From the sequence record MW630116.1: a DNA stretch of 64,000 nt, one strand, 5' to 3'. The notes under the pieces are model-generated. The model did no database searches. It had not been told where the DNA came from and worked only from the letters and a program-made list of their open reading frames with translations. How positions within the stretch are numbered: position 1 is the stretch's first letter; each line of letters begins with the position of its first letter. Shown piece after piece: positions 1 to 64,000 of the stretch. The translations under genes and the position numbers were made by a program. This DNA comes from Escherichia phage vB_EcoM-ZQ3.

Positions 1-83
1 GTTCTATCCATTCAAATTAAACATTGGGCCGGAGATAGAGTCTCTGCTAATTATTTTGATATTATTATTTATAATGGTGATTT

Positions 84-1082
84 ATGTTTAAGAAATACAG
101 CAGTCTTGAAAACCACTACAACTCTAAGTTTATTGAAAAACTCTACACTAATGGTTTGACTACTGGTGTTTGGGTAGCACGTGAGAAAATCCATGGGACT
201 AACTTCTCGTTAATAATTGAACGTGACAACGTCACATGCGCCAAGCGCACAGGCCCTATTCTTCCAGCAGAAGATTTTTATGGTTATGAAGTCGTACTCA
301 AGAAGTATGATAAAGCTATTAAAGCCGTTCAGGAATTAATGCACACAGTTCGAGCCGTATCATATCAAGTATTCGGTGAATTCGCTGGCGGTGGAATCCA
401 GAAAGGTGTTGACTACGGTGAAAAAGATTTTTATGTGTTCGATATCCTTATCAATACAGAAAGTGGTGATAATACGTATTTGACCGATTACGAAATGCAA
501 GATTTTTGTAATGAATTCGGTTTTAAAATGGCACCAATGCTTGGTCGTGGAACATTTGATTCTCTTATCATGATTCCAAATGACCTTGATTCCGTCTTAG
601 CCGCTTATAATGCTACTGCGTCAGAAGACCTTGTAGAAGCAAATAATTGTGTATTTGATGCTAATGTTATTGGCGATAATACGGCAGAAGGTTATGTTCT
701 GAAGCCTTGTTTCCCTAAATGGCTGCCAAACGGTACTCGTGTAGCTATTAAGTGCAAGAACTCTAAATTCAGTGAAAAGAAAAAGTCAGATAAGCCTATT
801 AAAACTCAGGTTCCATTATCCGAAATTGACAAAAACTTGCTTGATGTTCTAGCTTGTTATGTTACATTAAATCGTGTTAATAATGTGATTTCTAAGATTG
901 GGACTGTAACGCCAAAAGATTTTGGCAAAGTGATGGGATTGACTGTTCAAGATATTCTGGAAGAAACTTCTCGTGAAGGTATTGTATTAACATCATCTGA
1001 TAATCCGAATCTTGTTAAGAAAGAATTAGTCCGAATGGTGCAAGATGTTCTGCGTCCTGCATGGATTGAATTAGTATCATAA
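84..1082 (+). CDS. rnlB: RNA ligase 2 (Rnl2)
   Basis: 332 aa ORF; nucleotidyltransferase motif I KIHGTN near N-terminus; collinear with T4 Rnl2 as recalled; RBS GGTGA 5 nt upstream. Confidence 0.9.
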
Positions 1083-1088
1083 CGAAAA

Positions 1089-1106
1089 AGGGACCTTACG
1101 GTCCCT
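1089..1106. terminator. bidirectional intrinsic terminator hairpin between convergent rnlB and gene 24
   Basis: AGGGACC-TTAC-GGTCCCT perfect 7-bp stem, A-run upstream and TTGTTTTATT downstream. Confidence 0.5.
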
Positions 1107-1111
1107 TTGTT

Positions 1112-2395
1112 TTATTCATCAATAATAATTTTTGGTAGCTTAACACCTAATAAAACAGACAAATCTGAACGTCCTGCCATTTTATCCATGTCCCCACCAT
1201 CAATTACTCTCGCTTCTTTTTCATCTTTTGCTACTGTGTAAGGATTCGCAGATAAAGCATATCTAACCAATAATCCGATAGATGGTTGCAAGCTTTCTGG
1301 ATCAACTACGACTTTAAATGCACCGACATGTTCCGGGTCATCTAAATCTACTCCTTCAGTGTATGGAGCATAAAAGATGGACCCCACAATTTCTTTTTCG
1401 CCGATATTTTCTACAACACCCACAATAACATAATCTAACGGACTGTTGGTATCGCAGTAAAGAGGTAATCCATTTGCCAAGAATCCATAAGCATTTTGTG
1501 AAAGATACTTGTCATCTTCTGGCTTATGTTTTAACCAACCAGAAGCAGCAAGAATAGCAGCTGCACGAGCTGAGGCTACACAAAACGTTGCAGTATAAGT
1601 TGTCTCTTTTTGAATGTGTGATACCATTTCACACACCATTCGATATAATGAACGACCTGCTTCTGGAGCGGATGCATAGCTCAAGTCAATAAATCCGGTG
1701 TCAGTAATTCCAGTAACTTTATAACGTTTCGATACAGTAATTAAAGACTGAAGAATATCTTTATTAATTTCATCAGCCATTTCAGTAGCAAGCAAATCTT
1801 CTAAGAAGTTAGGGGCATCAAATCCATTCGCTTCCAAATCTTGCGCTAATTCAACCGTGAGGCCAGTTTTAAGTTTACGAGATTTGACTGAAGTTTGCCA
1901 TTTATTAATCTGGAATCTTGCATCAGAAATTTCGCTATCAGAGCTTTCAAATTTGCTTGTTACCGCTGCATCTGAAAATAACCGTACCTTTAAATGAACG
2001 ATTGCAATCTGAAGAGCTAATTCTAGATCACTTTCTTGAATATCTGCAAATGGTGTATCTTCTAACACTTTATAGACGATATTATTATATTTGAAAAAAT
2101 CGCCTTTATTTAGTGTGACTTTTGATTCTTCTGTGAGCTCAGTAATTTTTTCTCGGTCTACATATCCAACTTCGCCCGCATAAGTAGCACCAGTTTTAAA
2201 TGTGAATTCGTTATCTGGGTTAAGATATTTGATACCATAAAAAGCAGCAACAGGTTGATTAGTTCTTTGTGTTGCTACAATGTCAGAATATATTAATTTA
2301 GTCGTAGCGCGAGTCAAAGCAACGAGATTTGGGCGACCAATTGAGTTGCTAATAGACGTTGTAGATTCACGCAATAATTTTTGGATTTTACTCAT
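1112..2395 (-). CDS. 24: head vertex protein gp24
   Basis: 427 aa; gp23-like fold paralog; position next to gene 23; length matches T4 gp24. Confidence 0.92.
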   Translation of the reverse strand: MSKIQKLLRESTTSISNSIGRPNLVALTRATTKLIYSDIVATQRTNQPVAAFYGIKYLNPDNEFTFKTGATYAGEVGYVDREKITELTEESKVTLNKGDFFKYNNIVYKVLEDTPFADIQESDLELALQIAIVHLKVRLFSDAAVTSKFESSDSEISDARFQINKWQTSVKSRKLKTGLTVELAQDLEANGFDAPNFLEDLLATEMADEINKDILQSLITVSKRYKVTGITDTGFIDLSYASAPEAGRSLYRMVCEMVSHIQKETTYTATFCVASARAAAILAASGWLKHKPEDDKYLSQNAYGFLANGLPLYCDTNSPLDYVIVGVVENIGEKEIVGSIFYAPYTEGVDLDDPEHVGAFKVVVDPESLQPSIGLLVRYALSANPYTVAKDEKEARVIDGGDMDKMAGRSDLSVLLGVKLPKIIIDE

Positions 2396-2422
2396 TGCAT
2401 TTTTTCCTTATGTGATATAGAT

Positions 2423-2430
2423 TATTTATA
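2423..2430 (-). promoter_or_regulatory. T4-type late promoter TATAAATA for gene 24
   Basis: exact TATAAATA on minus strand about 28 nt upstream of gene 24 ATG. Confidence 0.5.
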
Positions 2431-2436
2431 AAGATT

Positions 2437-2466
2437 GTTTACAACGTATTTGGTATGTGATACTAT
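2437..2466 (+). promoter_or_regulatory. early promoter cassette (GTTTAC -35, TACTAT -10)
   Basis: GTTTAC-N18-TACTAT followed by conserved leader TAGACTTATCAACTACAGAGGAG and ATG at 2497; same cassette recurs about 20 times downstream. Confidence 0.5.
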
Positions 2467-2496
2467 AGACTTATCAACTACAGAGGAGTAAACAAA

Positions 2497-2766
2497 ATGA
2501 CTAAAGCACGTTTCTTACGAGACACTTTAAAAGTTCTGGAAGCTGAAGCAGTTAAGTTGGTAGAAAAATATGGTGCAAAAGTTAATGGTAATGCCTTCAA
2601 CAAAGTATGGATGAAAGTTGATTCTGAAGCTCGAGCTAAAGGTTATTGGGCCACTGATAAACTTGCATCATTCAAAAACAAAGATGGTTCTCCTGCATAT
2701 GTCCAAGAAGGTATGCCTAATTGGCAAAATATTTTGAAAACTTACATCGAAATTGCGCAGAAATAA
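2497..2766 (+). CDS. hypothetical small protein (89 aa) encoded opposite to the capsid operon
   Basis: ORF with GAGGAG RBS 8 nt upstream; occupies the 23-24 intergenic position where T4 carries segD. Confidence 0.6.
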   Translation: MTKARFLRDTLKVLEAEAVKLVEKYGAKVNGNAFNKVWMKVDSEARAKGYWATDKLASFKNKDGSPAYVQEGMPNWQNILKTYIEIAQK

Positions 2767-2776
2767 AACCAAAAAT

Positions 2777-2794
2777 GGGAGACCGAAGTCTCCC
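2777..2794. terminator. hairpin GGGAGAC-CGAA-GTCTCCC, terminator downstream of gene 23
   Basis: perfect 7-bp GC-rich stem with tetraloop; T-run follows on minus strand. Confidence 0.45.
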
Positions 2795-2818
2795 AAAATA
2801 AGATTTAATCAATTAAGA

Positions 2819-4387
2819 TTAGATGCCTTTTACATATACACGGCGGAAGTAAGCGTTCTTACCAAGACTGTTCAGGATAGACGGCATACCGGACTGGATG
2901 CGAGCACCTGGAGCCTGCAGGGAACTTTCAGCAAACGGGTTAACACCGATACCGTAACGAGTTTTAAAGCCCATTACCGGCTGGAAGTTCTTAGGATCGG
3001 AACCACGCAGTGGGGTAAGTGCAACGTAAGGAGCATAGTAAATACCTGCATCCATTTCGTTAGCGCCTTTGTAACCAACGGTGAAGTAATCCTGTTTAGC
3101 ATACTGGTCGATGTATACGCGGTATTTACCACCAAGTACACCGGCAAATACAGACTTAGTAGTGTCGGTATTAAAACCAGAAGCCAGACCCTGTGCAGCG
3201 TAAGAAATACCAGTATCAACCGAAGCCAGTACGTTAACTACGTTACGGGAAGCGATAATGAAGTTACCTTCACCACGACCGGTTTGACGAGCAATTTCAA
3301 CTGCTTCTTTATCAATCTGGAACAACAGAGCTTTAAAGCTTTCACCGGCCCAACGAGCACCACGGATATCAATCGGGTCCTGGAAGTCAAATACACCAGC
3401 TTTAGAACCAACGATATTAGTCATACCAGATTTACCAACCTGAGCGGAGTAGTTAATCCAGTCAACAACTTCACGGTTGATTTCCAGCATAATTTCAGTA
3501 GCAAGAATACCGCTCAGTTCAGCATCAGCATCCATACCATGTACTGCACGGAGGTCTTGTGCCAATTCGATGGAGTAAGCTGCTTTCAACTGACGAGATT
3601 TAGCTTCAATAACTTGTTTGTCGATACGGAAGCCCATTTCGTTCCACGGGTTGTCGGTAGAACCATTGAAGCCTTCCTGAAGTTCAGCGATAGAAGTAGC
3701 CATACCTTCAGCGATTTCTACCAGTGCACCAGCTTCCATTTGTTTCTTAATTTCAGCATCTAATTTAGTTGCATCGGTAGCGCTAGCATCAATTGTTACT
3801 ACAGCGGAAGCTTGTAGATACACAGTACCGGTGTCCTGGAAGAAGTGAGTATAGATATCACCTACAACGGTTTGTGTGCTAGCAGCCAGAGCTGGGAATT
3901 TCTTAGCAGCACCCTGACCAGAGAACATCGCGTCTGGAGCATACATCGGATGGAAAGCTTCTTTAGCGTCAGCAGCGATAGGGTCTTTACCATATACTGC
4001 ACGGAGAGCAAATACCTGACCGGTAGGGCTGTTCATAGGCTGAACACCACAAATATCAAAAGCGATCAGATTAGGAATAGCACGACGAACCATACCCATA
4101 ACTGCCGGCCCAATTTGGGTTACTGCACCAGAGGTTTGACCTGCTGCGATGTTCTGAGCATTATAACCATGGTCCCCACCAATTTCAGCTTCGGTCAAGA
4201 AAGAACCAAATGCCTGAGCGATTTTCTCGTCTTTATATTCAGGGGATACTTCGAAATCTTTTTCCTGGTTTTCGAAGATTTTAGCGATAATAGCCTGCTT
4301 GCTATTAGCGATTTCCGGCAGGCCTTCACCTTCCAGCAGTTCTTTCCATTTGTCTACGAGCTGAGCTTTAGTTTTGATAGTAGTCAT
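2819..4387 (-). CDS. 23: major capsid protein gp23
   Basis: 522 aa; N-terminal propeptide region followed by HK97-like fold sequence recalled from T4 gp23; synteny 24-23-22. Confidence 0.97.
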   Translation of the reverse strand: MTTIKTKAQLVDKWKELLEGEGLPEIANSKQAIIAKIFENQEKDFEVSPEYKDEKIAQAFGSFLTEAEIGGDHGYNAQNIAAGQTSGAVTQIGPAVMGMVRRAIPNLIAFDICGVQPMNSPTGQVFALRAVYGKDPIAADAKEAFHPMYAPDAMFSGQGAAKKFPALAASTQTVVGDIYTHFFQDTGTVYLQASAVVTIDASATDATKLDAEIKKQMEAGALVEIAEGMATSIAELQEGFNGSTDNPWNEMGFRIDKQVIEAKSRQLKAAYSIELAQDLRAVHGMDADAELSGILATEIMLEINREVVDWINYSAQVGKSGMTNIVGSKAGVFDFQDPIDIRGARWAGESFKALLFQIDKEAVEIARQTGRGEGNFIIASRNVVNVLASVDTGISYAAQGLASGFNTDTTKSVFAGVLGGKYRVYIDQYAKQDYFTVGYKGANEMDAGIYYAPYVALTPLRGSDPKNFQPVMGFKTRYGIGVNPFAESSLQAPGARIQSGMPSILNSLGKNAYFRRVYVKGI

Positions 4388-4404
4388 TTGTGTTAACCTT
4401 TAAA

Positions 4405-5217
4405 TTAGAAACGAGATGCGACTTTCGCATATAAACTTACATTAGAATTCTGTTCTACCTGAGTTGTGGTAGTGTCAACTGCTTCGGCAACAAAATTAAG
4501 ACCGGCAGCGTCATTGTCAACTGTATTTATATTTTCGGTAATAGCGGCTTCTTCTTTAGTAGAACCTTTAACCATTTCTACAATAGCAGTTAACTTAGTA
4601 CCAAATGCGTCAGAATAATCCATACCTTCAACCAGGCCAATAACTTTTTCTTTCTGAGATTCAGTCAGGTCTTTTACGCTTTCATTAATAGCGGTTTCAC
4701 GCTGAACGTAATTGATATATGCATCACGTTTGGTAACTTCTTCGAACAAACGAGCGGTTTCTTCTTTATGTTCGGCCAGCTCTTCTTCCATTTCTGCTAC
4801 AACATCTACAGATTCTTCTGGAACAACAACGTTATGTTCAACAAACAGTTCTTTCAGACCACCAAGCATGGATTCGAACAAATCAGCTTTAATGCCTTTA
4901 TCAACTGCGATTTGGTTTTCTGCGAGCCATTCTTTTGCAAGATGGTCTAGGAATTTAGAAGCTTGTTCAGCCAATTTTTTATCAGCTTTCTCTTCAGCAT
5001 CTTCTTTGGCCTTTTCAACTTCTTCTTCGGCCTTTTCGGCGATGGCTTTGATATGAGATTCAGCCAGTTTGACTGCTTCCTGCTTAACGGTGGCTTCGAA
5101 TACAGTGCTGAAATTAGCTTTAACGTCCGGAGACAGTTCTACTGATTCGAAAACACTATTAAGAGCAACTGAAGTCTCGATGTTTTGAGCTTCTTTCAAA
5201 AGTTGTTCTTTGATCAT
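4405..5217 (-). CDS. 22: prohead core scaffold protein gp22
   Basis: 270 aa, highly acidic/helical, Glu/Lys-rich; position between 21 and 23. Confidence 0.9.
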   Translation of the reverse strand: MIKEQLLKEAQNIETSVALNSVFESVELSPDVKANFSTVFEATVKQEAVKLAESHIKAIAEKAEEEVEKAKEDAEEKADKKLAEQASKFLDHLAKEWLAENQIAVDKGIKADLFESMLGGLKELFVEHNVVVPEESVDVVAEMEEELAEHKEETARLFEEVTKRDAYINYVQRETAINESVKDLTESQKEKVIGLVEGMDYSDAFGTKLTAIVEMVKGSTKEEAAITENINTVDNDAAGLNFVAEAVDTTTTQVEQNSNVSLYAKVASRF

Positions 5218-5250
5218 TTTAGTGTCCTGTGGTTTAGATTACATTATTAT

Positions 5251-5898
5251 TTATAATGCTTTTAAACTCTCTGCGAGAGCTTTAAATGCTTCATCAGCAC
5301 TGTTTTTGGTGGTTTCCACCGAATTTTCTGATTCTGATTCTGATATTTGTTTAGGAGTAACCCAAGCATCTGGAGCAGAAGGTCCCCATACGGCATCTAC
5401 GCCGACGGTTAATTTAAATCCTTCGTTCACGATACGGTACCCTTTATTGGTGTCGGTTAAAGAACCAAGACCACGAGAGGAAACACCTGGAATCCAACCA
5501 GCTCGTATATTAGCAGCTAATTTATCACCGGGACCATGGTCGCCTTCAATAATTCTAGCACGTCCATATACATCGTTTCCTTTCCACCACATATCTTCAA
5601 TAATGATAGCGGCTTGCATGGGGTCAACATTTGCACGAGGTGGATGGTTTAATTCTCCAAGGGCTTGTTTGGTTTCGACTTGTTCTTTAATATAGTCACT
5701 TACTGCTTTTTCCAAAACGCGTTTAGGATATAAACGTTTATTTCGGTTAACAACCTCTGCCTGAAGAAAAATACCTTCTATATAAAGCCCTGGTTTTAAG
5801 CCAGAATCTTTTCCATCATGAGATTCCAACATTGGAACGCCATCAATAATCTCACCGGGTTGACCCCAAGTTTCAATAAGTAACTCGGGTTTATTCAT
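5251..5898 (-). CDS. 21: prohead core protease gp21
   Basis: 215 aa; strong match to recalled T4 gp21 sequence; synteny. Confidence 0.92.
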   Translation of the reverse strand: MNKPELLIETWGQPGEIIDGVPMLESHDGKDSGLKPGLYIEGIFLQAEVVNRNKRLYPKRVLEKAVSDYIKEQVETKQALGELNHPPRANVDPMQAAIIIEDMWWKGNDVYGRARIIEGDHGPGDKLAANIRAGWIPGVSSRGLGSLTDTNKGYRIVNEGFKLTVGVDAVWGPSAPDAWVTPKQISESESENSVETTKNSADEAFKALAESLKAL

Positions 5899-6323
5899 TA
5901 GCTTAATCCTAATGCTTTACGACGTTTAAGAGCTTTTTTACGCTTACGCAAGCCTTTAACTTGGCCTGAAGGGTTAGCTTTTTTAGCTTTAACGACCTTA
6001 CGAGCGATTTGTCTACGTTTTGCTTTAGAAAGACCAGTTGTTTGGAACGCGTTACGTTCACGAGTTTTACGGTCTTTAGTGCGGGTGACTTCACCACGAG
6101 AAGAAACATGTTTAACGATAAACTCATTTAACTGCTCTTCATTAATAATGGAAGCCATTGCAACAGCTAAATCCGTTTCAGTTTCAAGCATGTTCTCGAT
6201 AATAGTATTTATATCGTCAATATCGAGAGCGGAAGACAATGCATCGATTCGGCCCTGTGCTTCAGGAATAAGTGCTTCGACATTTTCGAGTACCAATTCA
6301 TAAGATTCAGGGATAAGATACAT
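5898..6323 (-). CDS. 68: prohead core protein gp68
   Basis: 141 aa, basic C-terminus; position and length as T4 gp68. Confidence 0.8.
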
Positions 6324-6562
6324 TATTCATCGTCCTCATCATCTTCGTCTTCGTCGTCATCGCCTTCATCAGCATTGTCTTCCGAAGCTTTAGCTTTCTT
6401 TTCTTCTTCTTCAGGTTCTTCGCCTTCAATCAAAAATTGAGAAGCGATTTCTGCTTTGCGTGCTTCAATCAAACGAACCGTTTTTTCTGCCATTGCACTT
6501 TCAAAAAACTTTCGAGTAGCAACGAGGTCGTTTGATTTAATAGCTTGAATTAAATCGTCCAT
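6323..6562 (-). CDS. 67: prohead core protein gp67
   Basis: 79 aa with poly-acidic C-terminus ([15 protein letters not shown]); position and length as T4 gp67. Confidence 0.8.
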
Positions 6563-8133
6563 TAAAAATCCTCTTGTTCTTGGTCGGGGTCTTGGAAACG
6601 AGCCTCTTTCGACTCTTCTTCAATTTGCTTAGCCTCTTGTTCAATTTCCTCGTCAGACATCTGAAGAATATCTTTCATAGCTGTTCTGTGAGAAATATAT
6701 TTACCAATAAATGGTTCGGCCATCTGAAGCATATTAATGCGACGCTCCAGAATCTCAGCATCCTTTAATTCCGAGAAATAACTATCCCGATGAAATTTTA
6801 TCTTAATATTATTTATTTCATCATTCCACTCATCTTCTGTAATAATTCCTTTAAGAATTAAATTAGTTTTAAGCGGGTCTAGGAATATCTCTTCAAATTT
6901 ATGTTGCAGCTCACGAATAAATTTACCAAATGACAATTCATCTCGTGTAATAGAAGTACCAGCATCAAACTGTATACCACCTTGGTCACTTGGAATACGG
7001 GTAATAGGAATACGTAAAGCCATATAAAGCGCATTACGGAACCAACGTACATCTTCCATATTTCCAGTATTATCTGCACCTGGTAATGTGTCAACTTCTG
7101 TTACTGCTTTACCATCACGTCGTTGTAACCAATAATCTTCGGTCATCGACATAATATGCTGCTGGTTTTTAATCTTGCCTGTAGTAGCATCATATGCAAT
7201 ACGGTTTTTCATCGTATTCATAACATGTTGCATATGTTCTGCTGCTTTTCTTGAAGGCATATTACCTGTATCAACGTACCATACACGACGATCGGGAGCA
7301 CGAGTAATACGATAAATTACGACGGCATCTTCAAGAAGTTTTAATTGGTTCGCTGGCTTAATAGCCCGATGCAAATAACCGATGATATTTTTACCACAGC
7401 AATCAACTAAACCAGAATGGGCATAAACAATCGCGGCTTTAGGGATTTTTATTTTTGTGCCAGCTTCATATATGCGACCATCACAAGCATAAGATTCGTG
7501 TGACGTGTCATAAATGAAATATTCTTTATAACCCTTGACTATTTTAACACCGGCTTCAGTGGTTGTAATAACTTCACGGACATATTGAACTTGACGTGGG
7601 TCTAAACGACGAAGCTCTTTAATACCTTCTTTAGGGCGTTTAGGGTCAATAATTTTATGGAAGAAAATTCGAGAATCCACATACCAACGTCTAAAATGAT
7701 CTGAACCTTTACGTTGGAAAGATAAATGATTTAACACTTCATTAAATTCATCCAACATCATTGATTTGATATTTGGACTAAATTTTGTGTTGTCTAAATT
7801 TATAGAAACGACTTCTGTATCATCTTCATACACGATAGCATCGGAAACTATTTCAGAGACCGCGTTATCCACTTCATAGTTCGTCATCAAATTTCGATAC
7901 GTATCGATTAATTCACGGGTTGATTTGAGCCCTGGTTCTTGACTACCGAACATTCTCTGAAACATAGCATTATATGTTTGCTGTGCTTCATTTTCAGATA
8001 CTTCGTATTCTTTAGCGCCGTCGTCTAATTTTGGTGTGGTGATAGATTCTAAATTTTCTTTTTCTTGGTCTTTGTAATCACGTTCGTCCATTTTTGCCCA
8101 TGGAGCAAACAAACTTAAGATATTAAATTTCAT
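6562..8133 (-). CDS. 20: portal vertex protein gp20
   Basis: 523 aa; length and synteny as T4 gp20. Confidence 0.93.
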
Positions 8134-8161
8134 TGTATTCTCCGAATGGGAATTATAGTTA

Positions 8162-8169
8162 TATTTATA
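8162..8169 (-). promoter_or_regulatory. late promoter TATAAATA for gene 20
   Basis: exact TATAAATA on minus strand about 29 nt upstream of gene 20 ATG. Confidence 0.5.
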
Positions 8170-8217
8170 TGGACTTCTCCGTCATCACGGGAAGCTGGGG
8201 ATTTCTCCCCAACCAGA

Positions 8218-8709
8218 TTATTCCCACCAATCAAGAGCAAGAGTTACTTCGAACGTTTCAATCTCGTTATTGCTGTCCCAGTCAAGAGATACTTCACCAA
8301 CGTTAGTAGGCCACAAGCCAACAATTTCAACTTCTTTAGTGACCGTTTTAGCATCACGAGCAAATTGACGAACGATAGCAGTCTTTTTATATTCAGCAGG
8401 TTTACCACCGGTAATTTCATTACCTTGTCCTGCTGCAATACCTTGCCAATCAACAAATTTCTGACGAATGCTATGAGCATCATCGTTCATTACTGTAATA
8501 GTCCAATCATCGAATGTACGATCACCAGCCACGTTAATTTTACGGTTCATATAAGAAACAGGAACCTTTTCAACGATCGCAGCAGGAAGAGCCGTAGCAC
8601 GACACTGGAAGCTAAAGTTTTGCCCAAGATAAGAGATTTCTACTTCGAACAGGTTAGGGCGAGCGAAATCACCAGATTCGAAGGCACGAGTTACGTCATC
8701 TACAAACAT
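8218..8709 (-). CDS. 19: tail tube protein gp19
   Basis: 163 aa; length and synteny as T4 gp19. Confidence 0.9.
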   Translation of the reverse strand: MFVDDVTRAFESGDFARPNLFEVEISYLGQNFSFQCRATALPAAIVEKVPVSYMNRKINVAGDRTFDDWTITVMNDDAHSIRQKFVDWQGIAAGQGNEITGGKPAEYKKTAIVRQFARDAKTVTKEVEIVGLWPTNVGEVSLDWDSNNEIETFEVTLALDWWE

Positions 8710-8781
8710 ATTAGCCTCTGTAGTAATATGGGCTTAGGATTAACCGGATGCCCATAGAATTAATTTTTAAACGATATAGTA

Positions 8782-8789
8782 TATTTATA
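8782..8789 (-). promoter_or_regulatory. late promoter TATAAATA upstream of gene 19
   Basis: exact TATAAATA on minus strand between gene 18 stop and gene 19 start. Confidence 0.45.
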
Positions 8790-8810
8790 TGGGCTACCGA
8801 AATAGCCCAT
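8789..8810 (-). terminator. stem-loop ATGGGCTA-CCGAAA-TAGCCCAT after gene 18
   Basis: perfect 8-bp inverted repeat immediately downstream of gene 18 stop; no strong U-run, so may be an RNA-stabilising hairpin rather than a terminator. Confidence 0.35.
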
Positions 8811-8821
8811 CAGACGTCTTA

Positions 8822-10804
8822 TTAACCACCTACAGCACCAATCAGTTCGTCGAAATCAGCACCAGTTGCTGTTGCTACAAAGTTCAACGTAATATAATTT
8901 ATCGAGCGGGAAGGTTGTAAGTAGAAAGTAGCTACAAATTCATTACGGTCGATAACTGCTGGGGTGTTATTGGTAGTATCACAAACAACTTTAAAGTTAT
9001 ATACACCACCGAGAGCTTTAATACCCTGTAGATATTGAGAAGTCTCTGTACGGAAAGAAGAACGGGTAAATGCGTTGTTCAATTCAAACAGGCGATATTT
9101 AGATGCTGAACCAATGTTCGTTTTAACCATATTGAACAAACGACGAACGTTAATACGGTCAAATGGTGAAGGAACGGAAGTGGCAGTTTTATCACCATAC
9201 AGAACATATCCATCACCGCCGGTACCAGTAACAGGGTTAATAGCTTCCTGATACAAACGATCACGTTGTGGTTGACGAGTTTCAATTGCAAGCTTAATAA
9301 CGTTAAGAATTTGTCCACGGTTATAACCGGCCGGAGACATCCAAGGCTGAGAAATATTGTCTGTGCGAGCACAAAGACCTGCAATATCAGCAGCTAACGG
9401 AACCCAACGATTCACGTCATTATATTTGTCATATTGATATTTATAGTTACCGTCAATAGCAGCATAAGTAGAACTTACATTAAAGTTATTATCAGTGTAA
9501 GTTCCTGATGCAGTACGCCAATCAACCAGATTATCAACTGCACGATTAACAGGAATACCGACTATAGTTGAACGTGGTGGTGAGCAAAGAACCAAGCAAT
9601 CTTGGCGAGAATCACCAATTGCTACAACATGTTTCTGAACTGTAGAAGCAACTTCTAAAGATTCACCTGCACAAGAACCGGCAATAAACAACTGCGCATT
9701 AACAGATTCGCGGTCAGCAAACAAATCCCAAGCTTCCATTAAATCACCAGCGTCAACCGTTTCATTAGATGATAAGCCACCACCCAGTTTGATTACGCCA
9801 GAGAAACCTTTTGGCCAACCTTGCGCAGTAGCGAAAATATAATTGCTTGCGCCTTTAGCAAAGAAATCATCAATGAAGATATTGCTACCATAAATATCTC
9901 GTTCACCACGTTTAGTAGAAAGAACTACGCTCTGGACTACAGCATCGTTACGACGAACGATAATTGCATATTGGTCATCAGTTTGTGGGCCATATCCAAA
10001 GATTGCTTTAGCAGTAGATGCACGAGTACCGCCATCAGGATAAATTTTTAACTGAGCTGAAGCACCTTTGTCATAGTCTGCTTTAGATACGATTTCAATT
10101 TCGAGCTGGTCGCCAAGTTCACCAGGATAAAGAGCAACTACGCCTGGGACACCATATTTTTTAATAGATTCTTGGAAAGTTAGAGAAGTAATAGCTTCTT
10201 CAGAAGTTTCAACTTCAGTTAACAGAATACCCGAATCGGTTACGATAGAACCAATTGTAATAACACCAGAAAGTCCAGAAGAAGAACTGGCAACTTCGGC
10301 GGTCCAATTAGAACCCAATGCCGGATATTCATTAATTTCTTTTGCACGAGCAATAATTTTACCGGTTGGGATGTAAATGTTAAGAATTTTACCATCGACA
10401 TCAACTGAAGTGACATAACCATCTGCTTCAACAGTTTCGGTCAAATACTTAACGATAATTTTATCACCAACTGCATAGTTACTACCAGTAGCAGAGATTG
10501 TGAATTCAATATTGCCTGCTACAGGAGATGAGTTCTTAGCAGTAGCACGATCAACTGCGCGTACAACACGAAGGTCATTACCATATTGAAGGAAGTTCAT
10601 AGCAGACATGAAATAATCTGCTGTATCCGTATTAGGAGTACCAAACATATCAACTAATGCAACTTCATCAGTGATTTGTTTAATCTGGAATGCCGGTCCC
10701 CATTGGAATTTTCCAGCCAGGGCAGCGGTACCAGTGGAGTTATTAACTACAGTACTCTGTACGGTAGTTTCTTTGAGCTCAACGCCCGGAGAGAGAAGTG
10801 CCAT
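8822..10804 (-). CDS. 18: tail sheath protein gp18
   Basis: 660 aa; length and synteny as T4 gp18. Confidence 0.95.
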   Translation of the reverse strand: MALLSPGVELKETTVQSTVVNNSTGTAALAGKFQWGPAFQIKQITDEVALVDMFGTPNTDTADYFMSAMNFLQYGNDLRVVRAVDRATAKNSSPVAGNIEFTISATGSNYAVGDKIIVKYLTETVEADGYVTSVDVDGKILNIYIPTGKIIARAKEINEYPALGSNWTAEVASSSSGLSGVITIGSIVTDSGILLTEVETSEEAITSLTFQESIKKYGVPGVVALYPGELGDQLEIEIVSKADYDKGASAQLKIYPDGGTRASTAKAIFGYGPQTDDQYAIIVRRNDAVVQSVVLSTKRGERDIYGSNIFIDDFFAKGASNYIFATAQGWPKGFSGVIKLGGGLSSNETVDAGDLMEAWDLFADRESVNAQLFIAGSCAGESLEVASTVQKHVVAIGDSRQDCLVLCSPPRSTIVGIPVNRAVDNLVDWRTASGTYTDNNFNVSSTYAAIDGNYKYQYDKYNDVNRWVPLAADIAGLCARTDNISQPWMSPAGYNRGQILNVIKLAIETRQPQRDRLYQEAINPVTGTGGDGYVLYGDKTATSVPSPFDRINVRRLFNMVKTNIGSASKYRLFELNNAFTRSSFRTETSQYLQGIKALGGVYNFKVVCDTTNNTPAVIDRNEFVATFYLQPSRSINYITLNFVATATGADFDELIGAVGG

Positions 10805-10831
10805 TTTAATTCCTCTTAATTTGCTTTATTT

Positions 10832-13157
<2,326 letters not shown>

Positions 13158-13982
13158 TTATTGTTTTCTAGGACCAGGAGGGGTTGGTGGAGTCGGGATT
13201 GGAATATCATGAGTATAAGTTTGTTCAACTTCACCATTCCAATCTTGGGCTTCAACGTCTCTCGGTTTAATTTCTGTATCAACTGATTCAAAAACGCTGG
13301 CGGCTGTTTGAAGGTCTCGTTCATTAGCATGAAAATCAAGATAAGTCGTTTTAATAAGGCCTTCAGCTGCGCCTACCGGAGGATACATCCATCCATTTAC
13401 TTCAAATGTTAATGACCACTCTAAACGTCGACGGGATAAATTATCACCGTCTATTTGTTCATCCATTGCTGCTGCCATCCATACGACTTTAATATCCCTT
13501 TCAAATGGAATATCCTGCCCATATTGCTCAATCATAGTCGTATTAAAATGCGGCTGAAAATATGGAATAATTTGCTCAACGATTTGGAACATATCATCTT
13601 CATAACGAGTAAAGATGCTCAGTTCAAAAATCATTTTAATTGGTGATGGGTTGTATTGGTCTACAATATCCTTAGTCGATTTACTCAAAAGAGAGTTATT
13701 CAATATATTCGTTTTAAACGTCGGGTTATAAACGAAATCTACCATTTGGAGATTTATACGTGGTAGAATAGTTTCGACTTTAGCCACATCTTCTTGTGAG
13801 TTTATAGAGGTCCATTTATTAAGTTTCATCATAAAGTGCTCTTTAGATGCATACGTAATAGGAACTCTAATTAATTTATTGCCTGTAGACAATTGACGGT
13901 TAACTTGGATATTTGAAAACAAATCGCCCATCATTGTGATATATCGCCTGAACGACGAGTTGTAAAAATAGCCAAACATCAT
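13158..13982 (-). CDS. 15: tail sheath stabiliser / tail completion protein gp15
   Basis: 274 aa; N-terminus MFGYFYNSSFRRY as recalled for T4 gp15. Confidence 0.85.
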   Translation of the reverse strand: MMFGYFYNSSFRRYITMMGDLFSNIQVNRQLSTGNKLIRVPITYASKEHFMMKLNKWTSINSQEDVAKVETILPRINLQMVDFVYNPTFKTNILNNSLLSKSTKDIVDQYNPSPIKMIFELSIFTRYEDDMFQIVEQIIPYFQPHFNTTMIEQYGQDIPFERDIKVVWMAAAMDEQIDGDNLSRRRLEWSLTFEVNGWMYPPVGAAEGLIKTTYLDFHANERDLQTAASVFESVDTEIKPRDVEAQDWNGEVEQTYTHDIPIPTPPTPPGPRKQ

Positions 13983-14031
13983 TTCTCCTAACCGGCCTTT
14001 CGACCGGTGTTTGCTTTATCTTATCTATTTA

Positions 14032-14796
14032 TTAATTCATAAACCCATCGTCAAACGGTGAATTTTGTCTACCACGGTTGTTAACTACTACGTATGGTTC
14101 AACGTATTCACTTGCCTCTGAATTGATTTGCTCAACTTCAGAATATTCATCGATATTAATGTCATGGATACCGTCAAGATTTCTAACAGGGTTAAGTTCC
14201 AAGTCACTAAATTCAGGTATATTGATACCTTCATTTTTCTGAAGCACCGGATTGATTTCTTCACCAGAGTAAATAAACTTGCCTGCAGTAATTTTACGAA
14301 TTGCATTTTTACCTACTTGATAGAATGGGTCATATGGTTCAACCCAGTTAATCTCAAACAAACTGTTGTCCATTGGGAAGTATATTAAATCACCTTCCTT
14401 AGGCTCCTGATTGTTGACCTGGTGTTTGAAAAGACCTGGGTTAATAGATAATGTAACTTCGTCTTGAACTTGCATTCCGAAGTTGCTGAAGAACGATTTC
14501 GCTCCTTCATAACCTTCAAATGAGTTCAGATATGCTGCAAATTTCCATGCTTTAGTAAATTTATTTTTAAGGTCCTCGCCAAAGATAAGGTCCACAGCAA
14601 CATATTCACGTGGAACATAAAAACATTCAATACCACGCATCTGTATGCTTTCTGCCACTAGAACATCGGCTAATGTCTGGCTATTCTCATAGTTATTAAA
14701 ATTGACAAATGGATTGAGGATTTCAGTCTCATTTGTCTGAGAATACCCACCACGATTTTCCAGCTTGGCGAAAAGATTTTTATCATAAGTAGCCAT
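14032..14796 (-). CDS. 14: neck protein gp14
   Basis: 254 aa; synteny and length. Confidence 0.85.
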
Positions 14797-14797
14797 A

Positions 14798-15724
14798 TTA
14801 ACCTACCAAAATACCTGCAGGAGGGTCCAGTAAATATAACTCTTCTCGTAAAGCTTCTTTCTCTAAACGAGCTTCTTCAATTAATCGAACACCATCAACA
14901 GTGACGCCACCAGGTAACATCATACCTTGATGTTTAGCAAGAATTTGTCCATTAAGCTCTTTAGCTAATGCAGTTGCATAATCTTTAACCCAGCGGTTGT
15001 TATATGCGCCTTGTTTAGTTGCAGGATCTTCACCAACTCGGCGTCCGACCAAATTATGGTCTGGATTATCATAACGTTCAGAAATAGACCATGAATCACG
15101 AGGACCTACCTGTCCGTACCCTACTGTATTTCCTACCATCTTATGGGTCTCGATATAAGAGCGAACATACGATTCAACGATAATGACATCTTTCTGTCTA
15201 AAGTTACCCATTACTTTTAATTGCTCGTTTGCAGAGTTAAACCAAAAATCTGGAAGAGGAGCAATCATATCTTGAAGCATACCCATATAAGATACTAATT
15301 GAGAATAATACCCGAGATCAGCGCCAAAAGCGTTCGGGCCGTAGAATTTACCGCAATTACTACCCATACCACCTGAAACACCTGCCATTCCTAAAAGGAA
15401 ATCAGTGAACCATGGATAAGTTGCATTACCATCCATTGAAGTAATAGAGCCAACGTTTGTTCTTATAATTCTTGTTACAGCAAATACGTTAGAACCACGC
15501 ATATCAAATACGCCGTGACGGTATTTTTCTTCGTCATCAACAAAAAATACGTGGAAACCTTTATTCAACCCGTCAAAATGGTATTCGCCATAAAGTTCTA
15601 ACGCTCGTGAAATACAATCATAAATTTGATCTGTAGTTAATTCAACATTTACAATAGGAGCGCCTAAACGACGTAATATTACGTCCTTTAATTCTTTAGG
15701 GTTTTGTGCATTATAACCTGACAT
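14798..15724 (-). CDS. 13: neck protein gp13
   Basis: 308 aa; synteny and length. Confidence 0.85.
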
Positions 15725-15736
15725 ATAAATCCTTTA

Positions 15737-15750
15737 GGGCCCGAAGGCCC
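15737..15750 (-). terminator. hairpin GGGCC-CGAA-GGCCC between wac and gene 13
   Basis: perfect 5-bp GC stem with tetraloop directly after wac stop. Confidence 0.4.
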
Positions 15751-15756
15751 TTTTCA

Positions 15757-17205
15757 TTAAGCTGTAGGAAGTTCAACCCATGCACCGTCTTTGCGAACAT
15801 AGAATTTACCGTCTGAAGGAGCATCTTCAATATATCCAGCTTCCTTAAGAGTTTGGATTTCAGCTTCTGCGGCGGCCAAATCAGTTTCAAGAGTAGCAAT
15901 TCTAGAAGTTAAACCATTAATTGTCGTATCGTGACTTTTAACTGTAGGCAATATACCACGTTCTTCAACAGTCGAACCATTTGGGTTGGTGCCGTTTATA
16001 AGAGTATTTAATGTGTTTACAGAACCCTTAATCCCTGTGGTATTAGTCCCAACATCAGTTTGAATGTTCTGAATGTCATTACTCATCTCACCGATAGATC
16101 CTTCAAGCGCTCGAGTACGATAAAGCAAAGAGCCGGCTGGTTCCGGTTTCCCACCTGAAGCGTCAACACCAACTACGTTATTTAACCATGACACATTAAA
16201 ACGCAATCCTGACGAAGAATCAGAGCCGACAACAGTGTTCAATGCTCCGATAGCATCAGTATTGAGTTTAATACGTCCTTGGATTGTAGTAGGCAAATCA
16301 TCGGTGCCAATGGCAGTTTCTACTGTAGTCAAACGAGGTTTAATACCACCTGATTGATTGAGCTCAAGATTAATGTCGTTTATTGCTGAACTATTCGCAT
16401 TAGTTGTAGTAATAATAGAAGTCGTATTAGGATACCCAATAGACTGTTTAATGCCATCTAAGTCAGCATTTTGACGCGACAAAGTTAAATCAATACCGGA
16501 AAGACGACTAAATACTGGAGTAGTGAAAGAAGTGCGAGGTCCCATTTCTTCGCGTAAGTGTTCGACTTCATTAGTTAAAGAGCCGACGTCAGAATCAGCA
16601 AATTTAGTTTCTAGATCAGTTAATCGAACACCGTGGTCAACAATCACGGAGCTATTAGTCATAATACGGCGTTTCATACCAGTGCTATCATTTCCTGGAG
16701 TAGGAACCCCATTAATATCTTGACCAGTATATTGTCCTAATTCATTTTTAATCCAAAGCAGGTCGTTACGAACGGTTCTATAAACTGAATCTGTTTCCTG
16801 ATTATAAACACCAATATCATCAGTATTCGCATCAATATGTTCATTCAAATCATTCAATTCACTAGCATGGGTTTGAACTGTGACTTTAATGACATCAATA
16901 TCTTGGGTGTTCTGACCAATCTGTGCAAGTGCTTCGACGTCCCCGGAAACATCTAAAATACCTTGAATAACTTTTATATCTTCATTGGCTGTATTCAAAG
17001 AAGATGCTATAGTTTTAATATTAGTATCTAACGCTTCTACGTTACGTTGAACTTCAACAATAGGACGGTTCATTACACCTTCAGAACCGTATTTTGTATC
17101 AGCACCGGTAATTTCTTCGTCGTTTTTAATCCATTCAATACGACTCTGACCCGCGTCTGGCGGGCCGTCAACATATGGTAAATCTACCAGAGTTATATCA
17201 GCCAT
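15757..17205 (-). CDS. wac: fibritin (whisker antigen control)
   Basis: 482 aa; coiled-coil segments; C-terminal foldon-like GYIEDAPSDGKFYVRKDGAWVEL. Confidence 0.9.
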   Translation of the reverse strand: MADITLVDLPYVDGPPDAGQSRIEWIKNDEEITGADTKYGSEGVMNRPIVEVQRNVEALDTNIKTIASSLNTANEDIKVIQGILDVSGDVEALAQIGQNTQDIDVIKVTVQTHASELNDLNEHIDANTDDIGVYNQETDSVYRTVRNDLLWIKNELGQYTGQDINGVPTPGNDSTGMKRRIMTNSSVIVDHGVRLTDLETKFADSDVGSLTNEVEHLREEMGPRTSFTTPVFSRLSGIDLTLSRQNADLDGIKQSIGYPNTTSIITTTNANSSAINDINLELNQSGGIKPRLTTVETAIGTDDLPTTIQGRIKLNTDAIGALNTVVGSDSSSGLRFNVSWLNNVVGVDASGGKPEPAGSLLYRTRALEGSIGEMSNDIQNIQTDVGTNTTGIKGSVNTLNTLINGTNPNGSTVEERGILPTVKSHDTTINGLTSRIATLETDLAAAEAEIQTLKEAGYIEDAPSDGKFYVRKDGAWVELPTA

Positions 17206-18788
17206 TATTTTACCTTAATAATATAGTTTAAAGAAATATTCCATGGACGAGTTTCATTTCCAATTAATTCTGGACGATTCATGGTATATTTAGAGTTACG
17301 CTGAGACGCTGGATCAATTTCATATCCTTCGTTAGTAAAATATGAACGGTTATCCCAGTCAAGTCCTTTACGAGTACCAACAAAGTTTGAACGACGAGTA
17401 TTACCAAATGCACCGGAATCATTGTGTTCGCCAAAACCACCAGCATGTTTATGATATGACATCTGTTGTTTTTGCACTTCACCGACATATCCACCAGTAC
17501 AACCAACTCCTAAACGAGGTTTACCAAATTGGTCATTACCATTAACATTAGGGTTAGTTAAATGTGTACCACGACCTGAGCCGCGAACAAATAATCCACG
17601 CATATCAGGCAAGCCCGGGTTAGAAGAGCTACCACCATATCGTGTCCCAATTCTGGAAGCATATACCGGACATTCTGAAGCAGAAACGGTCCCACCGTGA
17701 CAGAAGCGCCAGTCAGAACTCGGTAAACTATCTGCAGCCCACATTGTAATAGAGCCAACAGGAAGAATTCGGTCTAATTCATTTTGAGTCACAATACGAT
17801 TGCCTTGAATATAACCACCAGTCATATTGACATTACCAGTTATATTAGCTCCACCAGAACCAACCGTCAACGTATTATTAATGCGAAGCGTGCCGTTAAT
17901 AGTTTGTCCACCTCGTTGGTGGATAACATCAGCATTCCAAGCAAGGGCAGAAGAACCATCACCACCTGATTGGCTACCAGCTTGTGTAGTTAAACGAACA
18001 ACTCCACGTAAAGAAGTTGTAGCCCCACGCCCGTTTAATGTTGCGCCTGTCACTACAGCTGAAGAGTTGTTACTATTTACTTCAGTCTGTGTCCCTAGTT
18101 TAACGACGCCTTTATTAGTTTCTGATGCTACTGAATTCATAAAGGTATAAGGTGAAATTGCATAGCCTTCACGCAGGGTGCCTTGTTGTGCTTGAGCAAC
18201 TGTAGCCAAACGAACAACACCTGTAATAGATTCGGTGGCGTCACTATTATTTGGAGCAATTTGTGAAATAAGTTTAATTGCTAATTGTTGCGTTTTTAAC
18301 GGAGTCATTGCCGTTGTATCGTCAGAACCAGCTAATGCCGCAGCAGAAGTTGAAATTTTAATTACACCATTTGTTGCTTCTGTTGACACTTTTGTCTGAA
18401 ATACATTGTCTATTTTTTGATTCAATTTAAGCGGAGTAATTGATGCATCGTCAATAGCTCCGGTTACTGCTTCATCTTCAGTAGCATAACGAGTTAAACC
18501 ATATTGTGTTTCGGTTGCATTAGGATATTGTAGACGAGCATTCAGTGTTGCCGGAGTAACAGCTTTACTATTATCTAATCCATCAATAACTTCTTGTGGA
18601 GTAGCTATTTGAATAATTCCTGGTGTAGTAGTTGTTGCTTCCGGTACGCCATTAACACCTGAAGGAGAAATAGCAGCTAATGCGGCTTGGACATTAGTGA
18701 CTGTATCTGGAAAATTCGACCCCGTAGGGTCGAATTCAACGTAAACGGATTCGTTTGAAACGTGTTGGTATGTATTGTTATTACTCAT
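17205..18788 (-). CDS. 12: short tail fibre protein gp12
   Basis: 527 aa; length identical to T4 gp12; synteny. Confidence 0.9.
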
Positions 18789-19444
18789 GAGGCTCTCACA
18801 AAGTGGTAGAAAACGGTAGGAGTATCATGGTTATCAAGAGTAACCGTTTGGGCACCCAATAAATTCCATGTTCCGTATCCGGATTTTGCTTCAGACAAAA
18901 TTTCTTGCGAAATTGTTACACCAAACGAAGCATATGTTGGCAACACATGACGTTGGTTATCTAAATATGTCACCTGAAGTTTATTACCTTCAGACGGATG
19001 GTCTTTATAAGAAGAAATAGCGATTTGATTAGCAATGGCTTCTTGTAAAGCTATACGAACTTGTGCCGTTAATTCGTTATCAGTCATACCGATTGTTGCT
19101 TTAACAGCAAGTCCAAATACGTTAATAACGACTGGCGTTCCAGTGTCCAAAGTATCGTCGAGAACATCACCAGAAAAAGTCCAATAATCAACTTGTGCTG
19201 TACCTTCAGGCGATATGCCTGAAGTGTTTGTGACAACAGTACCAATATCGGCTCGTGCCATATTATGGACATCATTTATTGCAGATTCTACGTTAGCATC
19301 ATAAAAACCGCGAGCTAACTGAGAAATAGTTACGGAACCTACAGCTTGGTTGTTTAAAACATCAATTTGAGCTGGGTTTTTTCTGTAATTCAAAAAATCA
19401 GCATGACGGGAAATAACTCCCGCCTTTGTATTAAGTACAGTCAT
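18785..19444 (-). CDS. 11: baseplate wedge / short tail fibre attachment protein gp11
   Basis: 219 aa from ATG at 19444 (TAATG overlap with gene 10 stop); the longer 225-aa ORF start lies inside gene 10. Confidence 0.88.
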
Positions 19445-21249
19445 TATGCAATCCTTACCCAACGGTATACAGTTATAGATGGCTGAATATTAGTTATAGA
19501 ACGCGCTGGAACATGAGATCCATTAGTCTTTGCATAGTCTTCACGATATTTAGTGTAAATAGGACCTTCTTCATCTGGGTCATATTGGCAACCGCCTATA
19601 ATTACTGTACCATTATCATCAGAAATAAGAACCTTTTCGTCGGTTTGTGTAGCTGGTAAATCAGCATTTTCTAATGTGATGGTTGTTACACCAACGGTAC
19701 CACCTGCGGTATGAGTAGGGTTACCATTGACGTCAAGGTCATTATTATTTAATGCAAAATTAGGATCCGACGCGTCGTCATTCCAACCTGCTAATACTTT
19801 GCCTTGTCCCCAAATTTTCCACGAACCAAAACCTAAATAAGTTGCCGGATTATTAGGGTTAACCGCATTTTCGTAAATAGTCCCAACAGGATAAATTGTA
19901 TCAAATATTGCTGAGATAGTCGAGAATTCACGTTCATACTTAGGAACAGGTTCTACATTAGGCCATCCAATTTTATCGAAATCGGTTAATGCAACGTCAC
20001 CAGTAATTTCAACGTTAGACCCTTGAGAAACATATTTCTCATCAGCGACATCAAGGATTTCTTCCATTTCAAGAAGAGTTCCTAAATCGTTATTAAACCA
20101 TGTGATGGTAATAATGTCTTGGTCTTCAAATTGACGGTCAAACAGAATTGCGCTAGGGATATTATCAGTATATTCAATCGCATAATCTGTGTACGATTGA
20201 GTCCATGTCCCACCGAGATTAGCGCATGACTCTTCAGAATCGGCATCCACACCTTCGCAACGGAAAATAGGAGTTCCAACAGTACCAGCTAATTCTTGGA
20301 GAATACCGTTGAAGCGAACTTCTAACGAATTAGGGTTAGGTGGTTCCGTAGGATTAATACCAAATGCTGTAAATGGAATAGACCGGAACGTACTCAAATC
20401 AGTGACGTAAATACTTCCATCAATAGACTTTTTAGCAGTCAATTTACTATCTAAAATGCGAACTTGGCGACGAGTATATGAACTACGCCACTGAGAAACA
20501 CCATCTAGGAATGTCTCAATTTGTACAGTGTCCCCAACATTACATGGTTGGCGTAATCTAATATTAAATCCATCAAGTGCAACCAGTTCACCAGGATTAG
20601 CGCCTGGAGAACCAAAATCACTATTATCACTGAATACATCACCATAATACAATTCGTTGCCACGATGTTTTACACGAATGTTGTTAACGTTATAAGAAGT
20701 CCCGTTAAAAACATCCATGAAATCGGTCTGACCTTGTGTTTCAACCAGATATTCTCTACGAGCAACATTACTAATGTCAGAGCTAACTATTTTATCAATT
20801 TGTTTGTTCTTGATGTATTCCCAACGTCCAGGAGCACAATAAACTAATTCTAAATCAGAGAACTGAACGTTAATTTCTACCGGAGATGAAGAACCTTTAA
20901 TAGTGTCTCCGTTTGCCGGAATTAAAGTAACAGGGTTAATGTTCCAAGTTGCAAATACGTCACGAGCACGAATAACTTTATTATAGTCTGCAATTGTCCC
21001 TTTAGGAAGATTTACCGAAACTCGTCCAGAAGTAGTATTAATTGCATAAGATTTACCCCAAGCGGCATTAAGATTAAGACCATCAGCCGCATCATAAGTC
21101 TTCCATGCGCCAGCGGAATAAGGAACTTCACCATCACCTAATTCATAATAGATTTCGTCAAAGTTCTCATTTATTTTTTCACCACCTCGACGAAGGTAAT
21201 CGCCTTGTCCGTCATCAACGACGTTACCAATTTTAATATTTTGTTTCAT
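19444..21249 (-). CDS. 10: baseplate wedge protein gp10
   Basis: 601 aa; synteny and length. Confidence 0.9.
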
Positions 21250-22121
21250 TATTGAGCGACCCCAATTTTCTGAGTTGAGATAATTTTAACTGCTGAACGT
21301 AATCCAATAATATCAGATGTAATCGTCATAGTAGCAAAGTTGTTAATAATACTAAAGCTAATATTAGCAATCTCGTCGGTTTCATCTACATTACCAACTC
21401 GCATTACTGCAAATTCGGTAGAAAGAACTTCTGAGTTAATTGTATCTATTAGAATATTTATTTCGCATGTTTTTATTTTTCTACCGTCGGCGGATTGGCA
21501 TGTAACAAGCAATTTAGCCATGTTATAATCCGTGCGATAAAACAGAGGAATAGAAACTGTGTTTCCTGTAAGACTCCAAGTCCCATCGACAGGAGATTCT
21601 TTCTGCCCAAACATGCTATCAGTAGAATAATTCCATACTGAAGTTGGCCCATTAAGTTCAATACAACGAAGAACAACATGGGTATAAGGGGTGGAAATAA
21701 CAAGATTATTAAGAACGCCTTTAATTGAACCATCGGTTACTTGGATACTTAAAGGATTGTTAACAGAAATAGACCCATTAGAGTTTATGAATTCTACAGA
21801 GTCACCTAATTCAGGACGGTCAATAATAACAATCACACCACCATCAGAAGCATCAATATCATGCATGGTGCCTGGTTTAATAGGAGTTTGATAATCGACA
21901 GCCTTTCCTTTTTGATAATAGCCTGTGGCATGAATAGTTTGACCTGTAGGTCCGGTTCCATCTGCTACAGCCATTTTACGTTGATCGCCAAATGCATTGT
22001 AAATAGCGTTGATATCGTCATTTATTTTATTACCACCGTCGAATAAGATATCACCTGTTGAGGCATTACCAATTTCGCCGGTATCGATTAATTGTTTAGG
22101 AGTTTGCTTAAAAAATGCCAT
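21249..22121 (-). CDS. 9: baseplate wedge / long tail fibre socket protein gp9
   Basis: 290 aa; synteny and length. Confidence 0.88.
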   Translation of the reverse strand: MAFFKQTPKQLIDTGEIGNASTGDILFDGGNKINDDINAIYNAFGDQRKMAVADGTGPTGQTIHATGYYQKGKAVDYQTPIKPGTMHDIDASDGGVIVIIDRPELGDSVEFINSNGSISVNNPLSIQVTDGSIKGVLNNLVISTPYTHVVLRCIELNGPTSVWNYSTDSMFGQKESPVDGTWSLTGNTVSIPLFYRTDYNMAKLLVTCQSADGRKIKTCEINILIDTINSEVLSTEFAVMRVGNVDETDEIANISFSIINNFATMTITSDIIGLRSAVKIISTQKIGVAQ

Positions 22122-22153
22122 AATTCTGCCTTTTGTTGTCCGATATTATATTC

Positions 22154-22161
22154 TATTTATA
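22154..22161 (-). promoter_or_regulatory. late promoter TATAAATA for gene 9
   Basis: exact TATAAATA on minus strand 34 nt upstream of gene 9 ATG. Confidence 0.5.
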
Positions 22162-22172
22162 GATACAAAAAT

Positions 22173-22190
22173 GGGAGCCCGAAGGCTCCC
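22173..22190 (-). terminator. hairpin GGGAGCC-CGAA-GGCTCCC after gene 8
   Basis: perfect 7-bp stem with tetraloop immediately downstream of gene 8 stop. Confidence 0.4.
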
Positions 22191-22193
22191 TAA

Positions 22194-23198
22194 TTAAAAC
22201 ATAAACAAAATGTTAATTTCTTCTGTTTGGTCCATTGCCATAATAACAGGTGGTCGGTTTTCCATATAAATCATTTCACCGGAATGACGCTGCAGATCTC
22301 TAGGGTCGTAATAATCCTTTTCTGCTTTAACATTAGGGTCATTTGGATTTTTCTTAGCTTCTAACGGGTTTGTGATAATTGATATCTGTCTAAAACCCTT
22401 GTTACCAGGCAAAGCTGCCTCAGGGAAATAAACAGAATCAAAATATGCTTTAAACCGCATCGTATTAGCTTTAACACGGTAAATCAAGCCGTAGTCATCT
22501 TGTTGCCAAGTTAAGTTATTTTCATATCCCCAACGGGCGGGGTCTTCTTTAATTTCTTCCGGCCATGGAACTACAAGATATTCGTTAGTGCAACGGTTAA
22601 TTGACACATCGGCAGGAATCTCATAAAGATACTCCCAAATATATCCATCACCGGTTTCGATAACCCCATTAGCATCGCCTCTGCCTTCAGGAGGAGACAT
22701 AGAACGAACAGACGGAGTCCATTTACCACCTAATTTAAGACATTCATCTTTATTATCTAAAGATTCTATTGAACAGAGCCCTACATCAGGGACATCTAAA
22801 CAACGGTAAATTAACCAACCAGCTCCAACTTCTGTCGCGTTGTACGGAGCAGTATTACATGCGACTATATCGTTAATTCTAAACGTGTAAGGGTCTGGAT
22901 ATCGCACATCTCCCCAATCACGTCTAGGAATAACAGAATCTAACATTGAAGGTAAAACTTTAACTGTACCCATCATATGGGTCCACATATCAGTAACACC
23001 AAGAACAGAATCTGTAGGATAAGGCGGGGCGAAGCCCACCTCATTTTCATTTGACGCCCAAGGCTCTGAACGTCCAAACGTAATATAAATGGAGTTCTTA
23101 TCATCTCCATCCCCAACTGAATTATAAAAATTCAGCATTTTCTCTGTTCTAAATTTTGATGTAACTATTGCACGATAGATAACACTTGAATCATTCAT
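22194..23198 (-). CDS. 8: baseplate wedge protein gp8
   Basis: 334 aa, same length as T4 gp8; synteny. Confidence 0.9.
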   Translation of the reverse strand: MNDSSVIYRAIVTSKFRTEKMLNFYNSVGDGDDKNSIYITFGRSEPWASNENEVGFAPPYPTDSVLGVTDMWTHMMGTVKVLPSMLDSVIPRRDWGDVRYPDPYTFRINDIVACNTAPYNATEVGAGWLIYRCLDVPDVGLCSIESLDNKDECLKLGGKWTPSVRSMSPPEGRGDANGVIETGDGYIWEYLYEIPADVSINRCTNEYLVVPWPEEIKEDPARWGYENNLTWQQDDYGLIYRVKANTMRFKAYFDSVYFPEAALPGNKGFRQISIITNPLEAKKNPNDPNVKAEKDYYDPRDLQRHSGEMIYMENRPPVIMAMDQTEEINILFMF

Positions 23199-26100
23199 CT
23201 AATTTAACCTGTGGTGGATTCACGGGGTCTCTTGGATTTCCTACATTATCGATTAACCGTTGTTCAACCAAATCTCTAAATCTAGAGAATGTTGTTCCGG
23301 ACGCATCAAATAATGGGCTCATCAGTTTACGTCGTTCCGATGGAAGTTGACCTTGAAATATGGAGTTATTGTTTTCAGCGTTATAATCTTCAGGCAATGG
23401 ATAATCTTGACCAGCCATAGGGCCTATTTCATATATCGCTTCACCTGTAATAGGGTCAAACTCAACATTTCCTTGTGGGTCTAATTTAGCCACTCGGTCT
23501 GCATATTTAGTCGGTAATCCAGAATCCCACTTATAGTTTTTGTATTTATTAATAATGGTTTCAACATGTTTAAGTGTTAATCCGGTGTTAATAAACATTG
23601 TGAGAAGGGTAATTGCGATAAATCCAAATCCAACCGGATGAACAAAACGTAATACGTCTGATTTCCAACGAGATGATGGAAGTTTAGATTTAATCTTCAT
23701 TACGTAGTATGCTCTACCACGATTTATGTAATCGATGTTGTTCTGAGAAAGCTCCTTACCTTTAATACCACGAACAATTTCACCTTCAAAACTAGGGAGT
23801 CTTTCAGCTTTAACTTCCTGACCTTGAATTAAACGACCTAAGAGGTTGTGAATTGTTACAGTCCATTGTAATTTACCTTTAGAGTAACTTCTCTCGATAT
23901 ACGTTACATTACAACGTCCTGTAGCGGTGTATATGGTTTGTCCGACCAAATCTTCTGTCAACGAATCAGATTCAATGATGATATCATATTCGGTCCCGGA
24001 ACTAGATTCAATTTCAATTTCAACATCTTCGTTATAAAGCACTTTAAACAAGAATTTATATGATGCTTCAGTTCCTTTAGTTGAATAGAAGTCATAACTT
24101 CTTGATTCAAAGAAACGAGACACTAAATCGCGTTTTTCAGCGTTTAAGTAAATGTTTCGTTTATAAATCTCAGACCATAAATATTCCCACGCATGCTCTT
24201 CGCGCGGATATTGATTTTTAATAAGATTTAAAAGGTTGTTATAATGGGTCCCATAGCCGTCAGAAAGATACTGAATATAAGCCTCGCAGAATGCTTCGAA
24301 GTTTGTATTATCTAAAAGATAAGACTCTGGCATCATTGTAGTGAGCAATGGACGTAAATCCGGGTCCGCAATACCATTCTCTTCCACAGGAGTCCATGTG
24401 GTATCTTTTTCTTGGTTTTGTAATGATGCTGTTAAGAATATATTAGTAGGCTTCCAAATTATAGAAACATTATCTCTAACACGATAACTAAAATCATAAT
24501 AAGAAATAATCTCACCTGATGCTTTATAGAAAATCATGCCAGATGCATATTTTTTAAATCCGGTGAAATCTACGTTAGGCATCACTATTGTACAGTCACC
24601 GTCATTCCAATATTCATGAACTTCACGGTCTGAAGAACTAAGTGGATGATTCTCAATAACCTTAGTGTAAAGTAAATCAGAATAAATTACAACGGCTTTG
24701 TCTGAGTTATTAATCCAACACCGAGTACCAGACTTTCTAGAATAACTAAAGAATGGCTCAGCATAGTATTCCATCGGTTGAGGAGTGAACGATTCCCATT
24801 GAGAGTCTTCAGTTGAAATAAATGACATCATATGATAATGTTTATCAGCCAACCATTCGCGAGGATACTCGTATTTAACAGCACCGATTAAACCGTACTT
24901 GACTTGTGTTTTTGGGTCATCAACAATATCTGATTCTAAAAATTTAAAATTACTAGATGAAATAGATAACTCAACACCATCAGTAGACATACTGGTGTAC
25001 CCAGGTTCAATACGACGGCGTTCTTCTTCAGTATTACCAAACACACGTTTAAATGTGCCAGCGTCATGGTCTAGAACGTAAACACCCTTATCAACAGAAT
25101 CAACAATAGGAGTGGTCCTCGGGTCGTCGTTAAGATTAACAACTTCGCCGATAATCAGTGCAAATATTTTACCACCGACAGAATCCATTTTATAGCAAAC
25201 TGCCTTAGGGTTACCTGTGATGTTAAATGTTTCTTGTTCAAACAAACGTTCGGAATATGTCGGAGATAATGGGTCTGAATCAATAGGGGCATTACTAGTT
25301 TTAATAAAACGAACTTTATCTCGAGCAGCAACGTATACATAATCGTCATTGCAAACGATAGCTTCTGCAATACGTGATACGTTAGCAGGTAATGATGCAT
25401 AGTTACCAAATATTTCTACATCAAATCCTAAATTTAACTGGTCACCAATTTTAGCAAATGTTATATCTTGAGAACTAAATCTCACATCATCAGCAGACCA
25501 ACGAACGTCAGTTGATTTACGGCCGTAAAATAATTTATCATACCCAAGAACATACGTGGTGTGATCTGTCTGGTAATACACTGTTCTTGATACAGGGTAC
25601 CCTACACGGTCATTAAACAATTTAACCGATTTCCAGGTTTGTCCCTTATCATTAGAGACTTTAACCACAGGCTGATACCGTTCAAACAAATAAAGAATTC
25701 CTTCGGATTCCATCAAATAAACACGGTTTATATCATGACACACCTGTTGAATCGAACCTTGAATTTCATGATACTCATTTTCGCCAATAATGAAATTTTT
25801 AATAGATGAAATATCAGCATAAGCAGGGCTAAATTGGAACGATTCATTCATTAGAGCTGCCATTATAGTGTCGTTATTAAAATCGACATAAGCCATGTTG
25901 TTATTTGTAAATTTTTCTCTAATAAAAGTGTTAGCCAATTGCATTTCAATCATATGTTGAAATGTATAAGCGTTGGTCTGAAATGATTCAAATATTTCGG
26001 TATATACCCAATCAGATCTCTCGAAGCCTTCAGCGGCAGTTGATACACGAATAATATAAGAAGTTAATGGGTCTAAGCTATTTTCGAACCAGTCGCTATT

Positions 26101-26289
26101 AGGAGTATATCCTAAATTTACCCATCTGTAGCTGGCAGGGGGAATTATTTCCCCGTCTGCCGTTTTAGTCTCAGCGATTTCTACGAAATAGTAGAAATTA
26201 GCACCAACGTCATCCCAGCGTATTTGAACTTGGTTAGCGGACAACTTGGATATTCTGAGACTTGTGACTGCTGGCGCTTTTACTGTCAT
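23191..26289 (-). CDS. 7: baseplate wedge initiator gp7
   Basis: 1032 aa, same length as T4 gp7; synteny. Confidence 0.92.
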   Translation of the reverse strand: MTVKAPAVTSLRISKLSANQVQIRWDDVGANFYYFVEIAETKTADGEIIPPASYRWVNLGYTPNSDWFENSLDPLTSYIIRVSTAAEGFERSDWVYTEIFESFQTNAYTFQHMIEMQLANTFIREKFTNNNMAYVDFNNDTIMAALMNESFQFSPAYADISSIKNFIIGENEYHEIQGSIQQVCHDINRVYLMESEGILYLFERYQPVVKVSNDKGQTWKSVKLFNDRVGYPVSRTVYYQTDHTTYVLGYDKLFYGRKSTDVRWSADDVRFSSQDITFAKIGDQLNLGFDVEIFGNYASLPANVSRIAEAIVCNDDYVYVAARDKVRFIKTSNAPIDSDPLSPTYSERLFEQETFNITGNPKAVCYKMDSVGGKIFALIIGEVVNLNDDPRTTPIVDSVDKGVYVLDHDAGTFKRVFGNTEEERRRIEPGYTSMSTDGVELSISSSNFKFLESDIVDDPKTQVKYGLIGAVKYEYPREWLADKHYHMMSFISTEDSQWESFTPQPMEYYAEPFFSYSRKSGTRCWINNSDKAVVIYSDLLYTKVIENHPLSSSDREVHEYWNDGDCTIVMPNVDFTGFKKYASGMIFYKASGEIISYYDFSYRVRDNVSIIWKPTNIFLTASLQNQEKDTTWTPVEENGIADPDLRPLLTTMMPESYLLDNTNFEAFCEAYIQYLSDGYGTHYNNLLNLIKNQYPREEHAWEYLWSEIYKRNIYLNAEKRDLVSRFFESRSYDFYSTKGTEASYKFLFKVLYNEDVEIEIESSSGTEYDIIIESDSLTEDLVGQTIYTATGRCNVTYIERSYSKGKLQWTVTIHNLLGRLIQGQEVKAERLPSFEGEIVRGIKGKELSQNNIDYINRGRAYYVMKIKSKLPSSRWKSDVLRFVHPVGFGFIAITLLTMFINTGLTLKHVETIINKYKNYKWDSGLPTKYADRVAKLDPQGNVEFDPITGEAIYEIGPMAGQDYPLPEDYNAENNNSIFQGQLPSERRKLMSPLFDASGTTFSRFRDLVEQRLIDNVGNPRDPVNPPQVKLDE

Positions 26290-28259
26290 TGTGAAATAGG
26301 CTCCAAATCTATAGTTAAGTACTGAGGACGTAAGTCATTTTCGAATACGATTAAAGAACCATCCTTTGTAAAAATAATATCATCTGCAGGGTCGGAATAA
26401 AGTTCAATTGTTTGAACTTCAAAACGGTCTGAAGTGAGGTCAATTTTAGCAATGTTCCAATAAATCGAATCGGCGGGATAATTCACTTCACCAATTGAAT
26501 AGTATTTGTTTCGTCCGTCAGTAACAGTAAGTTTATTAAAATCATTACCTGTATAAGGTTGTATATTTTCGTTTTCAACAACATCGCCGTCTGCAAATGG
26601 ACCGATAATAACTTGACCTATGCCACGGTCATTACGGTCAGAAGATACTATGCGAACACCATATTTAATAGTTTCGTTTGCATTTTCTGGATTAGGTCTG
26701 TGCGAATCAAACGAGAATATATTAGATTCCATCGATCTATCTTTAATCTGATTATTGTATTTAATACCGGCCTCAGGCGTTTTATAGAAGTTTTGTACTT
26801 CGCGAACCATTTGAATAGTAGCTGAAGAACCAATAATAGAAATATCTGCATCATCGACATAAGTTAGCATTTTAGATTTTGCAAATGATGAGTTAAAAAT
26901 TTCTACATCTTCAATATAATAACGGTCTATTTTATTAATAATCTGCCCTTCAAGATATTGTTCTGATTCTTGGAGTTTATTCAACGCGTACGTAACTTTG
27001 ATATTCATTTTGATAAACAAATAATCAGGCGAAATAACAACAGGTGTAATAGTCCCTAAGTTATAATCATTTAAATAGTTTTTGATATCATCACGTTGAA
27101 CAGAAGTCAAATACAACCCAGACTTAGGTTTAGCAGCAATAAATGCGTACCCTGGTTTAGATGAATCTGTGAATGTTTGAACCGCTTGAATAATAGAACC
27201 AAACCGCTCAGAGACGAATGTGTCATAGTCGGAAGCTGTTACACAACGTTGTTGAGTTTCGCGTTTAATTGTGCCTAATTCGCGGATACGTTCAATATCT
27301 TCAGGGTCGCCACCACCATCAGCCCCAACAAAGTCTGGGTTATTGCTAGGATTCTCGTTAATACCGATTACCGTGATATTAGCTAATGTATCAGCATAAG
27401 AAAATCCTACAGCACCGTTAGCATCTGCGCCGTTAGTAGAAATATACTCAATTACGATTTTAGAACCCTGAACAGGTTTAAGGCCGCCAATGTAGTTAGA
27501 TGTTAACGCACCTTCTGATGTGTTAATAGAGATTTCGCCTTCACCAAAATAAAATTCAGTGTTCCCATCAACTGTTTCACGCATATAATAGATTGTTGAC
27601 GTAGAACCAGCGTGAACCATCGACTTACGAGTCCAGTTAATCCATTCTGCTCCGTCAACATACAACTTAACCAAATTACGGTCAATATTCTTATCACGAA
27701 TAATGATAGGTTTTAATCTATCAAATGTTAATTCAGTGCGAACAATACGTCCTTGAGCTAATCGAAGACGTGGAAAATATTGGTTATTTTTGTCTTTAAC
27801 TACAATGACATCTTCAGTAGAAACAAAGTTATACGGGTTAACAGAAGTATCTTTAGCGTATGCTAAGAAACGAGTGCCACGTGGAATGGTGATATAGTTT
27901 CTATTTAATGCATCCGTACATGTGAGCATAATTTCTGTTTGTGCTGCTGATTTAGATGAAGGCAGATATCCGTTATCTTGAGCCGCTTGTACAACAGAAC
28001 TACGCAAGTTTGCAGTACGCATAAAACTTTCATACACTGCACTATTACTGAACTGTTGGATGTAAAGAGTGTTATATGCTAAAAGGTCACATAATACGTT
28101 TAAACGCGAACCTTCAAAATCATAATCAAGAAATTCATTCTGTCCATTGAGCCATTCGATAATGTTCTGTTTGATTTCGGCAAATGTGCCCCCGATAAAA
28201 ATCTCGGGAATAGCATTCGCTGTTCGGGTTAATTGATAATTTACAGGAGTGTTTGCCAT
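26286..28259 (-). CDS. 6: baseplate wedge protein gp6
   Basis: 657 aa from ATG at 28259 (MANTPVNYQLTRTANAIPEIF, RBS AGGA upstream); longer ORF start rejected. Confidence 0.9.
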   Translation of the reverse strand: MANTPVNYQLTRTANAIPEIFIGGTFAEIKQNIIEWLNGQNEFLDYDFEGSRLNVLCDLLAYNTLYIQQFSNSAVYESFMRTANLRSSVVQAAQDNGYLPSSKSAAQTEIMLTCTDALNRNYITIPRGTRFLAYAKDTSVNPYNFVSTEDVIVVKDKNNQYFPRLRLAQGRIVRTELTFDRLKPIIIRDKNIDRNLVKLYVDGAEWINWTRKSMVHAGSTSTIYYMRETVDGNTEFYFGEGEISINTSEGALTSNYIGGLKPVQGSKIVIEYISTNGADANGAVGFSYADTLANITVIGINENPSNNPDFVGADGGGDPEDIERIRELGTIKRETQQRCVTASDYDTFVSERFGSIIQAVQTFTDSSKPGYAFIAAKPKSGLYLTSVQRDDIKNYLNDYNLGTITPVVISPDYLFIKMNIKVTYALNKLQESEQYLEGQIINKIDRYYIEDVEIFNSSFAKSKMLTYVDDADISIIGSSATIQMVREVQNFYKTPEAGIKYNNQIKDRSMESNIFSFDSHRPNPENANETIKYGVRIVSSDRNDRGIGQVIIGPFADGDVVENENIQPYTGNDFNKLTVTDGRNKYYSIGEVNYPADSIYWNIAKIDLTSDRFEVQTIELYSDPADDIIFTKDGSLIVFENDLRPQYLTIDLEPISQ

Positions 28260-28267
28260 TTTAATTC

Positions 28268-28561
28268 CTATTTTATAAAGACTTTTGACGAGGCCTGAGA
28301 AACAGTATCCCCGCATGAAATTGGGTCAGCCATTTGAACAGCCTTTTTACCGGTGACGTATACTTTAGATGTACGAGGTTCAGTAACACCTCCATGAGTC
28401 TCGTATGGTTTTTTAATTTCTGTATGAGGTGTTATTTGGTCTCCTGCCACAAGAACAGGAATACCGCCGGTGAATACTTTAGATTGGGAAGCATTTATTA
28501 CAGTAGGAGGCCATGCTTCATGACCTGTTGTAACGCACTTGTCGTAACTTAAGCCAGACAT
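28268..28561 (-). CDS. 5.4: baseplate spike tip PAAR-like protein gp5.4
   Basis: 97 aa from [11 protein letters not shown]; matches recalled T4 gp5.4; GAGG RBS. Confidence 0.85.
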
Positions 28562-28563
28562 TT

Positions 28564-29079
28564 TCACGGCCTCACATAAACATAGTTTCGTAATTGTTGA
28601 GCCCATTTGCTCCAATTTCCTACTATAGTTTTTGTATAAACCTTAGTAAGAGTTTTTTGTACTGGAGCCGGTGGAGGTTCTGTACCAGAGGCACTTCTAG
28701 AATCGCCTGATGAACTTTCTTCTTGGTAGTTATAAATCATTTCAACCGTATAACTAAACACTTTACGAAGATTCTGAGGAGCTCTCCACAAATATAACTG
28801 TGTGGATTCATCTTTTGGTAAATCATCCCATGAAGATGCGGTTTCAAAATCGTCATTTAATCGGTATTTCAATGCATCTGAAGAAAAGCTAAACACACTT
28901 TCATATGTTCCATATAAACGATTACCATCTACCGTAATGCCTTGTGTCGGTTCATAATCTGTTATATTTATTGACACTAAAGTTTCGGTTGTTTCTAACT
29001 GTGGAGTAAAAAGGACGTCAATAGACGCCCCTTCCATGTCTTCTCCTAAGTCGGTATTTAAAGGAAGTATATTAGCCAA
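28564..29079 (-). CDS. conserved protein between genes 5 and 5.4 (gp5.1-like)
   Basis: 171 aa ORF in the 5.1 position; assignment by synteny only. Confidence 0.55.
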
Positions 29080-29935
29080 TTACTGAATTCTCCAATGGTG
29101 TAAATTTATAATCACATTTTTTCAATGCTTTTAAAATTGCGTTATAACTTACATCCGGTAGATTATGTTCAATTGCTTTTTCTCTAAACCATTTATATTT
29201 CTGCGGATGAGGTTTTCCCAAATCCTCCCAAAGTTTTTTGACTTTTTCAATACTAATCCAAGGTTCAACTGATCTTAGTTTTTTATTTCTAGTATCTAAT
29301 CTTGATTTTCTTATTAAAGGATTATTCCAGGATTTTTTCGTTCCTTCTATTTTTCCTGGATGATTAATTAATTTGTTTCTATATTCATCGGATTTCCATA
29401 AAGATTTGACAGTATTAGAAATACGAATTTTTAATGTGGGATCATTTTCAAAAGCAGTTTTCATCGCATTACTCATTTTCTTTCGATATTCCGATTCCGA
29501 ACATCTAAGTTTATTAATTTTTGAAATTTTTTCTGAAAATTCTTTTGTAGATTTTCCTTTTGCCAAAGCTTTAAGTTGAGTTTCTCGATACTCAGGATTA
29601 GACCACATTCGTTTTAAATCGTTTGAAGAAAATCCATCTCCACCGTCTTTTATATTAACACACTGGCCTGTTTTTCTATATTCAGATATCCAAAATTTTT
29701 CTCTTTCATTTAAAACATCGAGTGTTGAAACGAATTCGATAATTTCGAAATCTATAGCATAGCCTGGTTTGTTTTTAATCTTTTGTATATAATCCCCGCT
29801 TCCTACGTAATTATCATCCTCTAGATTAAAATATCTGGATTCATGCTTTCCTATATATATTCGAACCAACCCCTTTGGGTTGGTTACTGTTGATTTATAA
29901 ATGTAACGGAATTGTATGGTTTTGGATTTCTTCAT
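29072..29935 (-). CDS. GIY-YIG homing endonuclease (Seg-like), free-standing mobile gene
   Basis: 287 aa; N-terminal YIY...YIGK...EREKFWI GIY-YIG core as in T4 Seg proteins; C-terminal repeated basic helix motifs (WSNPEYR, WKSDEYR, NUMOD-like). Confidence 0.8.
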   Translation of the reverse strand: MKKSKTIQFRYIYKSTVTNPKGLVRIYIGKHESRYFNLEDDNYVGSGDYIQKIKNKPGYAIDFEIIEFVSTLDVLNEREKFWISEYRKTGQCVNIKDGGDGFSSNDLKRMWSNPEYRETQLKALAKGKSTKEFSEKISKINKLRCSESEYRKKMSNAMKTAFENDPTLKIRISNTVKSLWKSDEYRNKLINHPGKIEGTKKSWNNPLIRKSRLDTRNKKLRSVEPWISIEKVKKLWEDLGKPHPQKYKWFREKAIEHNLPDVSYNAILKALKKCDYKFTPLENSVIG

Positions 29936-29951
29936 AATTTACCTCTGGAAT

Positions 29952-29959
29952 TATTTATA
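29952..29959 (-). promoter_or_regulatory. late promoter TATAAATA upstream of homing endonuclease gene
   Basis: exact TATAAATA on minus strand 17-24 nt upstream of endonuclease ATG, overlapping gene 5 stop. Confidence 0.4.
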
Positions 29960-31691
29960 ACCCGACATCCACACGGCTACCATCAATTGTGTATTGTCCT
30001 GAAGCTACTGAGCTCATTGTAGACATTGTTTCCGCCCAATCCCCAGCAACAGTCATATCAACATTACCATTAACAGTCCATTTAACGTTTCCGTTGACTG
30101 TGTAATCATGATTCCCTTCGACCTGAGTTTTAGCATCGCCTTTAACAAGAATATCTGCATTTCCGTCAACAACTATTTTGATATTACCCTTAACGTAAAG
30201 AGTTCCATCGCCTTCAACAGTTTTAGATTGGTTACCACGAATAAAGATTGTATCATTGCCGTCTATTTGATGGAGGCGGTCTGCCATGTTATAATATATT
30301 TCATTAGCACCAACGTTAACAAGCTTATCGCCAGAAATCAAGAAGTTCCCATCGCCATTAGTGATGTCAAAAAGGTCTTCTACAGTTTTACGAGTACGTC
30401 GCCCAGACGGAGAAACTTCCTCATATGACCCTGTTGGATGAACTAAGCGATAACGTTCATTACCTGGAGTATCGTCAAATTCTTGGATATGACCGCTTTC
30501 TGTTTCCATAGCATGAACGTATGGATACTCACCACGATAACTTGATTCAGGTTCTTTAAAAAGGATACGTGAATCTAACGGAACAGGAGGACCAGCTGGG
30601 TCTTCTGGATCGGTATTTCTAGTAACTAAATCGGCACCAACTCCTGGTGAAGGTGGTGTTTTAACAGGAACGCCATATGATTCCATGTTACCGGTTAAAA
30701 TAATTGTTGTTACACGTGAAGCACGCCCTTTAGTCTGTTGGAACCATAATGAATCACGTCCGGATTTGTATGCGGTTTTCCAATCACCTGTGGCCATTGC
30801 TTTAAGCATAGTATTGAATTTTGCTACACCACCAACGCCCATCTGGAAGCACATGTTTTCTAATGCCATTTGGCGAGATCTGTTCATTTTAGCATAAACA
30901 GGACCTACTTTAGAATTAGAACGAATGTCTTTCTGCATCTTAGCAAGGTCCTTCTCAAATAACGCTGTTGCTTCTTCTAATGTAATAGTTCCCGGATTTC
31001 CTGTTACTTCACGCCCTACTTGATCAGATAACAATTTATTAATTCGAGACATATCTCGGGTTTTTTCCATTACTATAAGATGTCCAATACCTACTGTAGG
31101 ATACCCGAGATGGTCCCAATACACTTTATCACGAAGACCTTCGTCACGACGTAACATTTCTGTTATTGTAAAATTAGGGTCATCATCTTCTGGAATATTT
31201 GCTAAATCTGTATCGTCTGGGTTTATACCATAATCCAAGTTGTTATCTTGAATTACGTTAGAGTTCGAATAATAACCAGCTTCACCACCTTGGTTTAGTA
31301 CGTTCGTATCATTACCTAAACGTCGCGGATACTGGCCTGTCGGGTCTGAAAAACCTTCAAGTCTATTAGGCTTTTCACGTACTATTCCGCCATATGTACC
31401 AAGTACAATCCCGTTTGTTTTCCATTTGTCTAAGAAATGACCATATACTCGAGTTCCTTCAACAGGACCTGTAACAGAACCACCAATACCTGACATTGAT
31501 GCAGACGTAATAGGTTGAATAACAGTCATCCATGGAAGTTTTTCTGTAGGAATACCTTGTACATCACCTTGTGTTCTCTGCGCCGGATGAAGACCAACGA
31601 CTCGAACTCGAACTCGCCCTTGTTTTAATGGGTCCATTCTGTCCTCGACAACACCCACGAACCAATTAAGGCTACTGCTAATCATTTCCAT
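29955..31691 (-). CDS. 5: baseplate hub subunit and tail lysozyme gp5
   Basis: 578 aa; central lysozyme domain (LRRDEGLRDKVYWD...GIGHLI) and C-terminal beta-helix VxGxxxxxV repeats. Confidence 0.95.
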   Translation of the reverse strand: MEMISSSLNWFVGVVEDRMDPLKQGRVRVRVVGLHPAQRTQGDVQGIPTEKLPWMTVIQPITSASMSGIGGSVTGPVEGTRVYGHFLDKWKTNGIVLGTYGGIVREKPNRLEGFSDPTGQYPRRLGNDTNVLNQGGEAGYYSNSNVIQDNNLDYGINPDDTDLANIPEDDDPNFTITEMLRRDEGLRDKVYWDHLGYPTVGIGHLIVMEKTRDMSRINKLLSDQVGREVTGNPGTITLEEATALFEKDLAKMQKDIRSNSKVGPVYAKMNRSRQMALENMCFQMGVGGVAKFNTMLKAMATGDWKTAYKSGRDSLWFQQTKGRASRVTTIILTGNMESYGVPVKTPPSPGVGADLVTRNTDPEDPAGPPVPLDSRILFKEPESSYRGEYPYVHAMETESGHIQEFDDTPGNERYRLVHPTGSYEEVSPSGRRTRKTVEDLFDITNGDGNFLISGDKLVNVGANEIYYNMADRLHQIDGNDTIFIRGNQSKTVEGDGTLYVKGNIKIVVDGNADILVKGDAKTQVEGNHDYTVNGNVKWTVNGNVDMTVAGDWAETMSTMSSVASGQYTIDGSRVDVGL

Positions 31692-32266
31692 TATGCAATC
31701 TCCATCTCACGAATCAAATCTGTGATAAACGAGTTTATATCTTCTTTTGCAACAATTTTTATTTTACGAAGTTTTTCATTATCTAATACTGCCGCTTCAT
31801 AAGTATCTACTGCAGCTAAAGGTCCTTTATATTGCGGATACTTACGAGCTTCATCACCTTTATCGTACCACACTAAAGGCTCGTCCGGATATGAAACCAA
31901 ATTGTAAAATTTCTCACGGTTTTCATTAATATGATAAAGAATTTGGTCGCCGCCAGCATTAGCATATTTCTGAATAGACGCTTGATATGCTGCTTCCTGA
32001 GATGTAATCCAACCATAATACGGATCATAGTTGTCATTACACATCAAAAGGACCCAGTATAATTGAGGATTGCCATAAATTATATTTGCTAGTTCTTCAG
32101 GACGCGGAGAGCCTTTAATATAATAAGAACGTAATCTATAATTGGCAGCAACACGCTTAAAGTACTCTTTATAGTTACGAAATATGTCTGTCATAGGAAT
32201 AGTAGGTGCGTTCTTATTAACTGTTTTAGCACTATATCCTATTGGGTCGAAGAATGTAAATAACAA
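31691..32266 (-). CDS. 53: baseplate wedge protein gp53
   Basis: 191 aa; synteny next to gene 5. Confidence 0.85.
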   Translation of the reverse strand: MLFTFFDPIGYSAKTVNKNAPTIPMTDIFRNYKEYFKRVAANYRLRSYYIKGSPRPEELANIIYGNPQLYWVLLMCNDNYDPYYGWITSQEAAYQASIQKYANAGGDQILYHINENREKFYNLVSYPDEPLVWYDKGDEARKYPQYKGPLAAVDTYEAAVLDNEKLRKIKIVAKEDINSFITDLIREMEIA

Positions 32267-32293
32267 GATAGTCTCCTTCCAATATGAAATTGG

Positions 32294-32301
32294 TATAAAT
32301 A
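32294..32301 (+). promoter_or_regulatory. late promoter TATAAATA for gene 4
   Basis: exact TATAAATA 27 nt upstream of gene 4 ATG. Confidence 0.5.
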
Positions 32302-32308
32302 ATAATAC

Positions 32309-32316
32309 TATTTATA
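32309..32316 (-). promoter_or_regulatory. late promoter TATAAATA for gene 53 (divergent)
   Basis: exact TATAAATA on minus strand about 43 nt upstream of gene 53 ATG. Confidence 0.45.
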
Positions 32317-32327
32317 AGGAGGACAAC

Positions 32328-32777
32328 ATGGCCTACTCTGGTAAATGGGTCCCAAAAAATTTAAAAAAATACCGTGGAGACCATACCAAAATAACGTATC
32401 GTTCAAACTGGGAAAAATTCTTTTTCGAATGGTTGGATAAAAATCCAGAAATTATTGCATGGGGTAGTGAAACAGCAGTAATTCCATATTTTTGTAATGC
32501 TGAAGGTAAGAAACGTCGATACTATATGGACATATGGATGAAAGATGCATCAGGTCAAGAGTTCTTTGTAGAAATAAAACCAAAGAAAGAAACTCAACCA
32601 CCTATTAAGCCTGTAAATCTTACGACCGCAGCAAAGAAACGTTATATGAATGAAATATATACCTGGTCTGTGAACTGTGATAAATGGAAAGCTGCCTCAG
32701 CTGTTGCTGAAAAGAGAAATATAAAATTCCGAGTTCTAACCGAAGATGGTCTTAGAAAACTCGGATACAAGGGGTAA
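32328..32777 (+). CDS. 4: head completion protein gp4
   Basis: 149 aa from [11 protein letters not shown] with AAGGAGG RBS; longer ORF start overlapping gene 53 rejected. Confidence 0.88.
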
Positions 32778-32779
32778 TT

Positions 32780-33601
32780 ATGAGCATATTCAAAATTATA
32801 TCTGAAGGCGTACAAGCCCCTAAGATTGCTCAGTCTATGAATGAAAGAAAATGGATTGAGATAGGATTAGAATACAAGAAAGCTAAAGAGAAAGGAATCA
32901 CTGCAAAAGCATTTGCAGAATCAAAAGGAATAAAATACTCGTCGTTTACATCTGCAATGTCTAGATATGCATCATCTATTAAGACTGCACAGAAAATTGA
33001 AACGCTTGAATCTAAACCTAAAAATAAACTCAATAAGCAAGAACGTCAACTTCTGATGATAAACTCGTTTCGCAGTTCAATACGAGAAAAGATTAGAAAT
33101 GAAGGCGCAGCAGTAAACAACAAATCATCTAAATGGTTTATTGAAACAATTAAGAAAAGTGTAAAAGGTCATAAAGTAGTCAAGCCTACTCCAGGCAAAA
33201 TTTATACTTACGTGTATGATGCTAAACATAAAGATACTCTGCCGTATTGGGACAGATATCCTTTGATTATTTATTTAGGATTGGGTAAACATAATTTGAT
33301 GTATGGGTTAAACTTGCACTATATCCCACCTAAAGCGCGACAACAGTTTCTTGAAGAATTGCTGAAGCAATATGCTAGCACAACTACTATTACTAATAAC
33401 ACGAAGTTGAAGATAGACTGGAGCAAGGTGAAAGGATTTCAAGGTGCTGACAAAATGATTAAAGCATATCTGCCAGGTCACATTAGAGGAACAATAACAG
33501 AAATAGCTCCCAAAGACTGGGCTAACATAATCATGTTACCTACCCAGCAGTTTATGTCAAAAGGAAAACGTTTCTCTGCGAATACTGTTTGGAAATCTTA
33601 A
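32780..33601 (+). CDS. 2: DNA end protector protein gp2
   Basis: 273 aa; length and position as T4 gp2. Confidence 0.88.
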
Positions 33602-33703
33602 TTCTATTCTCTTCCGTTCTTCTGATATTCTGTTGAACCGGATTAATGGAAGAGACCTAAAACCATTATACTGCATTTTTATTAAAGCGTTTTTGAGGTG
33701 CTT

Positions 33704-34288
33704 ATGACTCGTCCAGCGAGACAGATTTTTAACCAAACAAATATAACAAACTTTGTTGTGGATATCCCGGATAGTACACGAACGTCAGGTTTTGTGCTCA
33801 ATGCCCAAACGGCTCCATTGCCAGGTGTGAGAATTCCTGTTGTTGAAACTGTGACAGGCACAATGGGGTTAGGACGTGCAATGCGTGCAGGCACCACATT
33901 TGAATACGACCCTTTTGTTGTACGATTTATAGTTGATGAAGACATGACGTCCTGGATGAACATGTATAAATGGATGCTCAGCACTAATAACTATATAACC
34001 GGACATAATACGGCCCACTCCGATGGTCCTGAGTTTGTTACTTTGCACATTTTAAACAACAATAAGACAGAAGTAGTTTTGACGGCGAATTTCTATAAAC
34101 CATGGATTTCTGATTTGAGTGAAATTGAATTTAGTTACACCGAAGACTCCGACCCTGCCGTTACGTGCGTAGCAACTATTCACTACGCGTATATGACGAT
34201 AGAAAAGGATGGTGAAGTCATTGTATCTCAACAACCACGTCAAGCGGTCGAATCTAAATCCATTTCTAGACACCCTTCCTTGCGTTAA
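33704..34288 (+). CDS. 3: tail completion / sheath stabiliser protein gp3
   Basis: 194 aa from ATG 33704 with GAGG RBS; synteny between genes 2 and 1. Confidence 0.8.
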   Translation: MTRPARQIFNQTNITNFVVDIPDSTRTSGFVLNAQTAPLPGVRIPVVETVTGTMGLGRAMRAGTTFEYDPFVVRFIVDEDMTSWMNMYKWMLSTNNYITGHNTAHSDGPEFVTLHILNNNKTEVVLTANFYKPWISDLSEIEFSYTEDSDPAVTCVATIHYAYMTIEKDGEVIVSQQPRQAVESKSISRHPSLR

Positions 34289-34341
34289 TCGCTTCTAGCT
34301 CCGTATGTTATAATCACTCATAAATTATATGAGGAAAACCT

Positions 34342-35076
34342 ATGGAGCTAATCTTTTTAAGCGGCATCAAACGTAGTGGTAAAGACACTACTGCCGATTA
34401 CATCAATTCAAACTTTAAATCCGTAAAATACCAATTGGCATATCCTATTAAAGACGCTCTAGCAATAGCCTGGGACCGTAAACATGCCGAAAACCCTGAT
34501 GTATTCACTGAGTTGAAATATGAATACTTTGAAGGTGTTGGATATGACCGTGAAACACCATTAAATCTCAATAAGTTGGATGTTATTGAATTATTAGAAG
34601 AAGCGCTAATTTATTTACAAAGTCAATATTTACCAATTAATAATGTTAAAGTATTATCATCATTAGAAGGTGGGTATTCATATCTAGATATTAAACCATA
34701 TGAAGCCCTGCGTGAAGCTATAAATAATATCAACGACACATGGTCAATCCGCCGTCTTATGCAAGCCCTCGGTACGGATGTTGTCGTTAATTTATTTGAC
34801 CGTATGTATTGGGTTAAACTTTTTGCATTAAACTATATGGATTATATTGGAAGTGATTTCGATTACTATGTTGTAACCGATACACGCCAAGTCCATGAAA
34901 TGGAAACCGCTAGAGCGATGGGTGCTACAGTTATTCATGTGGTTCGCTCTGGTACGGAATCCACTGATAAACATATTACAGAAGCTGGGTTGCCTATTGA
35001 AGAAGGCGATTTAGTTATTACAAACGACGGCTCTTTAGAAGAGCTTTATTCTAAAATTGAAACAATCTTAAGGTAA
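34342..35076 (+). CDS. 1: deoxynucleoside monophosphate kinase gp1
   Basis: 244 aa; P-loop LSGIKRSGKDT; matches recalled T4 gp1. Confidence 0.92.
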   Translation: MELIFLSGIKRSGKDTTADYINSNFKSVKYQLAYPIKDALAIAWDRKHAENPDVFTELKYEYFEGVGYDRETPLNLNKLDVIELLEEALIYLQSQYLPINNVKVLSSLEGGYSYLDIKPYEALREAINNINDTWSIRRLMQALGTDVVVNLFDRMYWVKLFALNYMDYIGSDFDYYVVTDTRQVHEMETARAMGATVIHVVRSGTESTDKHITEAGLPIEEGDLVITNDGSLEELYSKIETILR

Positions 35077-35080
35077 TAAA

Positions 35081-35766
<686 letters not shown>

Positions 35767-35778
35767 TTTAACAAAACA

Positions 35779-35814
35779 GTTTACATAAGGATGATGGCGT
35801 GTTACTATCATCCT
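35779..35814 (+). promoter_or_regulatory. early promoter cassette with palindrome
   Basis: GTTTAC...TACTAT with AGGATGAT/ATCATCCT inverted repeat flanking the -10. Confidence 0.5.
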
Positions 35815-35842
35815 ATCAAATAAACGACCTCAAGGAAATAAA

Positions 35843-36130
35843 ATGAAAACCTATAAAGAATTTATATCACCTGTTGCTAACGTTTCTACTCTGACCGAAG
35901 CAACCCTTACTTCCGAAGTTATTAAAGCAAATAAAGGACGTGAGGGTAAACCAATGATTAGTCTGGTTGACGGCGAAGAAGTAAAAGGTACTGTTTACTT
36001 AGGGGATGGATGGTCTGCTAAGAAAGATGGCGCTACTATTGTTATCTCTCCGGCTGAAGAGACTGCACTGTTTAAAGCTAAGCATATTTCTGTAGCTCAG
36101 CTTAAAATTGTTGCAAAAACTCTTCTGTAA
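35843..36130 (+). CDS. internal protein (IPI-like) with capsid-targeting N-terminus
   Basis: 95 aa; N-terminus MKTYKEF resembles T4 internal-protein capsid targeting sequence MKTYQEFIAE; position after 57B as T4 ipI. Confidence 0.7.
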   Translation: MKTYKEFISPVANVSTLTEATLTSEVIKANKGREGKPMISLVDGEEVKGTVYLGDGWSAKKDGATIVISPAEETALFKAKHISVAQLKIVAKTLL

Positions 36131-36133
36131 GTA

Positions 36134-36173
36134 GTTTACATGCTGATAGGACTATGTTATAGTAGTCCTATCA
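36134..36173 (+). promoter_or_regulatory. early promoter cassette with palindrome
   Basis: GTTTAC then GATAGGACTAT/ATAGTAGTCCTATC inverted repeat. Confidence 0.5.
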
Positions 36174-36199
36174 AATCAACAACCAAACGGAAAAAACAA

Positions 36200-36463
36200 A
36201 TGAAAACGTATAAAGAATTTATCGCTGAATCTCAATCTTCTACTCTGTCAGAGAACTACGAATCATTCTCTTACAACAACGACCATGCAATGTTCTACGA
36301 CCGAAACATCGGTACTTATGTCCATGTGTGGGGTGTTAAAGATGGTAACGTAGTTGTTAAGAAAAACTCTAAAGAAGGCAATGGTCGTGGCCAGGTAAAA
36401 ATTACCAGCAAGAAAGCTATCCAAGCTTACGTCGATTATGTTAAACGCGAAGCTGGTATTTAA
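36200..36463 (+). CDS. internal protein-like small protein with capsid-targeting N-terminus
   Basis: 87 aa from MKTYKEFIAE-SQSS; gp21-type cleavage context after Glu10. Confidence 0.6.
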   Translation: MKTYKEFIAESQSSTLSENYESFSYNNDHAMFYDRNIGTYVHVWGVKDGNVVVKKNSKEGNGRGQVKITSKKAIQAYVDYVKREAGI

Positions 36464-36465
36464 TA

Positions 36466-36505
36466 GTTTACATGATGATAGGACTATGTTATAGTAGTCC
36501 TATCA
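36466..36505 (+). promoter_or_regulatory. early promoter cassette with palindrome
   Basis: near-identical copy of cassette at 36134. Confidence 0.5.
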
Positions 36506-36525
36506 AAACATGAGAGGATAATAAA

Positions 36526-36711
36526 ATGAAACGCGCTGAACTGATTCGTAATGTTGCTGTAGTAATTGCTTCAATGGCTTTTAGTTTTTCGATGTTTGTA
36601 GGATTCATTTGTGGACTACTGACGACAACCGAAAACTCTATCTCATTGGTAGTGGCATTTCTAATCGGCTTAATCGCCATCGTTATGGATAAAATTGCAA
36701 AAGGTGAGTAA
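36526..36711 (+). CDS. small membrane protein (two predicted TM helices)
   Basis: 61 aa, hydrophobic; GAGAGGA RBS. Confidence 0.5.
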   Translation: MKRAELIRNVAVVIASMAFSFSMFVGFICGLLTTTENSISLVVAFLIGLIAIVMDKIAKGE

Positions 36712-36712
36712 A

Positions 36713-37075
36713 ATGAAATATCATGTATATGCTGATTTTGAAGCTAATCCTTCTAAAGACCCTGATTGTCGTTTGTTACGTGAACCGTTTGATTCAGCCA
36801 CAGAAGCATGGCACTGGATTAAATCTAAATCACCCGGTTATATGTTCTTTGAAGTAGTCGATGACAATGGTGCACTGCATCCAGCCCCTACGGAAACTAT
36901 TAATTTCCTTCTGTTTGCTGGTTATGAATACTATCCTTATGGTGGTATCGACGACCTTTACGCTAAAGGTAAAACTGTCGAAGCTCTTCGTGAAATATAT
37001 AAGAACGCTGAAGAAAATTTCGACTGGTACCATATTGTTAATGCCCATACCTTTGAAGTGGTGGAACATTCATGA
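36713..37075 (+). CDS. hypothetical protein
   Basis: 120 aa from MKYHVYADF; RBS AAGGTGAG; start overlaps upstream stop. Confidence 0.5.
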   Translation: MKYHVYADFEANPSKDPDCRLLREPFDSATEAWHWIKSKSPGYMFFEVVDDNGALHPAPTETINFLLFAGYEYYPYGGIDDLYAKGKTVEALREIYKNAEENFDWYHIVNAHTFEVVEHS

Positions 37076-37362
37076 TTCTTTATGCTAAAGTAAAATCTGT
37101 TGAGAATGGTTATGAAAGCGATCAGCAAGCAGCTAAAGCATTGGTCAATGATTACGGTATTTTGACTAACTTTGAAGTTGAAAAAGTTTACATCGACCGT
37201 TCATCTTCGCAGGTTAAATTACTCTGGGAAGACGGTAAATTTAATAGCGTGAATTTTGATTTCTTTATTGAAACAGAAAAAGGTCCTCTTGAATATGATA
37301 TTTTCAAGAATCCTTTGAAATTACGTTGCATTGAATATAATTACATTAATATGGTACGGTGA
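37072..37362 (+). CDS. hypothetical protein
   Basis: 96 aa; ATGA overlap with upstream gene. Confidence 0.5.
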   Translation: MILYAKVKSVENGYESDQQAAKALVNDYGILTNFEVEKVYIDRSSSQVKLLWEDGKFNSVNFDFFIETEKGPLEYDIFKNPLKLRCIEYNYINMVR

Positions 37363-37366
37363 GTAA

Positions 37367-37882
37367 ATGAATATTTGTTTAGGCAGTACAATTCCTAAGG
37401 GCTACGTAATTGATGTCACTACCTATGAAAATGATGGTGACAACTATAAAACCAAAACATTGTTTGAAGTGGAAGAGCATGAGCTCCAACAGTTTAAATA
37501 TCTCTTGAAGAAATTTAAGAGCCGTCATTCTAGCACTAAAGCCGAACGTTATTGCGGTAATACACCATTCAGTGATTGTTCGCTTTTAATCTATGAATAC
37601 TTGGTTGAAGGACTGTTCTCAGACCAGCTTTATCCAGAATTCATTAAAAAGGTCTTTGGTATCGAAGTTGACCTTGGTGACAAATCCGAAGAAGATGAAA
37701 CACGTGTATTCGACCTATTCTTTGAGAGCGGAGATGAGATATCTCAAGGACTTATTGATATTCTTGGCTATGCTTCTGAATACTATGATTACGATTTCTT
37801 GCGTGTAGTTGAACGTGTTGAATTCGCTTATATTGAAGAAGAAATTGTTTTGCCGACTGTTAAAATGATTGATTTGCTTTAA
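37367..37882 (+). CDS. hypothetical protein
   Basis: 171 aa, acidic. Confidence 0.55.
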   Translation: MNICLGSTIPKGYVIDVTTYENDGDNYKTKTLFEVEEHELQQFKYLLKKFKSRHSSTKAERYCGNTPFSDCSLLIYEYLVEGLFSDQLYPEFIKKVFGIEVDLGDKSEEDETRVFDLFFESGDEISQGLIDILGYASEYYDYDFLRVVERVEFAYIEEEIVLPTVKMIDLL

Positions 37883-37961
37883 GAATTATGTGTTATTATT
37901 AATTCATACCCTCTATTACCAAAGGTGCTCTAAAGTGCCTTTCATAATAGAAAGTTATTAA

Positions 37962-38036
37962 GGCCCTGTAGCTCAATGGGAGAGCTGTCAGCTCATAACT
38001 GATAGGTAGCTGGATCGAAACCAGCCAGGGTCACCA
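37962..38036 (+). tRNA. tRNA, anticodon CAT (Met or Ile2/lysidine)
   Basis: hand-folded cloverleaf: acceptor GGCCCTG/CAGGGTC, D stem GCTC/GAGC, anticodon loop CTCATAA, T arm GCTGG-ATCGAAA-CCAGC, encoded CCA. Confidence 0.8.
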
Positions 38037-38042
38037 AACAAA

Positions 38043-38114
38043 TGGTGCATCGTATAAAGGTTATTACGGGGAGCTGTTAACTCCTTTATCTTGGTTCGAG
38101 TCCAAGTGCGCCAG
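38043..38114 (+). tRNA. tRNA-Asn (anticodon GTT)
   Basis: acceptor TGGTGCA/TGCGCCA, anticodon stem GGGAG/CTCCT loop CTGTTAA, T arm CTTGG-TTCGAGT-CCAAG; D stem only 3 bp; no encoded CCA. Confidence 0.65.
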
Positions 38115-38188
38115 TAATTTAAACGAAGTAAATTAAGTGCTCTATCCAAATAATAAATACTCCTATATTTTATAGGAGATAATTGGTA

Positions 38189-38854
38189 ATGAGCATTTGT
38201 AAACATTGTAATATGGAATTTGATATTTCTAATAAACCTAAAGGATGGATGGCTAACCACACTAGATGGTGTAAATCCAACCCTAAATTGGAATTGTATA
38301 AAGAAAGTTCTAAATCAGCCATTGCAGCAATGAATAAAGCACGTATAGCTTCAGGTAATTTAAACCAGTATGTTGTATCTAAAAAGACTGGTGTCCCTGT
38401 AGTAATTTCGGAAGAGACTAGACAAAAATTGTCAGCCGCTTCATTAGGTAGAGAACACTCTGAGGAATCTAGAATAAAAATATCTAATGCTCGGAAAAAA
38501 TGGTTGAATGAAAACCCTGATAAACATCCTTGGAAGAAAAATACAAAATTTAAATCTGTGCCTTGTGAATTTTTGAAATCTAAATTAATAGAAAACGGAA
38601 TTTCATTTATTGAAGAATACCAACCGGTTAAAAACCGAGCGTATTGCACGGATATTGCTTTAATAGATAAAAAGATTATTATTGAAGTTAATGGAAACCA
38701 ACATTACTCCAATCCTAAGAAAAAGATTTTGGCCCCTTATTATAAAGAACGCCATGATATTATAAAATCATTAGGATGGGAAATATATGAACTTCATTAT
38801 GCTGAAGTTTATAAAGAAGATATTGTAAATAATTTAATTGCCTCTATAGTGTAA
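38189..38854 (+). CDS. putative homing endonuclease (Zn-finger / NUMOD3-like / C-terminal Vsr-DUF559-like nuclease domain)
   Basis: 222 aa from MSICKHC; CxxC...H..C N-terminus, NUMOD3-like ETRQKLSAASLGREHSEESRIKISNARKKW, C-terminal IIEVNGNQHY...D...GWEIYEL; located in tRNA cluster like T4 segB. Confidence 0.6.
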   Translation: MSICKHCNMEFDISNKPKGWMANHTRWCKSNPKLELYKESSKSAIAAMNKARIASGNLNQYVVSKKTGVPVVISEETRQKLSAASLGREHSEESRIKISNARKKWLNENPDKHPWKKNTKFKSVPCEFLKSKLIENGISFIEEYQPVKNRAYCTDIALIDKKIIIEVNGNQHYSNPKKKILAPYYKERHDIIKSLGWEIYELHYAEVYKEDIVNNLIASIV

Positions 38855-38915
38855 TGGATAGCATATAATCGTTCTAAGGTTAATGGTGAGAGTTCAAATC
38901 TTTCTAGAGGCACCA
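38840..38915 (+). tRNA. tRNA-Arg (anticodon TCT)
   Basis: acceptor GCCTCTA/TAGAGGC, anticodon stem TAATC/GGTTA loop GTTCTAA, T arm GAGAG-TTCAAAT-CTTTC, encoded CCA; overlaps last 15 nt of upstream ORF. Confidence 0.8.
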
Positions 38916-38933
38916 ACTTTAAGTGAGGAAAAT

Positions 38934-39278
38934 ATGAAAGGCAATATTTATTTGGTAGTTCATGATTTAACGTTTTATTTTAACGAACAGGATACAGTTA
39001 TTTCCGACCGGTTGATTAATTCGTTATATCAACACGCTGATTACGTTTATTTTCAAAATGAATTCGGACATTGGAAGTTTCTTAAAAACCGTTCCGGGTT
39101 AACTAGTTTTGAATACTTTGACCGTAAAGACCTTTTAAACGAAATTCCATTACAACATCGGTTCCAGAAACGCGAATCACTATACTATTGTCGCCATATA
39201 CCAAATGCTGAATGTGTTTATGAAGCGATTAATCTATGGCGTCGGCGTCGAGAGCAAATTGATGATATGCCAAAATAA
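38934..39278 (+). CDS. hypothetical protein
   Basis: 114 aa from MKGNIYLVVHDL; RBS GAGGAA; longer ORF start lies inside tRNA-Arg. Confidence 0.5.
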   Translation: MKGNIYLVVHDLTFYFNEQDTVISDRLINSLYQHADYVYFQNEFGHWKFLKNRSGLTSFEYFDRKDLLNEIPLQHRFQKRESLYYCRHIPNAECVYEAINLWRRRREQIDDMPK

Positions 39279-39279
39279 G

Positions 39280-39588
39280 AAGCCGGGTCGCTACCGGCAA
39301 GACGTCGGACTGATGTTCCCTGAGTAAGGATTGGTCTTAATAAATCTTTACGATTTGTTAATACCCCCTTACATCACAGCAGAAACGGCGCACAGAATTA
39401 TCGATTCGAGGAAATATCTTTGCCGTAAGCCGAGTAGCGTTTTTGACGGAACGTTCGGATATGGTCGAGATATGGCCTTTTAAAAATATTGAGTAGCGTC
39501 AACTGCTTAATAACCGGGTTCGAATCCCGGCGTTTCGTACAAACACTTACCTAGTAGGTGGAAACCCGACAAGGTTGCCGCAAGGCAT
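39280..39588 (+). ncRNA. ORF-free structured region, candidate small stable RNA(s) or decayed tRNA genes
   Basis: about 310 nt without ORF; hairpin GCCGG-GTCGCTA-CCGGC at 39282-39298; tRNA-like T arm CCGGG-TTCGAAT-CCCGG (39514-39530) with acceptor-like pairing CGGAACG/CGTTTCG but no canonical D/anticodon arms. Confidence 0.3.
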
Positions 39589-39617
39589 AGCCCCTTCCGA
39601 AAGGTTGGGGCTTTTTT
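39589..39617 (+). terminator. intrinsic terminator
   Basis: AGCCCCTTCC-GAAA-GGTTGGGGCT followed by TTTTTT. Confidence 0.55.
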
Positions 39618-39618
39618 G

Positions 39619-39626
39619 TATAAATA
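39619..39626 (+). promoter_or_regulatory. late promoter TATAAATA upstream of IP-like gene
   Basis: exact TATAAATA 36 nt upstream of ATG 39662. Confidence 0.45.
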
Positions 39627-39661
39627 TAGTAAACAATAAACCTACTTTCTAAGGACCATCA

Positions 39662-40282
39662 ATGTATACTTTTAATGAATTTTTAGCCGAAACGGAAGTA
39701 ATCACCGAAGCCGGCGTACGTATGACAAAAGAGAAATGGCAAGCTGCTTACGATGCTATTTCTGGTACAAAAACTAGTACAGAGTTTTTCAAAAACGTTC
39801 AAGCCATGTACGGTATCGACACTTCTAGCCAAAAAGAATATTACAGAGCTTCTAAAGCATTCAAAGATATTGTTAGTGGTGGTGTTTCTGCTAAATCGGG
39901 TTCGCCTAAAGTAAAACCTGCTCCTACCATTCCTAAACCTGCGACCCCTAAAGCAAAACCTGAGCCTAAGCCTGAAGTAAAAGCAACTCCTAAAGCTCCT
40001 GCTCTTAAGTTTGATACTTCTAGCCTGGAAAAAAAATATAAACAACTATCTTCGCTTGTTCGTGATATTGAATCCGATACATCTTCACTCGTTCGTGAAT
40101 TCAATATTCTTCGTAATGGCCAACATATCAACAACCTTGATACTCCAGACCTTTATCGTCTTTATTTGACTATCGAAGGTTTGAAGTATACTCAACCACT
40201 TCACGATGCGATTAAAGAAAAACTTCGTCAGGCAGGTCGTTTGGCTGCTGACGCTGCTCAGTATGCAAAAACTCGTAAGTAA
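39662..40282 (+). CDS. internal protein-like protein with capsid-targeting N-terminus and Pro/Lys-rich linker
   Basis: 206 aa; N-terminus MYTFNEFLAE-TE (variant of MKTYQEFIAE); low-complexity KPAPTIPKPATPKAKPEPKPEVK segment. Confidence 0.55.
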   Translation: MYTFNEFLAETEVITEAGVRMTKEKWQAAYDAISGTKTSTEFFKNVQAMYGIDTSSQKEYYRASKAFKDIVSGGVSAKSGSPKVKPAPTIPKPATPKAKPEPKPEVKATPKAPALKFDTSSLEKKYKQLSSLVRDIESDTSSLVREFNILRNGQHINNLDTPDLYRLYLTIEGLKYTQPLHDAIKEKLRQAGRLAADAAQYAKTRK

Positions 40283-40285
40283 AGA

Positions 40286-40305
40286 ATGGGGACTTCGGTC
40301 CCCAT
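40286..40305 (+). terminator. hairpin ATGGGGAC-TTCG-GTCCCCAT
   Basis: perfect 8-bp stem with UUCG loop immediately after stop of 39662 ORF; weak U-run. Confidence 0.4.
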
Positions 40306-40334
40306 TAGGGGGTCTATAACTTACTAAAAAAGTT

Positions 40335-40370
40335 GTTTACTTCTTCCCTAGTTGTGTTACTATAGTCCTA
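40335..40370 (+). promoter_or_regulatory. early promoter cassette
   Basis: GTTTAC-N17-TACTAT then conserved leader TTAAAACATGAGGAG. Confidence 0.5.
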
Positions 40371-40391
40371 TTAAAACATGAGGAGAATATT

Positions 40392-40895
40392 ATGAGTCTT
40401 TACACTGAACTGAATAAAAAATCTGAAGAATCCGCTGAAACTATTTTTAAAAACGTGCAAAAGCGTATTTTAGAAAAGATGTATAACACTGCAGCTAAAG
40501 GTGAAAAATCTTGCCGGTTTCCGATGAGGTGTTCTTCCGATTTATGCGCAAATACTATTGAATGGCTGGAAAGTGAAGGTCTTACGGTAGAGAAAAACCC
40601 GGCGTCTTCTATTGACAGTGAATCATATATTAGTATTTCTTGGGATAAATCAAGGGTAGAAGAGAAAGATGGTGATTGGGTTGTAGATGTTAAAACTTCT
40701 GATGGCGGACGTTCTGTTGAAGTTTCAGCTGTAGTTAAAGGTACCCACGAACAAAGGACTTGGGGTTGGGGTGGTGAAGAAAAAGAAATTGTTCTTAGTG
40801 TGATTGCCAGGTCAACTAGTAATAAAATTGCACAAAGCATCATTGACGCTGCAATTGCTGAAGCAGAAAAAATTTGCAAAATTAAAAATAAATGA
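40392..40895 (+). CDS. hypothetical protein
   Basis: 167 aa; GAGGAG RBS. Confidence 0.55.
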   Translation: MSLYTELNKKSEESAETIFKNVQKRILEKMYNTAAKGEKSCRFPMRCSSDLCANTIEWLESEGLTVEKNPASSIDSESYISISWDKSRVEEKDGDWVVDVKTSDGGRSVEVSAVVKGTHEQRTWGWGGEEKEIVLSVIARSTSNKIAQSIIDAAIAEAEKICKIKNK

Positions 40896-40934
40896 TGTAC
40901 AAACGCCAAGGACGGTGTTACTATAGACCTATCA
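40895..40934 (+). promoter_or_regulatory. early promoter cassette (variant -35 TGTACA)
   Basis: TGTACA...TACTAT then conserved leader TAGACCTATCAACTACAGAGGAG. Confidence 0.4.
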
Positions 40935-40953
40935 ACTACAGAGGAGAAACAAA

Positions 40954-41181
40954 ATGGCTACAGTTAGTATTGATGTCGTTGATTATGAATACACCGAAGA
41001 AGTTATTCGCAGCCGTCACCCTGAAGTTCGTATCGATTCAGTCCAAGATTCCAAGTTTTGGACAACCGAGCTTAATCTGAGTGGTCCTTATGAAGCTGTT
41101 AAGAAGTTCATGGTTGAAGAATACTGCGAAGGCATGCACCCCGAAGACGCCGAGTTTTATGTCAATTTGATTAAAAAATAA
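40954..41181 (+). CDS. hypothetical protein
   Basis: 75 aa acidic protein; GAGGAG RBS. Confidence 0.5.
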   Translation: MATVSIDVVDYEYTEEVIRSRHPEVRIDSVQDSKFWTTELNLSGPYEAVKKFMVEEYCEGMHPEDAEFYVNLIKK

Positions 41182-41253
41182 TTTACAAACTCTTGAGAGC
41201 AGAGTATAATGCTCTCATTGGATAATAAACACCACCAATTGAAAGGTAATAAT

Positions 41254-41847
41254 ATGAACACACTGAAGAAACTTGTTGAATTCATCCGCACTAAACTGGG
41301 TACTGCTATGGCTAAAAATCTGACTGTCGAAGAACAGTATAACGCAGCTGCAGATAAGTTGATTACCCAAATCAAAGAACTAAAAACGGCTTCTGTTAAA
41401 TCTATTAATGAAGAAAAACGTATTCGCGAACTTGTTATTGAAAAGAATAAGCAAGCCGCTTCTAAGGAACGTGAAATTCGTAAGCTCCTGGCTGAAGGAC
41501 AAGATGTTACCATGCATGCTAAGCTTGGTCTTCTGTATCGTCGAACTGCCGAACAACTTAATACAAAAGCTGACGGGTACGCTGCTATGCGAATTGAAAT
41601 TGCTCGTAAGGTGGTTGAACTTGACGATGCTCGTCAGAATCTGGCAATCAAACTCGAATACATTCGTGAAACTCGAGCAGCTAATGCCCTTGGTATCTCT
41701 ACGGCTGATGATGTAATTGAAATCGCTGCACTAACTAAGGTTGATATCGAAGACACTCTGACTCGTGTTGAAACGTTCAATGGCACACCAGCTGGTGTCG
41801 AAACCACTTCTGCTGATGTACAAGAATATATTAACTCTTTGAAATAA
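41254..41847 (+). CDS. hypothetical coiled-coil protein
   Basis: 197 aa from [10 protein letters not shown]; heptad-rich; RBS GAAAGG. Confidence 0.5.
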
Positions 41848-41856
41848 AATAATACG

Positions 41857-41880
41857 GAGGACTCCGGTCCTCCTTTTGGA
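41857..41880 (+). terminator. intrinsic terminator
   Basis: GGAGGAC-TCCG-GTCCTCC followed by TTTTGG. Confidence 0.55.
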
Positions 41881-41896
41881 TAATAAAGGAGTTAAC

Positions 41897-42319
41897 ATGC
41901 GAAACCAAAATAATGATATTGACTCAATGTTCGAAGAGTTCCGAAATAAGGTAAATCCACCTACGTCTTTAGTTGATTCATTACGATATGTTGCAACTGG
42001 ACGTAAATGGTACTGGTCGTCTTCTTATGAGACAACTGAATATGCAAATAACCGAAAATCTTTATTAGCCCCAGGTATTATGATTCATGATATCGGAGCT
42101 ATTGCTAAACTAGTTGCGGACCATGATATTAGATTCACTGATTTCGTTGCTCCTACGTGGTCTGTTTGTTGTTTAAACACTGAATGGGACTATATCAGTG
42201 AACGCTCTGAAGATTATTATGGTTTTAGAGATAAGCTCTTAAGGTCTAACATGTTTTATATCGATACTGAAGTTCTAGTCGATAATAAAATATTACTTTA
42301 CGTTAATCGTCGATTCTGA
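41897..42319 (+). CDS. hypothetical protein
   Basis: 140 aa from MRNQNNDIDSMFEEF; RBS AAAGGAG. Confidence 0.5.
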   Translation: MRNQNNDIDSMFEEFRNKVNPPTSLVDSLRYVATGRKWYWSSSYETTEYANNRKSLLAPGIMIHDIGAIAKLVADHDIRFTDFVAPTWSVCCLNTEWDYISERSEDYYGFRDKLLRSNMFYIDTEVLVDNKILLYVNRRF

Positions 42320-42323
42320 AACT

Positions 42324-42491
42324 ATGTATGAAGGCAAGCCTTTGCTTAAAAGAGTTGATGCTTTAAGTGCTATTGATGCGCTTTATGAAACCATGGTTGT
42401 TAGTCCTAATTTCACTAACAATTTAATCCTTGAGCAATTTATTATGGAATGTAGAGAATATGTCAAAGCCAACCCTATACATGCCAATTAA
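42324..42491 (+). CDS. small ORF ending in conserved FIMECR peptide
   Basis: 55 aa; carries the FIxECR junction motif shared with three other loci; overlaps next gene start. Confidence 0.3.
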   Translation: MYEGKPLLKRVDALSAIDALYETMVVSPNFTNNLILEQFIMECREYVKANPIHAN

Positions 42492-42855
42492 GCCCTGGGC
42501 ATACGAATACAAACGTAAATTAATCCCAAACGAAGTACTATTTGGCCCTATTTTAGCTTTAGCGTTTTTAATCTTTATGATTATAGGAGCTGTTTTAGAT
42601 TCCAATAAAGTTATATCGTCTGATGCAGCGTTTTCATTAATGTTCGTCGCACCACTTATTGTACCATTTTTATTAATGCCTATTAATTGGGCAGGATATT
42701 GGCACCAAGGCCGTCATCACAGAGCTCGAGTTCGTGAGTGGAAAGTTCAGTGCGCAAAAGCCCAAGCTCAGTATGATGAAGCTGTTAAAAAGTATGAATA
42801 CGAAGAAGCTATGGAATTCGTTAAGGAAATAAGATGCAAAAGCCTCAACTCTTAA
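42460..42855 (+). CDS. membrane protein
   Basis: 131 aa from MSKPTLYMP; two hydrophobic helices; basic C-terminus. Confidence 0.5.
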   Translation: MSKPTLYMPIKPWAYEYKRKLIPNEVLFGPILALAFLIFMIIGAVLDSNKVISSDAAFSLMFVAPLIVPFLLMPINWAGYWHQGRHHRARVREWKVQCAKAQAQYDEAVKKYEYEEAMEFVKEIRCKSLNS

Positions 42856-43085
42856 CCGTATGGCCGTCTCTTGGTGAGAACATTCTAATTTTTATTATGA
42901 GTATTGGCATGGGATTTGCCTTTGGATTAGTTGGATTTCTTATTGACGGCGTTGTGTTAGGATTTATAGGGAACACTGGTGGATTCACAGACCAATGGCA
43001 GGACCTAAGATACACCCAAGCCTTTGCATCTATCGCATCATTTTGTACTGTAAGTCTATTTTTACTACGATTTTATAAACCATAA
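42834..43085 (+). CDS. small membrane protein
   Basis: 83 aa, Gly-rich TM segments. Confidence 0.5.
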   Translation: MQKPQLLTVWPSLGENILIFIMSIGMGFAFGLVGFLIDGVVLGFIGNTGGFTDQWQDLRYTQAFASIASFCTVSLFLLRFYKP

Positions 43086-43190
43086 CAAGAAAAATAAAAA
43101 GGTTTACGCTTCTCAAATGATTAGTTATAATGAACTCCTAGCTAGACGTGAAAATGAAACAATAGAAAACTTTATTAAGGAATGTAGAAA

Positions 43191-43496
43191 ATGAGTAAGA
43201 TTATTGAAATTAAAGTACCAGAGTTTAATGATGCTAAATCCGCTTCAGATGCAATTTATAAACTTCTGAATCAAGCTGAACGTATCGAAGAAGAAGCAAC
43301 AAAGATCGCAGACCAATATGCCGTATCATTTTCTGTAGGTGATTATGGTAGTGGTCGTACTTATTATCCTAAGGGTGAAATTGTATCCCAGTGGATGAAA
43401 GATGAAATTGAAAATAATGGTGGTGATGTTAAACGTGAAGGTAATGGTTACGTTATTACTGAAGGTGCTTGGGTTTCGTCTTCTTCGATGTGCTAA
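43191..43496 (+). CDS. small protein, paralog 1 of C-terminal GxWVSSSxxC family
   Basis: 101 aa; ends GAWVSSSSMC; RBS AAGGAA. Confidence 0.55.
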   Translation: MSKIIEIKVPEFNDAKSASDAIYKLLNQAERIEEEATKIADQYAVSFSVGDYGSGRTYYPKGEIVSQWMKDEIENNGGDVKREGNGYVITEGAWVSSSSMC

Positions 43497-43505
43497 GGAA
43501 TCATT

Positions 43506-43778
43506 ATGTCTAAAGAACAAACCGAACTGGCTGAAGCCGTAGCAAAAATCTATGCAGCTATTGAGGCTGCCAAAGAAATTGCTGATAAACAAAACACAAC
43601 ATTCGACTTGTATCCGGCTTATGGTATGGGTGGAACCTATCATTCACCCGGACAACTTAAAGCCGATCTTGAACGTTGTACAAAAAACGGCTATGCTGAA
43701 TGGGCTGACGTTTACCAATACGACTACAACCTGAGCCTCGAAACTGGTGGTTGGATTGCATCTTCTCATACTTGCTAA
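43506..43778 (+). CDS. small protein, paralog 2 of C-terminal GxWVSSSxxC family
   Basis: 90 aa; ends GGWIASSHTC; preceded by TGCTAAGGAA..ATG. Confidence 0.55.
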   Translation: MSKEQTELAEAVAKIYAAIEAAKEIADKQNTTFDLYPAYGMGGTYHSPGQLKADLERCTKNGYAEWADVYQYDYNLSLETGGWIASSHTC

Positions 43779-43787
43779 GGAAACCAT

Positions 43788-43985
43788 ATGTCTCGTGAAT
43801 TAGATTGTGCTGTACGTACCGCAGTAGCTGCTCTGGAAAACCTGTTCCAAATTGCAACAGAAGAACGCGAAGAAGTTACATTGTGGATTGAAGATAACGC
43901 AGGTCTGAATCTCCAGGACGCGATCTCATTATCCAATAATAGCATTACTGTTCAAGGCTGGGTATCATCTAGTTATTCTTGCTAA
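43788..43985 (+). CDS. small protein, paralog 3 of C-terminal GxWVSSSxxC family
   Basis: 65 aa; ends QGWVSSSYSC; preceded by TGCTAAGGAA..ATG. Confidence 0.55.
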   Translation: MSRELDCAVRTAVAALENLFQIATEEREEVTLWIEDNAGLNLQDAISLSNNSITVQGWVSSSYSC

Positions 43986-43989
43986 AACA

Positions 43990-44029
43990 GTTTACAACAA
44001 GATAGGGCTATGTTATAGTAGTCCTATCA
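43990..44029 (+). promoter_or_regulatory. early promoter cassette with palindrome
   Basis: GTTTAC then GATAGGGCTA/TAGTCCTATC inverted repeat. Confidence 0.5.
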
Positions 44030-44047
44030 AATTAAATGGAGTCCACA

Positions 44048-44287
44048 ATGATTTATTACGAAAGTATCGGAACCAAAGTGGTTGGTAAAACCATTACTCG
44101 TGAAAAGTTTGCAAAGATATTCGATATGCGTTATAAAAAATCTGAACACAAAGGCATCCGATTCGAAGATGCACATTGTACAATTTGCCCTTATAATGAA
44201 GATATAAATGGTACAATCGTTCCATTGGTAGAGGCTTCACATGACGACCTCTGGGATGAATATAATATCGCATGTCGCGAAATTTAA
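44048..44287 (+). CDS. hypothetical protein
   Basis: 79 aa from MIYYESIG; GGAG RBS 7 nt upstream. Confidence 0.5.
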   Translation: MIYYESIGTKVVGKTITREKFAKIFDMRYKKSEHKGIRFEDAHCTICPYNEDINGTIVPLVEASHDDLWDEYNIACREI

Positions 44288-44312
44288 GTAATCTAAATTC
44301 GAGGAAATTATT

Positions 44313-45269
44313 ATGATGTTAGTTATTGGTTCTCGTGCACTTCACTATCACGGTCTTATTGATTCTAACGCTATCAAAAATAGTGACTGGGACTTTATTG
44401 CAGACCAAGGTTCTTGGAATGCATTCAAAAATCAAATGATGGGTGTATATGTTCATCAAGATAACCCTGATGTCCAAGTTTTCAAATGCTTCCATAACGG
44501 ACGCGAAACTCATTTTGAAGCATATATTGTTCCGGCAATCACTAATGTCCGTGAACTAGTCGGTGAACTCACTCCTGAAGATTTCACGTCTTCTTATGAC
44601 CTTTTAAAATACGCCAAGAAAAATTTGACTAAAGACCGTTTGAACGGGTTTTACTGGGCAACTCCTGAGATGTGCCTTGCAATTAAGATGTCTCATCGTT
44701 TCAAGAAAAATAATCCATTCTTTTTAAAGACTATGAACCATATTCAGTATCTTCGTGGTAAAGGTGTTAAACTGAATGATGAACTTACTGAAATTATGCT
44801 GAAACGTCAGAAAGAAACCTTGAACTATGCTCACCCAGTTCTTGACACTTCTAAAAGTGCGTTCTTTAAAGATGACATCTATACATATGACCATGATACT
44901 ATTCATGAAGCCATTGCACTAACAGACCGTCCAGCATATACATTTTATATGAAAGACGGTTCTGAAGTCATGACCTCACGCGAGAAGTTCGAATCGTTAC
45001 CAGAAATGGTCAAATTGGCCGGTGTATATGAAGAATCATGTGTACTAGCATTAGAACGTTCTCAGATTCCTAATGGCTTTGAAATCCATCCTCGTGATAG
45101 TTTTATGATGGCATTAGAAAAGGTCTGTACTTCAATCACATCAGGCTGGTTCCGTGAGTATGCCTGGGAGAACTACAGCAAAGTAGTAAGTATGTACCAA
45201 AGCTTAGGACATGATGATTACGTCAAACGTTTCAAACAAAATTTCCATATGGTAAAACCTTTCAAATAA
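44313..45269 (+). CDS. hypothetical protein with possible Pol-beta-type nucleotidyltransferase N-terminal motif
   Basis: 318 aa; N-terminus VIGSRALHYHGLIDSNAIKNSDWDFIAD fits hGS...D-x-D pattern loosely. Confidence 0.5.
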   Translation: MMLVIGSRALHYHGLIDSNAIKNSDWDFIADQGSWNAFKNQMMGVYVHQDNPDVQVFKCFHNGRETHFEAYIVPAITNVRELVGELTPEDFTSSYDLLKYAKKNLTKDRLNGFYWATPEMCLAIKMSHRFKKNNPFFLKTMNHIQYLRGKGVKLNDELTEIMLKRQKETLNYAHPVLDTSKSAFFKDDIYTYDHDTIHEAIALTDRPAYTFYMKDGSEVMTSREKFESLPEMVKLAGVYEESCVLALERSQIPNGFEIHPRDSFMMALEKVCTSITSGWFREYAWENYSKVVSMYQSLGHDDYVKRFKQNFHMVKPFK

Positions 45270-45282
45270 TTTCACCAAACTG

Positions 45283-45322
45283 TTTACAAGGTCTGTAGTT
45301 GTTGATACTATAGACCTATCAA
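45283..45322 (+). promoter_or_regulatory. early promoter cassette
   Basis: GTTTAC...TACTAT with AGGTCT/AGACCT inverted repeat. Confidence 0.5.
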
Positions 45323-45348
45323 AACAAATGAGTGAATGGAGATACAAA

Positions 45349-45549
45349 ATGACTACTTTGAATAAACGTTTCGGTAAAGCTAAACCTGGCTGTGCAGCAG
45401 AACGTCGTTACATTTTCGCTCAGTTAGAAGATGTAGAGTATCAGATTAATCAAGTTCACATTACTGGCATCGAGCCTATGTGTGGCCTTGAAGCTCTTCG
45501 TGAAGTTCGTGACGGGTATCGTCGTGATATCGAAGAAATGTCAAAATAA
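45349..45549 (+). CDS. hypothetical protein
   Basis: 66 aa from MTTLNKRFGK; GGAG RBS. Confidence 0.5.
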   Translation: MTTLNKRFGKAKPGCAAERRYIFAQLEDVEYQINQVHITGIEPMCGLEALREVRDGYRRDIEEMSK

Positions 45550-45589
45550 GTGTACAAACTGATAGGGCTATGTTATAGTAGTCCTATTA
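45550..45589 (+). promoter_or_regulatory. early promoter cassette (variant -35 GTGTAC)
   Basis: near-identical to cassette at 43990. Confidence 0.45.
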
Positions 45590-45607
45590 AAACATGAGGA
45601 GAATAAT

Positions 45608-45913
45608 ATGAAATTAACAGAAACCAACCGAATTGGCCTTTTAACGATACTTACATCACCTTTTTATGCTGTGCTTTCTGTTGCAGTATTACAAAAGGCC
45701 TATGGCATGGACGGTGTTCCTGGTTGTGTATTTTTATCACCGTTTTTGTTATTAGTTGGTGCTCTGTTATTATACGCGACAACAGGTTTCGACCATAATG
45801 TTTGGGTCAAGTTTAAACGTAGATTAACTGAAGAAGAACACGCTGAAGCTCGTAAAAAAGCTATTGAATCTACCAATCTAGAAAATTTCATTAAAGAATG
45901 TCGAGGAAAATAA
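45608..45913 (+). CDS. membrane protein ending in conserved FIKECR peptide
   Basis: 101 aa; two TM helices; C-terminus ENFIKECRGK. Confidence 0.55.
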   Translation: MKLTETNRIGLLTILTSPFYAVLSVAVLQKAYGMDGVPGCVFLSPFLLLVGALLLYATTGFDHNVWVKFKRRLTEEEHAEARKKAIESTNLENFIKECRGK

Positions 45914-45914
45914 T

Positions 45915-46601
45915 ATGAATAGTTCTAAAGTGTTTAATAGTCAAGCTCGTGCAGTAGGTGGTTTTGCTCATGCGATTAAAAATGACCAGATTAAAAACGA
46001 GCCTATGTTCTTCAACTGTAGTTTAGAATTTGCTTATAATAACGGTGGTCCTATTACTCGCAGCTTCATCATGAACTTGCCTGATGATTGGAACACCGAC
46101 CAGGTTGTATTTGATTCACGGGTCCACATGCTGATGCCTGGTTGGTACCCTGCTATCCCGGGTTATCACCATGATGATGTACCACGCCCGGATATTCCGG
46201 TTGGTCAACACTTTATTACTGCAGGACAACCTGATTATGACAATCCTCGCTATTTGTCTGAACATATTCTTGGTCTTGTTAACGCTGATGTGTGTCCTAC
46301 TCATTTTGCAACAGGAACTGCAGAGTTCAGTCAGATTCCTGATGGCGAACTTATCTATCGCCAGTGGCACAAAGAAGTCCTCGAAAAAATTGAAAAAGGT
46401 GAACTAGAGAAATGGGAAGCTCCAGATCGTACTCTTCTTCAGTTTGATTGGCAAACATGGCACACTGGTTCTCGTGCAATTAGTAATGGATGGCGTTGGT
46501 TCGGACGTGTATCTCGTAATACAGACCGAGTTAAAAAGATTACCAATGAAATTCGTGTCAATGCTCAAGTTTATCTGGAATTCCCTATGGAAGGCTGGTA
46601 A
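45915..46601 (+). CDS. hypothetical protein
   Basis: 228 aa; His/Trp-rich; no motif recognised. Confidence 0.55.
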   Translation: MNSSKVFNSQARAVGGFAHAIKNDQIKNEPMFFNCSLEFAYNNGGPITRSFIMNLPDDWNTDQVVFDSRVHMLMPGWYPAIPGYHHDDVPRPDIPVGQHFITAGQPDYDNPRYLSEHILGLVNADVCPTHFATGTAEFSQIPDGELIYRQWHKEVLEKIEKGELEKWEAPDRTLLQFDWQTWHTGSRAISNGWRWFGRVSRNTDRVKKITNEIRVNAQVYLEFPMEGW

Positions 46602-46694
46602 TGATTAACAAAACATATTGGTCTTAATATAGACGATGGCAACGAAGGTATTTCATACTATTCAGTAGATTGGACAGGATGTCCATCCTACTTA

Positions 46695-47006
46695 GTGAAA
46701 CATATTTGCCAAGAATTTAAAATCGACCAGCCAGCAGGTATTATCGTGAACAGATACATTAATGGATATCAACCTATCGATGAAGTAATACGAACAACTC
46801 AAGCTGAGCTTGAAAAGTTTTTCAATAAGTGCCAATGGATAACAGGATGGATTATATTTGTACCGTCTATATGGTTTTTCAGTACTAAGGTGAGTTCTTT
46901 CGGTTTTGTTGATATTATTGCTATCTTATTAGCATCTAGTATCATAAGTGTTGTTGGTGGCATCATTGGCGGCGGTACCGCCGCCATCATTATTAAATCT
47001 TATTAA
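46695..47006 (+). CDS. hypothetical membrane protein (GTG start, uncertain)
   Basis: 103 aa; Gly-rich hydrophobic C-terminus; no convincing RBS. Confidence 0.35.
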   Translation: MKHICQEFKIDQPAGIIVNRYINGYQPIDEVIRTTQAELEKFFNKCQWITGWIIFVPSIWFFSTKVSSFGFVDIIAILLASSIISVVGGIIGGGTAAIIIKSY

Positions 47007-47091
47007 AAGTAGTTTACAAGAACATAAAGCCAAGATAAAGGCCAAGAATAATGAAGTTGAACGTTTTATTACCGAATGCAGGAATTTGAGA

Positions 47092-47327
47092 TGAGTATAG
47101 CAATTTACATTAAATCAGAATCATGTGATAGTTATCTGTACACATACGATAAAGACGTGTCAGAAGAAAAAATCAAAGACGATCTTAATATGGACCTTGA
47201 TATGTTCTGTCCTATTGCAGATTACAAACTTGCGGTCTCTAATAGTGAAAGTCCATCTAAAGAAACGCGCATTGAAGAATTTATGTCCGAATTAATGGCT
47301 AAATCATGGGACCGAGATGATGAGTAA
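47092..47327 (+). CDS. hypothetical acidic protein
   Basis: 78 aa from MSIAIYIK; RBS AGGAATTTGAG. Confidence 0.45.
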
Positions 47328-47774
47328 GAAAAATAAAGTGAAAGAACTATCAGCCGGTATTATTTTCCTTACCGAAGATAAAGAATTATTCATGGGGCGT
47401 GTAACTGGTTCTCGTCCTAAAGGTTCTTTAGCTCATCGGTGGGATATTCCTAAAGGACGTGTCGAGCCCGCCGAATCTCCTATTGAAGCCGCTATTCGCG
47501 AATGCGAAGAAGAAACTGGGTTTACACAATATGACCTGCCTTCCTGAAAGACCTAGGTGAACATCATTACTCAGACAATAAGAATATTCATCTGTTCCTA
47601 TATACCATCCCTGTAGAGCACGAGCAATTCAGAAACAGTGTTTGTAATTCCTATCATACATTCCCAGACGGACGACAGATTCCTGAATTTGATGCATTCG
47701 CTTTAATTAAACCTTCTCAATGGGAATATGTAATGGGCAAATCATTATATAAGGTGCTCACTACCCTCCTATAA
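47320..47774 (+). pseudogene. nudE: Nudix hydrolase NudE homologue interrupted by a -1 frameshift near 47535-47545
   Basis: N-terminal 74 aa with Nudix box GRVEPAESPIEAAIRECEEETG ends at TGA 47545; C-terminal 77 aa continue in the -1 frame to 47774; sum 151 aa equals intact T4 NudE. Confidence 0.6.
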
Positions 47775-47808
47775 GTAATAAATACCTCCTATAAACGTGG
47801 GAGGTATT

Positions 47809-48297
47809 ATGAATATATTTGAAATGCTTCGTAATGACGAAGGTCTTAGACTGACTTTATACAAAGACACCGAAGGCTTTTGGACGATTGGCATAGGCCA
47901 TTTAGTAACAAAGAACCCGTCTTTAGCCGTAGCTAAAGCTGAACTTGACAGAATGATCGGTCGTAAATGCAACGGTACAATTACCCTTGATGAGGCTGAA
48001 AAGCTATTTAATGAAGACGTTGATAAAGCCGTTCGCGGAATCTTGGGTAATGCTAAACTTAAACCGGTATATGATTCTTTAGATGCAGTTCGTCGATGTG
48101 CATTGGTCAATATGGTCTTCCAAATGGGTGTAGCAGGCGTCGCAGGTTTTACTAATTCTCTTCGTATGCTTCAACAGAAACGTTGGGATGAAGCGGCAGT
48201 AAATCTAGCCCAATCTAAATGGTATCGTCAGACACCTAATCGCGCGAAACGCGTAATCTCAACATTTAAAACAGGAACTTGGAAAGCGTATATATGA
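47809..48297 (+). CDS. e: lysozyme (endolysin)
   Basis: 162 aa from [31 protein letters not shown]; catalytic Glu11/Asp20/Thr26 context conserved as in T4 lysozyme. Confidence 0.95.
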
Positions 48298-48575
48298 AAA
48301 CATATAGTGAATTTTTATCAGAATCTATTCTTAACGAAGCTACTGACACATTTGCAACTAAGCTAGGTGCAGCTTTGGTTGAAGCTGAAAGTCTATTAGC
48401 ACGTATTTCTGAACTTGCTAGTAAGATAGATACTCGCAAATTTGAGCGCACCAGTGATATCGTTAAGCTTGAAGCCTTGTTGCGTATGTGTGATAAACCG
48501 GAAGAAATCGCTAAGAACGGCTCGCTGATGAAACAACGTCTTGAAAAATATATTTCAGGCGCTTCAGAAAAATAG
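48294..48575 (+). CDS. internal protein-like protein with capsid-targeting N-terminus
   Basis: 93 aa from [11 protein letters not shown]; ATGA overlap with e stop. Confidence 0.6.
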
Positions 48576-48576
48576 T

Positions 48577-48615
48577 GTTTACTTCCTCCAAGGGTTTTGA
48601 TACTATACATTCATC
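48577..48615 (+). promoter_or_regulatory. early promoter cassette
   Basis: GTTTAC-N18-TACTAT; spacer CCTCCAAG pairs with downstream CTTGGAGG containing the denV SD. Confidence 0.5.
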
Positions 48616-48633
48616 AACTACTTGGAGGAAATT

Positions 48634-49047
48634 ATGACTCGTATCAATTTAACACTTGTTTCTGAACTGACCGACCAACATCTTATGGCTGAGTATCGTG
48701 AATTACCACGCGTATTTGGTGCAGTCCGTAAACATGTTCAAAACGGTAAACGTGTAAAGGATTTTAAAATCTCCCCGACATTTATCTTAGGCACAGGTCA
48801 TGTAACATTCTTTTACGACAAACTCGAATTTTTACGTTTACGTCAAATCGAGCTAATCGCTGAATGCTTGAAACGTGGTTTCAAAATCAAGGACACGACT
48901 GTCCAAGATATTTCCGACATCCCTGCCGAATTTCGTAATAATTATGTCCCGTCCGAAGCGTCCATTGCGATAAGTCAAGCACGCTTAGACGAAAAAATTG
49001 CTCAACGTCCTACTTGGTACAAATACTATGGTAAATCAATTTACTAA
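48634..49047 (+). CDS. denV: endonuclease V (pyrimidine dimer DNA glycosylase)
   Basis: 137 aa from [34 protein letters not shown]; matches recalled T4 DenV. Confidence 0.92.
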
Positions 49048-49078
49048 GGAAAAAGGTTGCGATGGTAAAGCTTAAACA

Positions 49079-49118
49079 GTTTACGCTTAAGTATTAATAT
49101 GGTATAATTACTCTATCA
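49079..49118 (+). promoter_or_regulatory. early promoter cassette (-10 TATAAT)
   Basis: GTTTAC-N18-TATAAT. Confidence 0.5.
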
Positions 49119-49138
49119 AAACAAACAAGGAAACAAAA

Positions 49139-49441
49139 ATGAAAACATATCAAGAATTTATTACTGAAGCGCGAGTGAGTGCAGGTAAATTAGAAGCCGC
49201 TATAAATAAAAAGGCCCATTCATTTCACGATTTGTCCGATAAAGACCGTAAGAAACTTGTAAGCCTTTATATTGACAAAGAGCGTATTCTCGCTCTTCCT
49301 GGCGCTAATGAAGGTAAACAGGCCAAGCCTTTGAATGCTGTTGAAAAGAAAATTGATAACTTTGCTTCTAAATTCGGTATGTCTATGGATGACCTTCAGC
49401 AAGCGGCTATCGAAGCAGCTAAAGTAATTAAAGGTAAATAA
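49139..49441 (+). CDS. internal protein (IPII/IPIII-like)
   Basis: 100 aa from MKTYQEFITE-ARVSAGKLEAA; canonical capsid-targeting sequence. Confidence 0.7.
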   Translation: MKTYQEFITEARVSAGKLEAAINKKAHSFHDLSDKDRKKLVSLYIDKERILALPGANEGKQAKPLNAVEKKIDNFASKFGMSMDDLQQAAIEAAKVIKGK

Positions 49442-49443
49442 CA

Positions 49444-49485
49444 GTTTACTTTCTCCTAGAATTGTGATAGTATAATCATAATTAC
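49444..49485 (+). promoter_or_regulatory. early promoter cassette followed by decayed 3-codon ORF
   Basis: GTTTAC-N21-TATAAT then RBS GAGAGG and ATG ACT CGA TGA (49499-49510). Confidence 0.4.
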
Positions 49486-49713
49486 TTGGAGAGGTAAAAT
49501 GACTCGATGAAAAAATTTTAATGAAGCCACACTGGTATAAGTATTAAGGCAAAAATATTTACATTCAAATAACATGGGAACAAGCTGGACCTCATGATTC
49601 TATGAGGGATTCCCGCCAACCTGTAATAAGGTCGAGCCCAAGTGCGGTAATGGGTAAATACAGAAATGGACAATTCATGTGCCATGGAATGGCCCAAACT
49701 TAGAGAGAACAAA

Positions 49714-50253
49714 ATGAAAACATTTTTAACTGGACCTTATCTATCCCTGATGAATGCTTTTACACACCATTCTGATGCTAGAGTAGAAGAAATTTGTAAG
49801 AACGGTTATGTCCCACCATTTGAAGACATACTCAAGCAGTACTGTACACTTCGTTTAGACGGTGGCAGACAATCAGGTAAATCCACTGCAGTAACTAATT
49901 TTGCTGCTAATTGGCTGCACGACGATGGAACAGTTATTGTTCTTTCTAATACTTCAGCTTATGCTAAAATTTCTGCTGGCAACATTAAAAAAGAATTTTC
50001 TCGTTATTCTAGCGATGATATTCGATTCCGTTTATTTACTGATTCTGTCCGTAGTTTTATTGGCAATGAAGGTTCTAAATTCCGTGGATTAACGCTTTCT
50101 CGTATTCTATACATAATTGACGAGCCTATTAAAGCTCCTGATATGGATAAGATTTACAATGTCCATATTAAATCAGTACAGCACTGCTGCAAAAGCAAAT
50201 ATTGCATAGGCGGTACTGCTCGTCCTCAATTTTTTGTGATTGGAATGCAATGA
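49714..50253 (+). CDS. P-loop NTPase-like protein
   Basis: 179 aa from MKTFLTGPY; Walker A GGRQSGKST. Confidence 0.55.
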   Translation: MKTFLTGPYLSLMNAFTHHSDARVEEICKNGYVPPFEDILKQYCTLRLDGGRQSGKSTAVTNFAANWLHDDGTVIVLSNTSAYAKISAGNIKKEFSRYSSDDIRFRLFTDSVRSFIGNEGSKFRGLTLSRILYIIDEPIKAPDMDKIYNVHIKSVQHCCKSKYCIGGTARPQFFVIGMQ

Positions 50254-50558
50254 TGACCACTATTGAAGTTTTTGAGTATTGTTATAACAGTCCAGTATGC
50301 AATAAAAGGGCTCTTGTAGAAAATTACGAGATCTACCATTTTAAACCTAAACGATATCGTTTGACTAAAGGTCCGTTCGCAGGTCAGCAGGTTCTTTGTA
50401 CTGCTCCTAATGCACGGTTGATGACTAGTATTCCGCATTTCAAAATGGAATTTATTGATGGGCCATTTAAGGGATTAATCACTCAAAGTTTAATGGCGTT
50501 TAATTCCGACCCATTTTTGATTAAAGAAAAATCTTGGATAAATTTATTTTCTAATTGA
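50250..50558 (+). CDS. hypothetical protein
   Basis: 102 aa; ATG overlaps upstream stop. Confidence 0.5.
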   Translation: MMTTIEVFEYCYNSPVCNKRALVENYEIYHFKPKRYRLTKGPFAGQQVLCTAPNARLMTSIPHFKMEFIDGPFKGLITQSLMAFNSDPFLIKEKSWINLFSN

Positions 50559-50564
50559 GGTTAT

Positions 50565-50927
50565 ATGAAAGCATATCAAATTCTTGAAGGCACACACAAA
50601 GGCACTATTTATTTTGAAGACGGTACTCAAGCCCGGATTATTGTCTCTAAGACTTTTAAAGAAGACGCTATTGTAGACCCGGAAATTTTCTACGGTTTGA
50701 ATGCCCGTGAAATTGAAATTGAACATCAACCTAAAGTTAAAATTGAAGGTGGTCAACACCTGAACGTTAATGTTCTGCGTCGTGAAACTCTGGAAGATGC
50801 AGTTAAGCATCCAGAAAAATATCCGCAGTTGACCATCCGTGTATCCGGTTATGCAGTTCGCTTTAACTCTCTGACTCCGGAACAGCAGCGCGACGTTATC
50901 GCTCGTACCTTTACTGAGAGTCTATAA
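50565..50927 (+). CDS. autonomous glycyl radical cofactor (GrcA/YfiD-like)
   Basis: 120 aa; C-terminal glycyl-radical motif [27 protein letters not shown]. Confidence 0.75.
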
Positions 50928-51151
50928 TGGCTAAATTGATTATAGAAGGGTCTGAAGATGTTTTAAAATGTTTTGCCGCCTGGTTTAGTTGCTCAGGCGA
51001 GCAATCATTCATTGAAGCATTTAGAATGGGTGATATTACTGGAAACTATCCGGCAACTGATATCACTGTACGTGGATATGGTATTAATGAGCCTATCCAA
51101 TTGGTCGAATATGACCTTGCCACTGATGAGGAAATTCCTTATGTCGATTGA
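50927..51151 (+). CDS. hypothetical protein
   Basis: 74 aa; ATGA-type overlap with upstream gene. Confidence 0.45.
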   Translation: MAKLIIEGSEDVLKCFAAWFSCSGEQSFIEAFRMGDITGNYPATDITVRGYGINEPIQLVEYDLATDEEIPYVD

Positions 51152-51407
51152 AGATATTAAAGGCTACAAGCCACATACCGACGATAAAATCGGTAAAGTG
51201 AACGCTATTAAAGATGCAGAAGTCCGTCTTGGATTGTTGTTTGATGCTCTGATTGAAGAAGCATATATCTTGAAAGAAAATGAAACAGAGCAACAAACCA
51301 AAGAAGATATGGATGCAGTACAGGCTCTTAAGTATGCTAAGCAACATCTAAAAGAAGCCAGCATGTGGGCCTGTCGTGCAGTATTTCGACCTGAGGAAAA
51401 ATACTAA
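51141..51407 (+). CDS. hypothetical protein
   Basis: 88 aa from [10 protein letters not shown]; longer alternative-frame ORF start rejected. Confidence 0.45.
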
Positions 51408-51706
51408 TGGCTCAAATCCTATCAGGCTTTGGAACTCATTATGAATCATCTAGACGCATAACTGAAAGCAATCCTTTTGGCCTTGTTCCGAAGCACAAAA
51501 AAATTCAAAGCCTTGATGACTTTGAGAACCGCCTATGGGCCCTCTTTAATGAGTACAAGGCATATCTGAAAGAAGACGCTGACGATTGTCTTGAAGAAGA
51601 TGAGATTGCGTATTACGAACAACGCCTTGAACAGCTCAAGAACTTCCACCAGGTTCGTGACGAAGTATCTAAAGCAGTTAAAAAGTTAATTCCTTTCAAA
51701 GAGTAG
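51407..51706 (+). CDS. hypothetical protein
   Basis: 99 aa, acidic helical. Confidence 0.5.
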
Positions 51707-51745
51707 TTTACTTCTCCTCTAGATGTGTTACTATAGACCTGTCAA
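51706..51745 (+). promoter_or_regulatory. early promoter cassette with anti-SD arm
   Basis: GTTTAC-N17-TACTAT; CTCCTCTAG (51714-51722) is perfectly complementary to CTAGAGGAG (51746-51754) containing the SD. Confidence 0.5.
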
Positions 51746-51762
51746 CTAGAGGAGAAATCAAA

Positions 51763-52221
51763 ATGACTATCAATTCAGACGTTTTTATCCGCCGCAATAA
51801 ACTCCGTCGAATCTTTGAAACGGAGTTCCGCAAAATAAATGCCAGTATAAAAGATGCTGCAAAGTCTCTTGGACTACCAGGCTTTCATATCAAGTATTCT
51901 CAACATCTCTTAGATCGTGCCATCCAGAGAGAAATAGATGAGAACTACGTTTTTGAATTATTTCGTAAAGTAAAAAATCATGTTAAAGAAGTTGCAGAAT
52001 TTTTATCAATGCCGGCACGTCCGGATGTTGATGAAGATTTTGTCGAAGGCGTCGAATATCGCCCAGGCCGTTTAGAAATAACTGATGGAAATCTTTGGTT
52101 AGGACTTACAGTTTGTCGCGAAAATCCAGCATTCAAAATGAAGACTCTTCAATGCAGAATGGCTATTATTAACAGTAAACGACTACCAGGAAAAGCTTCT
52201 AAAGCAGTGATTAAAATCTAG
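51763..52221 (+). CDS. regB: RegB-like site-specific endoribonuclease
   Basis: 152 aa; N-terminus MTINSDVFIRRNKLRR and C-terminus RLPGKASKAVIK as recalled for T4 RegB; position between denV and tk. Confidence 0.6.
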   Translation: MTINSDVFIRRNKLRRIFETEFRKINASIKDAAKSLGLPGFHIKYSQHLLDRAIQREIDENYVFELFRKVKNHVKEVAEFLSMPARPDVDEDFVEGVEYRPGRLEITDGNLWLGLTVCRENPAFKMKTLQCRMAIINSKRLPGKASKAVIKI

Positions 52222-52229
52222 AGGTAAAC

Positions 52230-52772
52230 ATGAGAAAAGCACTACTCGCTGGTCTATTTGCTCTTTCATTATCAGCACATAGCTCCGAGCATACTTTTAG
52301 TAATGTCCAACTCGATAACTTGAATTATGCTTATCAGTTTGGGGAACAGTTTTCTAAGGACGGAAAATTTAAAACGCATGAAAATATGCATAAGAAAGGA
52401 CTTGGATACATAATGGCCGCAATACTATGGCAGGAATCATCTGCTGGTATTAATCTTAAAGATAAGAAAGGTCACCATGCGTATGGAATGTTCCAAAATT
52501 ATCTACCAACAATGAGGGCAAGAATTAACCAGCTTGGTTATAATATGTCTGATGCCCAAATTAAGAAAATGCTATCTAAGCGGTCTAATTCAGCCAGATG
52601 GGCTTATATCGAATTTTCTTATTGGTTAAATATACATAACGGGGATATAAGAAAAGCTATATCCTCATATAATGCGGGATGGAAGACAAGTGCTGGAAGT
52701 AAATATGCTTCTGAAGTCCTAGAAAAGGCTAATTACCTTAAATCAAATAAACTACTGGAAATAAAAGAATGA
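52230..52772 (+). CDS. secreted lytic transglycosylase-like protein (SLT domain)
   Basis: 180 aa; signal peptide; SLT motifs ILWQESS, YGMFQ, SYNAGW. Confidence 0.6.
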   Translation: MRKALLAGLFALSLSAHSSEHTFSNVQLDNLNYAYQFGEQFSKDGKFKTHENMHKKGLGYIMAAILWQESSAGINLKDKKGHHAYGMFQNYLPTMRARINQLGYNMSDAQIKKMLSKRSNSARWAYIEFSYWLNIHNGDIRKAISSYNAGWKTSAGSKYASEVLEKANYLKSNKLLEIKE

Positions 52773-53116
52773 CCAAAATGTTGGCTTTAATAGTTGGCTT
52801 GGTTTCATTTAACGCTCTTGCTAATACTACATATACTGATGTAACGGAGTATACAAACAGAACAGCGTCTGATTATTGTGGTAAAAGTCAAGAGTGTAAA
52901 GTAGATTTTTCACAAAAATTGTTATATGCGTATAAAGACGGAGAAAAAGATGGGGCGTCTAGTAGGTTCAAGGCGTCTACCTTAATTAAAAGATACTATA
53001 AAAAATGGCAAATATTAGAATGCTCGGTGGCGGAACCTAAAGATAAGGCAGCATGCAATTCTATGGTGGACCGTCTAGTTGACTCTTATACTAGAGGACT
53101 TGCAGCAAGTGATTAA
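52769..53116 (+). CDS. secreted protein
   Basis: 115 aa; signal peptide MTKMLALIVGLVSFNALA; four Cys. Confidence 0.5.
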   Translation: MTKMLALIVGLVSFNALANTTYTDVTEYTNRTASDYCGKSQECKVDFSQKLLYAYKDGEKDGASSRFKASTLIKRYYKKWQILECSVAEPKDKAACNSMVDRLVDSYTRGLAASD

Positions 53117-53576
53117 AAACTATATCAAGGGCGATATTGTCGCCCTGTTTTCTAAAGGTAATAATATTGCTCATGGGTGTAATTGTTTTCATACAATGGG
53201 CGCCGGTGTGGCAGGACAATTAGCAAAGGCTTATCCAAAAATTCTAGAAGCCGATAAACTTCAAACCGAATTCGGAGACGAGTCTAAACTCGGGACTTAT
53301 TCGGTTTATGAAAAATATTTTAAGACCCACAAAGCTTATTGCTTTAATCTTTATACGCAGTTTGAGCCGGGACCTAATTTTGAGTACTCTGCTTTAATGA
53401 ATTGTATAATAGAATTAAATAAATTCGGAAAGAATAAGATAACAAAGCCTGTAATTTATATGCCAAGAATTGGTGCAGGTATCGGTGGTGGAAACTGGGA
53501 CGTCATCGAAGAGATTTTAGATACGTATTCCACTAAACTAGAAATTGTGATTGTTGATTGGGAACCATTATTATGA
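53109..53576 (+). CDS. macro domain protein (ADP-ribose binding/hydrolase fold)
   Basis: about 155 aa, GTG start inferred from RBS spacing; motifs IAHGCNC..MGAGVAGQL and PRIGAGIGGG match macro-domain signatures. Confidence 0.7.
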   Translation: MIKNYIKGDIVALFSKGNNIAHGCNCFHTMGAGVAGQLAKAYPKILEADKLQTEFGDESKLGTYSVYEKYFKTHKAYCFNLYTQFEPGPNFEYSALMNCIIELNKFGKNKITKPVIYMPRIGAGIGGGNWDVIEEILDTYSTKLEIVIVDWEPLL

Positions 53577-53785
53577 ATATACATTATCCACATCCATATG
53601 ACCCAAAGAATAAGGCAGTAATTATTCGTCAATGGGAACGCATTTGTCGTACCAAATGTCCAATTAATAGTCCACATGATGTAGATAAAGACTACATCGG
53701 AACATTCGTTGAATATACTTTTATCGATAAGAAAGGCCGTAAACAACATGTAGAAGAATATTGCTTAAAGGTGACATGGTTATGA
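53573..53785 (+). CDS. hypothetical protein
   Basis: 70 aa from MNIHYPH; ATGA overlap; Cys/His-rich. Confidence 0.45.
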   Translation: MNIHYPHPYDPKNKAVIIRQWERICRTKCPINSPHDVDKDYIGTFVEYTFIDKKGRKQHVEEYCLKVTWL

Positions 53786-53967
53786 GTTTAAGTAAAGAAC
53801 AAAAAGACAGACTGTTTTCTCTTATTCACGAAGTTATGGATAAAAATAGTGAATTGGAAAAAGTTTGCGATGAATGCGGTCCTTTTAATACCGACGAATA
53901 CGAAGAACTGTGTAAAGATTTCGACGATAAAGAACAAGAACTTATTGATTATATAAATTCCTTATGA
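53782..53967 (+). CDS. hypothetical protein
   Basis: 61 aa from MSLSKEQ; acidic. Confidence 0.45.
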   Translation: MSLSKEQKDRLFSLIHEVMDKNSELEKVCDECGPFNTDEYEELCKDFDDKEQELIDYINSL

Positions 53968-54161
53968 TTACTCGCGAACAAAAGAATGAAATACGATTTT
54001 TAATCAGCGAAATTATTAGTTTAGAACGAGATTTATCTTTTGAATTGGCTTCGGATTATGGAGATGCTGAAACATACTACGAATTAGTAAAATCTATCGA
54101 TAAAGCTGAAAATGATTTAGAAACATATTTAGAAAATTTAACTAAGGACTCTTATGGCTAG
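53964..54161 (+). CDS. hypothetical protein
   Basis: 65 aa; ATGA overlap. Confidence 0.45.
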   Translation: MITREQKNEIRFLISEIISLERDLSFELASDYGDAETYYELVKSIDKAENDLETYLENLTKDSYG

Positions 54162-54735
54162 TTTAATTTTTACATATGCCGCTATGAACGCTGGTAAGTC
54201 TGCTTCATTACTTACTGCCGCACATAACTATAAAGAACGTGGCATGGGTGTATTAGTTCTTAAACCGGCTATTGATACTCGCGATTCAAAAGGTGAAATA
54301 GTCTCTCGTATTGGTATTCGTCAGGACGCCAATATAATTACAAAAGACATGGATATCTTTGAATTCTATAAATGGGCTGCAGCACAAAAGGATATTCATT
54401 GTGTATTTGTTGACGAAGCTCAGTTCTTAACTACTGAAAAGGTGTATCAACTTAGTCGTATTGTTGACGTATACAATGTGCCGGTAATGGCATATGGACT
54501 ACGAACAGATTTTAAAGGTAATCTATTTGAAGGTTCTCAAGCATTAATGGCTATTGCCGATAAGCTTGTTGAACTTAAAGGCGTCTGTCATTGTGGTAAA
54601 AAGGCCACAATGGTAGCTAGAGTCACGGAAGACGGACTTCCAATTACAGATGGCAGTCAAATTGAAATTGGTGATACTGATAGATATGTGTCATTATGCC
54701 GGAAGCATTGGAATGATTTGACAGGGTTGTTATAA
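54154..54735 (+). CDS. tk: thymidine kinase
   Basis: 193 aa; P-loop MNAGKSAS; Zn ribbon CHCGKKAT...LCRKH; same length as T4 Tk. Confidence 0.92.
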   Translation: MASLIFTYAAMNAGKSASLLTAAHNYKERGMGVLVLKPAIDTRDSKGEIVSRIGIRQDANIITKDMDIFEFYKWAAAQKDIHCVFVDEAQFLTTEKVYQLSRIVDVYNVPVMAYGLRTDFKGNLFEGSQALMAIADKLVELKGVCHCGKKATMVARVTEDGLPITDGSQIEIGDTDRYVSLCRKHWNDLTGLL

Positions 54736-54762
54736 ATACTAATATCTAACCAAGAGGTATAT

Positions 54763-54975
54763 ATGCAGCAATTAAACGAAAGACAACTTCGTAATCTTAC
54801 TGTAACCCAACTGGATGAAATCCGAAGAGAATTAGGACATTCTATTTCTCATTTAAACGAGGATATCCGTCAAACTGGTTCTAAAGCTGATTATACACGC
54901 AAGCGCAAGCTGGAAAAATACCTCACAGATGTTAAGGCCGTCCAAAGGCGAAAAATAAATACTGGCCAAAATTAA
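54763..54975 (+). CDS. hypothetical protein (rI.1 position)
   Basis: 70 aa basic protein between tk and rI. Confidence 0.5.
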
Positions 54976-54987
54976 CAGGAGGCCTAT

Positions 54988-55290
54988 ATGGCCTTAAGAG
55001 CGATAGCTGTCATGGCGATGCTGGGGTTTTTTGCAGCAACAACTCCTATCGTTGGTACTGCGTACACCGACCCATATTTTGATAACTTTATGGAATCAGG
55101 GATTAAAAACGTATATACTTTGTTTGAAATTCAAAATGTCGAGAATTCTGAAAAATTCTATAAGTATATGGCAAAGCATTACAAAAATAGCCCCTGTGAT
55201 GATGCATTTGAATGTCATGAACAAGGCATAAAAACTGCCAGACAATTTGCCGAGTTCATGAAAATAAAATTAGAGCCTACATCTATCTAA
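54988..55290 (+). CDS. rI: lysis inhibition regulator RI (antiholin)
   Basis: 100 aa; signal-anchor then DPYFDNFMESGIKNVYTLFE...CDDAFECHEQG as recalled for T4 RI. Confidence 0.85.
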   Translation: MALRAIAVMAMLGFFAATTPIVGTAYTDPYFDNFMESGIKNVYTLFEIQNVENSEKFYKYMAKHYKNSPCDDAFECHEQGIKTARQFAEFMKIKLEPTSI

Positions 55291-55296
55291 TTTAAT

Positions 55297-55326
55297 AGCC
55301 CCTTCCTTATGGTTGGGGCTTTTTTG
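55297..55326 (+). terminator. intrinsic terminator
   Basis: AGCCCCTTCC-TTAT-GGTTGGGGCT then TTTTTTG; near-duplicate of terminator at 39589. Confidence 0.55.
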
Positions 55327-55335
55327 CATTTAGCA

Positions 55336-55375
55336 GTTTACTTCTCCTCAGGTTGTGTTATAGTAGTCCTTACTT
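55336..55375 (+). promoter_or_regulatory. early promoter cassette with anti-SD arm
   Basis: GTTTAC...TTATAGTAG; TCTCCTC in spacer complementary to GAGGAGA at SD. Confidence 0.5.
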
Positions 55376-55391
55376 ACTAGAGGAGAACGTT

Positions 55392-55571
55392 ATGTCACGT
55401 AAAGAAAAAATTTCTAAGTTAATGTTTTTGATTGAAGAGTACGCTAATGCGGTATCTGATTGGGAAAATGCTCATGGTTGCGAAGATGGAGACATCGACA
55501 TTAACAGAGCTATGAAAAAGATGGCTGATACGCACACCGAATTGCAAATGTATGTTAACGAGATTATGTGA
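55392..55571 (+). CDS. hypothetical small protein
   Basis: 59 aa from MSRKEKISKL. Confidence 0.45.
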   Translation: MSRKEKISKLMFLIEEYANAVSDWENAHGCEDGDIDINRAMKKMADTHTELQMYVNEIM

Positions 55572-55578
55572 GGATATT

Positions 55579-55743
55579 ATGCTTTACGATTATACTGGAA
55601 AATCTGAAGACGGTGTACTTGAACTTTTACCTGAAAGCGCTGAAGATGATATGGTGGTGATATATTGTGTTGGTTGTCAATCAATGCATGATGAAATTTT
55701 TAAACGTGAACCAAGAAACTGTTGGCACAGGAGCATGAGATGA
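55579..55743 (+). CDS. small Cys-rich protein, paralog A (MLYD..SEDGV)
   Basis: 54 aa; RBS GAGGAT. Confidence 0.4.
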   Translation: MLYDYTGKSEDGVLELLPESAEDDMVVIYCVGCQSMHDEIFKREPRNCWHRSMR

Positions 55744-55834
55744 TTTATTATCTTGAACCTTGGGCTTGGTTAACAATGGCTGTAGGACCTGTTTTAATTG
55801 GTTTATTCTTTTCATGGTTAGCGAGGAAACTGTA

Positions 55835-56050
55835 ATGTTATATGACCCAAGCGGTTGTTCTGAAGATGGTGTGATTGTTCTGGAGCCTGAGCATCCAGTT
55901 GGTGATGTATATCGCACCGTTGAAGTATGCGAATGTAATTTCGTTGAAGGTAATACTGGCGGAATTTCCATTGAGCAAGATGATGATGTTATTTACCTGG
56001 ATGCAAGCCAAGTAGAAGCTCTTTATAGCATTTTAAAACATAATCGGTAG
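55835..56050 (+). CDS. small Cys-rich protein, paralog B (MLYD..SEDGV)
   Basis: 71 aa; RBS GAGGAA; shares N-terminal MLYDxxGxSEDGVxxLxPE with paralog A. Confidence 0.45.
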   Translation: MLYDPSGCSEDGVIVLEPEHPVGDVYRTVEVCECNFVEGNTGGISIEQDDDVIYLDASQVEALYSILKHNR

Positions 56051-56090
56051 TTTACGTCTTGGTAGGACTATGATATAGTAATCCTACCAA
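56050..56090 (+). promoter_or_regulatory. early promoter cassette with palindrome
   Basis: GTTTAC then GGTAGGACTA/TAATCCTACC inverted repeat. Confidence 0.5.
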
Positions 56091-56214
56091 AACAAATGGA
56101 GAACAAAATGAAACTTTTGCTTATCGCTTATGTTGTAGTACAATACAATTATCCGATGTTTACTTATAACATGGTAAACGGCATAGTGAATCTTATTGAA
56201 ACGAGTATGGTAAA

Positions 56215-56394
56215 ATGACCCGTGAACAAGCTAATAAATTGATGGACCTTATCCGTGACTTACGTGAAGCCGATTCAGATTTGAGTGATGTAGCTTATCA
56301 TGCGGTAAATGATAACGGAGACTTTTATGAAAATCAGGTTGATGCTTGCCAGAATGCTTTGGTGAATTTTGTTGAAACTTTAATTGGTGAATAA
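56215..56394 (+). CDS. hypothetical small acidic protein
   Basis: 59 aa from MTREQANKLMDLIRDL. Confidence 0.4.
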   Translation: MTREQANKLMDLIRDLREADSDLSDVAYHAVNDNGDFYENQVDACQNALVNFVETLIGE

Positions 56395-56395
56395 T

Positions 56396-56926
56396 ATGAA
56401 AACTGTAATTGAAACAACCGAGTTGTTTGGTGATTTATGTATCGAAAAACGTGGTTATGTGTATGTTCTGACACAAGAAGATGATGCTGCTACTATTCTT
56501 CCTATGGAACTGGACAAGATTTTGAAACTCAATCCACCAGGTCATGCATCTGTAATTAACATTAATGAAGACCTTCAAGTTCGTTTTTATCATGGACTTT
56601 ATAGTGGGGTTAATATCGAAACTGAAGACGAATGTTTTTCTATTAATAATTGGAAAACATTCGTCACTAAGGTGAAAGAATTCGTGGAATCTGAAACAGC
56701 CAAAAAGGCCAAACTTCAATGGGCTAAATGCCGTAATGCTTTTATTACAAATCCGGCCAACCCTGTCTCTACAACGGTCTTAGGCGTTAATCCTTCTTAT
56801 GAAGATGGTGATGTCGTAGTTATTCGTCAAATTGATGACCTTCGTCAACATATCATTACATTAGACAAAGATGAAGCAGTTGCTCTTAAAGCTTATCTTG
56901 ATTCTATTATCCCGACTTTGAAATAA
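56396..56926 (+). CDS. hypothetical protein
   Basis: 176 aa from MKTVIETTELFG. Confidence 0.5.
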   Translation: MKTVIETTELFGDLCIEKRGYVYVLTQEDDAATILPMELDKILKLNPPGHASVININEDLQVRFYHGLYSGVNIETEDECFSINNWKTFVTKVKEFVESETAKKAKLQWAKCRNAFITNPANPVSTTVLGVNPSYEDGDVVVIRQIDDLRQHIITLDKDEAVALKAYLDSIIPTLK

Positions 56927-56935
56927 GGAATTATT

Positions 56936-57409
56936 ATGATTATCAATGAAAACTCTTGGCACTTTAAAATTTATGCCGCGTTCAATAGTACATGGAATCG
57001 TCCGAAAACGTTGTGTGCTTATTTTTGGAAAACGTTAATCCCGGTATTGGCTGTTTCAATTATTGGATTTGCGATTTTAGCAGCAGTAACAATCATTGGC
57101 CAAGAAATTTTAACTAGATTCTTTGTTTTTAGCAGTCTATGGACATTAGTTCCGGCCTCAATTGGTGTAGGCATTTTAATGGTAGCAGTCATGGCTTTTA
57201 TTTCTGCCGGGTTGGTAATTGGTCCGTCTTGGTTGTTAGACAAATATAACGACAGAAAATATTATAAAGAAATTGAGCTCATTGCGCGAAACCAAGAACG
57301 AATTAAAAATGGACTTGAGCCTATTGAACGTAAGAAATCATTAATAGGTGAATACCTTAAAGCTCGTAAAGAAAAAATCTGTCCTACTCTTGAATATAAG
57401 GCTAAATAA
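56936..57409 (+). CDS. membrane protein
   Basis: 157 aa; three hydrophobic helices. Confidence 0.5.
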   Translation: MIINENSWHFKIYAAFNSTWNRPKTLCAYFWKTLIPVLAVSIIGFAILAAVTIIGQEILTRFFVFSSLWTLVPASIGVGILMVAVMAFISAGLVIGPSWLLDKYNDRKYYKEIELIARNQERIKNGLEPIERKKSLIGEYLKARKEKICPTLEYKAK

Positions 57410-58395
57410 TGAAAACGATTGTTAAGGCTTACTTTGGTAGCCACCTTTATGGAACGTCTACTCCTGAATCTGACGTCGATTTTAAAGAAATTTATGTCCC
57501 TCACGCTCGTGATATCTTGACCGGTAACGTTAAAGAACACATGAGCAAGAACACGAATAACACATCTTCTAAGAACACAAAAGACGACGTGGACCATGAG
57601 TTGTATAGTCTCAAATATTTCTTTAAACTAGCTGCAGATGGCGAAACCGTCGCATTAGATATGCTTCACACTCCACCAAGTTTAGTAGTTAAATCTGATT
57701 TGCCTGATGTATGGAAGTATATTCAAGATAACAGGTCTCGTTTCTATACCACTAACATGAAATCTTATTTAGGGTATGTCCGTAAGCAAGCTTCTAAATA
57801 CGGTGTCAAGGGTTCTCGACTGGCTGTTCTTCGTCAAGCCCTTAAACGTTCTAATGAATGGGGACAATACTTTGATAATGGTGCAGTAATTCGTTTATCA
57901 CATATGAAGAATGTTCTGCCTGTAGGTGAATTTGCTTCGTGGGTTGAAACCGAAAACGAGAAAACAGGTAAGCAAACATTCTATAATCTGTTAGACCGTA
58001 AATTCCAAGACACATTAACCAATAAAGAGTTCAATGCCATCCTGGTTAAACTAGAAGAGAACTATGGCGAACGTGCTCGTAAGGCAGAAGCTAACGAAGG
58101 TATTGACTGGAAAGCATTGAGTCATGCATGTCGTGGTGGACTTCAACTATTAGAAATTTATAAAACCGGCGACCTGGTTTACCCACTTCAGGATGCTCCA
58201 TTTATTCTCGATGTTAAGCTTGGTAAACATACGTTTAAAACTGTACAAGAATTCCTAGAAGATATCGTTGACCAAGTTGAACATGCGTCAGAACAAGCTG
58301 CCAAGAACGGTATGCAACAAAAAGTAGATATGAGTTTCTGGGATGATTTCCTTGAACAAGTCTATCTCGAAAATCATAATTCTTACTATAAATAA
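57409..58395 (+). CDS. predicted nucleotidyltransferase (Pol-beta superfamily)
   Basis: 328 aa; N-terminal motif YFGSHLYGTSTPESDVDF (hG[GS]x9-13Dh[DE]h). Confidence 0.6.
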   Translation: MKTIVKAYFGSHLYGTSTPESDVDFKEIYVPHARDILTGNVKEHMSKNTNNTSSKNTKDDVDHELYSLKYFFKLAADGETVALDMLHTPPSLVVKSDLPDVWKYIQDNRSRFYTTNMKSYLGYVRKQASKYGVKGSRLAVLRQALKRSNEWGQYFDNGAVIRLSHMKNVLPVGEFASWVETENEKTGKQTFYNLLDRKFQDTLTNKEFNAILVKLEENYGERARKAEANEGIDWKALSHACRGGLQLLEIYKTGDLVYPLQDAPFILDVKLGKHTFKTVQEFLEDIVDQVEHASEQAAKNGMQQKVDMSFWDDFLEQVYLENHNSYYK

Positions 58396-58426
58396 GTAGA
58401 TAAATAACCATTAACTTGAGGTAAAT

Positions 58427-58690
58427 ATGAAAAAATTAGTAATTGGTTTATTCGCAGTAATGATGGCATTCTCTGTTGGTGCTACCACGGGTGCAGTTGG
58501 TGGTAACCAGACTTCTGGGCCTTCTAATGGTTCGGTAAATGCATCACATTCTCAGGGTATTGAGAACATTAGATCAAGCTATATTAATAGCACAGCCGGA
58601 CAAGCAACTGAAGCATGGTCAAAGGGCCGAGTAGTTACTCGCTCCGTATTCTGTGATATGCCTAATTATGTTGCTAAGTGCGATAAGTAA
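58427..58690 (+). CDS. small secreted protein
   Basis: 87 aa; signal peptide MKKLVIGLFAVMMAFSVGA. Confidence 0.5.
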   Translation: MKKLVIGLFAVMMAFSVGATTGAVGGNQTSGPSNGSVNASHSQGIENIRSSYINSTAGQATEAWSKGRVVTRSVFCDMPNYVAKCDK

Positions 58691-58695
58691 ATGTG

Positions 58696-58711
58696 GGGAC
58701 CTTCGGGTCCC
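58696..58711 (+). terminator. hairpin GGGACC-TTCG-GGTCCC
   Basis: perfect 6-bp stem with UUCG loop right after stop at 58690. Confidence 0.4.
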
Positions 58712-58743
58712 TTTAGGGGGTTAAAATATTTTTAAAAAAGTAG

Positions 58744-58783
58744 TGTACATGCTTTTAGGATATGTTATTATAGACCTATCGAA
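58744..58783 (+). promoter_or_regulatory. early promoter cassette (variant -35 GTGTAC)
   Basis: GTGTAC...TTATTATAGACCTATC leader. Confidence 0.4.
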
Positions 58784-58809
58784 ACGAAATGAGTAAATTG
58801 GAGAATAAA

Positions 58810-59790
58810 ATGTTCAACGTTCAAATCAAAAAAGGTATCTATCGTAATAACGAAATCTCTGGTTCTTATGTCGCCACAAAGACATGGTTCCCGGCAAAGC
58901 TTAATCCTGAATGTTCCCACTTAGGTGATGGTAAAATTTTCGTTATGATTGATGGTTCTGAACGTGGAGTATGGGTCTTCAAATCAGACATCGTAATGGA
59001 AGGAGTTGAGACATCACCAGTTGCAGTTGTTGAAAGCACTGAAGATATGAAAACTCGTATCAACAAACGCTTTAAAGTAATGAACATGATGACGAATGGC
59101 ATTATCGATGGCAAAATTCGTTCACTCATTATTTCAGGTGCAGCTGGTATTGGTAAGACGTATTCTCTGGATAAAGCACTTAATAATGCTAATGATAATG
59201 GTTTCATCAAATACAAAAGCATTAATGGTAAAATCTCTGGTATTGGCCTTTACGAACAACTTTGGCTCAACCGTGATGCAGACAGCGTTCTCTTAATCGA
59301 CGACGTTGACGTATTCTCGGATATGGACATCTTGAACCTTCTTAAAGCAGCATTAGATACTGGAGATAAACGCAAAGTTTGCTGGAGCACTGCGTCATCT
59401 TATCTCGATGATAAGGGTATTGATAAAGAATTTGAGTTTGAAGGTACTATCGTTTTCATTACAAACGTTGATATCGATAAAGAGTTAGAACGCGGTTCGA
59501 AGCTTGCCCCACACCTTCAAGCTTTAGTATCTCGTTCAGTGTATCTCGACCTTGGAGTACACTCTAATGAAGAGATTATGGTTCGAGTTGAAGATGTAAT
59601 ATTATCTACTGACATGATGCAGAAACGTGGTCTGACAGATGCAGAAACGTATAAAGCATTGTCCTGGATGAAGGCCAACGTATCTCGTCTTCGCAATGTA
59701 TCATTACGTACGGCTCTTTATGTAGCAGATTTTATTTCAACTGATAAAGATGGTTGGGAAGAAATCTCTGAAGTAACTTTACTGAAATAA
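58810..59790 (+). CDS. P-loop ATPase (AAA-like)
   Basis: 326 aa from MFNVQIKKG; Walker A GAAGIGKT; Walker B VLLIDDVD. Confidence 0.6.
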   Translation: MFNVQIKKGIYRNNEISGSYVATKTWFPAKLNPECSHLGDGKIFVMIDGSERGVWVFKSDIVMEGVETSPVAVVESTEDMKTRINKRFKVMNMMTNGIIDGKIRSLIISGAAGIGKTYSLDKALNNANDNGFIKYKSINGKISGIGLYEQLWLNRDADSVLLIDDVDVFSDMDILNLLKAALDTGDKRKVCWSTASSYLDDKGIDKEFEFEGTIVFITNVDIDKELERGSKLAPHLQALVSRSVYLDLGVHSNEEIMVRVEDVILSTDMMQKRGLTDAETYKALSWMKANVSRLRNVSLRTALYVADFISTDKDGWEEISEVTLLK

Positions 59791-59928
59791 GCTTATAGGA
59801 AGTTCTGAGGTAACAAAAGCCATAAAGATGAATAATCATATGGCTTACCTCAAAGAAGGACACCAGGAACCTACTGAGGGCATAGAAATATTTAAAAATA
59901 ATGGTGTACAAATCAAAGAGGATATGTT

Positions 59929-60216
59929 ATGGATTTTATGCAAAAAATTAAAGCCGCAGTCGAACTGTATGCTCATCGTATGGTTAGTTCTACGATGCAA
60001 TACAGCGAGGAGGTTCGCCAGGACTCTTCCTTGAAAGGAAAAACTAAAGCCTTAATTACCTTAGACCGTCTACAAAAGAATGCCCTAGAGTTGTTACAGT
60101 ACGACAAGGATGCATATAAGAAAGAACAGGAAGAGAAACTTAAATCTGAAAAATTACAAAAAATCCCGAAATCGGTTTGGTTCAGCGGAAAAAATACCGA
60201 AAAAAGTTTCTTTTAG
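59929..60216 (+). CDS. hypothetical protein
   Basis: 95 aa; RBS AGAGGA 8 nt upstream; Lys/Glu-rich. Confidence 0.45.
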   Translation: MDFMQKIKAAVELYAHRMVSSTMQYSEEVRQDSSLKGKTKALITLDRLQKNALELLQYDKDAYKKEQEEKLKSEKLQKIPKSVWFSGKNTEKSFF

Positions 60217-60217
60217 T

Positions 60218-60257
60218 TGTTTACAAGGTCTATGGTTGTGTTATTATAGACCTATCA
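60218..60257 (+). promoter_or_regulatory. early promoter cassette
   Basis: GTTTAC with AGGTCTA/TAGACCT inverted repeat. Confidence 0.5.
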
Positions 60258-60274
60258 ACTACTGGAGGTAAAAC

Positions 60275-60715
60275 ATGAACGCTAAAGATATTTTCAACCT
60301 GGTAAATTATAACGACGGTAAATTTAAATCTGAAGCACAAAGCAAGTTCTTTAATGACGTTGCTTATGGTAACGAGATTACCGTAGACGGAGGTCAGATT
60401 TTCAAATCTCGCTGGAATTGGATTGTTATCATCGATTCAGTTGGAATTGTGGAAGTCTACAAAAACACTAACAAAAAACGTACATTATTCTGGTCTCGTG
60501 AAACTAACGAGCAGTACAAAAAGGATAAAGCATCTCGTTTATCCAAAGTAACCCAGGAAGATATCGAGTTTATCAAGAAAGATATCGAGATGTACGAAAA
60601 TTTAATCGCTGAAGACCAGGCAGTACTCGATAAGTTTGATGAAATTAAAGCTTCTCGTGAAATCCCTGACTTCATGAAAGAAACAGTAAATGAACGATAC
60701 GCTCTCACTTCATAA
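60275..60715 (+). CDS. hypothetical protein
   Basis: 146 aa; GGAGG RBS. Confidence 0.55.
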   Translation: MNAKDIFNLVNYNDGKFKSEAQSKFFNDVAYGNEITVDGGQIFKSRWNWIVIIDSVGIVEVYKNTNKKRTLFWSRETNEQYKKDKASRLSKVTQEDIEFIKKDIEMYENLIAEDQAVLDKFDEIKASREIPDFMKETVNERYALTS

Positions 60716-60864
60716 CGTATTGCAAACTATACAAAACAGAAATCAGAACGTATTAGTACTCTTCGGAAATTTGAAGAACGTTTAAAGACGGTTCACGCAT
60801 AAACGCTTTACCCAAGGACGGGTTATAATGGTTTTGAGTTCCAATTCAATCTGAGGAAATAGTT

Positions 60865-61860
60865 ATGAGCATTACATCTGATGCGGTAAAACATGAAATT
60901 AACGGTTTATGTGCTTCACAGATTAAAGTGTGGTTTAAAGACCATAATGATCGCAGAGCACTTAATTATGAGCAAATTGCTATCCAAGTTCATCAATTAC
61001 TGACTAGTAAATTTGATTTTCATATGCCGTCTGAAATCTATACTAATCTACCGCGAGCGCTTATTAAAGCGTGTAAAGGTTACGGAAAATCAATGGCCGA
61101 TGGAATCTTCAGCGCGCTGAATAAACTTAACGTTCTGTCGATGATTAACTCTAACAACATCCTGCGTAATCTAGGACGTACTGATTTGTTCGGTCGGGAA
61201 CAGTGTAAAATGCCTTTGAAATGGATTGTTGCTCATCTTAACGAGAACCAAACACGTTTTATGGCCGTATCAGCACGCTTACAAATGGGCCTAGATCGTC
61301 AGATGAACTTTAAAACTCATCCACGTTATTCAGGTTCAACTGTCTTTTATAAATGTGAGCTTCAAAAGGTCGGTGGCAAAACTGTCTTAGTAGTTCGTGT
61401 AACGTTTGAAGGACGACGTCAAGGATATTTTGACCTAATCGGCTCTGGTCTTAAACATTGTGGATTTATTGACGAAGTTGATATCAAGCGAGACGGCATT
61501 GGATACCGTATTGGATATGTTTGTACTCTTAAAGAAGAGATTTCAGGACCAGCACCAGGACTAAAAGACGTTAGATATAAAGACGAGCTCGTTGAAGAAA
61601 TAAAAGAAGTTGAATATGATATCAACCAAGAAGATGCTCTTAAAGACCTTATTGATGAACTGAACCAAGACGTTATTCCGGTTCAGAAATTTGAATCAAA
61701 ACATGCTGAGCAAATCAAATACTTTGAAGCTTTGATTAACGAACTTAATGTAACTATTCAACAGACTGACGATGAAATCTCACGATTAGCAGGCTTAAAC
61801 GGTAAAAATAAAACAGAACGAGCTAATCTTATTCAGGTAGTAAAACTTCTTAAGGAATGA
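60865..61860 (+). CDS. hypothetical protein with C-terminal coiled coil
   Basis: 331 aa; RBS GAGGAA; heptad-rich C-terminal 60 aa. Confidence 0.55.
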   Translation: MSITSDAVKHEINGLCASQIKVWFKDHNDRRALNYEQIAIQVHQLLTSKFDFHMPSEIYTNLPRALIKACKGYGKSMADGIFSALNKLNVLSMINSNNILRNLGRTDLFGREQCKMPLKWIVAHLNENQTRFMAVSARLQMGLDRQMNFKTHPRYSGSTVFYKCELQKVGGKTVLVVRVTFEGRRQGYFDLIGSGLKHCGFIDEVDIKRDGIGYRIGYVCTLKEEISGPAPGLKDVRYKDELVEEIKEVEYDINQEDALKDLIDELNQDVIPVQKFESKHAEQIKYFEALINELNVTIQQTDDEISRLAGLNGKNKTERANLIQVVKLLKE

Positions 61861-61895
61861 TGTACAACCAAGGATGGTTGGAGTATAATAAATTT
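61861..61895 (+). promoter_or_regulatory. early promoter cassette (TGTACA -35, TATAAT -10)
   Basis: shares 27 identical nt TACAACCAAGGATGGTTGGAGTATAAT with cassette at 62853. Confidence 0.5.
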
Positions 61896-61915
61896 TTCAA
61901 CATGAGGAATATAAA

Positions 61916-62848
61916 ATGGCTTTTATTACACGTAGAGAACTTATCAAAGAATTTACCTCGAACGCATATACTCCAGGACCTAATCCTATCCGTATGCCTG
62001 TAAAGACTCCTGAAGAGATTGAGGAAATCTGTTCATATTATGGGATTACTTCTCGTAAGTTTACTCAATTTGAATGCGTTACTAACACACCCGTTAAAGA
62101 GTTCATTAAAAATGGCGAGTTCAGCCGTTTATTAGCCAAACAGAAACTTCGTAATTTTTGTATTGGCGGTGAAGGACAATATTTCGCTAAGCAGTTCCGG
62201 AATAACCTTAACAATCTGATGGCCATTGCTTCTCGTATTCGTCCTCAAGCAATTAACATGAAACATTTGAAATATACTTACGATAAGTTGGAAATCATGG
62301 TTATCAGTGAGAATGAGTTCACTCTTACGTATAAACCTAAGAATGATAACGTTGCTCGTGTATTCCACCAAGCGTTGGAAGTGTTAGGTGATAATATTCA
62401 CCAGATTAAAGCAATTTATTCTCGTGAGCTTAATATTATCGACCCTATCAAGAATAAGGGCCATATCGCTATCCAGGCTCGTGTATCTATTGGTAAAAAG
62501 GTTCCTGCACCATGGTGGCACAAAGACTCTGAATACTATCAAAATCTTAAAAAGGAAAATGCAACGTTCGAAGCGTCAATTATTGTCGCCCCGACTATCG
62601 GTAAGATTAATTCAGCTTCAGCACAACCTGTTATGTTTAACGGCACACCGTCGACTAAACTGGAAATCTCTAACGGTCTTCTTCCTGCCGAAGATTACTA
62701 TTATAATCAAATCAAAGCCACTGCGGACCAACTGTCTGATGAACTTGACAAAGCACAAGCTAAGCTTCGTGATGCTCAACAAGTAGTTACCAAGCTCCAG
62801 TTGCAGTACTCTAAACTTTTTAACGCAATGAATGCATTAAAATCATAA
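61916..62848 (+). CDS. hypothetical protein with C-terminal coiled coil
   Basis: 310 aa; C-terminal LSDELDKAQAKLRDAQQVVTKLQLQYSKL. Confidence 0.55.
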   Translation: MAFITRRELIKEFTSNAYTPGPNPIRMPVKTPEEIEEICSYYGITSRKFTQFECVTNTPVKEFIKNGEFSRLLAKQKLRNFCIGGEGQYFAKQFRNNLNNLMAIASRIRPQAINMKHLKYTYDKLEIMVISENEFTLTYKPKNDNVARVFHQALEVLGDNIHQIKAIYSRELNIIDPIKNKGHIAIQARVSIGKKVPAPWWHKDSEYYQNLKKENATFEASIIVAPTIGKINSASAQPVMFNGTPSTKLEISNGLLPAEDYYYNQIKATADQLSDELDKAQAKLRDAQQVVTKLQLQYSKLFNAMNALKS

Positions 62849-62852
62849 ATCA

Positions 62853-62890
62853 GTTTACAACCAAGGATGGTTGGAGTATAATGAATCTAT
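62853..62890 (+). promoter_or_regulatory. early promoter cassette (GTTTAC -35, TATAAT -10)
   Basis: near-identical to cassette at 61861. Confidence 0.5.
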
Positions 62891-62910
62891 CTTAACGAGA
62901 GGAAAATATT

Positions 62911-63861
62911 ATGACACGTTCACATTATGTTGATTATTTTGCAGGTCTTATCGCTAACGTTCATGCCCAACGTGCTTCTGGTTCATTAGGATTTGATGTT
63001 CCACACCGAGTTGTAGTAAGTGGTATTCTTCGCGATTTTGGTACATACACAGGCCAAGAAAATCATATCTGTAAAGATACTCAGAATGCGTATTCTCATT
63101 CATTAGGGACACTGCTTCAATGGTTCAAACGTTCTCGTTTATTATCTTCTACTGTAGCTCGCGATAACATTAAAAACTTTATGAAGCCGAGCTTTATTAA
63201 ATCTGTGACATCTAAAACCGATTTGGTTGAATTTACTATTATTAACGATGTTAAAAAGACTCATTTGGCTGATTGGTTATCTACCATTCCTGAAACTAAA
63301 TTTGCTGATAAATTTGCTTGTGAATTCAATAACCAAGTGAATATGCTTTTTAAACATTCACGTAAATTATTCACAGGCGGCGACGGTCGTACAAATAAAG
63401 TTCATGTTAAAGATTGGGTTACTGCAGTATTCAAACCAACTGGTAATTGTAACGCATCATTGTCAATTGATATCCAGGTTCCTTATTACTACTCACGTAA
63501 TCTCGGTACCATGAAAGCTGAAGAAATTAATAAGCATAACAAAACCGTTCGTTCGTTGTCTTATAAACTTATTACATTGTTAGAGACTATGGATGTTGTT
63601 GAAACGTTCGACGAATCCGAAGATAACGGTTCAATGTTATACAGTTCTCGTACCCGAATTAAGCTGAAGAACCCTAATATGTATAAACCTAAGCTTATTA
63701 AAGAACCTAAAGCAGAAAAGGTTGATATCATGGCTGAAGAACGTGAATACCTCAAATCTCGTCTGAAAGAAGTCGAAGCCCAGATTGCAGAACAAACTAA
63801 ATCGTTAAAAGCTCTGAATGCGAAAGCGGACGGTTTACGAAATGCCATTGAGGTTTTATAA
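62911..63861 (+). CDS. hypothetical protein with C-terminal coiled coil
   Basis: 316 aa; C-terminal EEREYLKSRLKEVEAQIAEQTKSLKALNAKADGL. Confidence 0.55.
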   Translation: MTRSHYVDYFAGLIANVHAQRASGSLGFDVPHRVVVSGILRDFGTYTGQENHICKDTQNAYSHSLGTLLQWFKRSRLLSSTVARDNIKNFMKPSFIKSVTSKTDLVEFTIINDVKKTHLADWLSTIPETKFADKFACEFNNQVNMLFKHSRKLFTGGDGRTNKVHVKDWVTAVFKPTGNCNASLSIDIQVPYYYSRNLGTMKAEEINKHNKTVRSLSYKLITLLETMDVVETFDESEDNGSMLYSSRTRIKLKNPNMYKPKLIKEPKAEKVDIMAEEREYLKSRLKEVEAQIAEQTKSLKALNAKADGLRNAIEVL

Positions 63862-64000
63862 TGAAACTACGTCTTTTAGAGGATATTGATATGAGCACTA
63901 ATCACGGCTTGGTTAAGTTTATTGACGATAGTTCAAAGATTGAATTTGTTCAGCGAGATAAAATCCACGGTGAAGAAGAGTTCGTTCCTCCGGCATGGAA
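63861..64000 (+). CDS. hypothetical protein, 5' partial (runs off window end)
   Basis: ATG overlapping upstream stop (ATAATG); open to window end. Confidence 0.4.
   Translation, partial: MKLRLLEDIDMSTNHGLVKFIDDSSKIEFVQRDKIHGEEEFVPPAW

Follow-up and report, generated by a model that had tools for sequence, protein, structure and literature searches.

A putative temporal translation switch in the leader of a Vsr-like homing endonuclease gene within the tRNA cluster of Escherichia phage vB_EcoM-ZQ3

Introduction

The lysozyme gene e of phage T4 is the paradigm of a translational switch with a late promoter located in a hairpin (McPheeters et al. 1986, as reviewed in PMC3014915). The structure cuts the translation of e about 100-fold (PMC3014915). 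Besides e, the switch is established for I-TevI (PMC2988022), and it was described or proposed for I-TevII, I-TevIII, segB and mobE of phage Aeh1 (PMC2988022, PMC2330249). Such a leader arrangement was reported for the GIY-YIG gene segB, which lies between tRNA-Ile and tRNA-Arg (PMC2330249, PMC2988022). The original authors, Brok-Volchanskaya et al., saw no mapped promoter near segB and suggested a permanent restraint (PMC2330249). The tRNA cluster of T4 is transcribed from an upstream middle promoter (PMC2330249). The late box spans positions -13 to -6, and for RB69-type phages either A or T is reported at -13 (PMC1524935).

For metagenomic Vsr-like endonuclease genes, hairpins containing TATAAATA were noted 5' of the open reading frames (PMC2677866). 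I-Bth0305I, an enzyme with NUMOD2-like repeats, is described in PMC3239194. No characterised member of the Vsr-like subfamily of tRNA clusters was found in the literature searched.

A stretch of 64,000 nt from the RB69-like Escherichia phage vB_EcoM-ZQ3 (MW630116.1), in the following called the window, was analysed. It contains a free-standing homing endonuclease-like gene within a tRNA cluster. Judged from its sequence, from folding models and by analogy to the systems above, the leader of this gene probably acts as a temporal translation switch of the T4 type.

Elements of the leader

The following elements lie upstream of and around the start codon:
38134-38142, plus strand: 5' arm TAAGTGCTC of the outer helix in the predicted fold; it also has similarity, in reverse complement, to the D-arm in the endonuclease-free allele of tRNA-Arg
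38146-38149, plus strand: 5' arm CCAA of the middle helix, pairing in the fold with TTGG at 38183-38186
38152-38159, plus strand: late-promoter-like box AATAAATA, a gp55-type -13 to -6 element inside TAATAAATA (38151-38159); predicted promoter
38160-38167, plus strand: 5' arm CTCCTATA of the inner hairpin with the anti-SD CUCC; equals -5 to +3 of the predicted late promoter
38168-38170, plus strand: loop TTT of the inner hairpin
38171-38178, plus strand: 3' arm TATAGGAG of the inner hairpin with the SD GGAG at 38175-38178, 10 nt 5' of the ATG
38183-38186, plus strand: 3' arm TTGG of the middle helix, between SD and AUG
38189-38191, plus strand: start codon ATG
38191-38199, plus strand: 3' arm GAGCATTTG of the outer helix, comprising the G of the AUG and codons 2-4

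The perfect hairpin CTCCTATA-TTT-TATAGGAG (38160-38178) follows directly on TAATAAATA. A reading made earlier from the sequence alone had placed this palindrome, with the SD in its 3' arm, 5' of ATG 38189, and each of its elements was found at the position given there. In the annotation of phage Mizar the 3' arm at 38171-38178 is a ribosome-binding site.

The box is the A-variant AATAAATA, non-canonical compared with TATAAATA, both at the endonuclease gene and at gene e of the window. Compared with relatives that have a canonical box, it carries a 1-nt insertion. As the window's e uses the same variant and variability between A and T is reported for -13, we infer that the A-variant is active as a late promoter. 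With the box at -13 to -6, the late +1 is predicted at about 38165, within the 5' arm. The predicted late RNA begins with AUAUUUUAUAGGAG; the CUCCU of the 38160-38167 arm and both outer 5' arms are missing from it. The spacer between SD and AUG is 10 nt in the window versus 6-7 nt in relatives, thus late translation may be weak.

In an Rfam scan of 37700-39800 three tRNAs were the only hits, and the leader matched no known RNA family. A MotA box with a middle promoter in the leader (GGTGCTCTA) was ruled out, because -10-like hexamers lie 6-8 nt from it instead of 11-13 nt. This rejection covers the leader; a second copy of GGTGCTCTA was observed at 37924, 5' of tRNA-Met.

Folding and opening energies

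For the 116-nt leader a fold of three nested helices, in which SD and AUG are both buried, was predicted at -23.9 kcal/mol (z = -2.89); none of 200 shuffles reached this value. For a 61-nt fold z was -1.64, and 12 of 200 shuffles folded equally well. The inner hairpin alone is thus modest, and repression would need the outer helices to be formed too. An 8-bp palindrome alone is not unusual in the window, where 275 short-range inverted repeats of at least 8 nt were counted, imperfect ones included. The significant features are the composite arrangement, the two further helices burying the AUG and the conservation in relatives. The composite pattern ATAAATA-N0-6-CTCC-N6-20-GGAG, which was devised after the data had been seen, occurs twice in 64 kb, at the endonuclease gene and at e, versus 0.01 occurrences expected. 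There are 29 [T/A]ATAAATA boxes in the window, and only at these two genes does an SD-sequestering hairpin follow directly 3'.

Folding energies given here are thermodynamic predictions for arbitrarily chosen transcript windows. In a long RNA, opening of the region from SD to AUG was predicted to cost 15.5 kcal/mol at the endonuclease gene. This is rank 4 among 53 SD-bearing ORF starts with a median of 5.6 kcal/mol; e has rank 3. In the late RNA, which lacks CUCCU, the predicted cost falls from 15.5 to 3.6 kcal/mol. When the segment 5' of the predicted late start was dinucleotide-shuffled, 0 of 200 sequences reached 15.5 kcal/mol, and the same outcome was obtained for seven of eight homologous leaders. 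According to the model, this segment is specifically responsible for the opening cost.

Comparison with the lysozyme leader of the window

The comparator is:
47776-47811, plus strand: lysozyme e leader with TAATAAATA at 47776-47784, a 12-bp helix (47781-47792/47797-47808) sequestering GGGAGG, and the ATG at 47809

The order of TAATAAATA, anti-SD, loop, SD and ATG is the same in both leaders of the window, which confirms an earlier claim. In addition, the lysozyme leader of Kosakonia phage Kc304 reads TAATAAATA-CTCCTATA-TTAACG-TATAGGAG-TTTCT-ATG, with box and arms identical to those of the endonuclease gene. On the sequence level the lysozyme parallel is real and very close. For the window's e, opening energies of 17.5 kcal/mol (read-through) and 5.0 kcal/mol (late) were calculated; T4 e gave 16.1 and 2.0-4.7 kcal/mol, respectively.

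Homologous leaders and covariation

Twelve distinct leaders of the family, including that of the window, were compared. They originate from Mosigvirus, Gaprivervirus and Klebsiella/Enterobacter, Providencia, Acinetobacter and Citrobacter T4-like phages and from metagenomic contigs. All 12 have a [T/A]ATAAATA box 22-33 nt 5' of the ATG, which is the canonical TATAAATA in ten, and in all 12 the predicted late +1 lies inside or past the 5' arm. Opening energies ranged from 9.1 to 20.0 kcal/mol for read-through versus 1.4 to 6.2 kcal/mol for late RNAs.

The sequences that pair are completely different in three of the groups. In the Acinetobacter leader the box lies within the stem, and in the Providencia leader the region of the box is paired with that of the AUG. 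The Citrobacter box covers the loop together with the end of the 5' arm, and +1 falls in this loop. SD and/or AUG are always the sequestered part.

Pairs in five alignable leaders were counted on a hand-anchored alignment (MAFFT misaligned the 3' arms); two double compensatory changes, five wobble-compatible single changes and one break were found. The middle helix shows a compensatory C-G to U-A change in DCP548, an extension in the Klebsiella phages and the break in PSD2001, and the outer helix a compensatory A-U to G-C change. In DCP548 and Klebsiella phage Shark the inner helix is kept via G-U pairs only, which indicates that the structure is specific to the plus-strand RNA. Distant IMG/VR relatives (L015-L044, L050), mostly not T4-like and without the design, were excluded from the covariation count.

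The endonuclease and its fold

The gene was located as follows:
38189-38854, plus strand: free-standing homing endonuclease-like gene of 221 aa, with an N-terminal CxxC/HxxxC and NUMOD3-like motif and a C-terminal Vsr-like (EDxHD/DUF559) nuclease domain

The protein matched Pfam DUF559 with 21.4 bits, above the cut-off of 20.6. For NUMOD3 the score of 18.9 bits was below the cut-off of 20.4; six of 19 relatives match this family, with a best E of 7e-6. The AF2 model based on a 66-sequence alignment had a pLDDT of 90.9, the single-sequence model one of 46. With Foldseek, the top match in the PDB was 3R3P_B, the catalytic domain of I-Bth0305I (E 7.1e-4, probability 1.00, TM 0.65 on the target), followed by 3HRL (DUF559) and then by Vsr (1CW0/1VSR). 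A search of the PDB with the family profile also led to 3R3P (E 0.0057), while the single protein sequence returned noise only.

All 66 homologs have the same residues at D155, E166, N168, G169, H172 and Y173. In the HMMER alignment to I-Bth0305I (residue numbering from PMC3239194), D155 is at the position of D196A, the EVNG block matches and H172 is at most one residue away from H213. For the final Asp of the EDxHD motif, no counterpart was found in this comparison. By its predicted structure the product has a Vsr-like/EDxHD nuclease fold. Membership in the SegB/GIY-YIG group was rejected: BLASTP against T4 SegB gave nothing (best E 2.1) and no GIY-YIG Pfam match was obtained, so that position and leader are all that the two genes have in common. 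Many carriers have the gene labelled as hypothetical protein or not annotated at all.

tRNA cluster and mobility

The gene is flanked by two tRNAs:
38043-38114, plus strand: tRNA-Asn, directly 5' of the endonuclease leader; belongs to the insertion that empty-site Mosigviruses lack
38840-38915, plus strand: tRNA-Arg(UCU), the endonuclease-linked allele; the final four codons of the ORF and its stop codon are encoded by the first 15 nt of this tRNA

About ten of 230 related phage records contain the gene, and even close relatives differ in its presence; carriers include F2, HY126, Mizar and WFK. Eight carriers share a leader with 100% identity. At the empty site tRNA-Arg follows 3 nt after tRNA-Met. 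Carriers have a diverged tRNA-Arg allele, and in DCP548 the tRNA-Arg is chimeric and no longer recognisable. Patchy presence was thus found together with linked flanking tRNA markers, as in mobile genes. The suggestion of the sequence-only reading that the gene looks mobile is borne out by this pattern and by the predicted fold.

Matches to early-type sigma-70 promoters were detected on the plus strand at 36135 and 36467. Since the promoter scan gave as many matches as expected from shuffles, these are leads only. A terminator scan revealed no genuine plus-strand terminator between these two matches and 38189.

The 5' arms of the outer helices, which lie right beside the late-promoter box, show an inverted match to the region from D-arm to anticodon of the endonuclease-free tRNA-Arg, the presumptive homing site. 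In DCP548 21 of 23 positions agree with one 3-nt gap (0 of 2000 shuffles), and the similarity is also significant for the Klebsiella leaders; the window's leader matches at 11 of 12 positions (24 of 2000 shuffles). In four of five leaders this allele was the best among 30 tRNA/orientation comparisons, and for the window's own leader T4 tRNA-Pro matched slightly better (12 versus 11). No such similarity was seen in the leaders from Acinetobacter, Providencia and Citrobacter phages.

Discussion

In this leader three features of the switch class to which e, soc, I-TevI, segB and mobE belong were found on the level of sequence and prediction: a gp55-type box, a helix sequestering SD and AUG, and a late start that excludes the 5' arm. 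We propose that the early/middle RNA polymerase would read from promoters 5' of the tRNA cluster via tRNA-Met and tRNA-Asn into the gene. The read-through RNA would form the three nested helices between 38134 and 38199, the inner one pairing CUCC with GGAG and the outer ones closing over the AUG. As there is no translated upstream ORF to melt the structure, binding of the 30S subunit would be blocked. Late in infection, gp55-RNA polymerase would recognise AATAAATA at 38152-38159 and start at about 38165 within the 5' arm. Neither the anti-SD nor the 5' arms of the two outer helices would be present in the late RNA; the initiation region would thus be open and the endonuclease be made late only. 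It had been suggested earlier that the gene is translated only from a late or internal start and is silent on read-through RNA. The switch design is supported by the geometry, the drop in opening energy and the 11 other leaders, but "only" and "silent" are overstated in view of the roughly 100-fold effect in T4 e.

A bolder extension of this switch appears unlikely. According to it, the outer arms of the leader would be an autorepression operator in the style of I-TevI, imposed on the RNA switch. Furthermore, because the ORF takes its final four codons and its stop from tRNA-Arg, tRNA maturation by RNase P and an intact endonuclease mRNA would exclude each other in any one molecule. If operator and tRNA overlap were both true, the Vsr-like family would be specialised for tRNA clusters with three stacked controls.

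Among the alternatives, we regard as quite unlikely that the structure only represses. The endonuclease would then be kept permanently very low on all transcripts, as Brok-Volchanskaya et al. proposed for T4 segB with no mapped promoter (PMC2330249), and AATAAATA would be a decayed relic of the canonical box seen in relatives, or just A/T-rich sequence, instead of a working promoter. The deviation of the box from TATAAATA, its indel compared with relatives and the 10-nt spacer, which suggests weak expression, are consistent with this. However, the window's lysozyme must be expressed late, and the sole box abutting a hairpin there is the same AATAAATA; A or T at -13 is moreover on record for RB69-type phages (PMC1524935). 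Ten of 12 leaders retain a perfect TATAAATA whose position is fixed with respect to the 5' arm, which would hardly be expected if the box were no promoter, and the identity of the leader among eight carriers also argues against mere repression.

Very improbable is an element of the DNA or of the minus strand, with the palindrome as a protein operator or as a minus-strand intrinsic terminator (hairpin followed by TATTTATTAT). Enzymes of the I-Bth0305I type are dimers with pseudo-palindromic sites (PMC3239194), and I-TevI binds an operator over its own late promoter (PMC2988022). The terminator scan flagged the palindrome, but on the minus strand only; on the plus strand the hairpin is followed by AUAAUUGG, and a rho-independent terminator was rejected. 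The stem has three G-C pairs only, what looks like a "T-run" simply complements the late box, and there are no converging minus-strand genes at the locus. The G-U pairs of DCP548 and Shark would be C-A mismatches in a minus-strand RNA, and they would break the DNA palindrome. Although other sequences pair in the leaders from Acinetobacter, Providencia and Citrobacter phages, SD and/or AUG are still what is sequestered.

Just as little probability is given to a main role in RNA stability or processing. RegB cuts GGAG in early mRNAs and secondary structure protects from it (PMC3014915), so the hairpin might mainly shield GGAG from this early endoribonuclease; alternatively it might mark an RNase site, as the gene lies inside a heavily processed tRNA precursor (PMC2330249). 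The hairpin could protect from RegB and block translation at the same time, but the late box always placed to exclude the 5' arm would be unexplained, and the outer helices covering the AUG would be superfluous for RegB protection. Chance, i.e. an A/T-rich intergenic region with an 8-bp palindrome beside an A/T-rich octamer, accords with the commonness of short palindromes and the non-significant small fold, but is effectively refuted by the comparative data, with design and covariation in 12 leaders, besides the composite motif and the segment shuffles.

The mechanism of the switch itself is already known, and its understanding is unchanged. If our reading is correct, the classic device of a late promoter in a hairpin is extended to an uncharacterised Vsr-like homing endonuclease family that has colonised the tRNA clusters of T4-like phages from at least six groups. 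The same design built from different sequences argues that late-only expression is selected in selfish nucleases, in agreement with the published view that such genes must stay off early. In practice, the leader signature is a simple aid for annotating these genes.

T4 e shares with our leader the order of late box, anti-SD, loop, SD and AUG, the late start within the 5' arm and comparable opening energies. In contrast, the lysis gene e is essential and has a single 12-bp helix and two late boxes, whereas here a selfish endonuclease gene has a composite structure, with tRNAs upstream where e has an ORF. I-TevI, I-TevII, I-TevIII and Aeh1 mobE are likewise homing endonuclease genes in early or middle units, with a sequestered ribosome-binding site and a late (or middle) promoter whose transcript lacks the inhibitory arm (PMC2988022), but they are intron-encoded or specify HNH or GIY-YIG enzymes. 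I-TevI represses itself via an operator over the late promoter (PMC2988022), of which there is only a hint here. With I-Bth0305I, Hef and the metagenomic "fractured gene" endonucleases, our protein has in common the predicted Vsr-like C-terminal fold, putative N-terminal DNA-binding modules and the origin from free-standing phage genes (PMC2677866, PMC3239194). Compared with these, the present subfamily is tied to tRNA clusters and not to introns, inteins or replication genes, and its N-terminus carries CxxC...HxxxC and NUMOD3-like repeats instead of NUMOD2/HTH.

The closest precedent is T4 segB and not e. A comparison with the leaders of T4 homing endonucleases, as recommended by the sequence-only reading, was rewarding, since segB has the same arrangement at the same locus. 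The proteins are unrelated (BLASTP E > 2), GIY-YIG in T4 versus Vsr-like/EDxHD here, and segB has one long stem instead of three helices. The segB ORF ends 5 nt before the tRNA, while that of the window runs 15 nt into it. The slot is the same; the homolog in PSD2001 lies directly after a T4-like tRNA-Ile and before tRNA-Arg. In segB, too, SD and AUG are enclosed by a stem of about -20 kcal/mol, and the box starts with a non-canonical base (CATAAATA) (PMC2330249). Its opening energies are 18.1 kcal/mol (read-through) and 5.7 kcal/mol (late). The ORF of segB also has 221 aa, and in both genes its 3' end abuts or overlaps tRNA-Arg, so that tRNA maturation would cut the mRNA near the stop codon (PMC2330249). 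Besides the logic of the leader, the two share the near-identical core ATAAATACTC[C/T]TA...ATAGGAGAT, with an alignment score reached by none of 300 shuffles.

Organization of the locus

The window belongs to an RB69-like T-even phage of the genus Mosigvirus, and its region 37900-38950 is shared with Escherichia phages HY126 and F2 at 99.8-99.9% identity. The tRNA-Met gene lies upstream of tRNA-Asn and of the endonuclease-like gene. For the latter, the sequence-only reading described TAATAAATA, an anti-SD, a loop, a GGAG Shine-Dalgarno (SD) and an ATG. A sequence check found each element at its given position, and the same order was confirmed for the leader of the lysozyme gene e.

Features of the locus (from the sequence; helices predicted by RNAfold)
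38043-38114, tRNA-Asn, upstream neighbour of the endonuclease gene
38134-38142/38191-38199, outer helix
38146-38149/38183-38186, middle helix
38151-38159, + strand, late-promoter-like sequence TAATAAATA
38160-38167/38171-38178, inner helix
38160-38167, + strand, inner hairpin 5' arm CTCCTATA
38168-38170, + strand, inner hairpin loop TTT
38171-38178, + strand, inner hairpin 3' arm TATAGGAG, GGAG at 38175-38178
38189, + strand, endonuclease gene start ATG
38189-38854, + strand, endonuclease ORF, 221 aa
38840-38915, tRNA-Arg, downstream neighbour of the endonuclease gene
47776-47811, e leader, 12-bp helix, ATG at 47809

ATG 38189 is favoured over the in-frame TTG 38183, because homologs share the N-terminal sequence MSICKHC. 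The tRNA-Asn (38043-38114) is present in carriers of the window-type leader and in phage G2285, and missing from empty-site Mosigviruses and phage DCP548. Homologs of the gene in Acinetobacter phages lie directly 3' of a tRNA-Asn. The tRNA and the endonuclease gene may have been transferred together.

Predicted folding of the leader

The inner palindrome by itself is no more than chance; 275 short inverted-repeat pairs occur in the window (38% G+C), and the fold of a 61-nt leader was unremarkable against shuffles (z = -1.64). The leader context beyond the palindrome is significantly more than chance. With longer flanks three nested helices were predicted (-23.9 kcal/mol, z = -2.89, 0/200 shuffles), which between them cover the SD and also the G of the start codon. 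Only two of the 29 [T/A]ATAAATA boxes in the window, at 38152 and 47777, have an SD-sequestering hairpin immediately 3'. The pattern ATAAATA-N0-6-CTCC-N6-20-GGAG, drawn up after the data were seen, matched the endonuclease and e leaders only (0.01 matches expected). Opening energy was calculated on read-through RNA of 140 nt, a long transcript started upstream, as the free energy to unfold positions -16..+3 relative to the AUG. It was 15.5 kcal/mol for the endonuclease start and 17.5 for e, ranking 4th and 3rd among 53 SD-bearing ORF starts with a median of 5.6 kcal/mol. When only the segment excluded from the predicted late RNA was dinucleotide-shuffled, 0/200 shuffles attained the observed value.

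The start with the highest opening energy of the 53, 19.5 kcal/mol, lies at 34342 and belongs to a 244-aa ORF (dNMP kinase/gene 1 homolog). Its SD GAGG is covered by a hairpin CACTCATA/TATGAGG (region 34300-34345), and a -10-like hexamer TATAAT lies just upstream (34310-34315); here a promoter other than a late one may likewise be set in a hairpin. Furthermore, AATAAATA occurs at 54954 (region 54954-55000) ahead of a 100-aa ORF (ATG 54988), whose SD GGAGGCC pairs with GGCCUU just within the coding region (12.6 kcal/mol). In contrast to the e-type switch, a late transcript would keep this structure, since both arms are downstream of the box.

A putative late-start switch

T4-type late promoters carry the octamer TATAAATA at -13..-6, with A or T reported at -13 in RB69 and other T4 relatives (PMC1524935). 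From the box at 38152-38159 a +1 at about 38165 is predicted, within the hairpin 5' arm. The predicted late RNA, with the 5' end AUAUUUUAUAGGAG, contains neither the anti-SD nor the two outer 5' arms, and the opening energy calculated for it is down to 3.6 kcal/mol. Comparable decreases from read-through to late RNA were calculated for e of the window (17.5 to 5.0), T4 e (16.1 to 2.0-4.7) and T4 segB (18.1 to 5.7). Early-type promoter matches were detected upstream of the gene at 36135 and 36467, and the terminator scan found no genuine + strand terminator ahead of it. On read-through RNA no translating ribosome would melt the structure, because the upstream genes are tRNAs only. The leader helices would thus hide SD and AUG from translation on this RNA; late RNA from the box would be free of the inhibitory 5' arms, with an open start region. 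We infer promoter use, +1 and translational effect from these predictions, and consider it likely that the leader is a late-start switch. Predicted energetics and comparative leaders thereby support the earlier proposal of an SD-sequestering leader with translation from a late start.

The comparison of leaders is the strongest argument for the proposed switch. The protein was located by tblastn in 33 phage records, and a search of a protein database together with look-ups of four contigs added metagenomic relatives. Twelve distinct leaders, all from T4-like genomes, were compared.

Leaders compared (L-numbers are phage records or IMG/VR contigs)
1, window type
2-4, DCP548; PSD2001; L048
5-7, two Klebsiella/Enterobacter types; L046
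8, Providencia
9-11, two Acinetobacter types; L047
12, Citrobacter CkP1

Eight carrier records share the window-type leader at 100% identity, and one more has it at 99%. A late box lies 22-33 nt 5' of the ATG in 12/12 leaders, and in all of them the predicted +1 leaves out a strand pairing with SD and/or AUG. Predicted opening energies were 9.1-20.0 kcal/mol for read-through and 1.4-6.2 kcal/mol for late RNA. The pairing solution differs from group to group. The box lies within a long stem (CAUGAAGUAUAAAUAUCUC.../...GGAGAUACUUCAUG) in the Acinetobacter leaders, and the AUG region is paired with the box region in Providencia. In the Citrobacter leader AAGGAGA is held in a stem of 12 bp, the box covering the 5' arm end and the loop, with the predicted +1 in the loop. 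Ten leaders have the canonical TATAAATA as their box; the window type and CkP1 have AATAAATA. That the structure merely restrains expression in this phage, the A-variant box being inactive, is the main rival to a late-start switch and appears improbable.

Within the five alignable leaders two double compensatory changes (A-U to G-C in the outer helix, C-G to U-A in the middle helix) and five single changes keeping a wobble or standard pair were found, with one pair break (PSD2001, middle helix). The terminator scan flags the site only as a minus-strand terminator; the G-U pairs of the relatives are feasible in + strand RNA alone, which argues against this function and against a DNA palindrome. 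The leader of the lysozyme gene in Kosakonia phage Kc304 has the sequence TAATAAATA-CTCCTATA-TTAACG-TATAGGAG-TTTCT-ATG; therefore, identical arms serve e in another T4-like genus.

Encoded protein and mobility

Pfam detected DUF559 over the cut-off in the 221-aa protein, with RAP just under it and NUMOD3 sub-threshold, and PHROGs matches include homing endonucleases. A profile of 19 relatives matched 3R3P (I-Bth0305I catalytic domain) best in the PDB (E 0.0057). With the confident AlphaFold model (pLDDT 90.9, 66-sequence alignment), Foldseek again ranked 3R3P first (E 7e-4, prob 1.00); the next matches were 3HRL, a DUF559 protein, and Vsr of E. coli. D155, E166, N168, G169, H172 and Y173 are invariant across the family, and many relatives bear the JGI label 'very-short-patch-repair endonuclease'. 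On this evidence the protein groups with the Vsr-like/EDxHD homing endonucleases, a class set out in Dassa et al. 2009 (PMC2677866) and Taylor et al. 2011 (PMC3239194). T4 SegB is an unrelated protein.

The gene occurs in only about 10 of 230 related phage records. In endonuclease-free Mosigviruses tRNA-Arg follows 3 nt after tRNA-Met; in carriers the tRNA-Arg allele is strongly diverged. Set against window 38840-38915 and L005 1641-1717, the DCP548 tRNA-Arg (L003 2348-2423) is chimeric, with carrier-type 5' two-thirds and a resident Mosigvirus-type 3' third; its acceptor stem is therefore mismatched, and it received no ARAGORN call. This looks like what a co-conversion tract ending within the tRNA gene would yield. 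In PSD2001 the gene lies between a T4-like tRNA-Ile (directly 5') and tRNA-Arg, the exact position of T4 segB. Relatives in other Straboviridae, Rhizobium phages and many IMG/VR contigs also adjoin tRNA genes. These (L006-L013 phage records, L015-L044 IMG/VR) include Rhizobium Kleczkowskaviridae and jumbo-size metagenomic contigs; their N-terminal DNA-binding parts vary and the C-terminal NPDKHPWK...EVNGNQHY module is conserved. G2285 (L002 2209-2300, compared with window 38115-38177) retains tRNA-Asn and the leader to the middle of the hairpin 3' arm (window 38177), followed by sequence matching window ~39250. In this phage a deletion has taken out the endonuclease gene together with tRNA-Arg and the greater part of the following ORF.

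The terminal 15 nt of the ORF (GCC TCT ATA GTG TAA, 38840-38854), four codons and the stop, double as the acceptor/D-arm start of tRNA-Arg. The same overlap was found at L006 1643-1657, L004 2200-2214 and L003 2348-2362. As the ORF ends inside tRNA-Arg, 5' maturation of the tRNA by RNase P would cut these codons off the transcript and leave a non-stop mRNA.

The segment just 5' of the late box, TGCTCTATCCAA in the window (38134-38150) and TTAGAACGGTGCTCTATTCAATT in DCP548 (L003 1639-1663), was compared together with L004 1493-1517 and L006/L009 ~955-970. The outer-helix 5' arms look like an inverted stretch, D-arm to anticodon loop, of the endonuclease-free tRNA-Arg allele; for four of five leaders this is the top similarity among 15 tRNAs in both orientations. 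The score was attained by 0/2000 shuffles for DCP548 and 24/2000 for the window; the similarity is weak in the window leader and absent from more distant leaders. Possible explanations are an operator of the I-TevI kind or a mimic of the homing site, a relic, and coincidence. Furthermore, GGTGCTCTA/AGTGCTCTA occurs twice in the window. The copy at 37924-37932, just 5' of tRNA-Met with CATAAT 10 nt further on, is MotA box-like (TGCTTtA) and might serve the tRNA cluster as its middle promoter. The other (38137-38145) lies within the 5' arm of the outer helix, where the spacing does not suit a MotA middle promoter.

Comparison with known systems

Long early transcripts of T4 e fold and sequester the initiation region, lowering translation about 100-fold; two late promoters close to the gene on its 5' side give RNAs without the 5' part of the structure, and these are translated (PMC3014915). 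The same arrangement was shown for I-TevI and described for I-TevII, I-TevIII, T4 segB and Aeh1 mobE (PMC2988022). A -20 kcal hairpin over SD and AUG of T4 segB was pointed out in 2008 (PMC2330249), and the 2010 review shows a predicted late promoter for this gene. Dassa et al. reported TATAAATA-bearing hairpins 5' of metagenomic free-standing endonuclease genes, Vsr-like ones included (PMC2677866). The cleavage between last codon and stop codon proposed for T4 segB (PMC2330249) is echoed by the ORF/tRNA-Arg overlap.

In the suggested comparison with T4 homing-endonuclease leaders, the segB leader aligns with the family leaders over box, anti-SD and SD (ATAAATACTC[C/T]TA...ATAGGAGAT; 0/300 shuffles attain the score). 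This likeness would reflect either a regulatory cassette kept through ORF replacement at the slot or convergence under the same constraints. The mechanism is already well established for T4 e; found here is an e/segB-type leader on a Vsr-like, tRNA-cluster-associated homing endonuclease gene.

Follow-up and report, generated by a model that had tools for sequence, protein, structure and literature searches.

A probable Vsr-like homing endonuclease gene in a mobile tRNA cassette of Escherichia phage vB_EcoM-ZQ3

Results

Organization of the locus

The window analyzed here is a stretch of 64,000 nucleotides from Escherichia phage vB_EcoM-ZQ3 (MW630116.1). On its plus strand, tRNA-Met(CAT) (37962..38036; ARAGORN; Rfam, 59 bits) and tRNA-Asn(GTT) (38043..38114; ARAGORN; Rfam, 53.6 bits) precede an ORF (38189..38854) that runs into tRNA-Arg(TCT) (38840..38915; ARAGORN, Rfam). 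The tRNA-Met holds the position of the T4 "tRNA-Ile", which ARAGORN calls Met(cat) too, and the tRNA-Asn is the first gene of an inserted block.

The ORF extends from the ATG at 38189 to the TAA at 38852–38854 and encodes 221 amino acids, one fewer than the 222 given in an earlier, sequence-only reading of the locus; an in-frame TTG at 38183 as alternative start would yield 223. All homologs share the N-terminus MS(I/V)CKHC at the ATG. The motifs quoted in that reading (CKHC...HTRWC, IIEVNGNQHY, and GWEIYEL) were all recovered in the translation. Purifying selection was evident among carriers of the ORF (dN/dS 0.055–0.2), which indicates a functional protein. NCBIfam contained no model for it.

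Domain structure and fold of the ORF protein

Residues 4–28 (38198..38272, plus strand) form an N-terminal C2HC beta-beta-alpha zinc finger with the ligands C4, C7, H24, and C28, which are kept in 47–49 of the 49–55 family sequences aligned without a gap at the respective column. The structure model shows a beta-hairpin and a helix (residues 20–27) in this region, and profile matches to C2H2 fingers were weak (E 0.26). Two NUMOD3-type helices follow (38405..38506, plus strand; SEETRQKLSAA and SEESRIKISNARKKW), modelled at residues 75–85 and 92–108. Their resemblance to the NUMOD3 motif is clear, although the Pfam match (PF07460; 18.9 bits, E 1.5e-3, two stretches) did not reach the gathering score of 20.4. 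Relatives exchange the N-terminus for HTH modules.

The C-terminal part (38531..38851, plus strand) is a nuclease domain of the Vsr/DUF559/RAP fold with the proposed catalytic set E127, D155, N168, H172, and D190. Pfam DUF559 (PF04480) matched residues 151–210 with 21.4 bits (E 2.4e-4), narrowly above its gathering score of 20.6. The best match by E-value was RAP (PF08373; E 4.3e-5, 23.9 bits), which fell short of its gathering score of 24.2 and reflects the common Vsr-like fold. The AlphaFold model of the protein (pLDDT 92.5) matched exclusively Vsr or PD-(D/E)xK folds. HMMER searches of PDB sequences, both with the single protein and with a 65-sequence profile, retrieved no nuclease but weak C2H2 zinc-finger matches at the N-terminus and spurious glycosylase and Suc1 matches; the fold is therefore established from the predicted structure.

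D155, E166, N168, G169, H172, and Y173 are invariant in the 65 family members. The EDxHD motif comprises E170, D196, N208, H213, and D222 in I-Bth0305I, corresponding to E25, D51, H64, H69, and D97 in Vsr (Taylor 2011, PMC3239194). Assigned by residue spacing, its proposed equivalents in the ORF protein are E127 (63/65), D155, N168, and H172 (65/65 each), and D190, a column that is only 68% conserved (Asp in 44 of 65, Glu in 6, Asn in 7).

No GIY-YIG match was obtained for the ORF protein with Pfam at E-values up to 10, whereas T4 SegB matched PF01541 in the same kind of search, in agreement with the earlier statement that the protein differs from SegB in this respect. Pfam did not detect an HNH domain either, and PHROG matches of this type were weak (phrog_559, E 4e-3). 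With structure matches to Vsr or PD-(D/E)xK folds, the label "HNH endonuclease" of some homologs in GenBank was rejected. The domain mix had been regarded as unusual, but N-terminal NUMODs followed by a C-terminal Vsr-like nuclease are the described architecture of the EDxHD family (Dassa 2009, PMC2677866; Taylor 2011, PMC3239194), in which tandem NUMOD3 before the Vsr-like domain has been reported as well (Dassa 2009, PMC2677866). With its Vsr-type C-terminal fold preceded by NUMOD-type modules, the ORF protein probably belongs to this known nuclease type, the Vsr-like/EDxHD homing endonucleases.

Overlap of the ORF with tRNA-Arg

The ORF and tRNA-Arg share 15 nt (38840..38854, plus strand), in which codons 218–221 (A-S-I-V) and the stop codon coincide with tRNA-Arg positions 1–15 (GCC TCT ATA GTG TAA). 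The shared stretch runs from the 5' strand of the acceptor stem through U8 and A9 into the D-arm, where the stop codon occupies tRNA positions 13–15. An overlap of this length had been claimed before and is real: ARAGORN and, independently, Infernal/Rfam (56.3 bits, E 8e-11) place the tRNA 5' end at 38840, and the TAA is found inside tRNA-Arg, not upstream of it. Homologs of 83%, 64%, and 60% identity read into tRNA-Arg by 15, 16, and 24 nt, respectively, and divergent metagenomic members also read into tRNAs, other than tRNA-Arg. The recurrence in homologs shows that the overlap is not peculiar to a single sequence. An antisense Rfam match to "Plastid-ycf2" on tRNA-Arg was dismissed as chance (25.7 bits versus a gathering score of 65.7).

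5' UTR hairpin

A three-tier hairpin precedes the ORF (38134..38199, plus strand), with a folding energy of -19.9 kcal/mol (z -3.99, 0/200 shuffles as good). The outer stem (38134–38142 with 38191–38199) includes the G of the AUG together with codons 2–4, the middle stem pairs 38146–38149 with 38183–38186, and the inner stem (38160–38167 with 38171–38178) sequesters the Shine-Dalgarno sequence AGGAG (38174..38178, plus strand; 10 nt upstream of the ATG). The hairpin is conserved: homologs of differing sequence, including those of Providencia and Acinetobacter phages, showed the same fold (z -4.2 to -5.6).

Inside the hairpin lies the late-promoter-like box AATAAATA (38152..38159, plus strand), differing at a single base from the T4 late consensus TATAAATA, the exact form of which is not present at the hairpin of the window. 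The exact consensus was found in the 5' UTR of 6/6 more distant homologs examined (two from Klebsiella phages and those of PSD2001, DCP548, a Providencia phage, and an Acinetobacter phage), just 5' of the SD-sequestering stem. The box would act as a late promoter, with uncertain strength in the window owing to its non-consensus sequence. A scan for sigma-70 promoters from 36400 to 39700 gave no excess over shuffled sequence. The same scheme, a hairpin sequestering the ribosome-binding site with a late promoter, has been described for I-TevI-III, segB, and mobE (PMC2988022, PMC2330249), and the combination found here is typical of the control of T4 homing endonucleases, in which the hairpin contains or closely follows a late or middle promoter.

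Cassette borders and replacement of the tRNA-Arg allele

The alignment to the ORF-less phages JS09 and LNA2 breaks off where tRNA-Met ends (...GGGTCACCAA) and restarts at the CCA end of tRNA-Arg; the right border of the replaced block (38912..38935, plus strand) is where homology to ORF-less relatives is back, at ACCAACTTTAAGTGAGG. In JS09 and LNA2, tRNA-Met is directly followed by tRNA-Arg, the tRNA-Asn being missing from ORF-less Mosigvirus such as JS09. Since STP4-a and SEA1, two Salmonella phages lacking the ORF, possess an identical tRNA-Asn, this gene is not strictly linked to the ORF.

In ORF-less Mosigvirus, Jiaodavirus, Gaprivervirus, and Gelderlandvirus, this place is taken by a resident-type tRNA-Arg (77–92% identical mutually), for which the ORF carriers have a T4-type tRNA-Arg; the two classes are 55–68% identical. 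The tRNA-Arg of the window is 70% identical to that of T4 and 60% to the resident allele of JS09. In a blastn search of 50,697 phage records, alleles at least about 85% identical to it were found in 11, and 11/11 contained the ORF. The T4-type allele of the window is thus co-inherited with the ORF in strict linkage and occurs only with it. The sequence-only reading had overlooked that the gene belongs to a mobile cassette, which brings along a private tRNA-Arg allele in place of the resident one of relatives. The metagenomic ORF-adjacent tRNA-Arg(tct) genes are too varied to be sorted into the two types (50–75% identity to either), which limits the two-class picture to the Straboviridae.

Mobility and distribution

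The gene is mobile. A check for its presence or absence in relatives, as suggested earlier, revealed a polymorphic ORF, carried by about 10 phages among 813 coliphage records matching the flanks. It was present in 5/176 Jiaodavirus records, 3/66 Acinetobacter phage records, and 1/740 records matching the flanks of PSD2001. The tract from 37956 to about 38955, approximately 1 kb including tRNA-Met, is 97–100% identical to Tequatrovirus ELT1, with flanks of 65–89% identity; it thus spans two genera. Decayed and chimeric copies were also observed: the ORF of PTE-Eco05 is frameshifted, and in DCP548 the tRNA-Arg is a hybrid that cannot fold.

In 53 metagenomic viral loci, the family was located in tRNA clusters and adjoined tRNA-Arg(UCU) far above chance. 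tRNAs were found within 2.5 kb in 65/68 IMG/VR loci. Where a tRNA was adjacent, the nearest neighbor was tRNA-Arg(tct) in 18 of 39 cases (46%), although it makes up 9.5% of the tRNAs at these loci (p about 3e-9 in a binomial test that ignores shared ancestry). tRNA-Arg(UCU) is situated upstream of the ORF in many metagenomic loci and in Providencia and Rhizobium phages, so that no single simple target geometry fits all members. The ORF of Acinetobacter phages is placed between tRNA-Asn and tRNA-Ser, with no obvious replacement of tRNA-Arg in this lineage. The remote homolog of Citrobacter phage CkP1 is not in the nrdA-nrdB slot that is reported for Hef but in a tRNA cluster. A scan of cellular genomes gave 11 loci only, all on MAG contigs, and no evidence for a cellular reservoir.

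Discussion

Proposed homing of the cassette

The ORF product is probably a free-standing Vsr-like ("EDxHD") homing endonuclease that drives a mobile tRNA cassette. The presence/absence pattern, the allele replacement, the near-identical tract across genera, and the decayed or chimeric copies support homing indirectly. The cassette of about 0.9–1 kb would comprise the tRNA-Asn, the regulated 5' UTR, the ORF, and a private T4-type tRNA-Arg(UCU) at the 3' end of the ORF. The zinc finger and the two NUMOD3 helices would bind DNA, and the C-terminal domain would cut it in a site-specific manner. During mixed infection, the enzyme would cleave ORF-less relatives in or beside the resident-type tRNA-Arg(UCU) gene, a putative target judged solely from which DNA is replaced. 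Recombinational repair off the ORF-carrying genome would then copy the cassette in, and the resident tRNA-Arg would be swapped for the ORF and the divergent T4-type tRNA-Arg. The T4-type allele is presumably not cut, and the phage would stay supplied with tRNA-Arg(UCU).

As to expression, read-through transcripts of the tRNA operon would fold the hairpin and hide the ribosome-binding site and the AUG, leaving the ORF silent and the tRNAs free to mature. Late transcripts starting within the hairpin would be devoid of the 5' arms and thus translatable. A cut by RNase P at 38839/38840 would separate the final four codons and the stop, all within tRNA-Arg, from the rest of the ORF, and the resulting non-stop mRNA may further limit enzyme output.

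Alternative explanations

A homing endonuclease could also recognize a generic tRNA feature, a spacer between tRNAs, or the 5' edge of a tRNA in place of the resident-type tRNA-Arg, and the replacement of tRNA-Arg would then be mere co-conversion of flanking DNA. SegB sets a precedent, since it recognizes GGTTCRANTCC, the T-psi-C motif, and cuts many tRNA genes (PMC2330249). The position of the Acinetobacter phage ORF and the family members abutting Met, Leu, Gln, and other Arg isoacceptor tRNAs point the same way, as do the junctions at the T-arm in both natural chimeras, DCP548 and AV109; such junctions are equally explained by the T-arm being the longest microhomology between unrelated tRNAs. 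We nevertheless consider a generic site unlikely. It is specifically tRNA-Arg(tct) that is enriched as nearest neighbor, and the resident-type tRNA-Arg is the only sequence common to the replaced segments of ORF-less genomes from four genera. Its upstream neighbor varies (Met, Asn, or, in Jiaodavirus, an unannotated segment not called as tRNA), and the downstream flank varies too.

It is very improbable that the protein is no DNA homing enzyme at all but a RAP/FASTK-type RNA-directed nuclease or RNA-binding factor that processes the phage tRNA precursor. RAP gave the best Pfam E-value, and the family nearly always resides within tRNA clusters, but a processing factor should accompany the tRNAs, and the ORF is found in about 1% of the close relatives with the same tRNA operon. 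Moreover, homing endonucleases are recognized by DNA-binding parts of this kind (NUMOD3 helices, a zinc finger, and exchangeable HTH modules at the N-terminus), and the best structural match is a proven DNA homing endonuclease. The allele replacement, the tract shared between genera, and the decayed copies point to a selfish mobile gene.

The role of the overlap is a separate matter. That tRNA processing competes with translation of the ORF on one RNA is plausible, but the idea is not new; it was proposed earlier for T4 segB and tRNA-Arg (Brok-Volchanskaya 2008, PMC2330249). The 15 nt may instead have arisen neutrally, as a side effect of the tight packing of the cassette against a tRNA gene, a reading that we regard as a serious possibility just short of probable. 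The ORF would simply continue until a stop appears in frame, and tRNA genes offer one early (U8-A9-G10 as TAG, the D-loop as TAA); the hairpin and promoter alone would set enzyme output. The last four residues are not conserved in non-overlapping homologs (...ERILL in Providencia, ...SELT in Acinetobacter), the spacing between the end of the ORF and the beginning of the tRNA varies across the family from -38 to +100 nt with no preferred value, and the T4 segB stop precedes tRNA-Arg. Against neutrality, RNase P processing of the tRNA to its mature 5' end necessarily removes the stop codon, so that some effect on expression would be hard to avoid; the overlap is retained in the diverged proteins described above, with compensatory changes in the acceptor stem, and comparable control has already been proposed for segB.

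Comparison with known systems

Free-standing EDxHD enzymes that combine tandem NUMOD3 with an RNA hairpin ahead of the start codon have already been described, and the family includes phage Hef-type enzymes (Taylor 2011, PMC3239194). I-Bth0305I (PDB 3R3P) has the same domain order, with NUMOD-type modules N-terminal and the nuclease C-terminal. It likewise carries Asn at the position of Vsr His64 (N208 there and, by spacing, N168 here), and the D...N(x3-4)H spacing matches. In contrast, no sequence-level match to the ORF family was found with the HMMER profile against the PDB, and I-Bth0305I resides in a recA intron and bears NUMOD2/HTH modules, whereas the ORF protein combines a C2HC finger with NUMOD3 and is encoded by a free-standing gene in tRNA clusters. 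The family signature E-V-N-G-N-Q-H-Y and the less conserved fifth motif residue, D190, also differ from I-Bth0305I. Vsr itself, a mismatch-specific nicking enzyme of very-short-patch repair with residues for a Zn-site and Trp-intercalation, gave no match to the ORF family in the profile search of PDB sequences. DUF559 proteins are mostly stand-alone bacterial domains, and RAP proteins are organellar RNA-binding factors.

The cassette of ELT1 sits exactly at the place of segB in the T4 tRNA array, so the locus was rightly called equivalent. Both genes occupy the niche immediately upstream of a T4-type tRNA-Arg, spread together with neighboring tRNA genes, and have a hairpin sequestering the SD and AUG; in both, the end of the ORF abuts tRNA-Arg, and truncation of the mRNA by tRNA maturation has been proposed. 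The GIY-YIG fold of SegB is unrelated to the Vsr-like fold, and its stop is 5 nt before the tRNA as opposed to 15 nt inside. The T-psi-C target of SegB is experimentally established, whereas we infer that of the ORF protein. Two unrelated nuclease families thus share the slot before tRNA-Arg. In the tRNA gene cluster of phage T5, F-TflI/II/IV are free-standing homing endonuclease genes as well; they are described as members of the HNH family (PMC2330249) and would thereby be unrelated to the ORF protein in sequence and fold.

A function can now be offered for a gene labelled "hypothetical protein" or, wrongly, "HNH endonuclease" in GenBank records; T4-like phages of Escherichia, Klebsiella, Providencia, and Acinetobacter carry copies labelled in these ways. 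A literature search of incomplete coverage retrieved no paper on this subfamily or its link to tRNA-Arg, which speaks only weakly for novelty. The resident-type tRNA-Arg(UCU) gene is a specific, testable candidate target. We have considered, as a rather doubtful extension, that the subfamily may be a lineage specialized for tRNA genes, with tRNA-Arg(UCU) as its main target, across many phage groups unrelated to one another, with an immune replacement tRNA fused 3', swapping of tRNA alleles, and output tied to RNase P via non-stop mRNA. Phage tRNA genes have been implicated in the evasion of host defences that cleave tRNAs, and SegB is reported to amplify such loci (PMC13096335), which makes a second endonuclease family that moves and replaces phage tRNA genes relevant to the evolution of tRNA repertoires. 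On the same doubtful reading, and provided that the linked alleles are also unequally sensitive to anticodon nucleases of the host, the cassette would disseminate tRNA variants with an anti-defence role. Furthermore, a natural Vsr-like enzyme specific for 30–40 bp, with a modular reader of zinc finger and NUMOD3, could interest enzyme engineers.

Overlap of the ORF with tRNA-Arg

The open reading frame (ORF) runs on the + strand from the ATG at 38189 to the TAA at 38852–38854 and encodes 221 amino acids; the 222 counted in the sequence-only reading was the sole error in that observation. It follows two + strand tRNA genes, tRNA-Met (37962–38036) and tRNA-Asn (38043–38114). The claimed overlap with tRNA-Arg(TCT) (38840–38915, + strand) is present, the 5' end at 38840 being placed by ARAGORN and, independently, by Infernal (56.3 bits). 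As the ORF ends at 38854 and the tRNA starts at 38840, the final four sense codons plus stop (GCC TCT ATA GTG TAA) double as tRNA positions 1–15.

A cut by RNase P to form the mature tRNA-Arg 5' end would strip codons 218–221 together with the stop and so produce a non-stop mRNA, and a ribosome terminating at 38852–38854 would need to open the acceptor and D arms. Competition between tRNA processing and translation is a reasonable hypothesis, but not new: maturation of tRNA-Arg was proposed to cut the mRNA of segB, the T4 homing endonuclease gene upstream of tRNA-Arg, at its stop codon (Brok-Volchanskaya et al., PMC2330249). By the T4 record, segB terminates 5 nt ahead of the tRNA, whereas the stop of the present ORF lies within its tRNA. 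The terminal residues vary in homologs that lack the overlap, and the ORF-to-tRNA spacing differs widely across the family; the overlap may thus mainly be a by-product of flush packing, and we give a true regulatory role about an even chance.

A match to the Rfam family 'Plastid-ycf2 5'UTR' antisense to tRNA-Arg (38840–38913, - strand) scored 25.7 bits, below the gathering score of 65.7, and was taken as a chance match. The window's tRNA-Met probably corresponds to the gene that T4 annotation lists as tRNA-Ile with anticodon CAT (L011:1661-1734), since ARAGORN calls both tRNA-Met(CAT).

Domains and fold of the encoded protein

The best explanation of the ORF is a free-standing homing endonuclease of the Vsr-like/EDxHD kind, with cleavage predicted. 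Pfam matches were weak yet coherent, comprising RAP (E 4e-5, slightly below the Pfam threshold), DUF559 (21.4 bits, passing the threshold of 20.6), NUMOD3 (E 1.5e-3) and the MTES_1575 restriction-endonuclease-like domain. In PHROGs, one family of unknown function and several 'homing endonuclease' families were matched. Among 131 relatives from a database search, the ~130 C-terminal residues share ~50% identity, and the N-termini differ, carrying either a zinc finger plus NUMOD3 or HTH modules. An alignment of 65 sequences has W115, S123, K130, E143, D155, E166, N168, G169, H172, Y173, and L181 invariant.

The AlphaFold2 model built from this alignment is confident (pLDDT 92.5). It shows an N-terminal β-hairpin and helix with C4, C7, H24, and C28 forming a C2HC finger, long helices that include both NUMOD3-like repeats, and an α/β domain. 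The fold is as in I-Bth0305I and unlike SegB; the product is not a GIY-YIG protein, in agreement with the sequence-only reading, and an HNH identity was likewise rejected. Judged by spacing, E127, D155, N168, H172, and D190 are the putative counterparts of the EDxHD residues E170, D196, N208, H213, and D222 (E25, D51, H64, H69, and D97 in Vsr; Taylor 2011, PMC3239194). The first four are conserved in at least 97% of the family alignment, and D190 in 68%. The domain mix, initially regarded as unusual, is normal for Vsr-like endonucleases, because free-standing members with tandem N-terminal NUMOD3 and hairpins ahead of the start codon were already reported (Dassa 2009, PMC2677866). A dN/dS of 0.055–0.2 between phages carrying the ORF indicates that the protein is functional.

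Replacement of the resident tRNA-Arg

The window belongs to a Mosigvirus-like relative of T4. The suggested comparison with relatives marks the gene as mobile, the flanks being matched by 813 phage records and the ORF being found in only ~10 phages. In the ORF-less JS09 and LNA2, a tRNA-Arg(TCT) of very different sequence stands 3 nt after tRNA-Met. Homology to the window stops at the end of tRNA-Met and restarts at the ACCA end of tRNA-Arg; the resident tRNA-Arg is therefore replaced by a block of tRNA-Asn, ORF, and tRNA-Arg. Of 50,697 phage records, 11 have an allele at least ~85% identical to the window's tRNA-Arg, and every one of these is an ORF carrier.

In Straboviridae, tRNA-Arg(UCU) falls into two classes, the T4 type (T4, window, PSD2001, Klebsiella 17-11, Providencia; 67–91% mutual identity) and the resident type (JS09, Roth01, CJ20, Berthold; 69–90%), with just 55–68% identity between them. 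Further genera show this replacement too. In Jiaodavirus (ORF in 5 of 176 records), the order is Arg(resident)-Leu-Thr in the ORF-less Roth01 and Leu*-ORF-Arg(T4 type)-Thr in the carrier 17-11; in Gaprivervirus, Met-Arg(resident) of the ORF-less CJ20 compares with Met-ORF-Arg(T4 type) of the carrier PSD2001. The ORF-less Gelderlandvirus SEA1 has a tRNA-Asn identical to the window's, followed after 8 nt by a resident-type tRNA-Arg. ELT1, classed as Tequatrovirus with a full T4-type array, holds tRNA-Asn and the ORF precisely in the segB position; it is 97–100% identical to the window over 37956 to ~38955, and the flanks fall to 65–89%.

The cassette of tRNA-Asn, hairpin-containing 5' UTR, ORF, and tRNA-Arg would swap the resident tRNA-Arg(UCU) gene for its own allele. 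The ORF product would resemble SegB as a tRNA-cluster homing endonuclease spreading along with tRNA genes. A literature search of incomplete coverage found no paper on this subfamily or its tRNA-Arg link.

Derivatives typical of the homing-endonuclease life cycle exist in the Escherichia phages PTE-Eco05 and DCP548. PTE-Eco05 (L081) has a +1 frameshift from one additional A in an A-run (~38378–38383 in the window) in an ORF otherwise 99% identical; this reflects either decay of the gene or an error in sequencing. The DCP548 tRNA-Arg (L008:2152-2227) is a hybrid, with the 5' two-thirds from the ORF-linked allele and the resident allele from the T-arm onward. Its acceptor-stem halves do not pair, there is no cloverleaf, and ARAGORN gives no tRNA. 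The hybrid resembles a scar left when the cassette invaded, by which the phage would have lost its tRNA-Arg at this locus. Escherichia phage AV109 (L087:1201-1400) is a second recombinant with a T-arm junction: its tRNA-Asn diverges from the T-arm onward and is followed by DNA matching window ~39517, so that the small downstream gene is absent along with the ORF and tRNA-Arg.

Family-wide tRNA context

IMG/VR was scanned with the family alignment, and tRNA genes lay within 2.5 kb in 65 of 68 loci. De-duplication left 53 loci, of which 39 had a tRNA no more than 130 nt from the ORF. In 18 of these 39 the closest one was tRNA-Arg(tct), compared to a share of 27/285 (9.5%) in the tRNA pool of those loci (binomial p ~3e-9, uncorrected for shared ancestry). 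Three geometries were seen: tRNA-Arg 17–120 nt upstream, a distance similar to the 5' UTR of the ORF in length (including Providencia and Rhizobium phages); tRNA-Arg on the same strand, abutting or overlapping the 3' end; and a convergent tRNA-Arg abutting the ORF end. In divergent members, too, ORFs run into a downstream tRNA, with overlaps of 15 nt for Arg(tct), 10 for Arg(acg), and 18 and 21 for Leu; the stop comes from tRNA U8-A9-G10 (TAG) or the D-loop (TAA). The family comprises ~2,650 clusters (50% identity level, E ≤ 1e-3). It is essentially viral: 185,579 species' cellular genomes yielded 11 loci, all on MAG contigs, with tRNAs near nine.

Acinetobacter phages have the ORF between tRNA-Asn and tRNA-Ser; tRNA-Arg is not the neighbour in all lineages. 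Carriers there are phi1_092060, AB-Navy1, and AB-Navy97; at that tRNA locus, Kimel, Octan, and Meroveus have an annotated 'Seg-like homing endonuclease'. Endonucleases of different families appear to take turns in this slot, as segB and the ORF do in T-even phages. The Citrobacter phage CkP1 (Karamvirus; L088:2498-3133) has a remote homolog (27% identity) within a large tRNA cluster, where several more small ORFs abut or overlap tRNAs.

Expression signals

A three-tier hairpin precedes the ORF, with the inner stem pairing the Shine-Dalgarno sequence and the outer stem the AUG region (ΔG -19.9 kcal/mol, z -4.0; none of 200 shuffles folded equally well). Homologs have the same fold (z -4.2 to -5.6), including sequence-divergent Providencia and Acinetobacter versions. 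In six homologs the structure contains TATAAATA, an exact match to the late-promoter box of T4; the version of the window clade is AATAAATA. This layout is the scheme of I-TevI, I-TevII, I-TevIII, segB, and Aeh1 mobE, in which read-through transcripts are translation-blocked and late transcripts starting within the hairpin permit translation (PMC2988022; PMC2330249). By this analogy, a late promoter is presumably used at the ORF.

Across the window, TATAAATA occurs 18 times (7.6 expected). Up to ~32.3 kb every copy but one (+ strand, 32294) is on the - strand, and all later copies are on the + strand; this change of strand suggests that late-gene orientation switches near 32 kb.

Downstream DNA

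Window 39273–39617 is 92% identical to the PSD2001 DNA right after tRNA-Arg (L007:2227-2560), which starts like T4 rnaD (aaaccggg...). The stretch had no Rfam match; it probably encodes counterparts of the small stable RNAs of T4, species 1 and 2. In the window, an RB69ORF150c-like gene (~38935–39278) parts it from tRNA-Arg.

Follow-up and report, generated by a model that had tools for sequence, protein, structure and literature searches.

In the genome of Escherichia phage vB_EcoM-ZQ3 (record MW630116.1), an RB69/JS09-like Mosigvirus, the region from position 39275 to 39617 of the window (the whole stretch of 64,000 nucleotides analyzed here) very probably comprises the orthologs of the two small stable RNAs of phage T4, rnaD (39275–39394) and rnaC (39401–39539), placed at the 3′ end of the tRNA cluster and followed by a trailer and a terminator. 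We base the orthology of both RNAs on sequence identity and gene order. Two RNA genes and a terminator mark this region as the 3′-terminal part of the phage tRNA operon. The rnaC molecule is a derived tRNA, with a canonical T arm and acceptor stem and with long hairpins in place of the D arm and the anticodon arm. None of this is new in itself, and the stretch is ordinary for a T4-like phage; both RNAs have been known since the 1970s, when they were sequenced. The layout is given below, the mature RNA ends having been transferred from the T4 annotation.

37962–38915, + strand: tRNA genes Met (37962–38036), Asn (38043–38114), and Arg (38840–38915), called by ARAGORN and Rfam
39275–39394, + strand: rnaD ortholog (T4 species 2 RNA), about 120 nt, by alignment to T4 rnaD
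39395–39400, + strand: rnaD–rnaC spacer of 6 nt, GAATTA (AAATTA in T4)
39401–39539, + strand: rnaC ortholog (T4 species 1 RNA), 139 nt, tRNA-derived, by pairwise alignment to T4
39544–39586, + strand: structured 3′ trailer with hairpins at 39544–39560, 39563–39576, and 39577–39586 (GCAA loop), from the fold
39589–39617, + strand: intrinsic terminator of the tRNA/rnaD/rnaC operon, from fold and sequence

When compared with phage genomes by blastn, positions 39250–39670 match 807 records, nearly all of them T4-like phages of enterobacteria, the top match being Escherichia phage vB_EcoM_LNA2 (99.8%; Mosigvirus, species JS09). The T4 reference carries rnaC (“small, stable RNA; species 1 RNA”) and rnaD (“species 2 RNA”) immediately after tRNA-Arg, the homologous stretch of the RB68 and RB7 records is annotated as rnaD (“species II RNA”) and rnaC, and rnaC is annotated at the homologous place in ATK47. 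The gene order found here (tRNA-Arg, an ORF, rnaD, rnaC, terminator) is that of RB68 and ATK47, while T4 and RB7 lack the ORF. The sequence-only reading had listed T4 RNA C/D among several alternatives, which was right and even understated, with rnaC identical to its T4 counterpart at 137 of 139 positions (pairwise alignment, full length and end to end) and rnaD sharing 104 identical bases with the 119 nt of T4 (local alignment).

The sequence from 38400 to 40400 was read directly and its ORFs were listed. The region had been described as free of ORFs, and indeed only five ORFs of 25–50 aa, two of them with TTG starts, overlap 39280–39660; none longer than 50 aa lies inside this stretch and none spans it. 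Exactly three tRNAs are present in the whole window according to both ARAGORN and Rfam, as the earlier count of intact tRNAs had it, compared with eight in T4. No tRNA was called by ARAGORN or by Rfam (at gathering thresholds) in 39275–39620, neither program reported a tmRNA, and Rfam 15 has no family for rnaC or rnaD. A permissive Rfam scan of 39100–39800 (E up to 10) gave chance-level matches only, to tRNA-Sec, isrK, asX2, and the mascRNA T arm; the best of the tRNA type was tRNA-Sec, which scored 16.6 bits (E = 2.3) where the gathering score is 47, and the T-arm positions of the Rfam models coincide with the T arm of rnaC. The failure to fold canonical D and anticodon arms from the letters was likewise borne out, none having been found and the tRNA models staying below threshold.

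The 131-aa ORF at 38883–39278 (+ strand), between tRNA-Arg and rnaD, has no Pfam match, and its TAA stop (39276–78) falls inside the first bases of rnaD. An ORF at the same position, judged by position alone, is found in RB69 (RB69ORF150c), ATK47, and RB68, and is missing from T4 and RB7.

The two RNAs differ in how they vary. Identity of 99% or more is reached by rnaC in 490 of 745 matching records and by rnaD in 5 of 734. T4 rnaC (NC_000866, 70908–71046) resembles the window copy in its 139-nt length, its fold, and its position after rnaD and before the operon terminator, and it differs by two substitutions, C39466 (U in T4) and G39505 (A in T4), both of them in or beside a helix (U·C versus U·U in T4, and U-G versus U-A in T4). 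Our comparative alignment of rnaC comprises 24 distinct homologs from at least 11 annotated genera. Beyond the T4 and RB69 groups, homologs were found in Gaprivervirus, Karamvirus, Kanagawavirus, Winklervirus, Gelderlandvirus, Mosugukvirus, Moonvirus, and Marfavirus, as well as in phages that infect Edwardsiella, Kosakonia, and Erwinia. The gene is flanked by tRNA genes on both sides (e.g., tRNA-Trp, rnaC, tRNA-Gly) in Karamvirus, Winklervirus, Gelderlandvirus, and an unclassified Erwinia phage, and in Kanagawavirus IME523 it comes directly after a tRNA gene. The A/U-rich spacer that precedes rnaC in the window follows the CCA of the upstream tRNA in other genera. Such near-invariance of rnaC across genera points to a function under strong selection.

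A covariance model built only from the second sequence type, that is, from homologs of other genera, gave on the window a single match at exactly 39401–39539 (94.2 bits, E = 8.6e-23), the next-best match being the genuine tRNA-Asn with 16.5 bits. The absence of any covariance-model hit had been proposed as evidence against a structured RNA here, and on this point the outcome is divided, Rfam yielding nothing whereas the purpose-built model matches strongly. A metagenome scan with a T-arm/3′-end pattern retrieved mostly bacterial tRNA-Cys genes, and only 2 of its 29 loci were rnaC homologs; two IMG/VR loci obtained with the first degenerate pattern (L017 and L023) were discarded as chance matches. 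In the JS98-type loci L063, L083, L085, L091 (JS98), and L097, rnaC is absent and rnaD is fused directly to the start of the trailer with clean junctions.

The structure of rnaC was read from the variation among the 24 aligned homologs. Its elements in the window are as follows:

39402–39408, + strand: acceptor stem 5′ strand CGAUUCG, pairing with CGUUUCG at 39531–39537 across a tandem U·U
39414–39473, + strand: P2, a long irregular hairpin at the D-arm position, 96–100% of cells paired
39438–39442 with 39449–39453, + strand: apical 5-bp stem of P2, paired in every sequence, four of five pairs changed on both sides
39443–39448, + strand: P2 loop UUGACG
39474–39477, + strand: GGCC, of which C39476 and C39477 pair with G39411 and G39410 as the D-stem analog
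39487–39512, + strand: P3, a 10-bp hairpin at the anticodon-arm position, eight of ten pairs changed on both sides
39497–39502, + strand: P3 loop CGUCAA
39514–39530, + strand: T arm CCGGG-UUCGAAU-CCCGG, 98.3% of cells paired, one covarying pair
39531–39539, + strand: acceptor 3′ strand CGUUUCG, then U-A (U-CCA is encoded here in relatives)

Across the 24 homologs, pairing holds in 91.5% of cells, and both sides have changed in 16 pairs; none of 500 shuffles reaches the covariation score, and slid partners leave 33–44% paired. On the 13 sequences of the first type, to which the window belongs, the full structure is 93.9% paired. RNAalifold, applied to 11 second-type sequences in which the sequence of P2 differs, arrived independently at the same architecture, and the minimum-energy fold of the window rnaC alone gives it once again (single-sequence fold versus shuffled sequence, z = -4.55).

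The two ends of the RNA itself form the acceptor stem, which has 7 bp. At one pair most genera have G-C where the T4 group has A-U, and in phage PM2 another pair, C-G elsewhere, has become A-U and the tandem U·U has become U-A, U-A; the conserved tandem U·U is unusual for a tRNA. A different partner for the 3′ strand, CGGAACG at 39447–53, had been put forward from the sequence. It can indeed pair with CGTTTCG here, with one G·U, but the pairing is not conserved and the true partner is 39402–39408. When 39446/7–39453 was tried against the 3′ end over the homologs, one pair was mismatched in 16 of 24 and another in 10 of 24, none of them compensated, and these bases (39446–53) belong for the most part to the 3′ strand of the apical stem of P2 (39449–39453). 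A second candidate, pairing of the 5′ end of rnaC with the T loop (GATTCGA/TCGAATC), conflicts with the relatives that have a different T loop. The T arm CCGGG-TTCGAAT-CCCGG is present at 39514–39530 just as first described, and the G-C pairs of the D-stem analog are invariant or nearly so. The direct repeats noticed earlier are also there, GATATGG at 39458–64 and 39469–75 and GAGTAGCGT at 39432–40 and 39491–99. The two copies of GAGTAGCGT are the 5′ strands of two different helices and both copies of GATATGG lie on the 3′ side of P2; the short direct repeats belong to separate helices and do not make up a repeat system.

Just past the acceptor 3′ strand, U-ACA stands in the window, in T4, and in most other genera, while the Marfavirus group (L018, L019, L025, L034, L054, and L060) and PM2 (L009) encode U-CCA. 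The T4 annotation ends rnaC at ...GUA, at odds with the U-CCA encoded in these two lineages, and this encoded U-CCA suggests that the rnaC 3′ end is tRNA-like, either encoded or repaired.

The loops of P2 and P3 are exact complements of each other, UUGACG/CGUCAA in general and UUGGCG/CGCCAA in the Marfavirus group, and a 6-bp kissing contact is thus predicted that can form between them. At one pair of this contact, 18 sequences have A-U and the other 6 have G-C; four pairs do not vary at all, and the rest are invariant or nearly so, which amounts to one compensatory event in one clade together with strong conservation. A putative second contact involves the T loop. A non-canonical T loop (UGCAUGC or UGCAUCC) occurs in three rnaC copies, L005 and L024 (Kanagawavirus-type) and L010 (Winklervirus), and only in these three does C replace G39474, the G39474/U39520 pair being G·U in 20 sequences and C-G in 3. 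This is suggestive only, but it makes G39474/G39475 candidate partners of the T loop, in an elbow contact like that of G18/G19 with the T loop in tRNA.

For rnaD, the 20 distinct variants of our alignment give the following elements:

39282–39298, + strand: 5′ hairpin H1, 5-bp stem and 7-nt loop GUCGCUA, paired in 20 of 20 variants
39301–39393, + strand: rod, from the RNAalifold consensus
39301–39307 with 39386–39393, + strand: basal helix of the rod
39314–39317 with 39378–39381, + strand: second helix, with U-A changed to A-U in 6 sequences
39325–39329 with 39367–39371, + strand: third helix
about 39333–39365, + strand: variable central hairpin

The consensus is 98.1% paired, with five pairs changed on both sides, and none of 500 shuffles reaches its score; the fold of the window copy has z = -3.91 versus shuffled sequence. 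H1 is the hairpin GCCGG-GTCGCTA-CCGGC at 39282–39298 that had been picked out in the sequence-only reading, and its closing pair is A-U in 14 variants, G-C in 5, and G-U in 1. At the center of the molecule, three unrelated versions of differing length occur among phages and the flanks are almost invariant, so that the central hairpin behaves like a swappable module, to judge from the aligned sequences. Compared with T4 rnaD (NC_000866, 71053–71171), the window copy shares the position upstream of rnaC and an invariant or nearly invariant 5′ hairpin and 3′ segment. It differs by several substitutions in the central hairpin, by its 3′ end (...CACAG in the window, ...CACCA encoded in T4), and by the 131-aa ORF that separates it from tRNA-Arg, which T4 rnaD abuts.

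We have found rnaD only in T4-, RB69-, VR7-, and JS98-type sequences. Both motifs of the family, the 5′ hairpin and the 3′ segment CAGCNGAAACGGCGCAC, are present in the window; about half of the matches to the 3′ motif were unrelated G+C-rich sequences and were set aside. One locus (L062) has unrelated sequence after rnaD. The invariant loop of H1 plus one stem base, CGCUAC (39289–39294), is complementary to GUAGCG at 39434–39439 and 39493–39498 of rnaC. These GUAGCG copies sit inside the GAGTAGCGT repeat, and the rnaD loop is unchanged in phages that have no rnaC; the complementarity could be chance or a putative rnaD–rnaC contact.

Downstream of rnaC, the fold of 39540–39616 consists of three small, conserved hairpins followed by one that is G+C-rich (z = -4.03). 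The first trailer hairpin has A-U in the window where RB68 and T4 have G-C, and where phages have lost rnaC, the first 25 bases of the trailer (the portion read) adjoin rnaD. Since the start of the trailer is kept after rnaD without rnaC, it may have a processing or stability role of its own. The terminator consists of the G+C-rich hairpin at 39589–39611, with a GAAA loop, followed by TTTTTT (39612–39617). A simple terminator scanner missed it on the + strand because of a tandem U·U inside the stem, and the minus-strand terminator that the scanner reported is the rnaD hairpin, which we regard as an artifact.

Several other explanations of the region have to be weighed against two RNA genes. 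That it consists of decayed, non-functional remnants of a larger T4-type tRNA set, as had been suggested from the sequence, would fit its place next to the tRNA genes, the T arm and acceptor stem that it keeps, and the presence of three tRNAs here versus eight in T4. Yet rnaC is nearly invariant over hundreds of phages (as the 490 records at 99% or more attest) and carries many compensatory changes, homologs are kept in at least 11 genera, T4 itself has both RNAs at the same place along with all eight tRNAs, and rnaD gives no match to a tRNA model in Rfam even at E up to 10, all of which makes decay extremely improbable. It is very unlikely too that rnaC, or its 3′ 93 nt (39446–39538), is a highly atypical but decoding tRNA, another of the early suggestions. 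ARAGORN calls the equivalent 95 nt a tRNA-Phe(gaa) in Pet-CM3-4 and a tRNA-Met(cat) in PG7, the PG7 record annotates tRNA-Met there, and the weak tRNA-Sec match in the window points the same way. However, neither ARAGORN nor Rfam calls a tRNA here, the anticodons called disagree between close relatives, the acceptor pairing that such a tRNA requires fails in 16 of the 24 homologs, and the conserved fold, which keeps the acceptor stem and the T arm, has no anticodon arm with a 7-nt loop, the equivalent loop pairing instead with that of P2. We regard the ARAGORN calls in Pet-CM3-4 and PG7 as false and driven by the real T arm.

The label “hypothetical protein” that lies under the match in many records implies small protein-coding genes, and ORFs of 25–50 aa do overlap the stretch. 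These are short, though, with TTG starts in two of the five, and the substitutions track base-pairing and not codon structure; in relatives the center of rnaD is swapped for unrelated sequence of another length, and curated records of the T4 group annotate RNAs here, leaving the coding explanation with a practically negligible probability. A further explanation is a mere structured 3′ UTR and terminator of the ORF at 38883–39278, with no separate RNA products, given that the stop codon of this ORF lies in the first bases of rnaD and that the region ends in a terminator. But T4 and RB7 have tRNA-Arg directly before rnaD without any such ORF, rnaC is found between tRNAs in other genera, and these RNAs were validated in T4 by northern blot (PMC9697503), and so we hold this explanation to be very unlikely as well.

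The preferred reading is therefore that of orthologs of rnaD and rnaC, which all the features examined assign to the families of their T4 counterparts. Their expression and processing in this phage are proposed by homology to T4, where rnaC and rnaD derive from a dimeric precursor and where phages deleted for the tRNA region grow on laboratory hosts. In T4, both RNAs are classed as late RNAs, and a northern blot with an RNAC probe has been published (PMC9697503); it is for T4 alone that rnaC is reported as a discrete, stable RNA of about 140 nt in infected cells. Reviews and recent papers call the function of these RNAs unknown (PMC3014915, PMC9697503, PMC12685909). Our search of the literature on p2Sp1, species 1 RNA, and anti-defense roles found nothing on function, the original structure and processing papers of the 1970s–80s being outside its coverage. 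In an evolution experiment, every line that had adapted to one particular E. coli host carried the same rnaD SNP (PMC12685909).

As for how rnaC might be made and work, its acceptor/T-arm module would render it a substrate for host tRNA-maturation enzymes, with RNase P acting at the 5′ end and 3′ trimming, CCA addition, or repair at the other. Maturation of this kind would explain the excision of rnaC from the operon transcript and its stability, and fits the location of the gene between tRNA genes. We infer that rnaC cannot decode, since an anticodon arm is missing and the loop in its stead would be masked. One possible role, which we put forward tentatively, is that of a tRNA mimic that binds or titrates a tRNA-recognizing protein; the near-invariance of rnaC, including loops and linkers, argues for a close fit with a partner. 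A more specific version strikes us as rather doubtful, namely that rnaC would be a “self-masked” mimic, descended from a tRNA by insertion of a long hairpin into the D loop, the tip of this hairpin pairing with the anticodon-loop analog, matured by tRNA enzymes and acting as a decoy or sponge, with rnaD as a lineage-specific partner or an independent host-range RNA. The host-range link of rnaD in this version comes from the convergent SNP (PMC12685909). If it were true, the targets of the decoy might be a host tRNA-cleaving defense nuclease or a tRNA-processing or modification enzyme, and the self-masked mimic would constitute a Tevenvirinae-wide RNA family missing from Rfam.

In comparison with known systems, rnaC resembles tRNAs and tRNA-like RNAs in part. 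With canonical tRNA (RF00005) it has in common the 7-bp acceptor stem formed by its ends, the four-way junction layout, and the setting in a tRNA cluster, as well as a 5-bp T stem with the loop UUCGAAU immediately preceding the 3′ strand of the acceptor stem and, in some lineages, U-CCA. Unlike a canonical tRNA, it is 139 nt long, has no D or anticodon arm of normal size, contains the tandem U·U, and falls below the thresholds of tRNA models. In the tRNA-like domain of tmRNA, too, the ends of a longer RNA form an acceptor stem and T arm while the remainder takes the place of the anticodon arm, and tmRNA is likewise matured by tRNA enzymes; rnaC, in contrast, lacks a tag reading frame, the G3:U70 alanine identity pair, and a pseudoknot ring. 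In mascRNA and the bacterial YrlA Y RNAs, a tRNA-like module is used for processing or protein binding and not for decoding, but the T arm is the only part of rnaC that matches them in sequence or model (mascRNA: 14.2 bits, E = 7.9), and the two ends of YrlA pair as the Ro-binding stem and not as an acceptor stem.

These results settle the annotation of this part of the window, which is not junk, does not hold missing tRNAs, and does not encode small proteins; it holds two known RNA genes and a terminator. In many GenBank and RefSeq records of T4-like phages, rnaC and rnaD are unannotated or labeled as “hypothetical protein,” tRNA-Met, -Phe, -Lys, or -Arg, and the RefSeq record of RB69 has a gap at their place. 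Although both RNAs have been known for decades, papers from 2010 to 2025 assign them no function. What may be new is the comparative fold of rnaC with its predicted loop–loop contact, the breadth of its distribution over the Tevenvirinae, and its absence from Rfam together with the mislabeled records. The comparative structure leads to testable mutations in the true acceptor stem, the loop–loop contact, and the possible elbow contact.

Two further observations concern the flanks of the operon. Only 2 nt past the U tract of the terminator, at 39619–39626, there is a copy of the T4 late-promoter consensus TATAAATA, ahead of a 206-aa ORF at 39662, and this box probably serves that next gene. Eighteen copies of the motif occur in the window against 7.6 expected, and the + strand from 34727 to 39618, with the tRNA cluster and both RNAs, has no T4 late-promoter box. 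On the upstream side, the ORF at 38183–38854 (+ strand), between tRNA-Asn and tRNA-Arg, shows weak Pfam matches to NUMOD3 and DUF559/RAP endonuclease-type domains. It looks like a homing endonuclease located at the position of T4 segB and of a different kind, T4 segB being annotated as GIY-YIG.

Follow-up and report, generated by a model that had tools for sequence, protein, structure and literature searches.

Predicted late-made internal head protein precursor with a divergent capsid-targeting sequence in a Mosigvirus-like T4 relative

The ORF at 39662–40282 of Escherichia phage vB_EcoM-ZQ3 probably encodes a T4-type internal head protein precursor that would be made late in infection, processed by the prohead protease gp21 and packaged. 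All positions are those of the window, that is, the whole stretch of 64,000 nucleotides from record MW630116.1 that was analysed. The ORF was found where the original prediction had placed it, its product of 206 aa starts with MYTFNEFLAE and its translation begins MYTFNEFLAETEVITEAG. It matches PHROG 2280 (E = 1.7e-57), a family described as "unknown function", and in the source databases all homologs are named "hypothetical protein". PHROG 2280 has not been labelled as an internal head protein family before; it falls within the known class of proteins bearing a capsid-targeting sequence (CTS), and the mechanism as such is not new. The earlier reading of the gene as late-transcribed CTS cargo stands with respect to the CTS, the promoter and the hairpins, which are kept in nine genera, but two of its parts had to be given up, namely that the terminator belongs to this gene and that lateness is the norm for internal proteins (IPs).

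Locus and transcription signals

By nucleotide identity and gene order the window is a Mosigvirus-like (RB69/HX01-type) relative of T4 within the Tevenvirinae. The 1.2 kb around the ORF share 97–98% identity with numerous complete genomes of the RB69/HX01/JS09 type (about 168–170 kb), and the matching complete Mosigvirus-type genomes include ST0, JS09 and HX01. The order of genes is that of T4, with 3, 1, 57A, 57B, IPI, trna.4–.2, the tRNAs and an ORF at the segB position, followed by tRNA-Arg, rnaD, rnaC, the e.x genes, e, denV and IPII. A search against Rfam gave no match for the rnaC/rnaD region, and both RNAs were recognised through alignment to the T4 annotation, where they close the tRNA transcription unit. 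The features of the locus are as follows.

39275–39394, plus strand: rnaD homolog, 104 of 120 bases identical to annotated T4 rnaD
39401–39539, plus strand: rnaC homolog, 137 of 139 bases identical to annotated T4 rnaC
39589–39617, plus strand: terminator-like hairpin with U6 (stem-loop 39589–39612, GAAA loop, 2-nt U·U internal loop)
39619–39626, plus strand: T4-type late promoter core TATAAATA, exact match, 43 nt upstream of the ATG
39651–39655, plus strand: Shine-Dalgarno sequence AAGGA, 6 nt before the ATG, read from the sequence
39662–40282, plus strand: ORF of PHROG 2280, predicted internal head protein precursor, 206 aa, ATG start, TAA stop within the coordinates
40285–40306, plus strand: 3' hairpin of 9 bp with a UUCG loop, starting 2 nt past the stop codon

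The strong terminator that had been claimed upstream of the gene is indeed present as a hairpin (39589–39612) with a run of six U (39612–39617). Its 51-nt region folds with −21.8 kcal/mol (z = −3.25), a stability reached by none of 200 shuffles, and the 2-nt U·U internal loop is the reason why a simple scan for terminators did not pick it up; the T4 version has a perfect 10-bp stem. Its assignment as the gene's own terminator could not be kept, as it is the conserved T4-type terminator downstream of the stable RNAs rnaD/rnaC. The 79-nt trailer including the hairpin is identical to T4 at 69 of 79 positions and the likeness ends exactly at the last U of the U-run, with an identity of 16/43 from 39619 on, and therefore the hairpin is best seen as the end of the tRNA/stable-RNA unit. 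It is kept in T4, RB69 and HX01, and analogous hairpins are located 5' of the homologs in JS98, fHe-Yen9-01, Marfa, myPSH1140 and UTI-K1. The related claim that the gene is insulated from upstream transcription held in the comparisons made: flanking hairpins are kept in the homologs, although the 5' one is the terminator of the preceding unit. We infer from its match to the terminator consensus that the hairpin at 39589–39617 would insulate the ORF.

At the same place T4 has a gap followed by e.8/e.7, with neither TATAAATA nor a counterpart of the ORF. In terms of this alignment, late promoter and ORF together form a cassette that begins precisely at the 3' edge of the stable-RNA terminator. 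In all eight loci compared (HX01, JS98, CHI14, Kosakonia 305, fHe-Yen9-01, Marfa, myPSH1140 and UTI-K1) the gene is located between the tRNA cluster and the e.x genes.

The exact TATAAATA of the original prediction lies at 39619–39626 and begins one base past the U-run. There are 18 copies of it in the window versus 7.6 expected, which is a 2.4-fold enrichment, and none of 100 shuffles reached 18. In T4 late transcription, the gp55 RNA polymerase recognises TATAAATA, located at about −10 from the start of the transcript, and a −35 element is not needed. The element is also found with the homologs: a NATAAATA element is present at −36 to −46 from the ATG in 9/9 homolog loci examined (as TATAAATA in six, GATAAATA in two and CATAAATA in one) and additionally in RB69, where it reads AATAAATA at −46, while the intergenic sequence around it is otherwise unrelated between genera. 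No sigma-70-like site was found on the plus strand between 39331 and 39662. From TATAAATA together with the known rules of T4 late transcription a late and essentially monocistronic transcript is predicted, the promoter call being consensus-based.

Translation would start from the AAGGA at 39651–39655; most homologs carry a similar aagga/aggaa upstream, and fHe-Yen9-01 and myPSH1140 have the ggac/ggaa core only. The hairpin at 40285–40306 is likely the 3' end or a stabiliser of the late transcript. It is without a long U-run, and its terminator function is putative. Equivalent hairpins directly follow the stop codon in HX01, JS98, CHI14, Kosakonia 305, Marfa, myPSH1140 and UTI-K1, and at most loci one G+C-rich hairpin is located just 5' of the promoter and another one just 3' of the stop codon.

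Late expression had been regarded as expected for a packaged protein, and this generalisation does not hold for the classical IP genes. No ATAAATA is present within 150 nt upstream of T4 ipI, ipII and ipIII or of the IPI, IPII and 36200 genes of the window, and in five of these six genes we found by eye an early-looking promoter sequence of the type GTTTAC...TAnnAT (ipII has only an imperfect one). Late-only control thus sets the PHROG 2280 family apart from the classical IP genes instead of following an IP norm.

Capsid-targeting sequence, predicted cleavage and domain structure

The protein can be divided into five predicted segments.

39662–39691, plus strand: CTS, residues 1–10 (MYTFNEFLAE), with the first predicted gp21 site L-A-E↓T, assigned by CTS score and family conservation
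39692–39709, plus strand: spacer, residues 11–16 (TEVITE), with the second predicted gp21 site I-T-E↓A, assigned by family alignment with the invariant Glu16
39710–39880, plus strand: N-terminal three-helix domain, residues 17–73 (RMTKxxW...YGIDTSSQKEYY...), from AlphaFold2
39881–40009, plus strand: disordered, cationic Pro/Lys/Ala-rich linker, residues 74–116, from AlphaFold2 pLDDT
40010–40279, plus strand: C-terminal three-helix bundle, residues 117–206, from AlphaFold2 and 41 of 58 invariant columns

To score the N-terminus, all 1546 Met-started decapeptides from the six frames of the window were compared with the T4 sequence MKTYQEFIAE using BLOSUM62. Five outliers were obtained, with scores of 47 (ORF 49139), 47 (36200), 41 (48294), 38 (35843) and 33 for the ORF at 39662, and the next score was 22. 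MYTFNEFLAE is thus fifth of 1546 with a gap of 11 points to the next decapeptide, and a regular expression for the CTS motif gave four matches in the window versus 0.055 in shuffles. The description of this N-terminus as a divergent but recognisable CTS was therefore borne out above chance.

For T4 IPIII, amber-suppressor mapping of the CTS has assigned targeting mainly to residues 4 and 7 and processing to residues 8 and 10, and an Asp at position 10 blocks cleavage but not targeting (PMC9026906). With F4, F7, L8 and E10 all four mapped IPIII determinants are present in MYTFNEFLAE, and F4 is found in T4 IPI as well. Position 2 is Tyr where the canonical residue is Lys, and positions 2–3 vary across the family. 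The determinants [F/Y]4, [F/I]7, [L/I]8 and E10, followed by S, A or T, are kept across nine genera, of which Mosigvirus, Dhakavirus, Winklervirus, Kanagawavirus, Tegunavirus, Marfavirus, Karamvirus and Jiaodavirus can be named, even though some members are only ~30% identical overall; in UTI-K1 they are found one register earlier. Homologs begin with MKTYNEFLNE↓S, MLKFKEFISE↓A, MLNFNEFITE↓S, MLQYNEFLKE↓S, MLKFKDILTE↓S, MLNFKEFIAE↓S and MNFKEFLNE↓A (the arrow marks the predicted cut), and distant metagenomic members with MLKFNEFLAE↓G, MNFKEFLKEEALNE↓A and MISFNEFVDGNLITE↓S keep most of the motif. By every sequence criterion used, the N-terminus of the protein is a CTS.

The first cleavage site, [L/I]-x-E followed by S, A or T, is kept in all nine members from phage genomes, and the second one is conserved even better: E16 is invariant in the family alignment and lies within an [I/L/V]-x-E↓A/S motif. 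The I-T-E16↓A-G of our protein is the counterpart of ...STITE↓ATL in T4 IPI, and the members without the spacer of 4–8 residues (CHI14, Marfa and UTI-K1) show a single merged site. From the invariant E16, the IPI-like site and this merged site, cleavage is predicted at Glu10, Glu16 or both, and due to the better conservation of the second motif the mature N-terminus may be Ala17 and not Thr11. Altogether the protein contains four candidate gp21 motifs, two of them N-terminal and two of the type [I/V]-x-E inside the C-terminal domain (VRE146 and IKE186, with V-R-E being invariant).

An AlphaFold2 model built with a 12-sequence alignment agrees with the two helical domains and the Pro/Lys linker that had been read from the sequence. 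Helices are predicted at residues 23–31, 39–50 and 57–71 in the N-terminal domain (pLDDT about 80) and at residues 120–151, 162–175 and 178–204 in the C-terminal domain (pLDDT about 88), and residues 74–111 in between appear disordered (pLDDT about 29–46). The C-terminal domain holds 41 of the 58 invariant alignment columns, with the conserved pattern FDTSSL...LVRE...LRN.Q..NNL.TPDLY.LYL..E.L.YTQP, which points to a specific interaction and not just to the neutralisation of charge; searches by sequence and by fold gave no informative relatives of this domain. The full-length protein of 206 aa has a pI of 9.54 with 12% Lys, and for the predicted mature form a pI of 9.7–9.8, a net charge of +12 to +14 and 13% Lys were calculated. 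All members of the family have a pI of 9.3–9.8. The longest Pro/Lys/Ala-type run of each homolog has a net charge of +1 to +9, with none detected in the relative P0024, and the length of the linker differs even among near-identical phages, giving forms of 202, 206 and 208 aa.

Family, alternative readings and proposed role

Searches of Pfam, NCBIfam and PDB sequences found nothing. By tblastn, homologs were detected in 142 of 50,697 phage records, all of them from T4-type phages of enterobacteria, and an exhaustive HMMER profile search of 1.84 billion representatives resulted in only 15 relatives, all phage-like, with no cellular homolog among them. The family has a modular build. The N-terminal domain is common to relatives with other C-terminal domains: P0024 and the protein of Jiaodavirus UTI-K1 keep the CTS, the N-terminal domain and the linker and have an unrelated C-terminal domain, and reciprocally P0026, P0029 and P0030 keep the C-terminal domain with a different N-terminal one. 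At least three types of C-terminal domain and reciprocal swaps of the N-terminal domain are thus found among the relatives, and in fHe-Yen9-01 a second CTS ORF follows immediately downstream as a tandem paralog. By analogy only, such domain shuffling would fit the arms-race picture drawn for IPs (PMC3012670, PMC9026906).

Published proteomics was consulted for members of the family in virions. The phage phiR1-RT, for which a virion proteome is published, and TG1 carry no homolog. Among the entries listed for ValerieMcCarty (Jiaodavirus) an IPII homolog was seen and a PHROG 2280 relative, which these phages may or may not encode, was not, and virion bands of ECLFM1 (Karamvirus) are listed as "hypothetical" without identifiers. 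The review of T4 genomes by Petrov 2010 does not mention internal proteins.

As an alternative that we regard as unlikely, the product might be an accessory or assembly factor of the prohead core, in the manner of gp67 and gp68 or of the assembly role reported for IPIII; the CTS would target it to the scaffold, and it would then be degraded or expelled instead of being injected as cargo. The late-only expression would agree with this, as it resembles that of scaffold genes and differs from that of classical IP genes: T4 gp22, gp67 and gp68 are late-expressed, helical components of the prohead core that are cleaved by gp21. The all-helical AlphaFold2 model with its long helices points in the same direction, as do the slow head assembly of IPIII mutants (PMC9026906) and the additional motifs VRE146 and IKE186 in the C-terminal domain, of which V-R-E is invariant. 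However, scaffold proteins are cut into many fragments and the four candidate motifs found here, two of them at the N-terminus, are few. Homology to gp22, gp67 and gp68 was rejected, with hhalign probabilities of 0.2%, 0.1% and 0.1%, respectively, so that a relation to these proteins is undetectable. Genes 21 and 22 are described as belonging to the core genome that T4-related phages conserve (PMC9026906); genes 20–24 lie outside the 64-kb window. PHROG 2280 is missing from T4 and from most T4-type phages (142/50,697 records), and therefore its product is not a core assembly component. Furthermore, residence with the DNA would be in keeping with the strongly basic character of the mature protein and its cationic linker.

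It is quite unlikely that the product is a late cytoplasmic protein that stays unpackaged, with its CTS-like N-terminus being a non-functional relic of recombination between IP cassettes. IP genes are mosaic and relatives of our protein swap their N- and C-terminal domains (P0024, P0026, P0029 and UTI-K1), the canonical K2 of the CTS is lost in the version of the window, and no proteomic support for packaging was found. Against this, a relic would decay, yet the four key positions and the junction of Glu with a small residue are kept across ~70% divergence, and the propeptide is also the part that is common to the non-homologous IPs of the same window.

For the packaged internal head protein, which we favour, the following course can be proposed. 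The early and middle transcripts of the tRNA/rnaD/rnaC unit would end at the hairpin at 39589–39617, and late in infection the gp55/gp33-modified RNA polymerase would start at TATAAATA (39619–39626) and make a short, essentially monocistronic mRNA ending near the hairpin at 40285–40306. Through the amphipathic MYTFNEFLAE the protein might then dock on the prohead's gp22 scaffolding core, where gp21 would cut past Glu10 (L-A-E↓T), the invariant Glu16 (I-T-E↓A) or both. The resulting basic mature protein of 190–196 residues (about 21 kDa, pI about 9.7–9.8) would stay in the head with the DNA, probably touching phosphates via its Lys-rich Pro/Ala linker, and would be ejected into the next host along with the genome. 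NMR on T4 has indicated that only the lysines of the IPs contact DNA phosphates (PMC3012670), and together with the cationic linkers of the family this makes the role of a DNA-associated head resident plausible, as far as can be inferred. What the C-terminal bundle might do after ejection is a guess, and a specific interaction with protein or DNA in early take-over or counter-defence could be imagined.

A more far-reaching reading, which we put forward tentatively and consider doubtful at present, would make PHROG 2280 a modular platform for injected effectors in which CTS, N-terminal domain and linker deliver interchangeable C-terminal domains, with the bundle of the Mosigvirus/Dhakavirus type neutralising a specific defence or take-over target of the host. 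If so, the C-terminal bundle would do its work during the first seconds after infection, similar to IPI* with GmrSD, and strict late-only monocistronic expression would mean that the protein exists solely as packaged cargo. Among the T4 internal proteins only the target of IPI* is known, and IPII and IPIII still await an assigned role (PMC9026906). With its clear domains, its conserved C-terminal domain and the natural domain-swap variants, the family offers a practical handle on the roles of injected head proteins. With the assignment, an unlabelled family would also receive a name; the 142 sequenced T4-type phages that carry it include many therapy candidates, and its CTS might serve as a second, divergent one on the T4-based platform for packaging and delivering proteins.

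Comparison with known internal proteins

In T-even phages a CTS is all that the diverse basic proteins have in common (PMC3012670, PMC9026906), and the pI of the T4 IPs is 8.9–9.5. In its overall properties the protein is very similar to T4 IPIII (193 aa, pI 9.54, 13.5% Lys versus 206 aa, pI 9.54, 12% Lys). Both begin with a 10-residue N-terminal CTS ending in [I/L]-x-E, and both genes are located in the plastic tRNA-e-denV region of T4-type genomes. In contrast, IPIII has neither the Pro/Lys/Ala linker nor the two-domain architecture, it belongs to a different PHROG, and the promoter of its gene looks early, with TATAAATA missing from the 150 nt upstream. That PHROG 2280 serves as functional replacement for IPIII in phages without ipIII is highly improbable: the near-identical size, pI and Lys content, the missing IPIII homolog in the window (no tblastn match) and an hhalign match over 25 N-terminal columns, including ...KDxW past the CTS, would speak for it, but the hhalign probability is just 28% and confined to the propeptide region, and an either/or relation was rejected because both proteins occur in the same genomes (ESh15, with a 99% identical homolog, p000v, AnYang, JS98 and Marfa).

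T4 IPI and our protein both begin with M-x-T-F-x-E-F. IPI has a longer propeptide that is cut at ...ITE↓A, where our protein offers I-T-E16↓A-G, but the mature parts are unrelated, as IPI* is a 76-residue alpha/beta fold and our protein is predicted to consist of two helical domains and a linker. IPI* inhibits the type IV restriction enzyme GmrSD and sets the example of an IP that is injected and has a dedicated anti-defence target (PMC3012670).

Within the window, the CTS ORFs 35843 (IPI homolog), 36200, 48294 (RB69 p127 type) and 49139 (IPII homolog) carry the same class of propeptide on the same strand, and three of the four belong to PHROGs named as internal virion or head protein. They differ from the ORF at 39662–40282 in being single-domain proteins of 87–100 aa and in their upstream regions, as none of the four has TATAAATA within 150 nt and three have an early-looking GTTTAC.

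A counterpart by position is ORF149c/ORF148c of RB69, which occupies the same locus directly past the rnaC terminator. The RB69 record shows this gene as two ORFs, and a frameshift seems to be the cause. Its CTS reads MKTYAEFLTE↓AA, its N-terminal domain is homologous to ours (hhalign probability 91% for ORF149c), its C-terminal domain has diverged and is of the P0022/P0023 type, and its promoter is AATAAATA.

Internal protein genes and their putative promoters

Besides ORF 39662 and the labelled genes for T4-type internal proteins (IP), the window holds a further unlabelled candidate:

36200-36463, 87-aa ORF with a perfect capsid-targeting sequence (CTS), MKTYKEFIAE↓S (arrow, predicted gp21 cut); PHROG 13302, "unknown function"

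This ORF adjoins the IPI homolog. The IP complement at 47797-49441 is mosaic: the IP that lies between e and denV is of the RB69 p127 type, and the one following denV is a T4-type IPII. IPIII was not found in the window, unlike in the near-identical relatives ESh15 and p000v, which do have it.

The T4-type late promoter core TATAAATA is absent within 150 nt upstream of the window genes at 35843, 36200 and 49139 and of T4 ipI, ipII and ipIII, and by eye we could find early-looking GTTTAC...TAnnAT sequences upstream of most classical CTS-bearing IP genes of the window and of T4. In this the classical genes would differ from ORF 39662, the predicted internal head protein precursor that we read as late-only. 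An exact TATAAATA is present at 49201-49208 inside the coding sequence of the IPII homolog, 62 nt past its ATG, where it might serve late transcription of the genes downstream.

3' flank and relatives of ORF 39662

The ORF is followed by:

40285-40306, 9-bp hairpin with a UUCG loop, directly after the stop codon
40335-40363, GTTTAC-N-TACTAT, an early-type-looking promoter about 30 nt beyond the hairpin and below the scan threshold
40392-40895, downstream gene; PHROG 6869, "unknown function"

The promoter-like sequence probably serves this downstream gene. Two loci of other phages were compared:

RB69 9429-9991, minus strand, ORF149c and ORF148c, same locus as ORF 39662
fHe-Yen9-01 about 3580-4116, gene directly 3' of the ORF 39662 homolog, CTS-like start MLEYSEFLKE

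ORF149c/ORF148c carry the CTS MKTYAEFLTE↓AA and an N-domain matching that of ORF 39662 (hhalign probability 91%); together they resemble a single diverged homolog that a frameshift has cut in two, perhaps a pseudogene, perhaps the result of an old error in sequencing. The fHe-Yen9-01 gene resembles P0026, another relative, and appears to be a tandem paralog of its neighbour with a different N-domain.

Tandem small ORFs

43191-43496, 101 aa, ending ...GAWVSSSSMC
43506-43778, 90 aa, ending ...GGWIASSHTC
43788-43985, 65 aa, ending ...QGWVSSSYSC

All three share a similar terminal motif, W-[V/I]-[S/A]-S-S-x-x-C, and judged by their sequences they are a small paralogous family.

Stable RNAs and ORFs inserted in the tRNA cluster

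Two T4 stable RNAs, rnaD (species 2) and rnaC (species 1), have homologs at 39275-39539, which no Rfam model detects. The rnaC homolog is identical to T4 at 137 of 139 positions, despite the mosaic protein genes on its flanks. Two ORFs lie within the cluster:

38183-38854, 223-aa ORF between tRNA-Asn and tRNA-Arg
38934-39278, 114-aa ORF of the RB69 ORF150c type; PHROG 3355, "unknown function"

The former shows only weak matches to homing-endonuclease PHROGs (E = 1.6e-5) and may therefore be a different mobile endonuclease, in the position held by segB in T4. The latter sits between tRNA-Arg (38840-38915) and rnaD, two RNA genes that are adjacent in T4.
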